Shown here piece by piece: positions 1-64,000 of a DNA stretch of 64,000 nucleotides. This DNA comes from Dendrobates tinctorius (lineage: Eukaryota): positions 4,340,001-4,404,000 of the forward strand of contig NW_027361806.1 in NCBI RefSeq assembly GCF_039654945.1. Direction: 5' to 3'. Numbering within the stretch: the stretch's first letter is position 1; every line of letters begins with the position of its first letter. The translations under genes were made by a program, and so were the position numbers. The notes beneath the pieces are model-generated. The model saw nothing but the letters and a program-made list of their open reading frames with translations. It did no database searches and was not told the origin of the DNA.

Positions 1-290
1 TCCAGGCTCAGGATTTAAAGATGGCTGCAACAAACATAATGAGAAACTGATTAGTAAACTTGTTTCTGTACAATAAAGGACATTTATCACCTCCATGCCC
101 TTAATACACCTGATTTCAACTACACAGAAAAAGTCTTTTGATTAAGAAAAACCATCAGGTAGGTTACAACTAACCGGTGGGTTTTCTTTATTTACTGGAT
201 TAACCCCATAGTGGTCAGGGAGGCTCATCTGCAAAATTAGACAAAGTACTTTCTACATTGTATTTTAGGTTTTCAGATTAATCTACGTAC

Positions 291-580
291 AAAGTCTTCC
301 TCCTCGAACTGTGGCTTTTTCTTGTCCGCGTTCTTTTCCTCTCTGGTCTCGGACGGTTGCTTTTCCTGCAGGGAAGTGTTCTTACGGAGAGCACTGCCAT
401 TTCGGTGGCGATGGCCGGCGCTTCCTGCCCCGTTACTGCCACTACCTCCTCTCTGCACCGGGCCGTCCTGCTGTCCCCTTGATGCCCCATGCCACCCTGG
501 CTGTGATGATGGATTAGTCCCTTTCGAGACCCCAGAGTCCACCGAATCATGGCGTAGAAGGGATGGTTGGTGCCACGAAT
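291..580 (-). CDS. GPBP1L1: GPBP1L1 (vasculin-like) coding exon 3; gene continues beyond window start
   Basis: Acceptor cag (583-581), donor gtacgt after 291. Encodes (G)DSWHQPSLLRHDSVDSGVSKG...KPQFEEEDF, matching vertebrate GPBP1L1; phase is consistent with the previous exon. Confidence 0.93.
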
Positions 581-715
581 CTGAGAAAGAAGACGCAGGA
601 GTGAGAATTGTACTTGAGCTGCTGATGTGTTTGGTCTACAGAGAAAGGAAAACACTCTGGATGGACACGAGATCATCAGTCACTAAGAGCACAGCAAAAT
701 ATCAAAAATGAGTAA

Positions 716-1106
716 AGGCCAAGTTACACAAGATGTCCCAGCGATTCCACCAACGATCCGACATGGATGGGATGGCTGGGACATAGTTAGACAGCCCCTC
801 CAGCAATCAGAACCAGCAAGCAAGCTGGTTTCCAATGTAAACAGCGGGTATCTAAGAGCCGCACGGCTCTTAGATACCCGCTGTTTAGATTGGAGTCCAG
901 CGTCGCTGGTCTCTTGCTGCCACACGCAGCGATGCGTGCCGGGCCAGCGTGAGACCAACGATCAAAAACGGCCCAGGACGATCCAGCGTGATCAGCGATA
1001 CCCGGCAGGGGGGGGCCGGTCACTGATCCATGTCTCACAGCGAGATCGCTGTGCCGTCACAAAATCCGCGATCTCGCTGGCGATATCACTGTGTGTGACG
1101 GGGCCT
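716..1106. mobile_element. PIF/Harbinger-type MITE (agcgat/atcgct-rich family)
   Basis: aggcc...ggcct termini flanked by TAA; internal 24-bp perfect hairpin at 838-887. Confidence 0.7.
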
Positions 1107-1713
1107 TAACACTATTAACCCCAACAGACATATGTGTACACCCTACATCGGGGGTGTGGATGTATTGCGCCTGCTCCAGAGCTGAACTTATCATTCTCCG
1201 TATATAGCAATAAATGCCTCCAATGGCAGCAACAGAGGCCAGCTCCAAACTGTCGTGCCAGCCTGAGGCTTCCAAGAGTCACTGTTCATCTTTGTGGCTT
1301 GTTACTACAATATACAGCACAAGCTATCCAAATGATCACAGGTTCTAGCATTGTATGGGAAGAGGAAAAAAAAAAAAACATTTAAATTCCCAATAAAAAA
1401 AACCCAAAACAGGTTTGTCATTGCTGGGCCTGCAAATGACCGATTTATGGAAGTTTAAAATAAAACTGTATGGTAAACAAAGAAAAAAAAAAAAATAGCA
1501 AAATGATGTTTTCAAGTTATCCTGCATTTCCTCAAAAAAGATGGAATAAAATGCAATAAAACATTGTCATGTACCCAAATATGAACTATAACTTGCCACA
1601 CAATACCTTAAAATGACTCCATTGGCAAAGAGAATGATACAAGTCTCAGATAAAAAGGCGACCAGAACAATTTTTGTGTTTTTATGAGGGTGGTAAGTTT
1701 TGGTATCGTGTTA

Positions 1714-2486
1714 AGGCCCCGTCACACATAGCGATCTCACTAGCGAGATCGCTGCCGAGTCACAGTTTTTGTGACGCAACAGCGATCTCACCAGCGAGAT
1801 CGCTGTGTGTGACACTGACCAGCGACCGCCCCCCCTGCCGGTATCGCCGATCGCTGTAAGAAAGCCCTGGACATTTTTTTGGTCGCTGGTCTACCGCTGG
1901 CCAGCACGTATTGCTGCATGCACACATGTCCCTTAGAAACCTGATGTGTACCTTAGTTACCAGCTCCCTGCATCAGCGCGCTGGTAACTACACAGCGATT
2001 GCGTGCGATGGGCGTCGCTGGTGAAGCTGCCTGTTTAGCAGCTCACCAGCGATCATGACACGTTGATATCGTTGTCGGGATCGCTGGTGAGTCGCTATGT
2101 GTGACGGGGCCCTAAAGGCTCTTTTACATTTAGCGATGCACCAGCGATCCGACCCGGTCAGGATCGCTGGTGCATCGCTAAATGATCGCTAGTGAGCTTT
2201 CACACAGAAAGATCTCACAGCGATGCAGCAGCGACGCAGCGCACGATACTCACCTTTCACACACAGCGATCCTGCGTCCTCCCGCCCGCGTCCAGCGTCG
2301 CTCGTCTCACACAGCAGGAAGCAGACGACGAGAAATGGAGCTGTGCGATCAGCGATGGACAGCGGGGGAGCCGGTCGGAGGCAAGTATCACACATAGCGA
2401 TATCGCTAGCAATATCGCTATAACGTCACAAAATCAGTGACGTTTTAGCGATATCGCTAGTAATATCGCTATGTGTAAAACCCCCT
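1714..2486. mobile_element. Two abutting Harbinger-type MITEs (~1714-2112 and ~2116-2486)
   Basis: ggccccgtcacacatagcga...tcgctatgtgtgacggggcc TIRs; elements share a TAA junction. Confidence 0.7.
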
Positions 2487-3029
2487 TTAGTCAGCTGAAA
2501 AAAAAGTTTGATTACTCAGCAAGAGAAATAAAATAATCTTGCAATTATGAGACCTTTAATGAATGACAAGATTAAAATAAGTGATGGTACACAGAAGCCT
2601 TCCAGACTCCCGAGGTCTCTATCATGGGTCAGTCAGGTGTAACATAGTATGTGAAGAAACACAAATATAGGCACAGAGCAGAGATAGCAGAATAAATGAA
2701 CATTTGAGACAAAGACAAAACAAAAAAACAAAACAAAAGAATAAAACAAACTGAGCTCAGAGTGAATCTTTACTTAGCTTAGAAGGTGTGAAAGTTTTAT
2801 TGTTCCAATATCCATGTAATATCAAGAGACCTGATGTCCTCAGAGGAGTGAGACAGTCCCTAGAGACACAGAGGGTATCAGGTCTCTGATCTTATATGAT
2901 TACTGGGACAATAAAACTCACTTATCTATAAGCTAATTAAGGATAAGTGTGTTTCTTCAGATACTTTGTTATACTATGCCTGATAGAGATCCAAGTAGTC
3001 TGGAAAGCTGCTGTGTAAAGGGCCTGTCA

Positions 3030-3196
3030 TTTCAAGTATACCCGGCATAAGGAGTATTGGGGGAGGGGGGAGGGGGGATGGCTTTGATTGTATTACTACA
3101 AGATATGTGAATTGTTACATGTATATTGATATCCACTGTTTATTGTTTAAAATCTTTTGAAACCTAAATAAAAATAACTGGTTTAAAAAAAAAAAA
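3030..3196 (+). mobile_element. 5'-truncated L1-like 3' end with poly(A) tail
   Basis: G-rich tract, AATAAA, poly(A); 13-bp TSD aaagggcctgtca at 3017-3029 and 3197-3209. Confidence 0.7.
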
Positions 3197-3198
3197 AA

Positions 3199-4038
3199 AG
3201 GGCCTGTCACACTAAGCGATATCGCTAGCAATATCGCTATAACGTCACTGGTTTTTGTGACGTTATAGCGATATTGCTAGCGATATCGCTATGTCTGATG
3301 CTTGCCTCCGACCGCTCCCCCACTGGTTATCGCTGATCGCGCGAGAACGTCCTGGACCGTTTCTCGTCGTCAGCTTCCTGCTGTGGAGACGAGCGACGCG
3401 TGGACGCGGGTGGGCGGGCGTCAGGATCGCATCGTCTGACAGGTAAGTAGCGACCCCCGACATGTCGCTGGTAAGATCTGCCTGTGTGGCAGCTCACTAG
3501 CGACCACTTAGCGATGCACCAGCGATCCTGAACGCGTCATATCGCTGGTCGGGATCGCTGGTGCATCGCTAAGTGTGACAGTACCTTAAGGGTCCCGTCA
3601 CACATAGCGACGCTCCAGCGATCCTGACCTGGTAAGGATCGCTGTTGCGTCGCTATATGGTCGCTAGTAAGATGTCAAACAGGCAGATCTACTCAACGAC
3701 AGAGCAACGATCCGGCAATCCGTATAACGACGTCGGCGGTCGTTAGTACCTTGTCACAAAGCAGCTATTCTGACGACTCACGCCTGCGTCCCTGAGTCGC
3801 CAACGAGGTCACTCGTAGGCGTCAAACACAGCGATGCATGCTGGACAGCGAGACGCCGATGATGAAAAAATGGCCCAGGACATTCAAGCACGATCAGCGA
3901 TATCCAGCAAGGGGGGAAGGGGGGGGGGGGGGCAGTCGCTGCTGCGTGTCACATGTAGCGAGATAGCTGGCACGGTCACTGTTGTTGCGTCACAAAATCG
4001 GTGACGCTTCAGCGATCTCGCTATGTGAGACGGGGACT
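3199..4038. mobile_element. Two abutting Harbinger-type MITEs (~3199-3586 and ~3590-4038)
   Basis: TIRs ctgtcacact(a)agcgat / atcgctaagtgtgacag and gtcccgtcacacatagcga; TAA junction at 3587-3589. Confidence 0.7.
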
Positions 4039-5497
4039 TTGGGCTGTGTTCACACGTCCAGCAGTCAGATCGGATCCAGCAGCAACTGGATAACTGATCT
4101 CTCCTGGATCCATTTTTTCTTTAACAATGAAGTCTATGGAAAACAGTCGGCCATCTTTCTTCTTTCATTTCTAACGGTTCCGTTTATTTTGCCTACTGGA
4201 TCCAATTAGAAAAAAAATCGGTTACAAATAAAAGAAAAACAAATGCCCGATTAATCCACAGATTTCAATGTTAAAAGTGGATCTATTAGAAATCAGTCAT
4301 TTAAAAAACAGGACTAAAGAGAAATAGTAAAAAAAAAAAAAAAAAATGCCCATAATCATACTAACTTAAAAAAAAAAATAAATCTTATTTCCAGGTCATC
4401 TTTAATGCACTTTGTGCTTCGTAAAAGCAAAATCCAACAAACGAGAAATAACACTTTTTTTCCCCACCATTTTATCTCACTTGCAATTAGTCAGTAGATT
4501 ATTGGCAAGACCGAATGCTGCCATTCAAAACTAAAAATCGTCCCACCAAAAACAAATCCTACTAGAAAGCTGCATTACTTATTTTTTCAGGAATCAAGCT
4601 TTAGTTATTCACCCCTTTTATCACCTACATTGTGATTGCGGGTGCTGCTATTTTATCATTACAAGGTGCCTAACAATTATCCTGTGGTCTGCCATGTCAG
4701 TGCTCCTAATAGGCAGCGTGTCATGGGATGCCCATTTACAGTACTGACAGGTATGGTACCAATACAGAAGTAGTGCAGAGTATCATAAGAACCACCAAGC
4801 TCTTACATTGACAAATCCAATAGGGGCCTAAAATAATAAGGAACAAAAAAAAAAAAAGAAAAAAAAAAAAGTTAAACAAAAACAATGGCCCCTATTCACA
4901 AAGGCTGTCGTTTTCTACAGCAGTCTTACTAAATTTGGCATGTCTTCTGCCAGGAATATTTTTTTTCAAGACGTGTGCCCAACTTTTCAATTAATCTTCC
5001 AACTGTCCTGAGCCCCTGCCACAGCTGGCGTAGATTTGTCCTACCCTACACCACTTATATGCCATTTGGCCAGGCTCCATCCAATCTCCACTGACAAAAA
5101 TTGTTAAAGCTGAACGGAACTAGAAATGTCAAATGTTGCTGAATTTTTGTACAATTGTGTTACGTCAAAAAAATTGCGACATTTCAGGCAGTTTTCAGAA
5201 TTCTGGTGAAAAACTGCTTGATGAATCAGGATCAACGGCTTAATTCCCCCCTCCCCAAAAAAAACCCAAAAGCTATTCATCATACAGAAAGACATAACTA
5301 CATAAATTTGGTACTGCTGTAGTCGTACTGACCTATAGGATACAGTTTTGTAATCATTTACATTACAGGTCACTAAAATATTAAAGACACGTAGAGGGCC
5401 TAAAGAACAGAATTGGGAGATTTCTTAAGGGGTTAAATCTCATGACACATGCTAGCATGCACTGGAGGATGTGAAGCACTACAAGCCTCAGGCTTAC

Positions 5498-5627
5498 CTC
5501 CTGTGGTGCGTAGGGGACCATTGTTGAAGAATCCATCAGAAGAATTGTGTCTTCTGCGACTCACTCCCAAACGGCCCTCACCCCTGGGAAGGTGTTCTCC
5601 ATGTTTTTCGACAATGCCTGCAGAGGA
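5498..5627 (-). CDS. GPBP1L1: GPBP1L1 coding exon 2 (130 nt)
   Basis: ttgctcag acceptor, gtaagc donor; SSAGIVEKHGEHLPRGEGRLGVSRRRHNSSDGFFNNGPLRTTG. Confidence 0.95.
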
Positions 5628-5816
5628 CTGAGCAACAGAGGAGACCAGCTGAAACCAATGATCAGTTAATGCAGGTAATTTATAGGTCAATACAGACAGA
5701 ATAGGAACGTCAGACTCCAGAGAACAGTAGCTGCTCTCACTTCTTAACCCTTTCCATAATGCAAAAATAGATTTACTTTGGTCTTGTGTTCTTCTTTGGC
5801 AGGAATGGTACAAAAA

Positions 5817-6047
5817 GGGCAGCATGGTGGCTCAGTGGTTAACACTGCAGCCTTGCAGCGCTGGAGTCCTGGGTTCGAATTCCACCAAGGACAACATCTG
5901 CAAGGAGATGGAATGTTCTCCCTGTGTTTGCGTGGGTTTCCTCCCACATTCCAAAGATTGTGAACCCCATCGGGGACAGTGATGATAATGTGTGCAAACT
6001 GTAAAGCGCTGCGGAATATGTTAGCGCTATATAAAAATAAAGATTAT
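5817..6047 (+). mobile_element. tRNA-derived SINE (V-SINE-like) with LINE-derived 3' tail
   Basis: A box TGGCTCAGTGG (5828-5838), B box GGTTCGAATTCC (5872-5883), central ttctccctgtgtttgcgtgggtttcctcc, tail gtaaagcgctgcggaatatgttagcgctatataaaaataaa. Confidence 0.8.
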
Positions 6048-6450
6048 AAAAAAAGGACTTCTGCTCTTTGCATCATATCCAGAACTATTGGCACTAAACG
6101 TATTGCTGTGGCAAATACGAGTGAAAGGATCTGTCAGCACAAAGTATCTACAACTAGCTCCTCAGTCACGGCTATGGAGCACCGAACCCCTCAGCCACGG
6201 CTAGGAAGCGCCGAGCTCCTGCGCTTAGTTTGAACATCCATTTTGCACTGCGCTTTAGTCACTGAAATACATGAACTCTTCCCCACGTGCCCTGAAAAGT
6301 TTAATTCACCCATCGTCTCTATTGATTTGCTTATCTCTATTGGAAATTATTTTCTTTAATTGCTTTGCAGCCTCCATGTTTATGGATGCTTTAAATTCAA
6401 TACAATGAAAGGTGCTCAAGGGGGAAGCACGAAAAATAACAGGAGCTTAC

Positions 6451-6510
6451 CTTGGTGGACTGAGGTGTGGAGAAGCTAAGCCAAGCAGGAACAAAGTCAT
6501 GCTGCGCCAT
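6451..6510 (-). CDS. GPBP1L1: GPBP1L1 first coding exon (ATG at 6510; exon begins ~6570)
   Basis: MAQHDFVPAWLSFSTPQSTK followed by gtaagc donor; polypyrimidine tract and cagcag acceptor at 6576-6571. Confidence 0.95.
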
Positions 6511-6675
6511 TTAGGTTGTAGATCTTCTAGCACTGAATTGAGGCATTAATCCTCATGGCCAAGGCAGGGTCTGCTGAAAGGAAAAGGCAACACTACCTTC
6601 AGCACCCCAGTCATACAGAAAACAGAGTGAGCGCTACAACAGTGCAGCAAACTAAGATCCCAAGATCTCAGATGC

Positions 6676-7120
6676 AGCGTTACATCCTGTATGACACTCC
6701 AGAGCAGCACTCACTATTCTGCTGGTACAGTCACTGTGTACATACATTATATTACTGATCCTGAGTTACATCCTGCATTATATTCCAGAGCTGCACTCAC
6801 TATTCTGCTGGTGCAGTCACTGTGTACATACATTACTGATCCTAAGTTACATTCTGTATTATCCTCCAGAGCTGCACTCACTATTCTGCTGGTGCAGTCA
6901 CTGTGTACATACATTACTGATCCTGAGTTACATCCTGTATTATATTCCAGAGCTGCACTCACTATTCTGTTGGTGCAGTTACTGTGTACATACATTACTG
7001 ATCCTGAATTACACTCCAGAGCTGCACTCACTATTCAGCTGGTGCAGTCACTGTGTACATACATTACTGATCCAGCGTTACATCCTGCATTTTACCCCAG
7101 AGCTGCACTCATTATTCTGC
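6676..7120 (+). repeat. 81-bp minisatellite (~5.5 copies); same family recurs on the - strand at 43178-44140 and degenerately at 63680-63900
   Basis: Unit ccagagctgcactcactattctgctggtgcagtcactgtgtacatacattactgatcctgagttacatcctgtattatatt. Confidence 0.9.
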
Positions 7121-7536
7121 TAAAGAATTTGCAAACTTCTGTAACCATTTAACTGCATGGAGAAAACTTACCCCTTAGTATGTGCACGCAGGGCAGCACC
7201 TTCCAGTATTGTAGGCCAGCTGAGATGTTTGATATCGTTCACTTATTATAGGGTGATAGAGGGTAAGGGCAGCCCCTCGTACTGACTGGCAGGGAACAGC
7301 CCCACTTCTACATGCCAGCTTGCCCTTTATTGTGAACTTGGCACGTTTTCAAGTGCTCATTTTGATTGTTTTAATCAAAACTTAGAATAAAAAAAAAAAG
7401 TTACAAAAAAAAAAAATTAAATCCTGTAAATGCAAGAGGTCACATGGGGCAAGAACCTAATCACTAATCAGTATGGAAAAAAAAATAAAAAAAGGAAAAA
7501 AAAAAAAAAAAAAAATACCACAAATTCTACGTTCAC

Positions 7537-8000
7537 CTCATGAAACAGACATGAGGGTAAGTAAATAGTCAATACGGATATGCGTCATACAATAATATCC
7601 ATCCGGGTCTTTTCCAGATGTTGGGTCAGGACCGTAGAGAGGACGCTGCTGGAGATGTCCACACTTGTGCCGATTCTCTACACTGGAGTGATGCCTTCAT
7701 TAAATTCAAGGATGAAAAATTCAAGTGGTAAAGCAAATAAAAATGTGGAAAAAACAAGAAAGGACTTTTATTTCAGGAGGCAAATCTAAACCGGTGACTA
7801 TAATGTGACCATTATAGCAGATGACTAAGGATTCGATTCATAAGAAAATTCTTCAAAAAAAACCTCCAAAATCCAGTCATATCACTGACAAACACTGGCA
7901 AGTGGAGGATCAAGTATGGAGGACAGCGATGGGGCAGACTCGTGTAGCGTGCCGTCAGGGAGGAAAGGAAGCCTTCTTTATGTCAAACTTATTGTGGTCC
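7537..8000 (-). other. GPBP1L1: Probable GPBP1L1 5'UTR exon (464 nt) containing several uORFs
   Basis: Poly-T tract plus ccctcgcag acceptor before 8000 and gag|gtgaac donor after 7537; non-repetitive sequence. Confidence 0.65.
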
Positions 8001-8156
8001 CTGCGAGGGAAAAAAAAAAAAAAAACAAGAACATTAAAACACACTTGATTACCATGTTAAAAAAAAAAAAAAAAATTATATATATTATAAAAATTACAAT
8101 ATATCTATAAACACATATACACACATTTGAGCAATTATTTTGACAGTTAGCACTCA

Positions 8157-8503
8157 GGCTATGTGCACACGCTGCGGATTCACCCGCGGATTTGTATCTG
8201 CGGATCCACAGGTAAAACTGCAGGTAAAATGACCCGCGGCTTTACCTGCAGATTGGCCAGCGGTTTGCCCCTGCGGTTTGCCCCCTTGGCAATGGAATAG
8301 GTGGCAAACCGCAGCGGAATCCGCAGAAAGAATTGACATGTCAATTCTTTCTGCGGATTCAAAACCGCAGCTTTTCCGCAGCAGAAAAACCACAGCATGT
8401 GCACAGCAGAATGTAAGTCACATAGACTTACATTGTACTGTACACTGTCTGCAGAACTGCTGCGGATCCGCAGAGGCCAAATTCGCAGCGTGTGCACATA
8501 GCC
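8157..8503. mobile_element. Harbinger-type MITE (ggctatgtgcacac family; ccgca/tgcgg-rich)
   Basis: TIR ggctatgtgcacacgctgcg / cgcagcgtgtgcacatagcc; relatives at 21640-22020, 30957-31338, 46110-46462, 59892-60160. Confidence 0.75.
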
Positions 8504-10621
8504 TTACTGCATGCTGGAACGTATAGTGTCACCACAGCAACTGACAAGTAGTGGGTGTATTATGACTTCCAAATTGTATGGAGCTGGACGTGGCTCTCAT
8601 GGGGGGCGCATACTGGACCTCAGTAGGGCCGTGTGTTTCGGCATACTAAATACGATTCTATTAAGTGAGAAAAGCGCTGCACACGACATGTAAGGACTCT
8701 GTCCCGCTTTGTGCATGGAGCCGTAGACTGTCCCAATAGATGAGCAGTCTCCGGAGAGCCCAGCCTGCGGTTTTTACGGGCATGTTAACATAATGCTACG
8801 GCAGGAAGTTTCGCCACCAAAACATTGAGCAATAAAGTTGCAAGAGTTTTTCTTGAGCGGCTGGGACATGTGGCCAGGACCAAGCTGCAGCCACGTGACT
8901 GATAGTTGTGGTCACCGTCTGGGTTATTATTCACCGGGGCAGGGAGACACCTAAACACCAAGCTCATTATACAACACAGGTGACTATTACATCACTTGGC
9001 AGGTAAGAACATGACCGACGAGTACAACATGCAGCCAAGACAACGGCGCTCGCGGCTTACACGCAACGACAGCTCCGAGCGCTGCTCATCTAGTCCAATG
9101 CCAGAGACACATTGCATCTATGACTGACGTGTCTGGTGTAATCTATAACCCTGCACACGGAGCTCTTCTGCTGCAGAGCCTTGTCTGTCGTCTCGCATGG
9201 TGGGAGACTGAACTTGGAGCAGAGCAATGCAGATTTTCAGCAGTTTGGTAGTGAGCGCAGCTCTGGATGTGACTGGCCAACTTAATGCAGGAATCAAACA
9301 TTTCACAAAGTTACCAGTTGATTAATAAAGAGGAGGGGGGCGGCATTATAATGCTGGAGTCAGATTATTTAACCCCAGCCCTGTGTTCTTCTGGGGAACT
9401 TCCACCAAAATACAATATTGGTGGCAATCTCCACCAGTCGTGCCCCGCTGGCCTGAAGCAAATTGATTTATTACCACTGCGAAAAATCCAGCTACTGATC
9501 GGAGAGCTGACACTTTTTCTTTTGCATAGAGAAACTGGAAACTTTAAATGTAGTTTATATTTGTAGATTACATCATAACCAGTGTCCTGTGAGCAGGAAG
9601 GGTTTGTAAACCTGGGAAAATAACTAAGCTTTCTGTAACGGACAGCAAGCATAGATTGCTCGGAATGAGACACGTGTATTCTAGAAAAGTAATCTTTTCT
9701 TCATACTCCAATAACATGTATTTCCAGAAGAATGGATCAGCTCCTCAATACCCCCATTAATCTCTCTGAGGTCTTAAAAAAAAATCTGATAAAAGAAGCT
9801 AGTAAGCGTACCTATTAGGCTATGTTCACACACTGCATTTTTTTCTGCAGCCAAAATTCAAGTTTTGCTGGGTTTTTCAGGATCCTAAAGTTCGGAGTTT
9901 GCTGCCACTTTGCAAGCATACTATACACAGTATTAGGCGGCAACCAATGCAAGACGTATGTGAAAAGATTTTTTTTAAAACAAAAAAAAAAGGCAATTCG
10001 ATCAAATTATTTAGGGGAAAAAATTTTTTTATGTATATTATGTAGAGCCTTGTTTACTTATAATGTCATTAATCAGTAATACAAGTAAGACTATGCTTGG
10101 AGTGGAGAAACAAGGATTGTTTTAAAAAGAAAAAAAAAAAAAGGTTTTTGTTTAATGTATGAAAATCCAACATATGAAGAGCAGCCAAGAACTATTGTTC
10201 TACAAGGGAAAAAATACGCATTTGCAAATACAGGGGTGAAGTTAATTGTTCAGGCAGTGTTTACTTCATGCATCACTAATTTGATTAGTCTTGTAATGAG
10301 GAGAAACTAAAAGATTGCTGCATAAAACAAAGCTAAGTGCAAATTACAATACAATAAAAAAAATAGTTGCAAGGACACCAAGGCATTATGGTTTATACTT
10401 AGGGAAATAAAAAAAACTGCAAAATTACCATAAATTAATAACAGACCTCCGCAAAAAAAACCCAAAAACAAACAAAACACCATCTCTGTCCAGGTTTCAC
10501 ATCCTGCTATTTCTGCTTTTTTTTCCTCAGCAAAAACTGAGGTTTTTTTTGTACTTTTTTGCTTTCTATGGGTAAAAAAAAAAAAAAAAAAAAAAAAAGT
10601 TAAAAGAACTGACAGCATGAA

Positions 10622-10653
<32 letters not shown>

Positions 10654-10814
10654 CAATTCCGATTCAGTCAGGAATAAGAACAAAAAAAAACAAAAAAAAA
10701 AAAAAGTGTGCATGAGAGTTCTGAAACTCCACAGTTTTTGCTGCAAATGTAAAAAGCAGCTTTTAATCACTATAAGACTATGTTCACATGTTGCTTTTTT
10801 TCAGCTGTGTTTAA

Positions 10815-11739
10815 GGCTGGGTTCACACGTAGCGGAACTCTCGCGGAAATTACAGCGAGAATTCCATTCCGCGGGAAAATCGCATTTTAAATTCCCGCGA
10901 TTTTCCCGCGGAAAAACTAGCATTTTGCAAGCGTAATTAGCTTGCAGAATTGCTAGTGTTTTCCAAGCGATCTGTAGCATCGCTTGGAGAACTGATTGAC
11001 AGGTTGGTCACACTCGTCAAACATAGTGTTTGACTAGTGTGACCAACTTTTTACTATTGAGGCTGCCTATGCGGCCTCAATATTAAAAGATAGAATGTAA
11101 ATAATAATAATAAAAAAAAAAAAAAATAATATTGTTATTCTCACCTTGCAACGTCCCGCCTCTCTCCACGCTCCCGGTCCTAGTAATCGTTTGCGACAAT
11201 TACCGCGATGACATCTGTGCTCATGGGATCGCGACGTCTCGCGGTCATTCGCGATGACGTCGCGCGAATGACCGCGAGACTTCGCGATCCCGCGAGAACG
11301 GATGTCATCGCTCGCAAAGGCTTACTGGGACCGGGAGCGTGGAGAGAGGCGGGAAGGCTGCGCGGGACGTCGGAAGGTGAGAATAACAATATTTTTTATT
11401 TTAAATTCTAATTTTTACAGGGATATGGTGCCCCGAGGACAGTCTCCTCTCCGCCGGATCGTAGGTACCATCCGCGAATGTTCTGCTTACTTTTCACATG
11501 GTCTGCACAGCCACATGCGGAAAGTAAGCAGAACAATGTATTCCTATGGGTGCGCGATCGCCGCGATTCCTCAAAATTAATGAGCATGCTGTGTTTTTTA
11601 CCGCGAAGCAATTCCGCCGCGGTAAAAACTGCAGCATTAGCACAGCATTGAGGAATCCCATAGGAATGCATGGGATGCTTATTTTTCTCGGTTAAAACCG
11701 CCGCAGAAACGCAAAAAAAAGCCACGTGTGAACTCAGCC
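10815..11739. mobile_element. Harbinger-type MITE with internal CpG-rich palindrome, nested in another MITE
   Basis: TIR ggctgggttcacacgt / acgtgtgaactcagcc, TAA/TTA flanks; relative at 32163-32857. Confidence 0.75.
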
Positions 11740-13118
11740 TTAAAGTACCAGCAAAGTATGAGATTTCAGAAATCTCATGCACACACTGTTTTTTTGCAAA
11801 ATGTAGCATGTAACTTCTTTCAGCATTTTTCACCCATTGACAGCAATGGGAAGTGCAAAACCACTGCAAAAAAAAAAAAAATGCAGGCATCAGGTGTTGC
11901 TGCGTTTTTGGCTCCAAAACCAAATTAAGTTGAATGAGGTTTTTTTTTAAAGCACTAAACTTTATCAACATGCACAACAGACAAATGTACCCTGACAAAA
12001 ACGCAGAATCTCATACTGTTCCGCAGAATTTCATACTGCACACCTCAGCTGCTGCAGAACCTCATACTTCACACCCCTACACTTGAAAATAAAGTCTGCA
12101 CCTTAAGAAGATGTGGTGATGTATGCAGTCTATTTAGTCCAACTATCAGTTGATGTTACTGAAGACGAGCAATGCCTGTCCTGGGCGTCCTTTTGGGCAG
12201 CTATGAGGTGTACCTGACTGGTGCTATAAAAAAAAAAAAAAAGTGTTAGTCTGTGTGCTATCCGGCTTTCATTCTTTTTGGTACAGATAAGATATGGATA
12301 GACAGATACGGATAAATGGATATATAGATAGAGCAGATTTCTAATCTGCTTTTGCTATTGAAAACATTATCTATGAGCTCAAAAACCTTTCAGGTGATGC
12401 GGTTTTTTAAAAAGCTGATCTGCTTTTGCAACTGAAAAACGTATCCTCAAAAAAAACGCAGGAAAGACGCTGTGTGTGAATGTAGCCTTAGATCAGGAAT
12501 AGAACAGTCATTTATAGGACATTTCATAACTTTCCCAAATTCCTATGAAAAAATATTCTGCATATTCTGCATTGAACTACTGTACCCAACTTATTATAGA
12601 TTTTAGGAGTCGGTCCATTTTATACAGACTCCAACTCCACGACTCCGACTCCACAGCCCTGCCTTTACAAACTAATCAAAAGCAAAAACGGTTTCTCACT
12701 ACAGCCCTAGATGTGGCCGGAGCACAACACATGCTGCAAATCAAAACTAGCCAGAAAATCCTACTGTCTCTATAAGGGCACCTGCTCAACCATAGAGAAA
12801 TGGGCTCTGCTAAGGGAAAGAAAACTGAATGTGGTGCACCTACCAGTCTAATGTCTAGGAACGGTCCCGATTCCCATGAACTGTAACTTGCCACTCCACT
12901 CTTCCAGTAAGCAGTTCCTGTTCAGCACAGATATTGCTGGTGAAATGCTGAGGAACTTCCTTTTCCCTCACTTTTTAGCACCTAATGCTCCTTCCCATTG
13001 TCCAATGGTTTGCCCACCCTAAACAAAGCCCGCCCCTCTATTTTGCTTATCTGGGGTCTGAACAGGGCAGGGACCAGGTATTTTTGTGCCCTAGGAACAT
13101 GAAACCATTATTTCTTAA

Positions 13119-16100
13119 CCCCTTCATGACCCAGCCTATTTTGACCTTAATGACCTGGCCATTTTTTGCAATTCTGACCAATGTCCCTTTATGAGGTAAT
13201 AACTCAGGAACGCTTCAACGCATCCTAGCGATTCCGAGATTGTTTTTTCGTGACATATTGGGCTTCATGATAGTGGTATATTTAGGTCAATAATTTTTGC
13301 GTTTGTGAAAAAAATGGAAATTTGGCAAAAATTTTGAAAATTTTGCAATTTTCAAATTTTGAATTTTTATTCTGTTAAACCAGAGAGTTATGTGACACAA
13401 AATAGTTAATAAATAACATTTCCCACATGTCTACTTTACATCAGCACAATTTTGGAAACAACATTTTTTTTCGTTAGGAAGTTATAAGGGTTAAAAGTTG
13501 ACCAGCAATTTAATTTTTACAACAAAATTTACAAAACCATTTTTTTTAGGGACCACCTCACATTTGAAGTCACTTTGAGGGGTCTATATGGCAGAAAATA
13601 CCCAAAAGTGTCACCATTCTAAAAACTGCACCCCTCAAGCTACTCAAAACTATATTCAAGAAGATTATTAACCCTTCAGGTGCTTCACAGGAACTAAAGC
13701 AACATGGAATGAAAAAATGGACATTTTAATTTTTCCAACCAAAATTTTATTTTAGCATCAGTTTTTTCATTTTCACATGGGTAACAGGATAAAATGTATC
13801 CTAAAATTTGTTGGGCAATTTCTCCTGAGTACACTGATACCTCATATGTGGTCATAAACCACTATTTGGGCGCACGGCAGGGCTCAGAAGGCAAGGAGCG
13901 CCATTTTACTTTTTGAATGTAAAATATGCTTGAATGTTTAGCGGTTGCCATGTCTTGTTTTAAGAGTACCTGTGTGCCTAAACATTGGAGCTCCCCCACA
14001 AGTGAGCCCATTTTGGAAACTAGACCCTCCAAAGAACTTATCTAGATGCATAGTATGCACTTTGAACCCCCAGGTGCTTCACAAATTGATCTGTAAAAAA
14101 AAAAAGTACTTTTTTTTTTTTCACAAAAATTTTATTTGGCCTCAGTTTTTTCATTTTCACATGGGCAACAGGATAAAATGGATCCTAAAATTTGTTGGGC
14201 AATTTCTCCTGAGTACATCAATATCTCATATGTGGTCATAAACCACTGTTTGGGCGCACCGCAAGGCCCGGAAGGGAAGGAGCGCCATGTGACTTTTTGA
14301 TTGGAAAATTAGCTCCAATCGTTAGCGGACACCATGTCGCATTTGGAGAGCCCCTGTGTGCCTAAACATTGGAGCTCCCCCACAAGTGACCCCATTTTGG
14401 AAACTAGACCCCCGAAGGAACTTATCTAGATGTGTGGTGAGCACTTTGAACCCCCAAGTGCTTCACAGAAGTTTATAACGCAGAGCAGTGAAAATAAAAA
14501 AATAATTTTTTTTCCTCAAAAATGATTTTTTAGCCCGCTATTTTTTATTTTCCCAAGGGTAACAGGATAAATTGGACCCCAAAAGTTGTTGTCCAGTTTG
14601 TCCTGAGTACACTGGTACCCCATATGTGGGGGAAAACCACTGTTTGAGCGCACGGCATGACTCAGAAGGGAAGGAGCGTCATTTGACTTTTTGAATGGAA
14701 AATTAGCTCCAATCGTTAGCGGACACCATGTTGTGTTTGCAGAGCCCCTGTGTGCGTAAACTTTGGAGCTCCCCCACAAATGACCCCATATTGGAAACTA
14801 GACCCCCTAAGGAACTTCTCTAGATGCATAGTGAGCACTTTGAACCCCCAGGTGCTACACAGAAGTTTATAACGCAGAGCCGTTAAAATAAAAATATTTT
14901 TTTCCCTCAAAAAATAAATTTTTAGCCTGCTATTTTTTATTTTCACAAAGGTAACAGGATAAATTGGACCCCAAAAGTTGTTGTCCAGCTTGTCCTGAGT
15001 ACGCTGGTACCACATATGTGGGGGGGACCACTGTTTGGGCACACGTTGGGGCTCAGAAGGGAAGTAGTGACGTTTTGAAATGCCGACTTGATGGAATGGT
15101 CCGTGGGCGTCATGTTATGTTTGCAGAGCCCCTGATGTACCTAAACAGTGGAAACCCCCCACAAATGACCCCATTTTGGAAACTAGATCACCCAAGAAAC
15201 TAATATAGATGTGTGGTGAGCACGTTGAACCCCCCAAGTGCTTCAAAGAAGTTTATAACGCAGAGCCGTGACAATAAAAAAATATTTTTTTTTCCTCAAA
15301 AAATTATTTTTAGTCCACTATTTTTTATTTTCACAAGGGTAACAGGATAAATTGGACCCCAAAAGTTGTTGTCCAGTGTGTCCTGAGTACGCTGGTACCC
15401 CATAAGTGGGGGGGGACCACTGTTTGGGCACACGTTGGGGCTCGGAAGGGAAGTAGTGACGCTTTGAAATGAAGACTTGATGGAATGGTCTGTGGGCGTC
15501 ATGCTACATTTGCAGAGCCCCTGATGTACCTAAACAGTGGAAACCCCCCACAAGTGACCCCATTTTGGAAACTATATCACCTAAGGAACTAATCTAGATG
15601 GGGGTTCAAAGTGCTGACCTCACAAGTGCTTCACAGAAGTTTATAACGCAGAGCTGTGAAAATAAAAAAATATTTTTTTTTCCTCAAAAAGTGATTTTTA
15701 GCCCACTATTTTTTATTTTCACAAGGGTAACAGGATAAATTGGACCCCAAAAGTTGTTGTCCAGGTTGTCCTGAGTACGCTGGTACCCCATATATGGGGG
15801 GGACCACTGTTTGGGCACACGTTGGGGCTCGGAAGGGAAGTAGTGACGCTTTGAAATACCGACTTGATGGAATGGTCTGTGGGCGTCATGTTACGTTTGC
15901 AGAGCCCCTGATGTACCTAAACAGTGGAAACCCCCCACAAGTGACCCCATTTTGGAAACTAGACCCCCCAAGGAACTTATCTAGATGTGTGGTGAGCACG
16001 TTGAACCCCCAAGTGCTTCACAGAAGTTTATAACGCAGAACCGTGAAAATAAAAAATCTTTTTTTTCCACAAAAATAATTATTTTCGCCCCCATTTTTTT

Positions 16101-17518
16101 ATTTTCCCAAGGGTAACAGGAGAAATTAGACCCCTAAAGTTGTTGTGCAATTTTTCCTGAGTACCCTGATACCCCATAAGTGGGGGTACACCACTGTTTG
16201 GGCACACGTCGGGGCTCGAAATGGAGGGAGCACCGTTTGACTTTTTGAACGCAAAATTGGCTGGAATAAATGGTGGCTCCATGTCGCGTTTGGAGAGCCC
16301 CTGATGTGCCTAAACAGTGGAAACCCCTCAATTCTATCTCCAACCCTAACGCCAACACACCCCTAACCCTAATCCCAACCCTAATCATAACCCTAACCAC
16401 AACCCTAATCCCAACACACCCCTAACGAAATCCCAACTCTAACCCTAACCACAAGCCTAACCGTAATCCCAACCCCAACCCTAACCCTAAATTCAACCCT
16501 AACCCTAAATTCAACCCTAACCCTAAATTCAACCCTAACCCTAAATTCAACCCTAACCCTAAATTCAACCCTAACCCTAAATTCAACCCTAACCCTAAAT
16601 TCAACCCTAACCCTAAATTCAACCCTAACCCTTAGTCCAACCCTAACCCTTAGTCCAACCCTAACCCTTAGTCCAACCCTAACCCTTAGTCCAACCCTAA
16701 CCCTTAGTCCAACCCTAACCCTTAGTCCAACCCTAACCCTAACCCTAGCCCTGGACCTAACCCTAATGGAAAAAAAAAAAAAAAAATATTTTATTATTTG
16801 TCCCTACCTATGGGGGTGATAAAGGGGGCGGTGATTTACTTTTTATTTATTTTGATCACTATGAAAGTTTATCATAGTGATCAAAATAAATGAATCTGCA
16901 GCATTGCAGATTCGATTCGGCGCACTGCGCATGCGCCCGCCATCTTGCAAGATGGCGGCGCCCATGACGCTGGACGGCAGGACACCGGGACGGATAGCGG
17001 GAGATCGGAGGCACAAAGGAGGGTGAGGGGGTGATCGGAGGGTGAGAGGGGATGATCGGAGGGCTGGGGGGGGAGGAGAGAAGGCGGGGGGGGCAGATCA
17101 TGACGGCGGCTGCCGATCGGTGCCGTCAGAAGGTGGCGGCAGCCGATCGGTGCCGTCAGTCGGTGTGGGGGGGGGTCGGGTCTCGGTGTCCAGCCATGTC
17201 CGATGCTATTTCAGCATCGGCCATGGCTGGATTGTAATATTTCACCAATTTTCATTGGTGAAATATTACAATCGCTCTGATTGGCAGTTTCACTTTTAAC
17301 AGCCAATCAGAGCGATCGTAGGCACGTGGGGGCTAAGCCACACCCCCAGGTGTTAACTCTGAAGGGTCCTTTGTGTGCGGGTCGGGTGACCTTTCAGTGA
17401 CCCCGGTCACCCGACCCGCAGGGGGGCTATTTATAGCATGACGCCTACGTAGGCGTCATAGGTCGTTTGGGCACTGCTTTTCATGACGCCTACGTAGGCG
17501 TCATAGGTCGTGAAGGGG
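13119..17518 (+). mobile_element. Non-autonomous piggyBac-like DNA transposon (4.4 kb) with internal ~390-bp tandem repeats and telomere-like array
   Basis: TTAA on both flanks (13115-13118, 17519-17522); TIR ccccttcatgacc / ggtcgtgaagggg; no transposase ORF. Confidence 0.85.
16341..16766 (+). repeat. Interstitial telomere-like (CCCTAA)n array with 18-bp higher-order units
   Basis: (aaccctaaccctaaattc)x8 at 16477-16620 followed by (aaccctaacccttagtcc)x6 at 16621-16728. Confidence 0.95.
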
Positions 17519-18249
17519 TTAACAGATGAGGATTCTGGTGCCATATTTATGTTCTATTGCTATCCTTTGTTGCTCTATTTATGTACTGATGAGGATTCTG
17601 GTGATCAATATAGCTCCAGAATTATCCACTCAAATACATCACAAGAGCCATCAAAAATACATGAATACAGCACTAGAACCACCATCAGTACATGAATACA
17701 AGAACCAAGCTTAGTACAACAATTAATTGCAATGTCAGGTCAGCCCCTATATACAATTGCATCACACAAACCTATAACTCCAAGAATGTCCTTTACAATG
17801 GCGAGATGCTGGGAGTTATCAGTCATTATCAGACCATACAGGAACCACAGTACTGATGAGATGTAGTCAGTATCACCAAAAACATTAATAGGTTTTTGTT
17901 GCGTTCCCGTGTGGTCGGCGGGCGCGTCAAAACGACGCATCCGCATTGCCTGAGTACCCAATGTTAAAGATAGGTACGCAGGATGCATGCAGAAGTATGC
18001 GGACCAAAACGGAAGTGGGCAGAGCTTCAGGGAGGAAGTACGCCGTCGTCTGAAGAGCCTCGGTACGCAAGTGTGAACTTAGCCTAAGCTGTCAGGACTT
18101 TCAGTGATCATTTAAGATGCAATCAGCTGACAGTTATTCATTCCTACAGACTCGCTCTTGGCCGCATGTTTTTATATTGGGATGGAGGACAATTCTTCAG
18201 GAAGAACCCTACAGATGCCAATGCGGACACAGAGTTCTTCACCTAAGGC

Positions 18250-18712
18250 TTAAAGAAGTTGTTCACTGCTTGGACAAGCCCTTCTCATACTCCACGCTTG
18301 ACCCTGATTAAAAAACAAACAAGAAGAAAAACAAAACACTACACTCACCTCCCGTGCTAGTGCCGTTCCTGTGGTGTCGACATTCACTCTCCCCGGGTCT
18401 CTCATACAGTTGTTGTGATGTGTGACCCCGGTGCCAATCAGCGCTTGGGTCACTTCTGCAGATGATCTCCGACTTCCTCTTCATGTTCAATTTGTCTGAA
18501 GGTGGGGCCAGCCCTAATTGGGAGCCAAGGTCACGTGTCACAACAGCACGGGAGCCCGGGGGGGGGGGGGGGGGGGGGGGGCGCGGAGCGTGCTGACACC
18601 ACAGGAACGGCTCCGGCTCACGAGGTGTGTATAAGATTTTTTTTAATTGGGGCCAAGCTTGGGGTATGAGTAGCGGTTGTCCTAGTAGAGTAGTAGTGGA
18701 CAACCCCTTTAA
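18250..18712. mobile_element. TTAA-target T2/Kolobok-type MITE
   Basis: ttaaagaagttgttcactgct...agtagtggacaacccctttaa; internal inverted arms. Confidence 0.6.
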
Positions 18713-19319
18713 GCCAATTCTCAGACACGTCGCACAAAACAAAAAACATTTGTGTGACTTGCTGTCATGCTATTTTACAGATGCAACTTCTACAACTTTA
18801 CCAAAAAACCTCTCTCCCGTCTGCACTACTTTAGTGATCTCTGCTTGCCATCAGTGAACGGGATCATTCTATTTTTGTGCCCGAAGTGCGATTCTGTCCT
18901 ACTGGTGCAGAGCTCATTGTGAGCTTTGCTCTGACAAATGCGGCTAAACCTTTGCGTGATGACACATGGAGTTAGATCTCATACAGCGATTAGAAAGCAA
19001 AGGGCAAAACAAGATTCCAGACTGAGAGGCCAGCTCCATGTGCTGCATCAGTTCAGGGCTGCAGGATCTGTGACCCATGTCCCTTTTATATGCCACAATC
19101 AGCAAGCTCCCAGTACCAGGAAACAAGAAAAGTCTCTTCCCTCTGACATTCCCCGATATGGTTTTATGTCAGGACAAATGTAAAATAAAAAAGATACAGA
19201 AGTTAACTTTTTGGTTATAAATGGGTCATCTCAAAGCCAAAGGGACCTATTAAGAAATACAGGTGTTCTGTAAGCACGCCATACCCCCAACCAGTCTTAA
19301 AGGGGGCTTCATCAGAGAA

Positions 19320-19987
19320 AATAATTCACCCTAGTCTCAGCTGTCCAATCCCTGTGCTTTCTGCAGGCTGTTTGGGACATCTGGAAGACAGATTGTCCTG
19401 AGAAGAAAAGGCACATCCTGAGACCATTCATGTGAGGGGGCTTCTCATCCATAGAGGGGTCTTACAATTTTGCCCAAAATCACTGCAATAATGGAATCTA
19501 AACCTCCTCCAGGAGCAATTTGGTGATAAACAATGATTTTACCAACTTCGTGGAGACCAGGCCACAAGGCAAGAGTCATAATTAAGTGGTTCAATGAACA
19601 AAACATTGACATTTTGGTTAATGGACAGGAAACTCCCCAGACCTCAATCCTTAAAAAAACAGGGGGACAAGCAAAAACATAGGCATTGTGATAAACTCCA
19701 ATCACTGATTAGGTAAAAAATAAGCGATCATTAGTCAGGATCTGGCCCAGAAGCCGATATCCAGCTGCTGGGGGCGAAGGGCAGAAGTCTTTAAAACTTG
19801 GGGTCAACTCTGTAAATAAATATTGAGCATTGAACTTGAGTCAGTCAAAAGTTTAAAAAGTTATGAAATGCTTATAATCGTACTTCAGTAACCATAGAAA
19901 CATCCGACAAAGATCTAAAAACATTGAAGCAGCAAAACCTTGGGTAAAGCAAAGTTTACGTCTTAAAACTTTTTGTCCATGATTGTA
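19320..19987 (+). mobile_element. Decayed Tc1/mariner transposase 3' fragment
   Basis: aactccccagacctcaatcc (NSPDLNP-like motif) near 19630; Tc1-like terminus ...aaaactttttgtccatgattgta. Confidence 0.5.
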
Positions 19988-22900
19988 CATAGGTTGTCTT
20001 CTTAGTATGAATGGCCATGTGATATCATATTTCCTCTGCAGCAGCTGCACACAACTTACAATGACCCACTGATTTACAAGGCAATTAGTCGACAACGATT
20101 TACCCAAATAGGACAGTCCCTTTAAGGTCGAATTCACCACACAGTGTTTCAAAATCCACATGTACCATGCAGGACTCCTGACTTATATGTACCTTAATAT
20201 CTGCACTCCGATGTTTTATTCCAGAGAGAACCAAATTCTACTTAATATGTAAATGAGCTGTTAAGGTCTATGGGCAGGACATAGATCTCGCCAAGAATCT
20301 GCCTCCACAGTGTATTATAAATGAAAGGAGGTGTTACAGCGTGAGACATGAAGATCAGGAGAGCAGACTGTCATTACATGTCTCACACTGGTAATACCTC
20401 ATTTCATTCACAATATATGCTGTGGAGGCAGATTCTCAGGAAGAGCTATGTCCCGCCCATAGATCTTAATTGGTAAGCTACATATTATGAAAAACATGGT
20501 TGTCACTGGAAAAAGACATTGGATCACCGATATCAAGGTATCATTTTATTCAGCTTCCTATGACCTACATGCCCATATAGACGACTTAAAGGGAATCTGT
20601 CAGTAGGATCAACCCTCTAAGTATTACTCTAGGTCCTCGATGATGAAGATCACTGACAGAGAAGATGCCAAACAAGAAGTGTAAAACTGTATCCTCTTCT
20701 GAAGACCTTTAGACTATATCATGAAAAATAGATAGATGGCGCTCAGACTCTTGATGCCCACCTTGGTCTGCTAATTGAAGGGATTGAACTACTCCAGAAA
20801 TACGCATCTACTCCATTGTTTACCAGGCACAGGGTCACACTACTCGGCAGCTGCAATACCAGACACGCCACTGCTATAAGAGCAGCGCTGTGCCTAGAGG
20901 TGTCAATCATCTGAGTGGTGCGGTGCCAAAGTCAGACATTGATTTAATAATGACAGTCATCAATTTCATCCAACAAAAAATCTGTCTATCATCCTATAGA
21001 GCAGTCCTATAAGCAGTGCTCTTACATCAGGACTGCTCAGCATCGCCTCATCAGAATCAAAAGACGTTTAGTCAAACAAGTTGAACTCGATGGACATTTC
21101 ATTTTCTTACAACCTGTTTAAACAAATGAAACAAGCTCTCAATATTGTATCACCGCAGAGCAATCGCTGCGCATTAGGTGGGTGGGTTTACAGAAATGAG
21201 CTTCGTCCGTCTAATGTGGGATTAGATCACTTCTGATTTGTTTCACCGATGAAAGTGGAATTAGTGATTCATCCTGAAACGCGCCCTGATGGCCGACACG
21301 GAGGACACGCACTGGGCAGTTATTCTAGTAATGCTGGGTCACATCCGGATTATCATTCAAGGAAGATTGCATATGAACTAAACGCCGTGTTTTATACTAC
21401 CCAAACATCTCTCCAATAGCTCACCAGAAGGCCTGGGCTCAGTGGAAAGTCATGTTTGTGAGCAAAAAAAAAACCAAAAAAAAAAACGACAAATTCCTAC
21501 AAAATCTAAAAGCTCGAAAACCATTTGCAGCTCTTCAGTGGTGCTTTTTTTTTTTTTTTTTTAGCAAAGGCATTTTTGTTTCCCATTCCCAATGACTCCA
21601 CCCCAAGCTATAAACCAGCACCAAAAACTGCATCCTTAAGGTATGTGCTTACGATCAGTAATTGCTGAGCATTGGACGCTGTGTACTTATGCAGGATCAA
21701 ACCCGCAACGGCCGGACGTTACAAAATAGTGGATGGGATTTCAAGAAATCCCATGTCCACTATGCATCCACAGACGCCCGCGGCTCACCCACATAGACGG
21801 GCATGTGATGTGCCTTTCCAGGCCGCAGCCTGTCAATTTGTCTTGCGGAGACGCGAGCCTCTGCAAGTGAATTGGTGAAATTTCTATGAACGCGGTGAAT
21901 CCGCACAGTTCAGTAAACACATGCAGATTCACCGGAGTTCAATAGACAGCAGAGCTTTGGACGCAACGAGCATCCGCTGCAACCAAAGCGCTGCTACTTC
22001 CGGACCGTGTGCACCCGGCCTTAGGGGACGTTCACATTGGGACTGGATTGCAGCAAATTTTTCGTACAGATTTGCACAAGTAAAACACGCTGTTGGTTTC
22101 AATAACAAGCGGCGTAGATAAGATTTGCTGAATTGTTCCTCTAAGAAATTGACTTGTGACGCAGATTTAGTATGTCCTTGCAACCTAAATGGGTAGAATC
22201 AGAATGGTCACAAAGAGAATTTGTAATCGATTTTCCTTACACACTCAGACACATCCAAAAGGAGGATTCACGCCAAAAAGTAGTAGCATATCGATAGAAT
22301 GGACCAGTACTTCCTAATTGGTGTGAGTCTTGCTGCAAGGACCACCACCGTCAAAAAAAAAAAAAAAAAAAAAAAGGGTCTGCAAGCCCAGATTAAGTGT
22401 GGCAATTTCCCCATCACAAACTGTCACTGCCACAGCTGCAATCACCACCCTGCAACATCCTCTGTGTGTAAGGCCAGGGTCAGACGAGCGTATGAAAACG
22501 CGTCCTATTTTCATCCGTGTGCCATCAGTATTCATACATTTTAAAAATGTGCAAGATCACTTGCCTACATTAATAATGCCAATATCCACAAAAATATGGT
22601 TAAATGCAGATGTTCTTTATTAAGCACATTCATAGACTTGAATGGGCGAGTCTGATCCGATATTCTGAAGACACTAGTGCGTGCTGCAATTTTTTTGTCA
22701 CGAAAAAAAAAAAACTCATCTGCTGCTAAATGACATTGTTCAGTTTGCTGAATGATTTACTCGGACAGCTAACATCCGTGTTATATGTTTGTCTGAACGA
22801 CAAGACAACGCCGACCGCTGAAAGGCTACTGGCCGCATGCTTCTGGCTTGTTAAAAAGATCAGTCCACGTTGTTTTGGCACCCAGAGGAGCCGCGCCGGC

Positions 22901-23975
22901 CCGGCAAGGCACTCTGAGGTGCCGCCCCAGTCAGCTTTTTTCCCCCCTTATACTGTCATGAGCCCATTAAAAACTAGCTTTTAAAGTAGTGAAGAACCTC
23001 TTGTGTTAGAAGAATTTCAAGGGCAATCCAAACATCTTGAGAAGGGGTATAGAAGGGATTTTCAACCTGTGCCCTCACAAGCTGCTGTGACGTTACAATG
23101 CACAATAGCACAGAATGCTGAGAGCTGTAGTTCACAAAAGCTGCTGTGACACTGGCTGCATAATTACCACTACTACAAACCAACAATCACCATCGGATTA
23201 TTAATCAGTCCACACAGCAGCAAACAGAGCACTCAACCTATAGAAAGTAGGCCCCTCGTTCACAGGACGGACCCAGTATCAACCATACACCAGTCACACA
23301 TGGCCGAGTGCATTGTAAGCATAACATCACGTGCCCAGATATGGAGTGACGAGTCTGTGACATGCAGGAGCTGGAAATATCGACGAGGAGTATGCCTTTA
23401 AATAGCATGTCTGGGTGTTCAGAGAAAGAGCATGGCGCAGGCGTTACATCCACAACTTTCCTGCACACAAGCCGGGAGGATTTTATGTTTTGTTTTTTTA
23501 TCTCAATTTGTTCTACTTTTTCAGTGTGCCAAGCCTCCTGCAAAGCCACGACATATCAGTCACTTCACCAGGAGTATAAACACCCCAATATACTTTAGCT
23601 ACATGGGTGGGATGGGGTCTTCTAGACTGTCCCCCAATCCTTTGGTTCACTGGGGAGATGATTCTGGCAGTGGTTCGGTCAGAGAACACAGGACGGACCA
23701 GCCGAGCAGAACGTTCCTTATATGGGGGAAGACAGGAGAGAACATTAGTCCAACCTCAGCTATTTAATGGGTATGGCCAACAAAGGGGTTGTCTCGTGTT
23801 AATGATTAACATTGCAAATTATCAGCAAAAATAAGCAACTTTGCAATTCACTTTCATTAAAAATCCTCTCCGTTCTCAAGATCAAAGGGATTTTACATTC
23901 TATAGTTTACTGCTCGTTGCCTAGGTAACCAGTCACCTCACAGCAGTTTGCAATAAAGCCTGCAAACAATGCCAA

Positions 23976-25242
23976 GGCTATGTTCACACTGGGCATTTTT
24001 TCTGCAGCAAAACCTGATCTCTTGGCAGGAAAGAAGCTGCGGCAAAAACGCAGGTTTTGTTTTTTTCCTGCAGTTTTGGCATGCTACATTTGTCTCATGT
24101 GCATAATGCTTAGAGAAAAAAAAAAATCTATTCAGGTTTTGGTACAAAAAAAAAAAAAAAAAGCTACAAAACCTGATATCCGTGTTTTTTTGGCTCAGGA
24201 TTTTCAGCCCTCATTATTTTCAATGGGTGAAAAACGCAGAAAAAAAAAAAAAAAAACACTGAAAGAAGTGACATGCTCTACTGTGCAAAAACACATGCAA
24301 AGCACAAAAACCCGATGACAAAAGAAAAAAAAAAATAAAAAGGTGTGTGCACGAGATTTCTAAAATCGTATAGGCTTTATTGATACTTTACAATGCAAAA
24401 CAATATAGCAAGAGTGTGTGAAATTGTCACCGCTCTCAGTGTCAGACACAGCCTAATTGACAGCGGTCAAATTTGACTCAAAAATTTGTAAATATGTATA
24501 TGAATGAATTAAAATATAACTTAATTAATCTTATTAAAATAAAGTGAGACCAAAGACAAAGTCCACGTGGGATGAATTAATATAAAAACATGCAGCCACA
24601 AACCATCGATTGTGGTCAAGAAGAGGGGTCCCATATCCCCCCTCCAGCATCTTTATTGTCACCCATTCCTCTGGTTGTGGGACCCTTCTCATCGATTTAC
24701 TCTCCTGATGAGTCTTGCCCAGATGAAACGCGTCGAGAGTAAATAACGCACCGGAGCCTCGGGCATAAGCACTTACCCATATGAATGGGACCTGTCGGAG
24801 GGGGACACACCCTGGTATACCATGAGAGCATTCCAATTGTTTATACTGACAAGCATATCAACTCTCTCCTGCAGTGAGAGGAGACAGCTGACTATCTGCC
24901 AATACTGGTTATTACTGTCAGTCTTTGAGGGATTGCATGTACTGACAGAAGGACAAGCAATATTAATACCCACGTGACTGCATACAGTAGTCCGATAGTT
25001 TGTGTCTGCATGTTTTTATATTAATTACAGCCCAGGTGGGCTTGTGCCTTTGGTCTCACTTTATTTTAATAAGATTAATTAAAAGTAATATTTTAATTAA
25101 TTCATATATTTATTATCAATTTTTGGTTTCAATATGACCTTTGTCAATTAGACTGTGGCTGATACTGTAAAACGCAGCTGCAAAATTTCATTAAAAAAGC
25201 AAAAAAAAAAAATGCTGAAAAACATCCAGTGTGAACATAGCC
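23976..25242. mobile_element. Harbinger-type MITE interrupted by a ~750-bp inverted-repeat, hammerhead-bearing insert (~24400-25157)
   Basis: TIR ggctatgttcacactgg / ccagtgtgaacatagcc; insert has ~160-bp imperfect inverted arms (~24447-24605 and ~24997-25157). Confidence 0.7.
24695..24744 (+). ncRNA. Minimal type I hammerhead ribozyme motif
   Basis: atttactctc-CTGATGA-gtct-tgccc-agat-GAAAC-gc-GTC-gagagtaaat: perfect 10-bp helix I, conserved core, GUC cleavage triplet. Confidence 0.8.
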
Positions 25243-28200
25243 TAAGGCTGTGTGCACGTGTTGGTTTTTCTGCGTTTTTTTTCAGTGCAGATTTGTCCCA
25301 AAACCTGAAAGGTTTACTAGTACCAGTAAAGTGTGATTTGCAGATTTATATCTGCAGCATGTCAATGCTTTCAGCATTTTAGCTGCAGATTTCATCCACA
25401 CTAATGAGTGGGGAAAAATCTGCAACAAAAACGCAAGAAAAATATACATTTTGCTGCTGTGTTTTCAACGTCAAGAGATGCACAGAAATTTATGCACCAA
25501 ATACTTAACGTGTGCACATACGCCAAGAAGCTGGACATACCTCTATTGTGAATAGTCTCAGTTCCCCTATATTTCTCCAATCCTGCAGAGGAAAAGTTGA
25601 CTGCTAGCTGCACTGGAGCTAAATTTGTTAATAGTGTTGCACTCGGGGCTTTCAAACTAAACCTCAATATTAACTTAAAGTGAATCTGTCAGTAGCACCA
25701 AACCGCCTAATTCATCTAAATGGATATGTAGGTCATAGGAAGCTGAATAAAATGATACCTTGATATCTGCAATCTGATGCCTTATGACACAAAAATCCTT
25801 GGTTTAATATGTAAATTAGCTGTTAAGATCTATGGGTAGGGCAGAATCTGGCTCCAGAACTTATTGTAAAACCAGTGTGAGTCATGTAATGACTGACAGT
25901 CAGCTCTCAGTGCTCTATATGTCTCTCACTGGCTTAGGAGGATTGACTCTACTGACCTTTAAGAGCTGGTGTCCAATCTTCTATAATGATTCATCATTAT
26001 GCAGCAAAGAGTTGAAACACTTTTGACAGCAGTTATTGCTACAATGCATCAGTTTCAGTGACCCTCAGTAAAAAATAGAAGCACAAATCTCCCTGTCCTA
26101 CGTTCGTTACAATGCATCAGTGCAGGTAAAATGTATCAGTCTGAAGTCCAATAAGTTGAAAGGCTTACATAGAAGGAAACTGAGCAGTGTTAAAGATTCA
26201 ATGACACGTCCACTTGGAAGAAAAACAAAAAAAAAAAAAAAAAAAGACTTGGATTTTTGAGGCAAATTTCCATGAGGATCAGCCCAATATTTGGAACACA
26301 CTGCGTCCAAAGCGCAGCTATTTCCGAATCGTGAGCACATAGTCTAAGGGGCCAATCCTCAACATCACTATTGGAAAAAAGTAGCATGATACTCATATTG
26401 ACGGCAGATTGATTTCCCTAGAACTCAGCTTGCTGTCAGTGAATAATGATATTCTTGTTTACATCTAGAAGCTGAGAAATTCTTCTTGCATGTGAGAATT
26501 TTACAATCTGAGGCCAGTTTCACACGTCCAATGTTCAAGGTCTGAGTAAGGGACTGGTGTCTGGACCAGACTTGGGTCTCTGGACCCAAACTAGATAGGA
26601 GGCCGATTCTGATAGTACTGTGCAGGTTTCACTCTGAATGAAAGAGGTCTGAAAATCACCTTGAGGCCAAATTCTGATGACATTTAAAAAAAAAAAAAAA
26701 AAAATGCCAGTCACTCTGTGTCAGACTAAAATCACTGATAGGGGCTGGACTATTCTGGTCAGTAAAATGGACTGCATGGTTCGTTTGAAAAACTTTTTGC
26801 TTTAATACTGGTCACTGTGTTGCTCATAGATTGAAAAGAGTGTCTGAACAAAGCCTAAGCTACCCTGAGAGATAAGTATCAGCAGCAAAAATCTCTCCTG
26901 TCCTGACATCAGATGGGGAATCTGTTTTATACCTTGCCAAACTACTATCTCCGCAATGTGCTCTTATTGCAGCCAGATGCTGCAGCCTACGACCAACTGA
27001 CCCTACTCCTGGCTGACAAACAGCGGCAGGTTACTGATTGACTCGCTGGGTGACAAAGACACAAACTGTCACCGCATGCTCTGTAAAAGTGAACCTTGGC
27101 ATTTATCGTAGATGTTTGCAATACATGTCCACACTACATGTACTGTATACAGATACAGTATATCACAAAACTATGTAATACTAGAACACAAGGCCAGCAG
27201 CTTGAAAGAAACGCTCACCATTGAAGATTACAACAAATATCTCCCCTCCACCTGCCCTAACTAGGGAGAGTCATGACAGCCATGCCTGCAGAGCAGTGAG
27301 CAGACAGGGGAGCGGCTGCACACAGCAGATAACGCACCATACGCCCTCTATCCAGGCCTCAGACAGCAGGTGTAATAGGAAGTGGCCAAAACCTGCAGAC
27401 ATACAACAGCGCAAAACAATAGAGAACCGGACACAGATTTCCTGAGCTGAGGGCTTTCATCTCATGACTGGTAACTGGTATTCAGCTCTGCAGGTCAGGC
27501 TCTGGCCTCCTAAAACACAAGTAGTATGTCATGATATTCTGGAGATCGTGACAGGTGATGCAGGATAGTCGCCAGTGAACTGTTGTGATGCACAGTTTTC
27601 TACTGTATTCTTTAACAAATCGGTCTGATTGGTGGTGTACCTGCCCTATTAAGTCTGCTTGAGATAATCCCATTTTTAGATCAACGGAAGTAAACGTATT
27701 CAGACCCTCAGTGATCAGGTCTAAACTGAGGGGTGAACCAGACATCAAGTAATAGATTGCCAATTTGCCCTGCAACACGGCCGCTAGAAAAATGGAAAAG
27801 TACATGGTGTTGGCTAAAAGGGTACACCTAATCCATAGGATAAGGAATTACTGATGGCTGGGAATCTGACTGCTGGGACGCTCCAGAGTTTGGGACTCTT
27901 GTTCCAAACTGCAGAGCCCCATCTTGAATTAATTGGAGGTGCGCATGTATGGAACGACTGTCAGTTTGAAACATGTAGGAAAAGGGCTCTTTTATAGGTC
28001 TGGGAATGTTCTGTTTTATCCAAGTCTACAAATAAAGTTTTGGCATTTTGAAATCCCCATCTCAACCTCTGCTCCATTAATAGTAATACACAGCACTCTG
28101 CTACTTCCGGCAGTCCCAGAGACTTCCATCTCTCACCGATCACAGGGAGTCCCGACCGCTTGACCTCCATTCAAGATGAAGAACTCACATCCCGTCCTCC

Positions 28201-28784
28201 GAATTGCTGATTGACCTAACAGTCAGACCTCCACCGAACAACAAGACAAGATTTGGGGAACAAACCCTTGAAAACTGAATGAACTGTTTAAGTCACGCAC
28301 CGAACCTGGGGCCTCCAAAAAAGATGATCTTTGCTGCTGCTCTCCAGATTACCGATATTGACAGCGAGCAGAGATGTTCTCTAAGGTGAGGGATCAATAA
28401 AGCCCATTATAAAGTTGCAGAACTTTTCATTGTACAATGATGAAGCTTTATTTATAGAACGCAGATGACACACGAGGGATCGGTCGGTTCTATATCATCC
28501 TCCCCTTTATGTAGGTAATAAAACCTTATGAGTGTATTTTTTACACATCCCGCCGCCTGCACAGATGGTACGAGCACTGGCGGATGACATCACCTCCTAT
28601 CTGGTCACACCACTAATTAATGGGGTTTTCCAGGGGAGAGAAAAAAAAAGAGTCAAAGTTGGGTTTTACTTGCAGTGAATCATGTAAACAAAGAGGGAAA
28701 CAGTCAAAAGTCTCCTTTCACTAATACATTGTAGCAAACAGTCAGCTGTGCGATCCTGCAGCTGTTAGACAGGTTTAATCTTAC

Positions 28785-28857
28785 TAATAAACTTTATGTC
28801 ATTTTCTCAGTGTTTCAGATCTCCGATTGTCAGTGAATGAAAAGATCCCATCTACAC
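28785..28857 (-). other. GPBP1L1: Candidate GPBP1L1 5'UTR exon 2
   Basis: ttaactctcctag acceptor and gtaaga donor on the - strand, ~430 nt downstream of the candidate exon 1. Confidence 0.5.
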
Positions 28858-29285
28858 CTAGGAGAGTTAACAAAAACACAGTGCAGCAATCTGTATTCAC
28901 ATCCAGCAAGCAGAGAAGTGGAAACTGGACAAGAAGTTGCACTTTTATGCTGGACGCCTGGAACGAGAACGGGGGATATTGGAGTGGAAGCTCCTTGGGC
29001 AAGAGCAGTCACGTGACGTGGTCTGCTGCCAGGAGGGGCAACTCTATGCACCACATGTACACATGGCTCCTGTGACGTCACAGGTGGGGGTATACACAGC
29101 AGGCGGCCCGGCTATGGGAGCATGCATGTATAGACAGGCCACACAGCAGGCCCCAGAGCCAGGGCCCCCCGTACACAGGCAGAGGACGGCTGCACTACTA
29201 CAACTTGTACCATGTGACCGCCCCTAGACAGGCGCCCACTCACACACACAGGCCTCAGCGGCGCCCATCCCCGCCACAGGCTCAC

Positions 29286-29540
29286 CCGTTATCGCGCTCA
29301 CTCTCCGGGCCTCTGTCACACCGGGGACCGCCGCTCTCCCTCTAACAGCCGCTGCTCGCTTCCTGCTCCTCACAAACCATAACAAAGCGCGCACCAAAAT
29401 GGCGTCCTCTGGAACCTGACCATAAAGACGGCCCCTGGGTGCAGAGTGACTGGGGACACGCCTCTCTGTTACTGTCTGCACGCACAGCGCCACCTGCTGG
29501 GACCTGCGGGCGCTAAATTTTACTGACGTCACCTGATTAC
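29286..29540 (-). promoter_or_regulatory. GPBP1L1: GPBP1L1 promoter and non-coding exon 1
   Basis: CpG-rich; donor cgg|gtgagc at 29285; YY1-like GCCATTTT (~29396-29403, - strand), CTCF-like gcgccacctgctgg (29487-29500), CRE TGACGTCA (29524-29531). Confidence 0.65.
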
Positions 29541-30039
29541 GCCATATTACGACTGGCAGCCGGCTGACTGCGCAGTGGATGGACACTGGATCGTGTGATT
29601 CCCAACACGTCACTAGTCATCTGTGAACTCACATTATATGGGGCCTTATGTATCACAAGATGGGTTGACTCAGTCTGAAGCAGGGGCTGCAATCACACCC
29701 GGGCCCTGGAGCCCAGGGGGCCCCAAAAGTCCATTTGGCCTATATGAAAAGACCAACACTATTAAAGAGGCATTCCTCCTCCTCCTCCTCCTCCTCCCAT
29801 CAGTTTGTATCCTCCCTATATATTGCTGCCATCACATTGTACAGCGCTATGCACTTACAATTGCTTATTTCGCCTTTCTACCCAGATAATTCTTCTCTTT
29901 TCTCTGTGTAGAAACAAGAAGTCTCTTTTCCCTGCAAAAATCATCCCCCCTTCATCTCCTGACCCAGCTGCTCCCTCCTTTCCTCTCCCTTGATTTTTGC
30001 AGTGACTCATGACTCATGCAGGGAAAATTGACCTCCTGT

Positions 30040-32161
30040 TACTTAGCAGCTTTCCAAACTCCTGGGGTCTGTCCATCAGGTATAACAAAGTATCTGAAGA
30101 GAGAAAAATATATACACAGAGCAGACAAAGCAGAATACATGGACATTTAAAAAAAAACTAACTGAGCCCAGAGTGAATCCTTAATTAGCTTATATAAGTG
30201 GTGGGAAAGTTTTATTGTCCCGATATCCATGTGAGATCAGAGACCTGATGTCCTCTGTCTCTGGGGCAGATTCCTCAGATTCTGTTTAAAGGGAATCAAT
30301 CACCCCATTTTCACTCTATGAGCTGCACTGCCATCAGGGCTTATCTACAGCATTCTGTAATGCTGTAGATAAGCCCCCCCCCCCCCATGTAACCTGAAAG
30401 AGAAGAAAAACACGTTAGATGATACTCACCCCAGGGGCGGTCCGGGTCTGGAGCCTGCACACTGCAGTATTCTGCTCTGCCCTCAACAGGGCAGAGCAGT
30501 GCGCCTGCGCAGGAGCCACAACAGGCAGCAAAGAAAAGGACGTCACCGTTAAAAGATGGGAGGCGCCGGTCCGCAACACCCTTCAGACCAAGACCGGACC
30601 ACCCCCCGGTGAGTGTAATCTAAAGGGCCTGTCACACTAAGCGATATCGCTATGTCTGATACTTATCTCCGACCGCTCCCCGCTGGTTATCGCTGATTGC
30701 GCGAGAATGTCCTGGATCATTTCTCGTCGGGCGTTTCCTGCTGTGGAGACGAGCGACGCGTGGACGCGGACAGGAGGACGTCAGGATCGCCTCGTCTGAC
30801 AGGTAAGTAGCGACCCCCGACCCCTGCAATGTCGCCGCTGAGATCTGCCTGTGTGGCAGCTCACTAGCGACCACCTAGCGATGCACCAGCGATCCTGACC
30901 GCGCCATATCGCTGGTCGGGATCGCTGGTGCATCGTTAAGTGTGACACTACCTTAAGGCTGAGTGCAGACGGACTTTTTGGCCCTGCGGATTTTTCCGCG
31001 CAGAATGGAAGAAATCCGCAGGTCAAGTGACCTGCATTTTTCCTGCGGATTTCTTCCATTTTTCCTGCGGTTTTCTTGCGGTTTTTGTGCGGTTTTCCAC
31101 TGCGGATTCTCCCCTGCGGATTTGGACACAGGGGAGGTGGAAAACCGCACAAAAGAAGTAACATGCTGCAGATTTTGTACCGCAGGAAAACAGCGCGGAA
31201 AAATCCGCAGCGTCTGCACAGCGTTTTTTTTTTCATTGATTTTAAAGCTACTGTACATCACAATGCGGATATGCAACGTTTCTGCGCGGTAAAATCCGTT
31301 GTGGATCCGCTGCAAATCTGCATCGTGTGCACACAGCCTTACTCCTTTTTTTTATCTTTCATGTTACATGGGGGGGGGGGATTACAGAATGCTGTAGATA
31401 AGCCCCTGATTGCGGTGTCGGCAGCTGATACTCCAAAAATGGGTGACAGATTCCCTTTAAGCATTCCCTCTCTGAGCTCAGCTATTTGTTTCCTCAATGT
31501 CCATTGTTCTGCCTCTGCTCTGTGTATATATTTGTGTTTCTTCTTGATACTTTGTTACACCTGATATGAACCTACATAGAAATCCGGAGTATAAAGCATC
31601 TTTATGTCCCACATGGGTAATTATGCTCATTATTACTTTTTCCCCATACCCTCTTGCACATAGCGCTTTATGAGGGTTTGTTTGTATGGCTTTTCATGTT
31701 CCCTGAATGTATTCATTCTGATTAATGAATGGGCAATTGGAAAGGGATGGTGGCGCAATTTTTTGCGGTTGCATACTAATATGGGATTTTGTTTAATTAT
31801 GCCAATGTACCATTGCACTTAACTTATATATGCAGCGGTCGTTTCCCTCTTTTATCTTGTGTCATCCCTGGTATCTGACCATATGATTGTGCTTTTAAAA
31901 CTTTTTGCACCTGTACTAATAAAGAGCATATATTTTGTTACCACAAATTTGACCCTTGGATTGAATAATTTGGGCTTTATACTCCGGATTTCTATGTAGG
32001 TTCATATATTGACAAATGGGAGTTGTCCTAGCGCCATGCTTGTTTGAACATTTTCTTTTCCTGTTTTAGGAAAAATACTAATGTTCTTCATTATGTTGGA
32101 TTGTGTTAAACTTTGTTACACCTGATGACCAGAACTCAGGAGTCTGGAAGCTTGCTGTGTA
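30040..32161. mobile_element. Nested TE stack: outer inverted-repeat element, T2-type MITE (30290-31456), two Harbinger MITEs (30624-30953, 30957-31338), plus a TSD-flanked insert (31566-32109)
   Basis: TTAA flanks at 30286 and 31457; TAA/TTA junctions; 17-bp direct repeat actttgttacacctgat; outer element resembles 2590-3016. Confidence 0.7.
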
Positions 32162-32913
32162 AGGCTGTGTGCACACGTTGCAGAAATGCTGCGGAATTTC
32201 TGCGCTCCCGCTGCAAATTTGCATGTGTTTTTCCCGTGGAAAACAAGCGTTTTGCAAGCGTTTTTCGCTTGCGCATTACAAGCGCTTAGCATCGCTTGGA
32301 AATAAGATGTTAAAATAATTAAAAAAAAATAAAATATTGTTATTCTCACCTTCCGAAGGTCCCCGATCTGCTCTGTGGCGCTCCCGCATCTTCCGGTCCC
32401 AGTAATGCTTTGCGCGAAGGACCTGAGATGATGTCATCGCGGTCATTCGTGCAAAGCATTACTGGGACCAGAAGCGGGAGTGTGGGGAGAGGCGGGAAGG
32501 ACTCCGGGGGCCATCAGAGGGTGAGTATATCACTATTTTTTATTTTTTTTTATATTTTTTTACAGGATTATGGTACCCAGGGCCTGGAGGAGAGTCTCCT
32601 CTCCTCCAGGCATCCGCACATGGTGGGCATAGCCACATGCGAAAAGTAAGCGGATCAATGCAATTCCACAACAAGAATGGGCATGCTACGGATTTTTCCA
32701 CTATGCGATTCCGCAGCGGAAAAATCTGCAGCATTAGCACAGCATGTGTGGAATCCCATAGGATTGCATGAGATGCATTTTCTTTGTGTTTTCGCGGCGA
32801 TTCCGCAGCGGAAAAATGCAGCGAAAACGCAAAAAAACACAACATGTGCATACAGCCTAACATTACTAATTTTAGTTTTGTCAGACATTAATAGTCTCAT
32901 AAGTACAAGATTA

Positions 32914-35140
32914 TTATGTATCACACAGGATAGTATAGGATTAGATACACGGCTCGGTAATCAGTATCACACAGGAGAGGATAAGATGCACGGCTCAGCA
33001 GTCAGTATCACACAGGATAGGATTAGATACACAGCTCAGCAGACAGTATCACACAGGAGAGGATTAGATACACAGCTCAGCAGTCAGTATCACACAGGAT
33101 AGTATTAGATACACGGCTCAGCAGTCAGTATCACACAGGATAGGATTAGATACACGGCTCAGCAGACAGGATCACACAGGAGAGGATTAGATACACGGCT
33201 CAGCAGACAGTAACACAGGATAGGATTAGATACACGGCTCAGCAGTCAGTATCACACAGGATAGGGTTAGATACATGGCTCAGCAGACAGTATCACACAG
33301 GAGAGGATTAGATACACGGATCAGCAGTCAGTATCACACAGGACAGGATTAGATACATGGCTCAGCAGACAGTATCACACAGGAGAGGATTAGATACACG
33401 GCTCAGCAGACAGTATCACAAAGGATAGGATTAGATACATGGCTCAACAGACAGTATCACACAGGATAGGATTAGATACGCGGCTCAGCAGTCAGTATCA
33501 CACAGGATAGGATTAGATACACGGCTCAGCAGTCAGTATCACACAGGATAGGATTAGATACACGGCACAGCAGTCAGTATCACACAGGATTGGATTAGAT
33601 ACACGGCTCGGCACACAGTATCACACAGGAGAGGATTTGATACACGGCACAGCAGTCAGTATCATACTGGATAGGATAAGATGCATAGCTCAGCAGTCAG
33701 TATCACACAGAATAGGATTAGATACACGGCTCAGCAGACAGTATCACACAGGATAGGATTAGATACACGGCTCAGCAGACAGTATCACACAGGAGAGGAT
33801 TAGATACACGGCACAGCAGTCAGTATCATACTGGATAGGATAAGATGCATAGCTCAGCAGTCAGTATCACACAGAATAGGATTAGATACACGGCTCAGCA
33901 GTCAGTATCACACAGGATTGGATTAGATACATGGCTCAGCAGTCAGTATCACACAGGATTGGATTAGATACATGGCTCAGCAGTCAGTATCACACAGGAT
34001 AGGATTAGATACACGGCTCAGCACACAGTATCACACAGAAGAGGATTAGATACACGGCTCAGCAGACAGTATCACACAGGATAGGATTAGATACACGGCT
34101 CAGCAGACAGTATCACACAGGAGAGGATTAGCTACACGGCTCAGCAGTCAGTATCACACAGAATAGGATTAACTACACGGCTCAGCAGTATCACACAGGA
34201 GAGGATTAGCTACACGGCTCAGCAGTCAGTATCACACAGGATAGGATTAGATACACGGCTCAGCAGTCAGTATCACACAGTAGAGGATTAGATACACTGC
34301 TCAGCAGTCAGTATCACACAGAATAGGATTAACTACACGGCTCAGCAGTCAGTATCACACAGGATAGGATTAGATACACGGCTCAGCAGTCAGTATCACA
34401 CAGGAGAGGATTAGATACACGCCTCAGCAGTCAGTATCACACAGAATAGGATTAACTACACGGCTCAGCAGTCAGTATCACACAGGATAGGATTCGATAC
34501 ACGGCACAGCAGTCAGTATCACACAGGATAGGATAAGATGCATAGCTCAGCAGTCAGTATCACACAGGATAGGATTAGATACACGGCTCAGCACACAGTA
34601 TCACACAGAAGAGGATTAGATACACGGCTCAGCAGACAGTATCACACAGGATAGGATTAGATACACGGCTCAGCAGACAGTATCACACAGGAGAGGATTA
34701 GCTACACGGCTCAGCAGTCAGTATCACACAGAATAGGATTAGATACACGGCTCAGCAGTCAGTATCACACAGGAGAGGATTAGATACACTGCTCAGCAGT
34801 CAGTATCACACAGAATAGGATTAACTACACGGCTCAGCAGTCAGTATCACACAGGATAGGATTAGATACACGGCTCAGCAGTCAGTATCACACAGGAGAG
34901 GATTAGATACACGGCTCAGCAGTCAGTATCACACAGAATAGGATTAACTACACGGCTCAGCAGTCAGTATCACACAGGATAGGATTCGATACACGGCTCA
35001 GTAGTCAGTATCACACAGGAGAGGATTAGATACACTGCTCAGCAGACAGTATCACACGTGGCAGGCTTAGATACATGGCTCAACAGACAGTATCACACAG
35101 GACAGGATTAGATACACAGCTCAGCAGACAGTATCACACG
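32914..35140 (+). repeat. 41-bp minisatellite, ~54 copies
   Basis: Unit ggattagatacacggctcagcagtcagtatcacacaggata with recurring variants. Confidence 0.97.
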
Positions 35141-35209
35141 CACGGCTCATTATCCCTGGGGGGTCATATTGAGGACTCAGAGGCCTCTCACATCACAGCA
35201 CTCTCTCTG

Positions 35210-35337
35210 CAGTCGGCGCATGCTCAGTGCCGTCTGCCCACACTCCTTCTGGCTTCCTTTCCCACAGGAAGTGAACCTGTGTGTGACTTCCTGTTTATGA
35301 CTTTTTGCAGCAGTTCCGTAAAGAGCAGGCGGTGGAG
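35210..35337 (+). promoter_or_regulatory. TMEM69: TMEM69 promoter and candidate non-coding exon 1
   Basis: Paired ETS motifs (caggaagt / acttcctg), NRF1-like gcgcatgc, donor gag|gtgagt at 35338. Confidence 0.55.
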
Positions 35338-35622
35338 GTGAGTGTCAGTGTGGCTGTCAGGGTACATGTCTCGGGGGCCATTCTGGGGTCTCAGTGTCTG
35401 GTCCTGGGCTGGGAAATGAGGCCATATATGGTGACAGAGCGGCGTCCAGTGCGCAGCCCCCTGCAGTCCGGGCTCTGTAATAAGAGCGCTCATTGCCCAA
35501 TAATCAGGCAGTCAAGACGAATGAGTAAAACGGGTGCCGTGCTTAAACGTCATTATTGTCGGCAGCACATGGTCATCTGCAGACAGTACACGTGCAGCCT
35601 GTGCGCAGGGAGCGATCGATTA

Positions 35623-36127
35623 GGCTAGTTTCACATTAGCGTTTTTTTGCGCAGCGCATCGGGCGCATAAAAAACGCAAAACAAACGCGTGTTTTTTTAA
35701 GCGTCATGCGCACGCTGATGCGTCATTAAAACGCAGCATTGCTTGCGTTTTACATGCGTTTTTTTATGCACATGCGTTTTTAGGTGTGACATTTTTTCCA
35801 TTGTCTAGAGAACATTCTAGACTTGTTTACCTCAAAAACGCATGTGCAAAAAACCGCAAGCATGCGCAAGACCATGCGCACGCATGCTTTCCCATAGACT
35901 TCAATGTGTTGTTTTTGCGCATTCCGTGCGCGTTTTTTTGACGAGACAGGGCGGACCAAAAAATGCAACATGTTGCGTCTGGCGCGAAAGACAAAAAAAC
36001 GCATGCGCACGAAAACGCAAGTGTGCGCAAGACCATGCTCACGTCATGTTACACATAGGTGCGCAGTGCGCATACGCACGGGTGCGTACGATGCGCTGCA
36101 CACAAAAGCGCTAATATGAAACCAGCC
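35623..36127. mobile_element. Harbinger-type MITE (aacgca-rich)
   Basis: TIR ggctagtttcacattagcg / cgctaatatgaaaccagcc; TTA flanks. Confidence 0.75.
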
Positions 36128-38190
36128 TTACAGTTCCGTCGATCTGTCTAAATCAGCAACAACTGCCGATCGGCGAATACGTATGTGGTTGGCGTTCGTT
36201 TAATGGCAGTCATCATCAATCTGATAAATTATAGGGGTTCTCCACCACTGGGCACATTTCTGGACTTTTTTTATTTAAATGCACATATTTTGGGCTAGTA
36301 ATGATTTTTGCAATTAGGTTTACTCAGTTTTGCATTGTCTGCCTCCGTGCTGCACTGTACATCGCTATCTGCAAAATGAGTTAACTAAGACTCCATCAGT
36401 GAGCTTTCTCCGGCTGCAGACATTCAGCACAGTGATGGCACGGGCACACCCTGACACAACTCGCCCTTCTGCTCGGGACAGGAGCTGTAATCAGCCTTCT
36501 GCTCTGCCGGGATCTCCAGCAAGACGCAGGCTACTTCCGTCCTGCGCTTTATTTTTTTTTTTGGGGGGGGAGAAGGCGCACGCAGGGGATGTCAAATGGC
36601 GCGATGCAGTGACGTTGTTGCGCCGTCACGCGCCCACTGCTGCACTTCATGAAGAATACAAGAGGAGACTGTTAAATGGGGCCTAGATTAGGTGAATATA
36701 AGGCTTTTTTTTCTTCTTATATTACTTGTCCATAAAATGAGGGGCCCTGCTGGGTGGGCAGCAAAGTATATGAGAAGCTGTGGTGACCATACTGCATATG
36801 GTACTGTAGATGACCATACTGGATAGGGGGCTGTGGAGAACATACTGTTTGGGGGGGTGTTTGTGTGCAATAATTTTACATGGGGTGCCGTGGGGTCATC
36901 ATAGTTTGCATGGCGCTCTATGGTGAACATACTATATATGGGGGGAGCTGTGGTAGTGATAACTGTCAGTGGCTTGTTGTGGCTTGTTGTGGATATCATA
37001 CCATATGGCTGTGGAGATCACCATACTGTGTGAAGAAGGCAGCATGATTGGCAATGTGCGGGCATGGTGTGAAGGGGGCACATAATGGATATGTAGAAAG
37101 GGGCAGTGTGAAATGGGTGCACAATATGGAGATGGGTTAGTTTGTCGAGGGACAGTGTGGAGATATACAAAGTGTAATGGAAAATTAGAGAGGACGGCCA
37201 TGGTTATAGTCTGTGGTTCTGGTGACGTATTCATGTACCGATCTTGGATCTGGTGATGTATTGACTGATGGTGGTTCTGGTGACGTAGTCATGGTCTGAT
37301 GATGGTTCTGGTGACTAAATTATGACCAGAATCCTCATCACTACATGAATACAGCACCATAACAACCATCAGTACATGAATACGTCACCAGAACCACCAT
37401 CAGTTTTACGCAAGCTGTATCTCTCGCATGACTGATGCAAAAACCATCAGACATATCCCTTTATCTACGGTATATTGGGGGTCTGTTTATTTTCCGTTGG
37501 GGTATCTGCCAAATGCTGGACACCTTAATTGAAACCAAATTAAGTTGGTTTAGCCCCTCTATTAGTTTCCATAACTATCCTTGGGTTTGACATTTAAAAT
37601 ATAGGATTTCAGGGATGAATATTATTTCCCCTGAATTGTTTAAACTGTTTGCAAAAAATGATTTCTGTATGTGACTTTGAAACTGCATTCCCTGTGAAAA
37701 GAGGCTTGGCACCCCGTGTTTAGCCAGTTGAACCATGCCTTTCTTTTTGTGCATATATTTGTGTTTCTTCAGAAAGTTTGGCATACCATGCTTGAGGCAG
37801 GGACCTAAGAAGTCCTGAAAGCTTGCTTTGCAACATAATTTATTTAGTTTTTGTTAGTCATTAAAAGGTATAACTACAAGATTATCTTGATTTTCACACT
37901 GAGAGCATTATATATGTTAAGTCACATCGCTAAAGTACACCACTTTTTACTTTTGCAGATATGTTTTGGTGAAGAAGTGGTCAGCAGAGCTTGTTACCTA
38001 ACCCATCAGAGGGGGAGGAGGTAGGTACATTAGGGGTCCTGTTACCTTAGTCTCTGACCCATTCCTCAGCTTTGGGTTGGGGAAGGGGCACCATTGGCTT
38101 TATCTACCTAGGGCACCAAAATACCTTGTCCCGGTCCTGCACAGACCTCATCAAAGTTGCAGGGAATCAAAGCGCCTGTAAAAGGCAAAC

Positions 38191-38822
38191 CAGGGCTGTG
38201 GAGTCGGTAAGCCAAACCTGCGACTCCGACTCCGACTCCTCAATTTCCCTTACACCGACTCCAACTCCACGACTCCGACTCCTACACATATTGCTTATAT
38301 TTAAGTGAAAAATTTATTGTAGTACAATGTGAACCTCAGACATTTAATCATTTTTATGATCCAATAATCAAGATATTTAGATAGAACAGAATATATATTG
38401 GTGTACTACCCGGTTTTCATTCTTTTTGGTACAGATACGATATGGATAGACAGATATGGATAGATAGAGCAGATTTCTAATCTGCTTTTGCTATTGAAAA
38501 CATTATCTATGAGCTCAAAAACCTTTCAGGTGATGCAGTTTTTTAAAAAGATGATCTGCTTTTGCAGCTGAAAAACGTATCCTCAAAAAACACAGGAAAA
38601 ACGCTGTGTGTGAATGTAGCCTTAGATCAGGAATAGAACAGTCATTTATAGGACATTTCATAACTTTCCCAAATTCCTATGAAAAAATATTCAGCACATC
38701 CTGCATTGAACTACTGTACCCAATTTATTATATATTTTAGGAGTCGGAGTCGGTCCATTTTATACCGACTCCACCAAAATGAGCTCCGACTCCGACTCCA
38801 CGACTCCGACTCCACAGCCCTG
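38191..38822 (+). mobile_element. hAT-type MITE copy 1
   Basis: TIR cagggctgtggagtcgg / ccgactccacagccctg; 8-bp TSD aggcaaac. Confidence 0.9.
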
Positions 38823-39139
38823 AGGCAAACACTGCAACATTGGTATTGGAACCCAATTGCAAAAATATTTTTAGCTTTAAAAATATGCTTTAAGTAAAAA
38901 ATCGCTAAAAGTGGACAACCCATTTGAAGGTGGTTACCTGCCATGGTGTGTTTTCTTGAGCATCCCTCCTCCTTGTAAACATCGGATTACGGACCATAGA
39001 GCCCTGTGCCCAGTAATGTGTATATGTCATTCACAGAATAGCTCCATCTAATGGCTGGATTATCCTAAAATACCCTGAATTGTGGTCACTACATCTTGTA
39101 ATTCGTCTTTTCTTCATTGTTAGGTGTTGGAGGTGCACG

Positions 39140-39181
39140 ATGCTGCGTCTGGTTGGAAAGTGTTGGCCATCGGTCCAGCAG
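39140..39181 (+). CDS. TMEM69: TMEM69 first coding exon (MLRLVGKCWPSVQQ)
   Basis: Acceptor ttgttag at 39123, ATG at 39140, 42 coding nt, donor gtataa; joins in frame with the next exon. Confidence 0.8.
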
Positions 39182-39513
39182 GTATAATGACCTCAGCGTT
39201 CATTGAAATAAAAAAAACAAAACACATTTGTGGCAAAAAGAGAGGGATATAACCTAAGAGGAGATTCTGCCATTACTCAGAAGCTTTAATATAATGACAC
39301 CTTTTAGGATTTTCTTTGATATTTCCTTCTTTATGAGAATTTCCGGCACACGCTGCAGATGGTTTGTTACACTGAGTCAGTGTAGATCCAGGACAGGGAA
39401 TAAGTTTTATGCCGTTACTGTGATTAGACCCAGTACTAGACTAATACATTGTTACGTACCATCAGCTGTGTAAGTAAGAATAGGTCATGATTAGTGTTGC
39501 GCAAACATGTTTG

Positions 39514-40119
39514 CAGGGCTGTGGAGTCGGTAAGCCAAACCTGCGACTCCGACTCCTCAATTTCCCTTACACCGACTCCGACTCCCACACATATTGCTTA
39601 TATTTAAGTGAAAAATTTATTGTAGTACAACGTGAACCTCAGACATTTAATCATTTTTATGATCCAATAATCAAGATATTTAGATAGAACAGAATATATA
39701 TTGGTGTACTACCCGGTTTTCATTCTTTTTGGTACAGATACGATATGGATAGACAGATATGGATAAATGGATAGATAGAGCAGATTTCTAATCTGTTTTT
39801 GCTATTGAAAACATTATCTATGAGCTCAAAAACCTTTCAGGTGATGCAGTTTTTTAAAAAGTTGATCAACTTTTGCAGCTGAAAAACGTATCCTCAAAAA
39901 ACACAGGAAAAACGCTGTGTGTGAATGTAGCCTTAGATCAGGAATAGAACAGCCATTTATAGGACACTTCATAACTTTCCCAAACTCCTATGAAAAAATA
40001 TTCAGCACATCCTGCATTGAACTACTGTGCCCAATTTATTATATATTTTAGGAGTCGGTCCATTTTATACCGACTCCAACTCCGACTCCACCAAAATGAG
40101 CTCCGACTCCACAGCCCTG
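39514..40119 (+). mobile_element. hAT-type MITE copy 2 (a 5'-truncated third copy lies at ~12260-12661)
   Basis: Same TIRs; 8-bp TSD catgtttg; near-identical to copy 1. Confidence 0.9.
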
Positions 40120-40421
40120 CATGTTTGGATAAGGTGTTATCTGAGAATGCTCGGGTGCTAACAGTGTGTCTTCGGCGTGCTTGAATACTATGTTTGACAG
40201 CCGCAACACATGCAGGGATTACCTAACAAACTGTATGCCTGAGTCATGCAGCCGTGGGGACTTGATCATAGTATTCGAGCACCCCAAAGACACTTGGTTA
40301 CACCTGAGCAGTGCTGATGTCATTGTGTAGCGTGCATAATTGACAGATTTCACACGTCCTTCAGTGCTGTAATTCTCTCTCTGATACTGAAGGTTTTTTT
40401 TTTTGTTTTTTTTTTTTACAG

Positions 40422-41126
40422 TTTTGTAAAATGGCTGGACCAGGTTGCAGACAAGCATCGCACGCGGCCAGTGCTTGGAGGTCGTTTAGGATCCGAGCCT
40501 CGCCTATTGCCGCCCTCCCTACTCTGCAGCACTCGGCTCCTCTCCACTGCTGTGGATTACACACCTCCAGCTCGCTTCACAAGAGAAGACTAAACGCCCA
40601 AGAAGAAGAGTTTGACCAGATGATGCAGAATTATAAAGACGAGCTGAGAAAGACGCCAAGGTCAGCTGTGTTCCTGAGTATCGCTGGACTGATCCCGGTG
40701 GTAGTTGCTCCTCTTACCATGAATTTTGGGGGTTATTATTACCCAGAAATGGCATTTACTCAACTTGCCTCTGCCAGCTGCTTGTTATCATTTTATGGTG
40801 GAATTCGTTGGGGTATTTCGGTTCCTGAAAACAGCCCATTCCGGCCGGACTTGCTGAACTTTGGGATCGGCACATTTCTTCAGTTTGTTGCATGGACAGC
40901 TTTGGTAGTGTCACATGATATTCTCGTTGCGGCGGTGACAGTGATTGGTGGATTGATCGTGGGGGCATTAGGGGGGTTCAGGATGCTTCCTCCTTTTCCA
41001 TTTTGGCTTAGTTTTCTGAGAAATGTTTGTTTCCTGTTGACCTTCTGTTGTATCCTGGCCACTATGTGGTTCTTCGCCATCTACCCAGAAAAATCTCTGA
41101 AAAATGAATTCCAAAATAAAAACTGA
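40422..41126 (+). CDS. TMEM69: TMEM69 main coding exon (DUF3429-type membrane protein; 248 aa total)
   Basis: Poly-T acceptor ttacag at 40421; motifs AGLIP and LLSFYGGIRWG, multiple hydrophobic segments; AATAAA at 41183; position between GPBP1L1 and IPP as in other vertebrates. Confidence 0.92.
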   Translation, partial: FCKMAGPGCRQASHAASAWRSFRIRASPIAALPTLQHSAPLHCCGLHTSSSLHKRRLNAQEEEFDQMMQNYKDELRKTPRSAVFLSIAGLIPVVVAPLTMNFGGYYYPEMAFTQLASASCLLSFYGGIRWGISVPENSPFRPDLLNFGIGTFLQFVAWTALVVSHDILVAAVTVIGGLIVGALGGFRMLPPFPFWLSFLRNVCFLLTFCCILATMWFFAIYPEKSLKNEFQNKN

Positions 41127-42184
41127 ATATCTGTGGTTGAGCTTTATGCCGGAAGTTTTATCATCGCCAATCAGACACTGAGAATAAAACTGTACAAGTA
41201 GCAACGAAGATGAGATCCATGTTTGTTTACTCATCTTGTGGTGCTCCTGCATTACATCTCATCGTTCCCCCACACTGAGGGGTTTGTTCTGCTTGTTGGG
41301 GGATGATATACATCCTCAGCACAGGGGACTGTACACTACACCAGATTCTGGGACCACCCGGTGGGTTCTGATCACCAGACCCTCATCACTGCTTTGCAAA
41401 TTCCCAATTTGCAGATAACCAGGGATGTGATGAATGAATGACCTCAGACTGAGACATTGTGAAAAGTGCTTTATTATAACAAATTCAATATTCAGCAGAC
41501 GCCCACTCTGCAAACGTCTCATCTCTGCTCAGTGACTCCAGAGCATCTTCATTAGCTGCTGAAATCTGACGCTCTGTCTCTCCCTCATGCTTTATATTGC
41601 AGCACTGCACAAACTGAATAAAATTTATTGCCATAAAGTGATACGTTTTTGGCAATGGATCTGAAGTAGATGAGACAATCATTTTTTGTCCTGCAGAAGT
41701 GATGCCTGCTATTCCAGATCCCTTAAAAGGGTCACTTAATCAACAGTCCACTTTTTGCTGTGCAGGTAAAAAAATAAATAGAACAGTCTATTGCTTCCAG
41801 ATATCAGCCATTTCAGGCTTAGAAATGGCTGTTTTCATCCATCATACAGGCAAAATCTATTGCTCCCTGTTATCAGCAATTTCATCCATATGAGAGTGTA
41901 GGGTTCATCACCGCGATGAGTGACACTGTGATGATCTCTATCTGTACTGCTGAGATTCATCAATACGTGTGACAGACCCGAGATGCTCTTCTTATAACCT
42001 CCAGAGACATTTACATCCCTAAACTTAATTCCATCTCTCATTATACCAGAAAGAGTCTAATGGACAGCAGCTTCTAGTGGGTTATAGAGCTGGCAAGACC
42101 CCCAAACCACTGAAAGAGTACACGGCGGGCACTCACACTGCTCCCAATTATTGGTCACTTGACTGACATGAGAAGAACCTTTTT

Positions 42185-42380
42185 ACCCTCAGCACCTGGT
42201 CTACCCGGCTGCACTATCACACCCTCAGCAGTTGGTGTACCCGGCTGCACCACCACACCCTCAGTACTCAGTGTACCTAGCTGCACCATCACACCCTCAG
42301 CACCCAGTGTACCTAGTTGCACCCTCCGTAGCCGGCTGCACCACCACACCCTCGGCACCCAATGTACCCGGCTGCGCCGT
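42185..42380. repeat. 36-bp imperfect tandem repeat in the IPP 3'UTR
   Basis: cacaccctcag recurs at 42218, 42254 and 42290. Confidence 0.8.
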
Positions 42381-42403
42381 CAGCCAACACTGCAATATTT
42401 GGG

Positions 42404-42628
42404 TCAGAGGACGGCCAGGCTCCCCTCACAGCGGCTAGTTATCATGCTGCCAATCTCCGTCCAGGCGTCTGTATGTGGGTTATAAACCTCTACAGAGTCA
42501 GAAGTCACAGGGGCTGAATGATTCTGCATGCTGGCTCTTCCCCCGGTGGCGTACAGAAGCCCATTCACGCTGACCACAGAGACGCCTGCTCTGGGGACCC
42601 TCATTGGTGCCACATCCACCCACTTATC
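42404..42628 (-). CDS. IPP: IPP (KLHL27) last coding exon, Kelch repeat
   Basis: DKWVDVAPMRVPRAGVSVVSVNGLLYATGG...EGSLAVL*; the eight coding exons sum to 1755 nt = 584 aa + stop. Confidence 0.96.
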   Translation of the reverse strand, partial: DKWVDVAPMRVPRAGVSVVSVNGLLYATGGRASMQNHSAPVTSDSVEVYNPHTDAWTEIGSMITSRCEGSLAVL

Positions 42629-42921
42629 CTGCAAAGAAAAGAAGGCATGAAAACGTTAATTAAGACTTGATCTGCCAGAAGCTTTTTTCTATGTCCTGAC
42701 TGTTTGTTACATTTTACCTGCAGTGATACACTGTATCAGTCCACAGCAGATGGATTAGACAGACTACAATTGTAACAAACCCTCAGCTATGAAGTTTTCA
42801 GCCTGTCAGTAAACTTTCACGTTCATTGATAGCAAGCAGAGATCTTGAGAATAGTAACATTTCTATTAATTGCAAAGTTTTGTCAAAAGACAAGACCCCA
42901 CCGCCGTCCTCTCCTGATTAC

Positions 42922-43142
42922 CTCCACAAAAGAAAACTTCTCCACAGTGTTTAAAAAATCCTGACTTTCGTTCCATCCGCCCACCGCATACAAGCAGTCG
43001 TTTAAAAAGGCTACACCCAAGTATGCCCTGCGGGTCCCCATACAGGGGAGCAATATCCAGCGCTTGGTAATGGGATCATATACTTCAGCTGAGGAAAGTT
43101 CTATCCCCTCCTGGCCAATTCCACCGACCACATAGATCAACC
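42922..43142 (-). CDS. IPP: IPP coding exon 7 (221 nt), Kelch repeats
   Basis: GLIYVVGG...YLGVAFLNDCLYAVGGWNE...FSFVE; tag acceptor, gtaatc donor. Confidence 0.95.
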
Positions 43143-43411
43143 CTAAAAAAAGAATAAGATTCCAGAATCACAAAAGAATAGTGAGTGCAGCTCTGGAGTA
43201 TAATACAGGATGTAACTCAGGAGGAGTACAGGATCAGTAATGTATGTACACAGTGTCTGCACCAGCAGAATAGTGAGTGCAGCTCTGGAGTAAAATACAG
43301 GATGTAACTCAGGATCAATAATGTATGTACACAGTGAGTGCACCAGCAGAATAGTGAGTGCAGCTCTGGAGTAAAATACAGGATGTAACTCAGGATCAGT
43401 AATGTATGTAA

Positions 43412-43566
43412 ACATGAAGAGAGGAGGAAGATCCGGCACTGGAGACTTGATAAAATCCACGATAAGTTTTATTCACATAATTTCATGATAAAACCATAAA
43501 GGGGAAAACAGACCCCCACGCCTGACGCGTTTCGAACCTTAACCAGGTTCTTCCTCAGAGACATGA
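43412..43566 (-). mobile_element. Penelope-like pLTR fragment (hammerhead followed by AATAAA) inserted in the 81-bp minisatellite
   Basis: Hammerhead core followed ~45 nt downstream by AATAAA on the - strand; acatga at both junctions. Confidence 0.6.
43518..43564 (-). ncRNA. Minimal type I hammerhead ribozyme motif (Penelope-like), on the IPP sense strand
   Basis: augucu-CUGAGGA-A-gaacc-ugguuaa-gguuc-GAAAC-gc-GUC-aggcgu. Confidence 0.75.
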
Positions 43567-43690
43567 CATGAATAGTGAGTGCAGCTCTGGAGTAAAATAC
43601 AGGATGTAACTCAGGATCAGTAATGTATGTACACAGTGAGTGCACCAGTAGAATAGTGAGTGCAGCTCTGGAGTATAAATCAGGATGTAA

Positions 43691-44103
43691 GGCTGGTTTC
43701 ACATTTGCGTTAAAGGCCGCAGCGTCGGCCTGCGCACAGCCGCCGCTAGCTCCGCCTCTGGGCGCATGACGCTGCATGCGTCATGCGTCCCCTATCCTTA
43801 TCACTGAGGACACAGGCCGTGCGCAGTATGCGTTTGGCGGCGCCCGCGTCCTCTTGATGGTGCGCCGAGCGCAACCAAATTGCAACAGGTTGCGTTTGGC
43901 GCTGGTCGGCGCACCGTCAAAAGGACGCAGGCGCCGCCAAAACGCATACTGCGCACGGCCTGCGTCCTCAGTGATAAAGATAGGGGACGCATGACGCATG
44001 CAGCGTCATGCGCCCGGAGGCTGTGCTACCGGCGGAGGCGCGGCTTAGCGGCGGCCGTGCGCAGGCCGACGCTGCGGTCTTTAACGCAAATGTGAAACCG
44101 GCC
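43691..44103. mobile_element. Near-perfectly palindromic Harbinger-type MITE (413 bp)
   Basis: TIR ggctggtttcacatttgcgttaaag / ctttaacgcaaatgtgaaaccggcc; TAA TSD interrupting a minisatellite unit. Confidence 0.88.
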
Positions 44104-44217
44104 TAACTCGGGATCAGTAATGTAATGTATGTACACAGTAGAACATCTATGAGGCTGGGGTCACATGGAGCTTTTGTCTTATACCCATGATCCAGACACT
44201 TGATGCATTCTGTGTGT

Positions 44218-44491
44218 ATATGCAAATTGCCTCTTCAGAAAGAAAGAGGACTTTTACTCTACAGCGCCACCTATTGGTAGTAGTGATCCTACAAGTCACA
44301 ATCAACCCTTTAACGAGTCTTGTAATATGACTTAGGATACAAGCCAAATCAGAATCTCAATTTGGCTTGTATCCTAAGTCATATTACAAGACTCGTTAAA
44401 GGGTTGATTGTGACTTGTAGGATCGCTACTACCAATAGGTGGCGCTGTAGAGTAAAAGTCCTCTTTCTTTCTGAAGAGGCAATTTGCATAT
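44218..44491. repeat. 274-bp near-perfect palindrome (131-bp arms, 12-nt spacer)
   Basis: Arms 44218-44348 and 44361-44491 with a single mismatch. Confidence 0.95.
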
Positions 44492-44733
44492 TATTTTCCC
44501 AGAGGAGCATTGCACGGCGAATAAGCCTCCTTACCTTGACAAGCCACAGCTGGCATGTCACTCTCCGCAAGGAGAAACCTTACTTCTGTGTGTATAGTCA
44601 TCCCAATAAGTGGCCACATGAGGGTGCTATTACACTATGCCATCTGATGTATCAGAGAAGTTATATGGGCTCTAGGAATGACAAATTTCTTTGAGGACCA
44701 AATATTTAAAAAGAAAAAAAGTGCACCGCTCAC

Positions 44734-44856
44734 CTTGGCTCTCGCAGCAAGCAAAATTATATCTAGGTACAGACATCTGTCCCACGACCTGCCAGGCGTT
44801 GTCCTCTGGTGAAAATCGCTCAATATCATTTCCAATCTCTGCTCCAACCCAGCCAC
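44734..44856 (-). CDS. IPP: IPP coding exon 6 (123 nt)
   Basis: GGWVGAEIGNDIERFSPEDNAWQVVGQMSVPRYNFACCESQ; GT-AG bounded. Confidence 0.94.
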
Positions 44857-44944
44857 CTGTGGTGACAAATGAGGATAATTCTGCACTCTACTCTCGGTCT
44901 GTGATACAGATACAAGTCTCAGTCATTATAGGCGCGGCGCTCAC

Positions 44945-45082
44945 CCATTGCGTAGATTGCGCCGTGGCAGGAACACACTCCCAGACTGCAACGTGGCTGG
45001 TTCATGGAGGCAACCGCTGTCCATTGTTTAGTCACAGGGTCGTAGCACTCCACACAGTCGAAGATCATGGAGTCCTTTTCCC
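44945..45082 (-). CDS. IPP: IPP coding exon 5 (138 nt)
   Basis: GEKDSMIFDCVECYDPVTKQW...; GT-AG bounded. Confidence 0.94.
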
Positions 45083-45556
45083 CTGCAGACAAGTTTTACA
45101 AACAGGAAACATTAAAAGCATTTTATACAAACTGTGTGATCCATATTGGGGGATCAGGAGACTCCTGTATACATCAGATGGGTGACCACTCCTCGCCAGG
45201 TTTGGATGGCTGAAATCTTAGGTGTATGTTGGCCTTTAGACCATCTGAAATCCCTTTCCTGTCATCAGATGCTCATTCCTCCGTCTCCTTCAATCTTTAT
45301 TCTGAATTCATACGTCCTTGAAGCACAGACCATGCTCTGACTGCAATACCCAGAGGGTTTTGTTTGTTAAAACAGGAAATTTCTCACTCTGACTGTTATA
45401 CTGATGTGATCTTCTTAATAAAAATCCATTTGAGTAAAAATAAATTGCTGCACACACACCGATGAGAGGAGCCTTGGTATGATGGAAGTACATGGCCAGC
45501 GGCTTTACATTTACATATGATTGAACAGGACGTGTGATATTTTGGGGGGGTCTCAC

Positions 45557-45724
45557 CTCCAACTACGTAGATCTTCCCCTCCAGGACGGCGGTGCTCATC
45601 CCACTCCGTGCCTGGTGCAGGGAGGACACCGTACTCCAGTACTGACTGAATGTATCAAACCTCTCCACACAGCTCAGCGCTCTGCTGTCACTCCACCGTC
45701 CTCCCTGCAGACGGATGTATCCTC
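45557..45724 (-). CDS. IPP: IPP coding exon 4 (168 nt)
   Basis: GGYIRLQGGRWSDSRALSCVERFDTFSQYW...KIYVVG. Confidence 0.95.
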
Positions 45725-45797
45725 CTGTATGGAGGGAGATCTGTGTGTTGGGGGGGGGCTTGGCATAACCCACTCACACTTTTTTGGATAGCTTTAC

Positions 45798-45953
45798 CTA
45801 TTGCGTAGAGGAATTTGCGCGCTTTCCTGCGCGGTCGAACACGTGAGGTCTGGAGGAAGTTGCAGAGCTTCTTATCTTTAGGGGACAGGCTGGGTTCAAA
45901 GTATTCCCTTAGGAGTGTCTGCAGTGCCACTCGCAGGCTGAAGTCTGTTACTT
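45798..45953 (-). CDS. IPP: IPP coding exon 3 (156 nt)
   Basis: EVTDFSLRVALQTLLREY...RPRRKARKFLYAI. Confidence 0.95.
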
Positions 45954-46565
45954 CTGTGACAAGGAGAGAAAGGCTATGAGATGTCCCGATCAGTGGTGCA
46001 GTAAATGCCGACAGCTCTGATCACTGGCGGACACAAACAGTAAAGGGCCCCTATGCAAGAAAAATATATGGGCTTTATGTTATGCCTTTTGCAGCCTAAG
46101 AGCTCCTAAGGGTGTGTGCACACGTTGCGGATTCTGCTATGTATCCGCAGCGGGTTTGGCCCTGCGGATCCGCAGCAGTTTCTGCTGCGGTGTACAGTAC
46201 CATTGCATTCAATGCAAAACAAAAAATGCTGTGCACATGGAGCGGATTTGCTGCGGTTTTAAATCCGCAGCATGTCACTTCTTTGTGCGGATTCGGCAGC
46301 GGTTTGACACCTGCTCCATGATCAGGTGTCAAACCGCAAAGGAAAACCGCAGGCTAATCCGCAGGTAAAATGCAGGTCTTTTGACCTGTGGATTTACCTG
46401 CGGATATAGGCAAATCCGCGTGGAAAATTCCGCAACAGATTCAGCAACGTGTGCACACACCCTAAAAGTGAAAAATTGCACCTGCTTTGGAGGTGGTAGT
46501 GCCCCCCTTACTTCTTGGGTCCCTGTGCAGGTTGCACCAATGATATGTCCGCTCCTGGTTCTTAC

Positions 46566-46997
46566 CTTCGATAGTCTTCTGAAGACGTTGTGGAGGGAGC
46601 AGGGAGACGCGCACGGGCTCCAGCACTTCGACGACATGTCTCTTCCGAGTTGCAGTGTCTTTCTGAAGCCAAGACATTGCGGCAGAGAATACCTGATGCT
46701 CGTCTTCGATGCACAGCTCTTCACTGCGCAGGAGACGGATCAGCTGTTCCTTTGTCAGCATCAGAAATTCTTCCCCCTGTTGCGCCGCCGGGAAATGAGC
46801 GTGGATGTAGCTTTCGGTGAATTCTAACAACGGCTGACAGGCCAGCTGCTCGGAGAACTGGAAGAAGCCAATGCAATTGCCTGGCTCTATCTGCTCCTTT
46901 AAGAAATCGCAGCACAGCGCCACCACGTGGTTAAGCTGAAACATGTCGGCAGCTGTCATCAATTCCTGCACGTTCTCTGGGCTGATGAGGACCGAGC
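46566..46997 (-). CDS. IPP: IPP coding exon 2 (432 nt), BTB end and BACK domain
   Basis: GSVLISPENVQELMTAADMFQL...LRSEELCIEDEHQVF... Confidence 0.96.
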
Positions 46998-47798
46998 CTG
47001 GGACAGAAAACAGAAAGTATCACAGGAAAAATCCACAGTGAATATAAGCCCCTTTCTGTTTCTGGGAAAGATGGGCGACCCCCAAAATGGTTGCAAATCC
47101 ATCTCCAAAGGTACTACCCCCACATTTTACATTCCTGCCCAATTATGGGATCACATAGGAGCCGAAGGAACTTTCAAAATAGCCGTATTGCTTCACACCC
47201 AGCTTTCCCAGAAACAGCTTTTACCACTGGATAAAGGTTTACTGCTGTCGATATATTTCGATGTTCCCGCAGTGATACATTCTTTGCGCCTCTATTACTA
47301 CATAATTAGGAAATGTGCCTTTCCAGGAGTCTAGAAAAGCTCTAATGACCCTTGCGGAAGCTATAACGACATTTTTGCTCTTACTCAACTTTCCCACCTA
47401 TGGATATGACTAGGAAAAGCTGAATATGTTTTTTTTTTTTTTTTAAAGAAAACATGATGACACATTACAGATGTAGCAGTGCTGACTTTGTATTTCTATG
47501 GTTTCTTCTGTAAATTGCAATATATCACCTGCAACTTTTTGAAAACCACAGACACTGCAACACGTTATCAATGAACATAGGGAAAACTTACCCAGGCAAC
47601 CTAAAACTATGTCTTATAATGCACCAAATGTATCACAGATTCTCCTGCTGGATGATACATCTGGTTCATCTTTACACTGTCCAGTCTAAGTGTTTAGTAA
47701 ATCTCCCACACACACTCAGCTCTGCTACATCTGTAAATATAAAAGTCATTCTGACTGCAGGCACAAGAGATGGGGAAATAATTATCGTATCCACATAC

Positions 47799-48090
47799 CA
47801 GTGTAGATAAAATCCAGCAGCAGATGAAATATGTTGGCTTCCACCTCCTGAATCTGGACCACATCACCGGCCGACTCCTTCATGCCACCTGACAGCAGAG
47901 CTGCAAAGTAAGGACTGCTGGCGGCCAGCACCAGTTTATGGACCCCGAAAACCACCTGACCGATGTGGACGTGCAGGTCGCAGAACTCCAGCTGTTGCCT
48001 CATCTTATTCATCTGCTGCAACACCAGATGTGCGTGCTCTTCTACCGAGCGCAAGGAGGCGGCCATGCTCGTGGTAGATGCCAGCGCCAT
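47799..48090 (-). CDS. IPP: IPP first coding exon (292 coding nt), BTB domain
   Basis: ATG at 48090; FCDLHVHIG...HKLVLAASSPYFAALLSGGMKES...LLDFIYTG; exon acceptor before 48109. Confidence 0.96.
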
Positions 48091-48963
48091 GATTGCACCA
48101 GAAAACGAGCTGGAAAAACAAAAAGATCACACAACAGGAGTGGAGTACATATTCAAGCGGGACAAATCTAATATTATGACATTTTTAGCCTTAAAGGGAA
48201 TCTTTTTGCTATGTATTTGAGAAAAGCATGAAGAACGGGCAGAGACCCCGATTCCAGCCATATGTCACTTACTGGGCTTTGTATTGCTGTTTTAATAGCA
48301 GGAGATTATCACGACAGGACTTGGTGTCTGGTGCCTCGTGGACAACTTGTTCTGTATAACCTGTCCATCAATGACTGGCAGTTTTCTGCCTATGCACAGT
48401 GTACACTGGAAACTGCCAATCAGTGGTGTGGACAGGGTTATACACAGCTTAGCATTCTGAGCACTGCTACATCTACAACAGAAAAAATAGTGATTGTATC
48501 AAAAGGACAGCATGCAGACCAATAAGTGACACATCACTGGAATCGGCGTCTTTGCCCTTACATCATGCTGCTCTCAGATTATATACAGTAATAAAAACCT
48601 GGTGATAAACCCTAGCTCTTGTCCCAAAGAACTGTCTGCTGCAGAAATGTTTGCGGGCCAAGAAAAGTTGTGGCAAAAAGAACCTTTCTGCTCTTGACGT
48701 GTGTTGGATTATTAACACTATGGGGGGCAGATGAATGACGTCGCCTTGTACAAGTTCTAACAGTGTTTTTCCAGGATAGAACTCCCCATTGTAGTCTATG
48801 GGGCTGTTCACATGTCTGTGTATTTTTATGGACAATGATAACCACAAAATCACGGAGAAAGGTCAGATTGTGATACGAGTCTTGGATCAAACTCACCAAT
48901 GTAAGTCTGTAGGGCTTTGAAAAAACAAACAAGTTTTCACAGTTCCTGTGTGATAGGAGAAGC

Positions 48964-49326
48964 TTAAAGGAGTTGTCCAGGCTTGTGGTGCAAGTCTGCA
49001 GGGACTGTATAATGTGACACCGACTTGTGAATCTTCAAAACACACTGTGAGGATTCGCTTGTGCCAGTGCCAGGAGTGGGCGGTGATCTGACCACAAGTA
49101 TACGACTTGCATATTTCCGGCCACATTCTGACTAGACGCGTCCGACCTCGCTCATTTCCTTTGTCTAGTTGGCATGTGACTGGATCAATGCAAATTGCAT
49201 ACTTGCATTCACACGTCCGCTCTGGGCGAATTCTGACAGCGAACACTCTGCGCACTGTGAGGATTCACAAGTCTGCAGTCACATACCGTGACTGCAGACT
49301 TGAACTACAAGCCTGGCCAACCTTAA
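48964..49326. mobile_element. T2/Kolobok-type palindromic MITE whose right TTAA is shared with the piggyBac-like element
   Basis: ttaaaggagttgtccaggcttgt...acaagcctggccaaccttaa. Confidence 0.65.
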
Positions 49327-52300
49327 CCCCTTCCTGCCATCCGACGTACTATCCCGTCCACGGTACCCGGGCCCGTATGACCGGGGACGGGATAGTACGT
49401 CGGCGCGATCAGCGGCACCCACGTGGTGAGCGCCGCTGATCGCGGCCGGGTGTCAGCTGATTATCACAGCTGACACCCGGCACAATGTGTCAGGGGCGGT
49501 CACGGACCGCCCCCGACACGTTAACCCCTTGCACACCACGATCAAACACGATCGCGGTGTACCGGGGGTTAAAGGGAAGCATCGGCAGGGAGGGGGCTCC
49601 CTCCATGCTTCCCTGAGCCCCCCACGGCAGCGCAATGTGCAGCGCTGCTGCGGGGGACTCCCTTCCTCCAGGCCCCCGAATCCAAGATGGCGACGGGGGC
49701 CTTCGGGGGCCTGCAGGAAGCTGGTTTCCTCAGTGCCTGCAAAGCGCAGGCATGAGGAAGCCTTGTGCAGTGCCTGTGTCAGATCGCTGATCTGTCACAG
49801 TGATCTGTGATGTGACAGATCAGCGATCTGTCACAGGACAGTGATGTCCCACCTGGGACTATTTAATAAAGTAAAAAAAAAAATAAAAAAAAGTGTAAAA
49901 ATAATTTTAAAAAAATCGCCAAATAAATTAGAAAAAAAAAAAAAAAATATTCCCCCAATAAATCCATTTTTTGGAAATAACAATAAAAAACAATAAAAGT
50001 ACACATATTAGGTATCGCCGCATCCGTAACGACCCGCCCTATAAAACTGTCCCATTAGTTAACCCCTTTAGCGAACCCCTTAAAAAATAAAAATAAAAAA
50101 CGAAGCAAAAAATAATGATTTATTATCATACCGCCAAACAAAAAGTGTAATAACGCGCGATCAAAAAGATGCATATAAATAGCCATGGTACCGCTGAAAA
50201 CGTCATCTTGTCCCGCAAAAAACGAGCCGCCACACAGCATCATCAGCGAAAAAATAAAAAAGTTATAGCTCGCTGAATAAAGCGATGCAAAAATAATTAT
50301 TTTTTATATAAAATAGTTTTCATTGCATAAAACCGACAAAAACATAAAAAAAGACCTAAATGAGGTATCGCTGTAACCGTACCGACCCGAAGAATAAAAC
50401 CGCTTTATCAATTTTACCGCACGCGGAACGGTGTAAACGCACCCCCCCCAAAAGAAATTCATGAAACGCTGGTTTTTGTTCATTCTGCGTCCCAAAAATC
50501 GGAATAAAAAGCGATCAAAAAATGTCACGTGCCCGAAAATGGTACCAATAAAAACGTCAACTTGTCCCGCAAAAAATAAGACCTCACATGACTCGGTGGG
50601 TCAAAATACGGAAAAATTATAGCTCTCAATATGTGGTGATGCAAAAACTATTTTTACAATAAAAAGCGTCTTTTAGCGTGTGACAGCCGCCAAACATAAA
50701 AACCGCCATAAATAGTAAATCAAACCCCCCGTTATCACCCCCTTAGTTAGGGAAAAATAATAAAATTAAAAAAATGTATTTATTTCCATTTTTCCATTAG
50801 GGTTAGGGCTAGGGTTAGGGCTAGGGGTGTGTTGGGGTAGGGTTAGGGCTAGGGTTAGGGGCGTGTTGGGGTTCGGGTTGGAGTTAGAATTGGGGGTTTC
50901 CACTGTTTTGGAGAGCCCCTGATGTGCCCAATGCAACATGGCGTCTGATCTCAATTCCAGCCAATTCTGAGTTGAAAAAGTCAAATGGTGCTCCTTCCCT
51001 TCCAAGCTCTGCTATGCGCCCAAACAGTGTTTTACCCCCACATGTAGGGTATCAGCCTACTCAGGACAAATTGCAAAACAATTTTTGGGGTCTAATTTCT
51101 CCTGTTACCCTTAGGAAAATAAAAAATTGGGGGCAAAAATATCATTTTTTGTGGAAAAAAATGATTTTTTTATTTTCACGTCCGAGTGTTTTGAACTTCT
51201 GTGAAGCACTTGGGGGTTCAAAGTGCTCACCACACATCTAGATAAGTTCCGTGGGGGGGTCTAGTGTCCAAAATGGGGTCACTTGTGGGGAGTTTCAATA
51301 GTTTAGGTACATCAGGGGCTCTCCAAACGCACATGACACCCGCAGACCATTCCATCAAAGTCTGCATTCCAAAACGTCACTGCTTCCCTTCCGAGCCCCG
51401 ACGTGTGTCCATACAGTAGTTTTCTCCCACATATGGGGTGTCAGCGTACTCAGGACAAATTGGACAACAACTTTTGGGGTCCAATTTCTCCTGTTACCCT
51501 TGGGAAAATGAAAAAATTGGGGACTAATTGATCATGTTTGTGGAAAAAATACGATTTTTTTATTTTCATGCCCTGGCATTATAAACTTCTGTGAAGCCCT
51601 TGGGGGTTCAAAGTGCTCACCTCACATCTAGATACGTTCCTTAGTGGGTCTAGTTTTCAAAATGGGGTCATTTGTGGGGGGTTTCCACTGTTTAGGTACA
51701 TTAGGGGCTCTCCAAAGGCAACATGACACCCGCAGACCATTCCATCAAAGTCTGCATTCCAAAACGTCACTACTTCCCTTCCGAGCCCCGACGTGTGCCC
51801 ATACAGTAGTTTTCTCCCACATATGGGGTATCAGCATACTCAGGACAAATTGGACAACAACTTTTGGGGTCCAATTTCTCCTGGTACCCTTGGGAAAATA
51901 AAAAAATGGTGACTAAAAGATCATGTTTGTGGAAAAAATACGAATTTTTTATTTTCACGCCCGGGCGTTGTAAACTTCTGTGAAGCACTGGGGGGTTCAA
52001 AGTGCTCACCACACATCTAGATAAGTTCCTTGGGGGGTCTAGTATACAAAATGGTGTCATTTGTGGGGGGTTTTCACTGTTTAGGTACATTAGGGGCTCT
52101 CCAAAGGCAACATGACACCCGCAGACCATTCCATCAAAGTCTGCATTCCAAAACGTCACTACTTCCCTTCCGAGCCCCGACGTGTGCCCATACAGTAGTT
52201 TTCTCCCACATATGGGGTATCAGCGTACTCAGGACAAATTGGACAACAACTTTTGGGATCCAATTTCTCCTGGTACCCTTGGGAAAATAAAAAAATGGTG

Positions 52301-54466
52301 ACTAAAAGATCATGTTTGTGGAAAAAATACGAATTTTTTATTTTCACGCCCGGGCGTTGTAAACTTCTGTGAAGCACTGGGGGGTTCAAAGTGCTCACCA
52401 CACATCTAGATAAGTTCCTTGGGGGGTCTAGTATACAAAATGGTGTCATTTGTGGGGGGTTTCCACTGTTTAGGTACATTAGGGGCTCTCCAAAGGCAAC
52501 ATGACACCCGCAGACCATTCCATCAAAGTCTGCATTCCAAAACGTCACTACTTCCCTTCCGAGCCCCGACGTGTGCCCATACAGTAGTTTTCTCCCACAT
52601 TTGGGGTATCAGCATACTCAGGACAAATTGGACAACAACTTTTGGGGTCCAATTTCTCCTGGTACCCTTGGGAAAATAAAAAAATGGTGATTAAAAGATC
52701 ATGTTTGTGGAAAAAATACGAATTTTTTATTTTCACGCCCGGGTGTTATAAACTTCTGTGAAGCACTGGGGGGGTCAAAGCGCTCACCACACATCTAGAT
52801 AAGTTCCTTAGGGGGTCTAGTATACAAAATGGTGTCATTTGTGGGGGGGTTCCACTGTTTTGGTACATCAGGAGTTTTCCAAACGCGACATGGTGTCCGA
52901 TCTCAATTCCAGCCCAAAACGTCAAATGGCGCTGCTTCCCTTCCGAGCTCTGCCATGCGCCCAAATAGTGGTTTACCCCCACATGTGGGGTATCAGCGTA
53001 CTCAGGACAAATTGCACAATAACTTTTAGGGTCCTGTTACCCTTGGAAAAATAAGAATTGAGGGTGAAAAGATCATTTTTGTGGAAAAAATATGATTTTT
53101 TAATTGTATGGCTTTATGTTATAAACTTCTGTGAAGCCCATGGGGGTTCAAAGTTCTCACCACACATCTAGATAAGTTCCTTAGGGGGTCTAGTTTCCAA
53201 AATGGTGTCATTTGTGGGGGGTTTCCACTGTTTTGGTACAACAGGGGTTTTCCAAACGCGACATCGTGTCCGATCTCAATTCCAGCCAAAAACGTCAAAT
53301 GGCGCTGCTTCCCTTCCGAGCTCTGCCATGCGCCCAAATAGTGGTTTACCCCCACATGTGGGGTATCAGCGTACTCAGGACAAATTGCACAATAACTTTC
53401 AGGGTCCTGTTACCCTTGGGAAAATAAAAATTGGGGTGAAAAGATCATTTTTGTGGAAAAAATATGATTTTTTAATTGTACCGCTGTACGTTATAAACTT
53501 CTGTAAAGCCCTTGTGGGTTCAAAGTTCTCACCACATATCTAGATAAGTTCCTTGGGGGGTCTAGTTTCCAAAATGGGGTCACTTGTAGGGGGTTTCCAC
53601 TGTTTAGGTACATCAGGGACTCTCCAAACGTGACATGGTGTCCAATCTGAATTCCAGCCAATTTTGCATTGAAAAAGTCAAACGGCGCTCCTTCCATTCT
53701 GAGCTCTGCCATGCGCCGAAACAGTCGTTCCCCCCCACATATGAGGTATCTGCGTACTCAGGACAAATTGCACAATAACTTTTGCAGTTCAATTTCTCCT
53801 GTTACCCTTGGTAAAATAAAAAAAATTGAACCTGAAGTATTTTTTTTATGAAAAAAAGTTAGATGTTCATTTTTTTTTTTAAATATTCAAAAAAATTCCT
53901 GTGACGCACCTAAAGGGTTAATAAACTTCTTGAATGTGGTTTTGAGCACCTTAAGGGGTGCAGTTTTTAGAATGGTGTCACTTTTGGGTATTTTCTATCA
54001 TATAGACCCCTCAAAGTGGCTTCAAATGTGATGTGGTCCTAAAAATAAAATGGTGTTGTAAAAATGAGAAATCGCTGGTCAACTTTTAACCCTTATAACT
54101 TCCTAACAAAAAAAAATTTTGGTTCCAAAATTGTGCTGATGTAAAGTAAACATGTGGGAAATGTTAGTTATCAAGTTTTTTGTGTGCCGTATCTCTGTGA
54201 TTTAAGGGCATAAAAATTCAAAGTTGGAAAATTGCGAAATTTTCAAAATTTTTGCCAAATTTCTGTTTTTTTCACAAATAAACGCAAGTTATTTGAATGA
54301 AATTTTACCACTAACATGAAGTACAATATGTCACGAGAAAACAATGCCAGAATCACCGGGATCCATGGAAGCGTTCCAGAGTTATGACCTCATAAAGGTA
54401 CAGTGGTCAGAATTGTAAAAATTGGCCCGGTCATGAACGTGCAAACCACCCTAGGGGGTGAAGGGG
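49327..54466 (-). mobile_element. Second non-autonomous piggyBac-like element (5.1 kb), inverted relative to 13119-17518, in IPP intron 1
   Basis: TTAA flanks (49323-49326, 54467-54470); ccccttc / gaagggg ends; ~8 internal 373-389-bp units; TTAGGG-variant tract at 50797-50895. Confidence 0.85.
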
Positions 54467-55441
54467 TTAAGAAACATCCAAGTTTTTTTTAAAGGACTTT
54501 TCTGTGATAATCGACACTGATCACAATCTGGTGAAAATCTGATACTAAATACTGATGAAAATCAGACTATTTTTTTTGCTAACGAGAACAATCTCATGTA
54601 GATGTAGCAGAGCTCAGAAAGCTGCTCCCACCCACACGACAGCTCTCTGTGTACACTGTCTACTGAGAAGGAGCTGCTTATCAGAGAAGGCAGAGTGGTG
54701 CTCACTAGCCCTGTAATCCAGTGATAATCTCCTGGTGATAAAACATTCATTGTATGGAATCAACAACACACGGCCTAATAAGTGACCCCGCAGAAATCTG
54801 TGTCTCGCCCCTACCGCATGCTGCCCGATTCCTTTTTATGTCTGTAGATTGGCTTTTATACAGCTGATCTCTGCTCATTAATGGAAGTCTAAATAGACAA
54901 TAAGACGATGTATCAGGCCGGGGGGACGGCGCTCACACCGCTGTGTGCCGCAGGTACAGCACAGTGCAAGAGAAAGGGGCCAGACTGCGACAACCAGGAC
55001 ACCAAAATCCAACTCCAGGGCTGCAGAGGTCAGTACCCGGCCGGCCCGGACACTGTGCCGCGAGGTCAGCCCTGTAAATAAAGGTGGCCAGTAGAGGTGA
55101 GCGACTTTGGTCGGATCAGGTTTCGTGAAACCAGACAAACAAAATTTGAGTCGGATGAAACTGGTCCGACTAGGGCAAAAACCGTCCGAGTTTCGTCCGA
55201 AACCCGACCCCAATGCAAGTCAGTGGGGAATAAAAGTCGGCATTGAGCGGATGACATTCCAGGGGTGGACATAGCATTGGGGCCCAGGATGTGAGGAGAC
55301 CACTACCACCTCCAATGCAGGAGGAATTGTCTGTGCATTATGTACAGGGGTCTCTCCTGTCTGTGTCCCCCAGGTGTGAGGAGCACAGCTGTAACTACGT
55401 ATCCCCGCTGAGGGCTACACTGTTTGCACAGCCGCACTTAC

Positions 55442-55605
55442 CTGCTCTCCAACTTTGTTGTGATGACGTCACGCCGCCTACGTTCTCTCTGAGATCCGGC
55501 CAGTGCGGGCGGCCATGTTGGAGGTGGCGGGGGGAGTTCCGGTAGAGAGGGGGTCCACATGTGCAGCTGCTGTCAGTGTGCTCGGTACGGACCCTGAGCA
55601 GACAG
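55442..55605. promoter_or_regulatory. Compact bidirectional promoter with candidate first exons of IPP (-) and DPH2 (+)
   Basis: IPP-strand donor cag|gtaagt at 55441; DPH2-strand donor cag|gtaagt at 55606; CRE TGACGTCA 55464-55471; YY1-like GCCATGTT 55512-55519; CpG-rich. Confidence 0.7.
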
Positions 55606-56045
55606 GTAAGTCATGTACGGACACTCTGCCAGGTGCACTGCTCGGGGGCCGCCATTCCCTACTATCTGCTTATAGAGAGGGGATAACACATGCTGATAGT
55701 AGTCACCGCCGCACGCAGCCATCGTGGCCCCGGCTCTCTCCCCCTCTGAAATCCTCTGTGCTGCAGTGAGGCCCTGCTCCTTACACTATGCATTTCTCAG
55801 CCTGTTCCCTCCTGTAAGGTCAGGACCGCACTAATGACTCCTGAAATCCTCTGTGCTGCTCTGAGACCCTGCTGCTCCGAGACCCTGCTGCTCCCACTGT
55901 GTCATTCTCTCAGTTCCTACCTTTGTGATCAGCGCATTTATTTCCTGAAATCCTCTGTGCCACTGTGAGGCCCTGCTCCATCCGCTATGTGAATCTTCGT
56001 CTCACATCTGATCGGATCTGTGTTGTAGACTCTGGCGGCGGAGAG

Positions 56046-56204
56046 ATGACGAGTGCCGCGTTCAGCAGCGATGGGGCAGATGTCATCCAGCGGAAGCTGA
56101 TCCCTCCAGACCCTGATGAACCAGTGATCACCGACGAATTGCTCAAGGAAGCGTATGACATTCATAAAACCATTGATTTCATCAAGGAAAAAGCAGCAAA
56201 AAAG
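56046..56204 (+). CDS. DPH2: DPH2 (diphthamide biosynthesis 2) first conserved coding exon (exon starts 56029)
   Basis: MTSAAFSSDG...AYDIHKTIDFIKEKAAKK, donor gtggga; continues as VALQFPD in the next exon. Confidence 0.9.
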
Positions 56205-58330
56205 GTGGGAGTGTCCTCCCCCCACCCCCCACCCCCCCACTTTCCCCGCGTGTCCTCCCTCCCCTTTCTCCATCTCTGTATCACATCAGAGGATCCTGTA
56301 GCAAACCCGTCTCCGGCACCGGCCTCTCTCCTCCTCCTCGTCTCCGGCACCGGCATCTCTCCTCCTCCTCGTCTCCGGTCTCTCTCCTCCTCGTCTCCGG
56401 TCTCTCTCCTCCTCGTCTCCGGCCTCTCTCCTCCTCCTCGTCTCCGGCACCGGCCTCTCTCCTCCTCCTCGTCTCCGGCACCGGCCTCCCTCCTCCTCCT
56501 CCTTCTCTCCGGCACCGGCCTCCCTCCTCCTCCTCCTTCTCTCCGGCACCGGCCTCCCTCCTCCTCCTCCTTCTCTCCGGCACCGGCCTCCCTCCTCCTC
56601 CTCCTTCTCTCCGGCACCGGCCTCCCTCCTCCTCTCCGGCACCGGCCTCTCTCCTCCTCCTCTCCGGCACCGGCCTCTCTCCTCCTCCTCCTCTCCGGCA
56701 CCGGCCTCTCTCCTCCTCTCCGGCACCGGCCTCTCTCCGGCACCGGCCTCTCTCCTCCTCCTCCTCTCCGGCATCTCTCCTCCTCCCTCTCCTCCTCGTC
56801 TCCGGCCTCTCTCCTCCTCGTCTCCGGCCTCTCTCCTCCTCCTCCTCGTCGTCGTCTCCGGTCTCTCTCCTCCTCCTCCTCGTCGTCGTCTCCGGCACCG
56901 GTCTCTCTCCTCCTCCTCCTCGTCGTCGTCTCCGGCACCGGTCTCTCTCCTCCTCCTCGTCGTCTCCGGCACCGGTCTCTCTCCTCCTCCTCCTCCTCCT
57001 CGTCGTCTCCGGCACCGGTCTCTCTCCTCCTCCTCCTCCTCCTCGTCGTCTCCGGCACCGGTCTCTCTCCTCCTCCTCCTCCTCGTCGTCTCCGGCACCG
57101 GTCTCTCTCCTCCTCCTCCTCCTCGTCGTCTCCGGCACCGGTCTCTCTCCTCCTCCTCCTCCTCGTCGTCTCCGGCACCGGTCTCTCTCCTCCTCCTCCT
57201 CGTCGTCTCCGGCACCGGTCTCTCTCCTCCTCCTCCTCCTCGTCGTCTCCGGCACCGGTCTCTCTCCTCCTCCTCCTCCTCGTCGTCTCCGGCACCGGTC
57301 TCTCTCCTCCTCCTCCTCCTCCTCCTCGTCGTCGTCTCCGGCACCGGTCTCTCTCCTCCTCCTCCTCCTCCTCCTCCTCCTCCTCCTCCTCCTCCTCCTC
57401 GTCGTCTCCGGCACCGGTCTCTCTCCTCCTCCTCTTCCTCGTCGTCGTCTCCGGCACCGGTCTCTCCTCCTCCTCGTCGTCGTCTCCGGCACCGGTCTCT
57501 CTCCTCCTCCTCCTCGTCGTCGTCGTCTCCGGCACCGGTCTCTCTCCTCCTCCTCTTCCTCGTCGTCGTCTCCGGCACCGGTCTCTCTCCTCCTCCTCCT
57601 CCTCCTCCTCCTCCTCCTCCTCCTCCTCGTCGTCGTCTCCGGCACCGGTCTCTCTCCTCCTCCTCCTCCTCCTCGTCGTCTCCGGCACCGGTCTCTCTCC
57701 TCCTCCTCCTCGTCGTCTCCGGCACCGGTCTCTCTCTCCTCCTCCTCCTCGTCGTCTCCGGCACCGGTCTCTCTCCTCCTCGTCGTCTCCGGCACCGGTC
57801 TCTCTCCTCCTCGTCGTCTCCGGCACCGGTCTCTCTCCTCCTCGTCGTCTCCGGCACCGGTCTCTCTCCTCCTCGTCGTCTCCGGCACCGGTCTCTCTCC
57901 TCCTCGTCGTCTCCGGCACCGGTCTCTCTCCTCCTCCTCGTCTCCGGCACCGGTCTCTCTCCTCCTCGTCGTCTCCGGCACCGGTCTCTCTCCTCCTCGT
58001 CGTCTCCGGCACCGGTCTCTCTCCTCCTCGTCGTCTCCGGCACCGGTCTCTCTCCTCCTCGTCGTCTCCGGCACCGGTCTCTCTCCTCCTCGTCGTCTCC
58101 GGCACCGGTCTCTCTCCTCCTCGTCGTCTCCGGCACCGGTCTCTCTCCTCCTCGTCGTCTCCGGCACCGGTCTCTCTCCTCCTCGTCGTCTCCGGCACCG
58201 GTCTCTCTCCTCCTCGTCGTCTCCGGCACCGGTCTCTCTCCTCCTCGTCGTCTCCGGCACCGGTCTCTCTCCTCCTCGTCGTCTCCGGCACCGGTCTCTC
58301 TCCTCCTCGTCGTCTCCGGCACCGGTCTCT

Positions 58331-59048
58331 ATGGAAAAAGCATATATAGAATGGGAGGAATAGGGCTAAGTGACAGCACATGTGAAAAAGACTTGGGTAT
58401 ACTAATAGATCACAGACTGAATATGAGTCAACAGTGTGATGCAGCAGCAAAAAAGGCAAATGCAATTCTAGGATGTATTAACAGAAGCATACAGTCTAGA
58501 TCACGTGAAGTCATTATTTCCCTCTACTCCTCTTTGGTCAGACCTCATCTGGAATATTGTGTCCAGTTTTGGGCACCACATTTTAAAAAAGACATCAACA
58601 AACTGGAGCAAGTTCAGAAAAGAGCGACCAGAATGGTGACCGGTCTGCAAACCCTGTCTTATGAGGAAAGGTTGCAGGATTTGGGAATGTTTAGTTTGCA
58701 AAAGAGAAGACTGAGAGGAGACTTAATAGCTGTCTACAAATATCTAAAGGGCTGTCACATTGTAGAAGGATCAACTTTATTCTCATTTGCACAAGGAAAG
58801 ACTAGAAGCAATGGGATGAAACTGAATGGGAGGAGACACAGATTAGATATTAGAAAAAACTTTTTGACAGAGTGATCAATGAGTGGAACAGGCTGCCACG
58901 AGAAGTGGTGAGTTCTCCTTCAATGGAAGTCTTCAAACAGAGGCTGGACAGACATCTGACTGGGATGATTTAGCGAATCCTGCTTTGAGCAGGGGGTTGG
59001 ACCAGATGGCCCAGGAGGTCCCTTCCAACTCTACGATTCTATGATTCT
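58331..59048 (+). mobile_element. 5'-truncated CR1 LINE (ORF2 C-terminus, 3'UTR and tail)
   Basis: EKDLGILID..LNMSQQC...LYSSLVRPHLEYCVQFWAP...RRLRGDLI; frameshift near 58870; 3' end ggtcccttccaactctacgattctatgattct. Confidence 0.93.
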
Positions 59049-59574
59049 CTCCTCCTCGTCGTCTCCGGCACCGGTCTCTCTCCTCCTCGTCGTCTCCGGC
59101 ACCGGTCTCTCTCCTCCTCGTCGTCTCCGGCACCGGTCTCTCTCCTCCTCGTCGTCTCCGGCACCGGTCTCTCTCCTCCTCGTCGTCTCCGGCACCGGTC
59201 TCTCTCCTCCTCGTCGTCTCCGGCACCGGTCTCTCTCCTCCTCGTCGTCTCCGGCACCGGTCTCTCGCCTCCTCGTCGTCTCCGGCACCGGTCTCTCGCC
59301 TCCTCGTCGTCTCCGGCACCGGTCTCTCGCCTCCTCGTCGTCTCCGGCACCGGTCTCTCGCCTCCTCGTCGTCTCCGGCACCGGTCTCTCTCCTCCTCCT
59401 CGTCTCCGGCACCGGTCTCTCGCCTCCTCCTCGTCTCCGGCACCGGCCTCTCGCCTCCTCCTCCTCCTCGTCTCCGGCACCGGCTTCTCTCCTCCTCCTC
59501 CTCCTCGTCTCCGGCACCGGCTTCTCTCCTCCTCCTCCTCGTCTCCGGCACCGGCTTCTCTCCTCCTCCTCCTC

Positions 59575-59724
59575 NNNNNNNNNNNNNNNNNNNNNNNNNN
59601 NNNNNNNNNNNNNNNNNNNNNNNNNNNNNNNNNNNNNNNNNNNNNNNNNNNNNNNNNNNNNNNNNNNNNNNNNNNNNNNNNNNNNNNNNNNNNNNNNNNN
59701 NNNNNNNNNNNNNNNNNNNNNNNN
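59575..59724. other. Assembly gap (150 N)
   Basis: Run of n inside the satellite. Confidence 1.
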
Positions 59725-60354
59725 TCTCCTCCTCCTCCTCGTCTCCGGCACCGGTCTCTCTCCTCCTCCTCCTCCTCGTCTCCGGCACCGGTCTCTCTCC
59801 TCCTCCTCTCCGGCATTGATCTCTCGCCTCCTCCTCTCCTGGATCTGACTTTACACTGATACATTGTAAAAGCCCCTCAGCTGATGGCTTAGGGTGTGTG
59901 CACACGCTGCGGATTCTGCTGCGTTGTACAGTACCATAATATCTTATGTGAAATGGAAACCGCAGTGCAGATTTTTCTGCGGTTTCTAATCCACCGAAAG
60001 AATTGACATGTCATTCTTTTCTGCGGATTCCGCTGCGGTTTACCATCTCCTCCATTGTAGAGGTGATAAACCGCAGGCTAATCCGCAGATAAACCATAGG
60101 TCTTTTGACCTGCGGATTTACCTGCAGATTTTGCTCAATCCGCAGCGTGTGCACGTACCCTTAGTATCCCTTAGAGGTAAACAAGAATTTCCCATTCACT
60201 GATAGAAACCAGAAATCTTGAAACTAGTGAGAATTGAAAAATTAAAGAAAAAAAAGATTATTGGAAAGTTGCAGAACTTTTTTTTTTTTTCTGCAGGAAA
60301 AGGATTACGTTTCAGTCTGTACCAGCTTTTTAATTCCGTCCTCCTGTTTCCCAG

Positions 60355-60467
60355 GTGGCCCTGCAGTTCCCGGATGATCTTCTCAGCTGCTCAGTCACTA
60401 TTGCTAAAAAACTGGAGGATGCTACCGGAGCCAAAATCTACATCCTGGGGGACACGTCTTATGGCAG
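60355..60467 (+). CDS. DPH2: DPH2 coding exon 2 (113 nt)
   Basis: VALQFPDDLL...KIYILGDTSYGS, a hallmark DPH1/DPH2 motif; not represented in the ORF track frame. Confidence 0.95.
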
Positions 60468-60529
60468 GTGAGGGGCGTCAAGTCTTATGCAAGGGTGTTA
60501 TGGCACAGAGCGTCGCTTTTTAACTGTTT

Positions 60530-60728
60530 GGGCATAGACAGACTGCCGTATTTCTCGTGCGAGAATCACATCGCACTGCACGGACTGGCCCGGCACCTCT
60601 CCTGACCTGAGCAAGACAGCGTGATGGATTACTATGTTCCTGTCAAGCTCAGGTCAGGAGAGCCGACAGCCAGGACGAGGTTTACGATGCGATTCTCGCC
60701 CGAGAAATACGGCAGTCTGTCTCTGCCC
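60530..60728. mobile_element. Short palindromic MITE
   Basis: gggcatagacagactgccgtatttctcg / cgagaaatacggcagtctgtctctgccc. Confidence 0.75.
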
Positions 60729-61588
60729 TTATGGCCACCTTTTCTTCTCCCATACAGGTGACACCCAGCTTTCATAAAGTCCTGTATGGCAGGTTTAGAA
60801 GGTTGTAGGGTTATAATAGTACATCAGTGTCTCTGCCAGAAGTGCAGAAAGTGATCGCCACTTCAAGTCCCCTAGGGGGACGTGTCCAAAAGTAACCAAA
60901 ATAAAAGCAATGTAGATCAATAAAGTTTAATTACTGGTAAATAAAATTCTCAGATTAAATAAATAAAAATTAAGCGATAAGCAAGCGGTAAAGTAAAGCG
61001 CATCATTTCTGTCGCACAGAACAGAGAGGTCAAAAATACAAAAATGCAATGGTTCAGTTCCTTTTTTTTTTTTTTTGCATCCTCCCACCGTGGAAAAATA
61101 AATGCAGAGCAAAACTGTAGCAGCAAAACTGTAGCAACAAAACTACAATAAAGACCGTGCCGGTGCAACAATGTAAAGAGAAAAAAAAGTTACAGCACAA
61201 AAAAATGACTTAAAAAAAAAACAACTATATATTTGGTATCTCAGTATTTCTACCGACCCATAAAAGTTACCTGGTTGTTTCTACTGCATGGTTAAAACAG
61301 TGCTAATTTATTTATTTTTTTCATCACCGCCTCCGCCCAGTAAAAAAAAAAAATATTTTGCCCAAGATGGTGCTCAGTGATAAAACTTGTCATGAAAAAA
61401 TAACAGCTGTATGGTCAGAACATTAGGCTCTACATCTTTAAATAATAGAAAATTGGCCATTTCTGAAGGAGTTAAATCCCCCACGGGATCTGTCCCCCTG
61501 CCTGTGTTCCCCCTGCACCTGGGCCGTACTGCCTATCAGTAATGGCGGTCAGTCTCATATCCCTCCTATTAATGCTTTCTTCCATTAG

Positions 61589-61809
61589 CTGCTGTGTGGA
61601 CGAGGTGGCGGCGGAGCACGTCGGAGCTGAGGCTCTGGTACACTATGGTCGGGCCTGTCTGAGCCCGTGTCGGCGGCTTCCTGTCCTTTACGTGTTTGGC
61701 CATAAGCCTGTGAGCGTGGATCTCTGTACCAAGGCTTTCCAGGATCTGTTCCCTGCACGAGACGCTCCGGTCGTGGTTTTCGGAGATGTCGTGTATGATC
61801 ACATTCTAG
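61589..61809 (+). CDS. DPH2: DPH2 coding exon 3 (221 nt)
   Basis: CCVDEVAAEHVGAEALVHYGRACLSP...LPVLYVFG. Confidence 0.95.
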
Positions 61810-62551
61810 GTATGTGCATGCTGCAACCTCCACCTGCATCAGCCATAAGAATTTACAGACTAAGTAAACTTTCTTTATTTTTCCCCAGCATGGAAAGTTG
61901 TGAAACTTTGCAAATCGCTTTATTAGATATTGTCTTTATTCTTGTAAAAAAAAAAAATCCCATACAAGTGGATACCAAAATTCAGCTTTTCCCTAGTCTG
62001 TCTCCCTGCCTTCAGCTGCATTGATATTGCAACATTCTCATTTGGAGTACAGATGATGGCAGTGATGGGGCCCGCCTGTCTGTCCTCCTCTGAGTGTTGT
62101 TCTCATCAGAACAACGCCATATAACAGCTTCTCGACAGACTTGGTGAGACACAGGTACTGACCCATCACTACCAACAGCTGTACTCCAATGAGTACGATC
62201 TATCAGCGTAGCTAAAGGAAGCAAATATACTAGGGAAAAGCGTGGGATTAATAGCCACTTACACACAATTGTTTCTTACAGGGACAAAGGCAAATCCCCC
62301 TATAAAGTAATTTGCAAAGTTTTATAACTTTCCATACTGGACAGAGTTCTGAAACTTTTTTTTTTTTTGACTGTTGTATGGGCTGATGCTGTACCTCTGT
62401 CCGCCTGCAGGTGTCACTGTTGTCTATGCTTATGTACTTTCCTCATTGATGGCGCCTTCCAAGGAAAGCGACTTATAAATGTTGCTGATCATTGACCTAA
62501 CGGTAAAGGATAAGTGGCCTTGCCCATTTACTCGCCCTCTTCTGTCCGCAG

Positions 62552-63184
62552 GGGAGCTGGAAACACGTTTTGCAGCCATTTATCCACGGGTCGTCTTTTG
62601 TAAACTGTCTTGGCTGGAAGAGGCGCCCTCTAGTGGTGAGGTCTGTAAGTTTGGCAGGAAGTTCTGTCCTGACCCCGGTCAGTGGCCGGACGGCTACAGC
62701 GTCTTCTACGTGGGAGGAGAAGGTGCGACGCTCAGTAATCTCCTGCTGACCTGGCCGCGCTGCTCCTTCTTCAGTTTCAACCCAGTGACCAACGAGCCCA
62801 GGAGGGAAGGAGTCCACGTCAACCGCGCGCTCATGAAGCGCTTCTACCTGATAGAGAAGGCTCGGGACGCCCAGGTGGTGGGGATTCTGGTGGGCACCCT
62901 GGGGGTCTCTGACTATCTGTCGGCTCTGTCACACCTGAAGAGCATCATCCATCGGGCCGGTAAGAAGAGCTACATGCTGTCTATGGGGAAGCTGAACCCC
63001 GCCAAGCTGGCCAACTTCCCGGAGGTGGACATCTTCGTGCTGGTGGCCTGTCCCGAAAACTCGCTTTTGGACTCTTCGGATTTCTACCGGCCAATCATCA
63101 CCCCGGATGAAATGGAGGTGGCCTGTAACCCGGCGCGGGAATGGGGCGGCCGGTGCATCACCGACTTCCGGGAATTACTTCCAG
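62552..63184 (+). CDS. DPH2: DPH2 coding exon 4 (633 nt)
   Basis: KARDAQVVGILVGTLG...GKLNPAKLANFPEVDIFVLVACPE. Confidence 0.96.
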
Positions 63185-63347
63185 GTAAGTAGAGGGACAA
63201 TGAAGGACGTAGACAATGGAGGTAGGATGGAGTCCCACAGCTTGTGTTTCAATGGAGCAGAGCTGCAGTGCAAAGCACAAGGGAGGTAAAGAGAAGCTGA
63301 GGTTTATCTTACACTCTTGTGTTTTTTCCTGTGTGATTTTGGCATAG

Positions 63348-63539
63348 GTGGTCCAGCTCATGTGGAGTTTCCAGAGATTGACCCTGAAGACGCAGAACGG
63401 ACAGATGTTTCTCTGATTACGGGGGAGATGAGATCTCTTCGATTCTCATCTGCGGTGGCGCAAGCATCAGAAGAGGCAGAACGTACGAGCCTCATACACC
63501 GGAACAGTAACACCGCAGTGGCAGAGCTGGGACCTGCAG
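63348..63539 (+). CDS. DPH2: DPH2 coding exon 5 (192 nt); final exon lies beyond the window
   Basis: GGPAHVEFP...TDVSLITGEMR...; tag acceptor, gtaaag donor. Confidence 0.92.
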
Positions 63540-64000
63540 GTAAAGGGCGGCCATCATTATCATGTGACCCAAGCAGAAAACTGTTATTAGCAGATTGTCC
63601 TTTGACGCCCCCTACACCCCCACAAGGAATTCACAGGTTGTTGCCGGCAGTTTCATTTTTTTACTATACTTTTGTCACATCCAGAGCTGCACTCACAATT
63701 CTGCAGTTTCATTATATATTATACTCTAGCCATAGCCAGAGCTGCAATCACAATTCTGCAGTTTCATTTTTTTACTATACACTAGTCTCACCCAGATCTG
63801 TACTTGTTCTCCTATCATATGCTTTAATCACATCCAGAGCTGCACTCACAATTCTGCAGTTTCATTTTATATTATACTCTAGTCACATTCAGACCTGCAC
63901 TTACATTTCTATGATTTTACTATGTCGTATTCTATAGTTACATACAGTTTTGCACTTTCTTTTTCACTTTTACTCCGGTTCCCTCATGTACAATCATCCT

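What the first reader, a model, noticed from the sequence alone, without database searches (positions are those of the whole stretch)
43412..43566. Hammerhead ribozyme plus AATAAA on the sense strand of an IPP intron
Seen: - strand 43564-43518 gives CUGAGGA-A, a perfect 5-bp helix II (GAACC/GGUUC), GAAAC-GC-GUC and a 6-bp helix I with two G-U pairs. AATAAA follows at 43473-43468, ~330 nt upstream of the next IPP exon. Known: this layout resembles Penelope-like terminal repeats. Inference: it is transcribed in every IPP pre-mRNA, so self-cleavage or cryptic polyadenylation could lower output or truncate the Kelch propeller. Minimal hammerheads are often weak as monomers, so activity is uncertain. 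It shares the ACGCGU helix III with the motif at 24695 although the flanks are unrelated.
Basis: partly seen in the sequence, partly recalled or inferred. Interest (0 to 1): 0.7.

Follow-up and report, generated by a model that had tools for sequence, protein, structure and literature searches.

The report
Solo Penelope-type hammerhead fragment in intron
The hammerhead motif is real, but it is an ordinary leftover of a Penelope-like jumping element, of a minimal type that does not cut as a single copy, sitting in a frog Kelch-gene intron that is spliced out normally.

Summary
On the minus strand at 43566-43516 there is a complete minimal type I hammerhead: CUGAGGA, an unpaired A, a 6-bp helix II, GAA, the palindrome ACGCGU in place of helix III, C17, and an 8-bp helix I with three G-U pairs. 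AATAAA lies at 43473-43468. The motif is on the sense strand of a 1591-nt Kelch-gene intron.

It is not chance. A descriptor found only this motif and the one at 24705 in the window, and none in 400 composition-matched random windows. It has every hallmark published for Penelope-like-element (PLE) minimal hammerheads. An exact-pattern scan found the same design in 99 metagenome contigs, one of them upstream of an RT plus GIY-YIG ORF.

The motif lies in a 155-nt non-coding insert (43415-43569). The insert interrupts an 81-nt tandem repeat, replaces 15 nt of it and has no poly(A) tail. I read it as a 5'-truncated PLE or retrozyme fragment.

A functional effect on the host gene is not supported. 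There is no partner copy for the dimer that these ribozymes need. The exon junction across the intron appears in three RNA data sets, with equal exon depth on both sides. AATAAA occurs 55 times on this strand of the window.

The scan has already noted many similar sense-strand intronic hammerheads elsewhere in this frog genome. This one is ordinary.

The parts
43415..43569 (-). 155-nt non-coding insert carrying the hammerhead. It is unique within the window and interrupts an 81-nt tandem repeat unit, replacing 15 nt of it. It has no target-site duplication, no poly(A) tail and stops in all three sense frames.
43516..43566 (-). Minimal type I hammerhead motif. Helix I is 43566-43559 / 43523-43516; core CUGAGGA 43558-43552; bulged A 43551; helix II 43550-43545 / 43539-43534; GAA 43533-43531; palindrome ACGCGU 43530-43525; C17 43524. 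The predicted cut is at 43524|43523.
43468..43473 (-). AATAAA hexamer inside the insert, 51 nt after the predicted cut and 53 nt before the insert's 3' end. It is one of 55 on this strand of the window.
43143..44733 (-). Host intron (GT..AG, 1591 nt) of the Kelch-repeat gene. It is removed in RNA contigs of runs X5, X6 and X18.
43170..43414 (-). 81-nt tandem repeat downstream of the insert. It is an extremely abundant frog repeat, and another array of it lies at 6700-7120.
43570..43690 (-). 81-nt repeat units upstream of the insert. One unit is itself split further upstream by a 413-bp inverted-repeat element.
24696..24747 (+). Second, unrelated hammerhead in the window. It is more canonical: no bulge, 4-bp helix II and a 9-10-bp helix I. 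It scores 24.7 bits on Rfam Hammerhead_1, below the threshold of 34. It lies on the opposite strand and past the gene's stop codon at 42404-42406, so it is not a dimer partner in the same transcript.

Best explanation
The insert at 43415-43569 is a solo, heavily 5'-truncated, non-coding fragment of a Penelope-like retroelement or of one of its non-autonomous retrozyme-type derivatives. It landed by reverse transcription in an 81-nt tandem repeat inside an intron of a Kelch-repeat (IPP-like) gene, in sense orientation. It brought the element's minimal type I hammerhead and about 109 nt of the sequence that follows the cut site. In the parent element this ribozyme type works, weakly, as a domain-swapped dimer of two copies, with helix III built from the ACGCGU palindrome, and possibly with help from the element's own protein. 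Here the copy is alone in the pre-mRNA. It therefore most likely folds into an inactive monomer and is removed with the intron, with no measurable effect on the host mRNA. Shown here: the motif, its non-random nature, the PLE-type design, the insert boundaries and normal splicing. Inferred: the PLE origin of this particular copy, its mode of insertion and its catalytic inertness.
For: Motif and statistics: (2 hits in the window, 0 in 400 random windows).

[quoted passage not shown] That paper counts about 9,000 such motifs in Xenopus tropicalis, most of them single and probably from truncated PLEs.

The same design (CUGAYGA + one unpaired nucleotide + GAACC..GGUUC + GAAACGCGUC) occurs in 99 metagenome contigs. 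In L078 it sits upstream of an ORF with RVT_1 and GIY-YIG domains. In that family 42 of 71 distinct copies end 44-53 nt after the cut (41 of 42 lose similarity by 58 nt), so the hammerhead lies near the 3' end of inserted units. In the Anolis element PAc, reverse transcription starts 85-92 nt after the cut (PMC11167929). Here the insert ends 109 nt after the cut.

Insert boundaries are sharp within an otherwise regular repeat. There is no A tail and no ORF.

RNA contigs of organism A cover the hammerhead at depths of 1,200-3,100 against an intron baseline of 12-38. Some carry one-base insertions relative to this copy, so other expressed copies exist.

Inertness: there is no second motif on this strand. 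The monomer minimum-free-energy fold pairs CUGA with UCAG (-18.2 kcal/mol, against -15.5 for the hammerhead-competent fold). The active dimer is -37.7 against 2 x -18.2 kcal/mol.

Splicing: the 43142/44734 joint is seen in X5, X6 and X18. Exon depths upstream and downstream are 1459 and 1590-1919 in X5, and 13 on both sides in X6.

About 44% of Xenopus non-LTR retrozyme copies are intronic (bioRxiv 10.64898/2026.07.22.740005).
Against: No other copy of this 155-nt sequence could be fetched, so family membership, consensus length and linkage to an RT-endonuclease ORF in this genome were not shown. The window has no PLE ORF near the insert. The metagenome family shares only the ribozyme and not the flanks, and the search pattern was derived from this motif. 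Rfam's type I hammerhead model does not score the motif even at E<=10. The target shows a 15-nt deletion rather than the duplication usually reported for PLE insertions. All reads data are contigs, which cannot show RNA ends or modest losses of pre-mRNA, so weak in vivo cleavage is not excluded.
Confidence: 0.78

Rival explanations
1. The intronic hammerhead is catalytically active in vivo, or its AATAAA is used as a poly(A) signal. Cleavage could occur as a monomer aided by host or PLE proteins, or in trans with transcripts of sister copies through the ACGCGU palindrome. Either route would lower or truncate the host gene's output.
For: The core is intact and in sense orientation. Sister copies appear to be transcribed. 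A PLE hammerhead has been reported as protein-assisted (PMC11167929). Intronic ribozymes with effects on host mRNA exist in other systems, for example CPEB3 (title seen).
Against: There is no helix III and no cis partner. The dimer is barely more stable than two inactive monomers, and the 6-bp palindrome alone gives a Kd of about 0.5-5 uM, far above plausible nuclear pre-mRNA concentrations (the concentration argument is inference). Single min-HHRs did not cleave in vitro (PMC4209133). There is no exon-depth drop across the intron, and the junction is used in three RNA sets. AATAAA is at chance frequency. No contig of the close relative organism B covers 43512 or 43541, so there is no sign of conservation.
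Confidence: 0.05
2. The motif is a chance match in ordinary intronic or repeat DNA and not a ribozyme-derived sequence.
For: There is no Rfam hit even at E<=10. The fold z-score of the 71-nt stretch is only -0.88. In a multi-gigabase genome a relaxed descriptor is expected to give some tens of chance hits (my analytic estimate).
Against: No hits appeared in 400 random windows. The motif carries PLE-specific extras that a bare hammerhead core does not require: the bulge, the G10.1-C11.1 pair, the 6-bp helix II and the palindrome. It lies in a discrete 155-nt insert with sharp boundaries. The same design occurs in a true PLE family. The genome is rich in PLE hammerheads according to earlier notes.
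Confidence: 0.04
3. The 155 nt did not arrive by element-encoded target-primed insertion. Instead a piece of PLE or retrozyme cDNA or RNA was captured as filler during repair of a break in the tandem repeat.
For: The target has a 15-nt deletion instead of a duplication, the fragment is very short, and possible TG/TGT microhomology lies at the junctions.
Against: The PAc enzyme nicks both strands, so deletions are possible with true insertions too (PMC11167929). The fragment's 3' end lies at a distance from the hammerhead of the same order as PLE 3' ends. One copy cannot discriminate between the two routes.
Confidence: 0.12

Closest known systems
Minimal type I hammerheads of Penelope-like elements (Cervera & de la Pena 2014, PMC4209133; dimer cleavage in Lunse, Weinberg & Breaker, RNA Biol, cited in PMC6765202)
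   Same: Intact CUGANGA / GAAA / UC core. Extra unpaired nucleotide between A9 and G10.1. G10.1-C11.1 pair. Long helix II (6 bp). Open helix I without a defined loop 1. Helix III reduced to the palindrome ACGCGU. Occurs as a dispersed single motif in an amphibian genome.
   Different: Helix I is longer (8 bp, with 3 G-U pairs) than the 4-5 bp quoted for schistosome families. Position 7 is G. No pLTR, RT or GIY-YIG ORF lies beside this copy. Cleavage was not tested.
PLE family recovered here from metagenome contigs (L001-L099; L078 carries RVT_1 + GIY-YIG)
   Same: Same ribozyme design at 26 specified positions. Helix II also extends to a sixth pair, and a complementary helix I lies directly at the flanks. 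The hammerhead lies close to the 3' end of inserted copies.
   Different: It comes from a different, AT-rich (35% GC) organism. The flanks show no similarity. Copies end 44-53 nt after the cut, against 109 nt here. The pattern was derived from the frog motif, so the shared core is by construction.
Poseidon PAc of Anolis carolinensis (PMC11167929)
   Same: A vertebrate PLE whose hammerhead lies just upstream of the point where reverse transcription starts, 85-92 nt after the cut. Uncleaved RNA is the main insertion template, which fits an insert that still carries the whole ribozyme. No poly(A) tail.
   Different: In PAc the ORF starts inside the ribozyme. Here all three frames are closed within the insert.
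Metazoan non-LTR retrozymes (Cervera & de la Pena 2020, PMC7229834; Li, Clavereau & Pollet 2026 preprint)
   Same: Non-coding, type I hammerhead, abundant in amphibians. Solo monomers occur and about 44% of Xenopus copies are intronic. They are thought to be PLE derivatives.
   Different: Retrozymes are tandem units of 170-400 nt with canonical hammerheads (4-bp helix II, loop-loop contacts). This is a single 155-nt piece with the minimal PLE variant. The motif at 24705 is closer to the retrozyme type.
Conserved intronic hammerheads of amniotes (HH9/HH10; de la Pena & Garcia-Robles 2010, cited in PMC7229834)
   Same: Sense-strand hammerhead in an intron of a protein-coding gene.
   Different: Those are canonical, stable monomers, conserved across amniotes and present in Rfam. 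This one is minimal, gives no Rfam hit and shows no sign of conservation in the close relative sampled.

Membership tests
PLE-type minimal type I hammerhead (min-HHR) | Conserved catalytic boxes CUGANGA ... GAAA ... U-H at the right spacing, flanked by a helix I | tested here: met
   CUGAGGA, GAA+A15.1, U16.1, C17, 8-bp helix I. 0 hits in 400 random windows.
PLE-type minimal type I hammerhead (min-HHR) | [quoted passage not shown] | tested here: met
   A at 43551. Feature as listed in PMC4209133.
PLE-type minimal type I hammerhead (min-HHR) | G10.1-C11.1 closing pair and an enlarged helix II (6-8 bp) | tested here: met
   GAACCU / AGGUUC, 6 bp, G-C first.
PLE-type minimal type I hammerhead (min-HHR) | Helix III reduced to 1-2 bp with a palindromic 15.2-16.2 and loop 3, allowing a dimer | tested here: met
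   ACGCGU at 43530-43525. The swapped-dimer structure can be drawn and evaluates to -37.7 kcal/mol.
PLE-type minimal type I hammerhead (min-HHR) | Belongs to a multi-copy consensus family in the same genome with compensatory changes | tested here: inconclusive
   RNA contigs of organism A cover the motif far above intron level, and some carry 1-nt insertions. No copies could be fetched to align. There is no second copy in the window.
PLE-type minimal type I hammerhead (min-HHR) | Self-cleavage, as a dimer | not testable with these tools
   Needs in vitro transcription of monomer and tandem constructs.
Penelope-like element insertion | RT plus GIY-YIG ORF flanked by pLTRs carrying the hammerhead | tested here: not met
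   The insert is 155 nt and closed in all frames. No RT or GIY-YIG was found among the window ORFs tested. A fragment is all that is present.
Penelope-like element insertion | 3' end a short, family-specific distance after the hammerhead, with no poly(A) tail | tested here: met
   The insert ends 109 nt after the cut with no A run. For comparison, 44-53 nt in the metagenome PLE family and 85-92 nt in PAc.
Penelope-like element insertion | Target-site duplication of variable length, often with a partial tandem or inverted 5' end | tested here: not met
   A 15-nt target deletion, and no tandem or inverted part.
Rfam RF00163 Hammerhead_1 | Score at or above the gathering threshold (34 bits) | tested here: not met
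   No hit at gathering or at E<=10. The neighbouring motif at 24699-24740 reaches 24.7 bits.
Non-LTR retrozyme | Two or more tandem units of 170-400 nt, each with a canonical type I hammerhead | tested here: not met
   Single copy. The only tandem repeat here is the unrelated 81-nt satellite.
Functional intronic ribozyme (HH9/HH10 or CPEB3 kind) | Conservation at the orthologous site and RNA ends at the cut | tested here: inconclusive
   Organism B contigs give depth 0 at 43512 and 43541, while the unique flanks are covered at 8-11x. The tool warns that holes prove nothing, and contigs cannot show RNA ends.

The most novel reading that the evidence does not exclude
Transcripts of sister copies, or PLE-encoded protein present in cells where the family is active, might pair with or chaperone this lone sense-strand min-HHR so that a fraction of the host pre-mRNA is cut inside the intron. 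Retroelement activity would then be coupled to the output of the Kelch gene, and by extension to the many other frog genes with sense intronic hammerheads.
Probability: 0.04. Interest if true: 0.7.

Novelty: new member of a known kind. Interest (0 to 1): 0.14.

Why it matters
It matters little by itself. It is one more of the thousands of dispersed Penelope-type minimal hammerheads already described in amphibian genomes, and intronic copies are common. Its use is as a clean worked example: boundaries to the base, sense orientation in an expressed gene, and normal splicing. It could go into a genome-wide test of whether sense-strand intronic min-HHRs are depleted or leave cleavage ends. Only if such ends were found would it bear on the open question of what PLE hammerheads do in vivo.

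Tried and rejected
1. Rfam at gathering over the whole window and at E<=10 over 43300-43700 gave no ribozyme hit, only a chance snoRNA match at E=1.5. I take this as a limit of the model for bulged, helix-III-less variants, not as evidence against the motif.
2. A local BLAST of the insert against the window found no second copy.
3. The search of earlier findings by sequence came back blank.
4. BLAST of the insert against the 99 metagenome loci showed no flank homology, so those loci cannot define this frog family's boundaries.
5. L074 had no long ORF. L044 and L078 did.
6. An ORF reading of the insert as the start of a PLE ORF, as in PAc, fails: the ATG at 43564 gives only 31 codons and all frames are closed.
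7. Read laying could be run only on contigs, so RNA ends, strand and modest level changes cannot be read. The bin depth of 9,268 for organism B at 43431-43517 conflicts with depth 0 at 43512 and probably reflects short low-complexity matches. I did not use it.
8. The supplement of PMC4209133 with the Xenopus families is not held.
The exons were scanned one by one by reference, so the name IPP rests on Kelch domains plus synteny recalled from memory.

Full report
**What is in the sequence.** On the minus strand the stretch 43566-43516 reads as follows:
- helix I 5' strand UCAUGUCU
- CUGAGGA
- an unpaired A (43551)
- helix II GAACCU, loop GGUUA, AGGUUC
- GAA
- ACGCGU
- C17 (43524)
- helix I 3' strand AGGCGUGG

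This is a complete type I hammerhead core. It has a 6-bp helix II, an 8-bp helix I with three G-U pairs, and a 6-nt palindrome in place of helix III.

**Is it more than chance?** I wrote a descriptor with these requirements:
- CUGANGA
- 0-1 bulged nucleotide
- helix II of at least 4 bp
- GAAA
- a palindromic insert of 0-6 nt
- U followed by H
- helix I of at least 4 bp

It hits exactly two places in the 64-kb window on both strands: this motif and the one at 24705. It gave no hit in 400 first-order Markov random windows of the same size and composition. Rfam does not see the motif at gathering or even at E<=10. It does find the neighbouring motif at 24699-24740 with Hammerhead_1 at 24.7 bits, below the threshold of 34. 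The Rfam model describes canonical type I hammerheads with a small helix III and a 4-bp helix II. The present motif departs from that in exactly the ways published for Penelope-like elements.

**What kind of hammerhead.** Cervera & de la Pena 2014 (PMC4209133) defined the minimal hammerheads of Penelope-like elements (PLEs). They listed four features that emerged without being in their descriptor:
- a G10.1-C11.1 pair
- palindromic positions 15.2-16.2 and loop 3
- consensus families with covariation

They also described a long helix II and a short, open helix I. The first three features and the long helix II are all present here. The same paper counts about 9,000 such motifs in Xenopus tropicalis, mostly as single dispersed copies that are probably truncated PLEs.

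As a direct test I scanned the metagenome collection for the design CTGANGA-N-GAACC-N(4-10)-GGTTC-GAAACGCGTC. It found 99 contigs, all from one AT-rich family of another organism. In L078 the motif lies upstream of an ORF with RVT_1 and GIY-YIG domains, which is the defining PLE protein, and L044 carries an RT ORF as well. In that family helix II also extends to a sixth pair and helix I flanks the core directly. Of 71 distinct copies, 42 stop 44-53 nt after the cut, and 29 continue into a conserved ATG about 50 nt downstream. The shared core is by construction, because the pattern came from the frog motif, and the flanks are unrelated. This therefore shows what type of ribozyme it is. It does not show that the frog copy belongs to that family.

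**The element around it.** Local BLAST shows that 43415-43569 (155 nt) is unique in the window, while both flanks belong to an 81-nt tandem repeat. Aligned with uninterrupted units, the repeat runs unchanged up to CACTATTC. The 155 nt follow, and the repeat resumes at TACATACATT with 15 nt of the unit missing. Several further points apply:
- The insert has no target duplication, no A tail and no open frame.
- It begins 11 nt before CUGAGGA and ends 109 nt after the cut.
- In the Anolis PLE PAc, reverse transcription starts internally 85-92 nt after the hammerhead cut. Uncleaved RNA is the main template and no poly(A) is involved (PMC11167929).

A 5'-truncated PLE copy, or a copy of a non-autonomous derivative, is therefore the best fit. 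A piece of such cDNA captured during break repair is a weaker alternative, which the 15-nt deletion keeps alive.

**Host gene and RNA evidence.** The exons at 42922-43142 and 42407-42628 on the minus strand are Kelch repeats (Kelch_1, 1.4e-20 and 1.5e-14). A DUF3429 (TMEM69-like) ORF lies just downstream at 40431-41126. From memory, TMEM69 is the neighbour of IPP in human. The name IPP was not otherwise tested.

Runs holding this stretch were found, and four of them were laid on 42300-44900. All four are contigs, so RNA ends and levels cannot be read. The main results were:
- Three runs (X5 and X6 of the same organism, X18 of a relative) contain the joint that removes exactly 43143-44733 (GT..AG, 1591 nt). 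They also contain the next joint, which removes 293 nt.
- Exon contigs have the same depth upstream and downstream of the intron: 1459 against 1590-1919 in X5, and one 2,582-nt contig at depth 13 in X6.
- Unique intron parts sit at 12-38 in X5. Positions inside the hammerhead are covered at 1,200-3,100, partly by contigs with one-base insertions. In X6 the only contig over 43541 carries such an insertion. Other, transcribed copies of this sequence therefore exist in the organism.
- A close relative (organism B, 2-4% divergent in the unique flanks) has no contig over 43512 or 43541. This hints that the insert or family is young, but the tool warns that holes prove nothing.

**How it works, or does not.** A 2-bp helix III with a 2-nt loop cannot form, so the monomer lacks helix III. 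The predicted monomer fold pairs CUGA with UCAG at -18.2 kcal/mol, against -15.5 for the hammerhead-competent fold. The active domain-swapped dimer evaluates to -37.7 kcal/mol against -36.4 for two monomers. The palindrome alone gives a Kd in the micromolar range. By inference, that is orders of magnitude above the concentration of one gene's pre-mRNA.

There is no second motif on this strand in the window. The motif at 24705 is on the other strand and lies past the gene's stop codon at 42404-42406. The published tests point the same way:
- A single min-HHR gave no detectable cleavage, and dimers cleaved only weakly (PMC4209133).
- The PAc ribozyme needed its protein, and no RNA-seq reads began or ended at its cut site (PMC11167929).

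AATAAA occurs 55 times on this strand of the window, about one per 1.2 kb, so one in a 1.6-kb intron is expected.

**Comparison and verdict.** This is a new instance of a known kind. Intronic copies are common: about 44% of Xenopus non-LTR retrozyme copies are intronic, although they are somewhat depleted relative to intergenic DNA (bioRxiv 10.64898/2026.07.22.740005). Earlier notes of this scan list many sense-strand intronic hammerheads and Penelope-type insertions in the same frog genome. I did not test those notes.

The proposed effect on the host gene is unsupported and unlikely. Weak in vivo cleavage cannot be excluded with contig data. End-mapping of 5'-OH / cyclic-phosphate RNA and a genome-wide search for the family would settle both open points.

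Noticed in passing
window 43691-44103 (minus strand), TTA at 44104-44106 and 43688-43690: A 413-bp GC-rich inverted-repeat element (MITE-like) is inserted into one 81-nt repeat unit with a 3-bp TTA duplication, as PIF/Harbinger-type elements make. Contigs that skip 43622-44111 exist in X5 and X15, so repeat copies without it occur.
   Followed up: partly
window about 44240-44480: A near-perfect palindrome of about 240 bp (foldback MITE-like) lies in the same intron. It is far more abundant in contigs of the related organism B (summed depths of 190,000-630,000 across 44214-44561) than in organism A's RNA runs.
   Followed up: no
window 24696-24747 (+): A second hammerhead of the more canonical type: no bulge, 4-bp helix II and a 9-10-bp perfect helix I. 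Rfam Hammerhead_1 scores it at 24.7 bits, E=5e-4. It is already noted by the scan as s1-389176. It has the same GAAACGCGUC but unrelated flanks.
   Followed up: partly
loci L001-L099 (metagenome contigs, e.g. L078:533-3892): An abundant AT-rich PLE family from an unidentified organism in several JGI metagenomes carries a hammerhead identical to the frog motif at 26 specified positions. Several copies are head-to-head (L022, L035, L053, L061, L073, L080). Of 71 distinct copies, 42 end 44-53 nt after the cut, just before the ORF's ATG.
   Followed up: partly
window 40431-41126 (+) and 61542-63192 (+): An intron-less DUF3429 (TMEM69-like) ORF lies just downstream of the Kelch gene, and two adjacent ORFs with Diphthamide_syn (DPH2-like) domains lie further on. 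Both are useful for naming the locus by synteny.
   Followed up: no
window 32800-35100; 55965-59900; 59575-59724: Long tandem arrays with periods of 41 nt and 31 nt; the second produces spurious long ORFs on both strands. There is also a 150-N assembly gap, which was left untouched.
   Followed up: no
window 6700-7120 (+) and 43170-43690 (-): Two arrays of the same 81-nt repeat lie in opposite orientation 36 kb apart (94% complementary over 186 nt). The repeat reaches summed contig depths above one million in every run laid, including the related organisms B and C.
   Followed up: no
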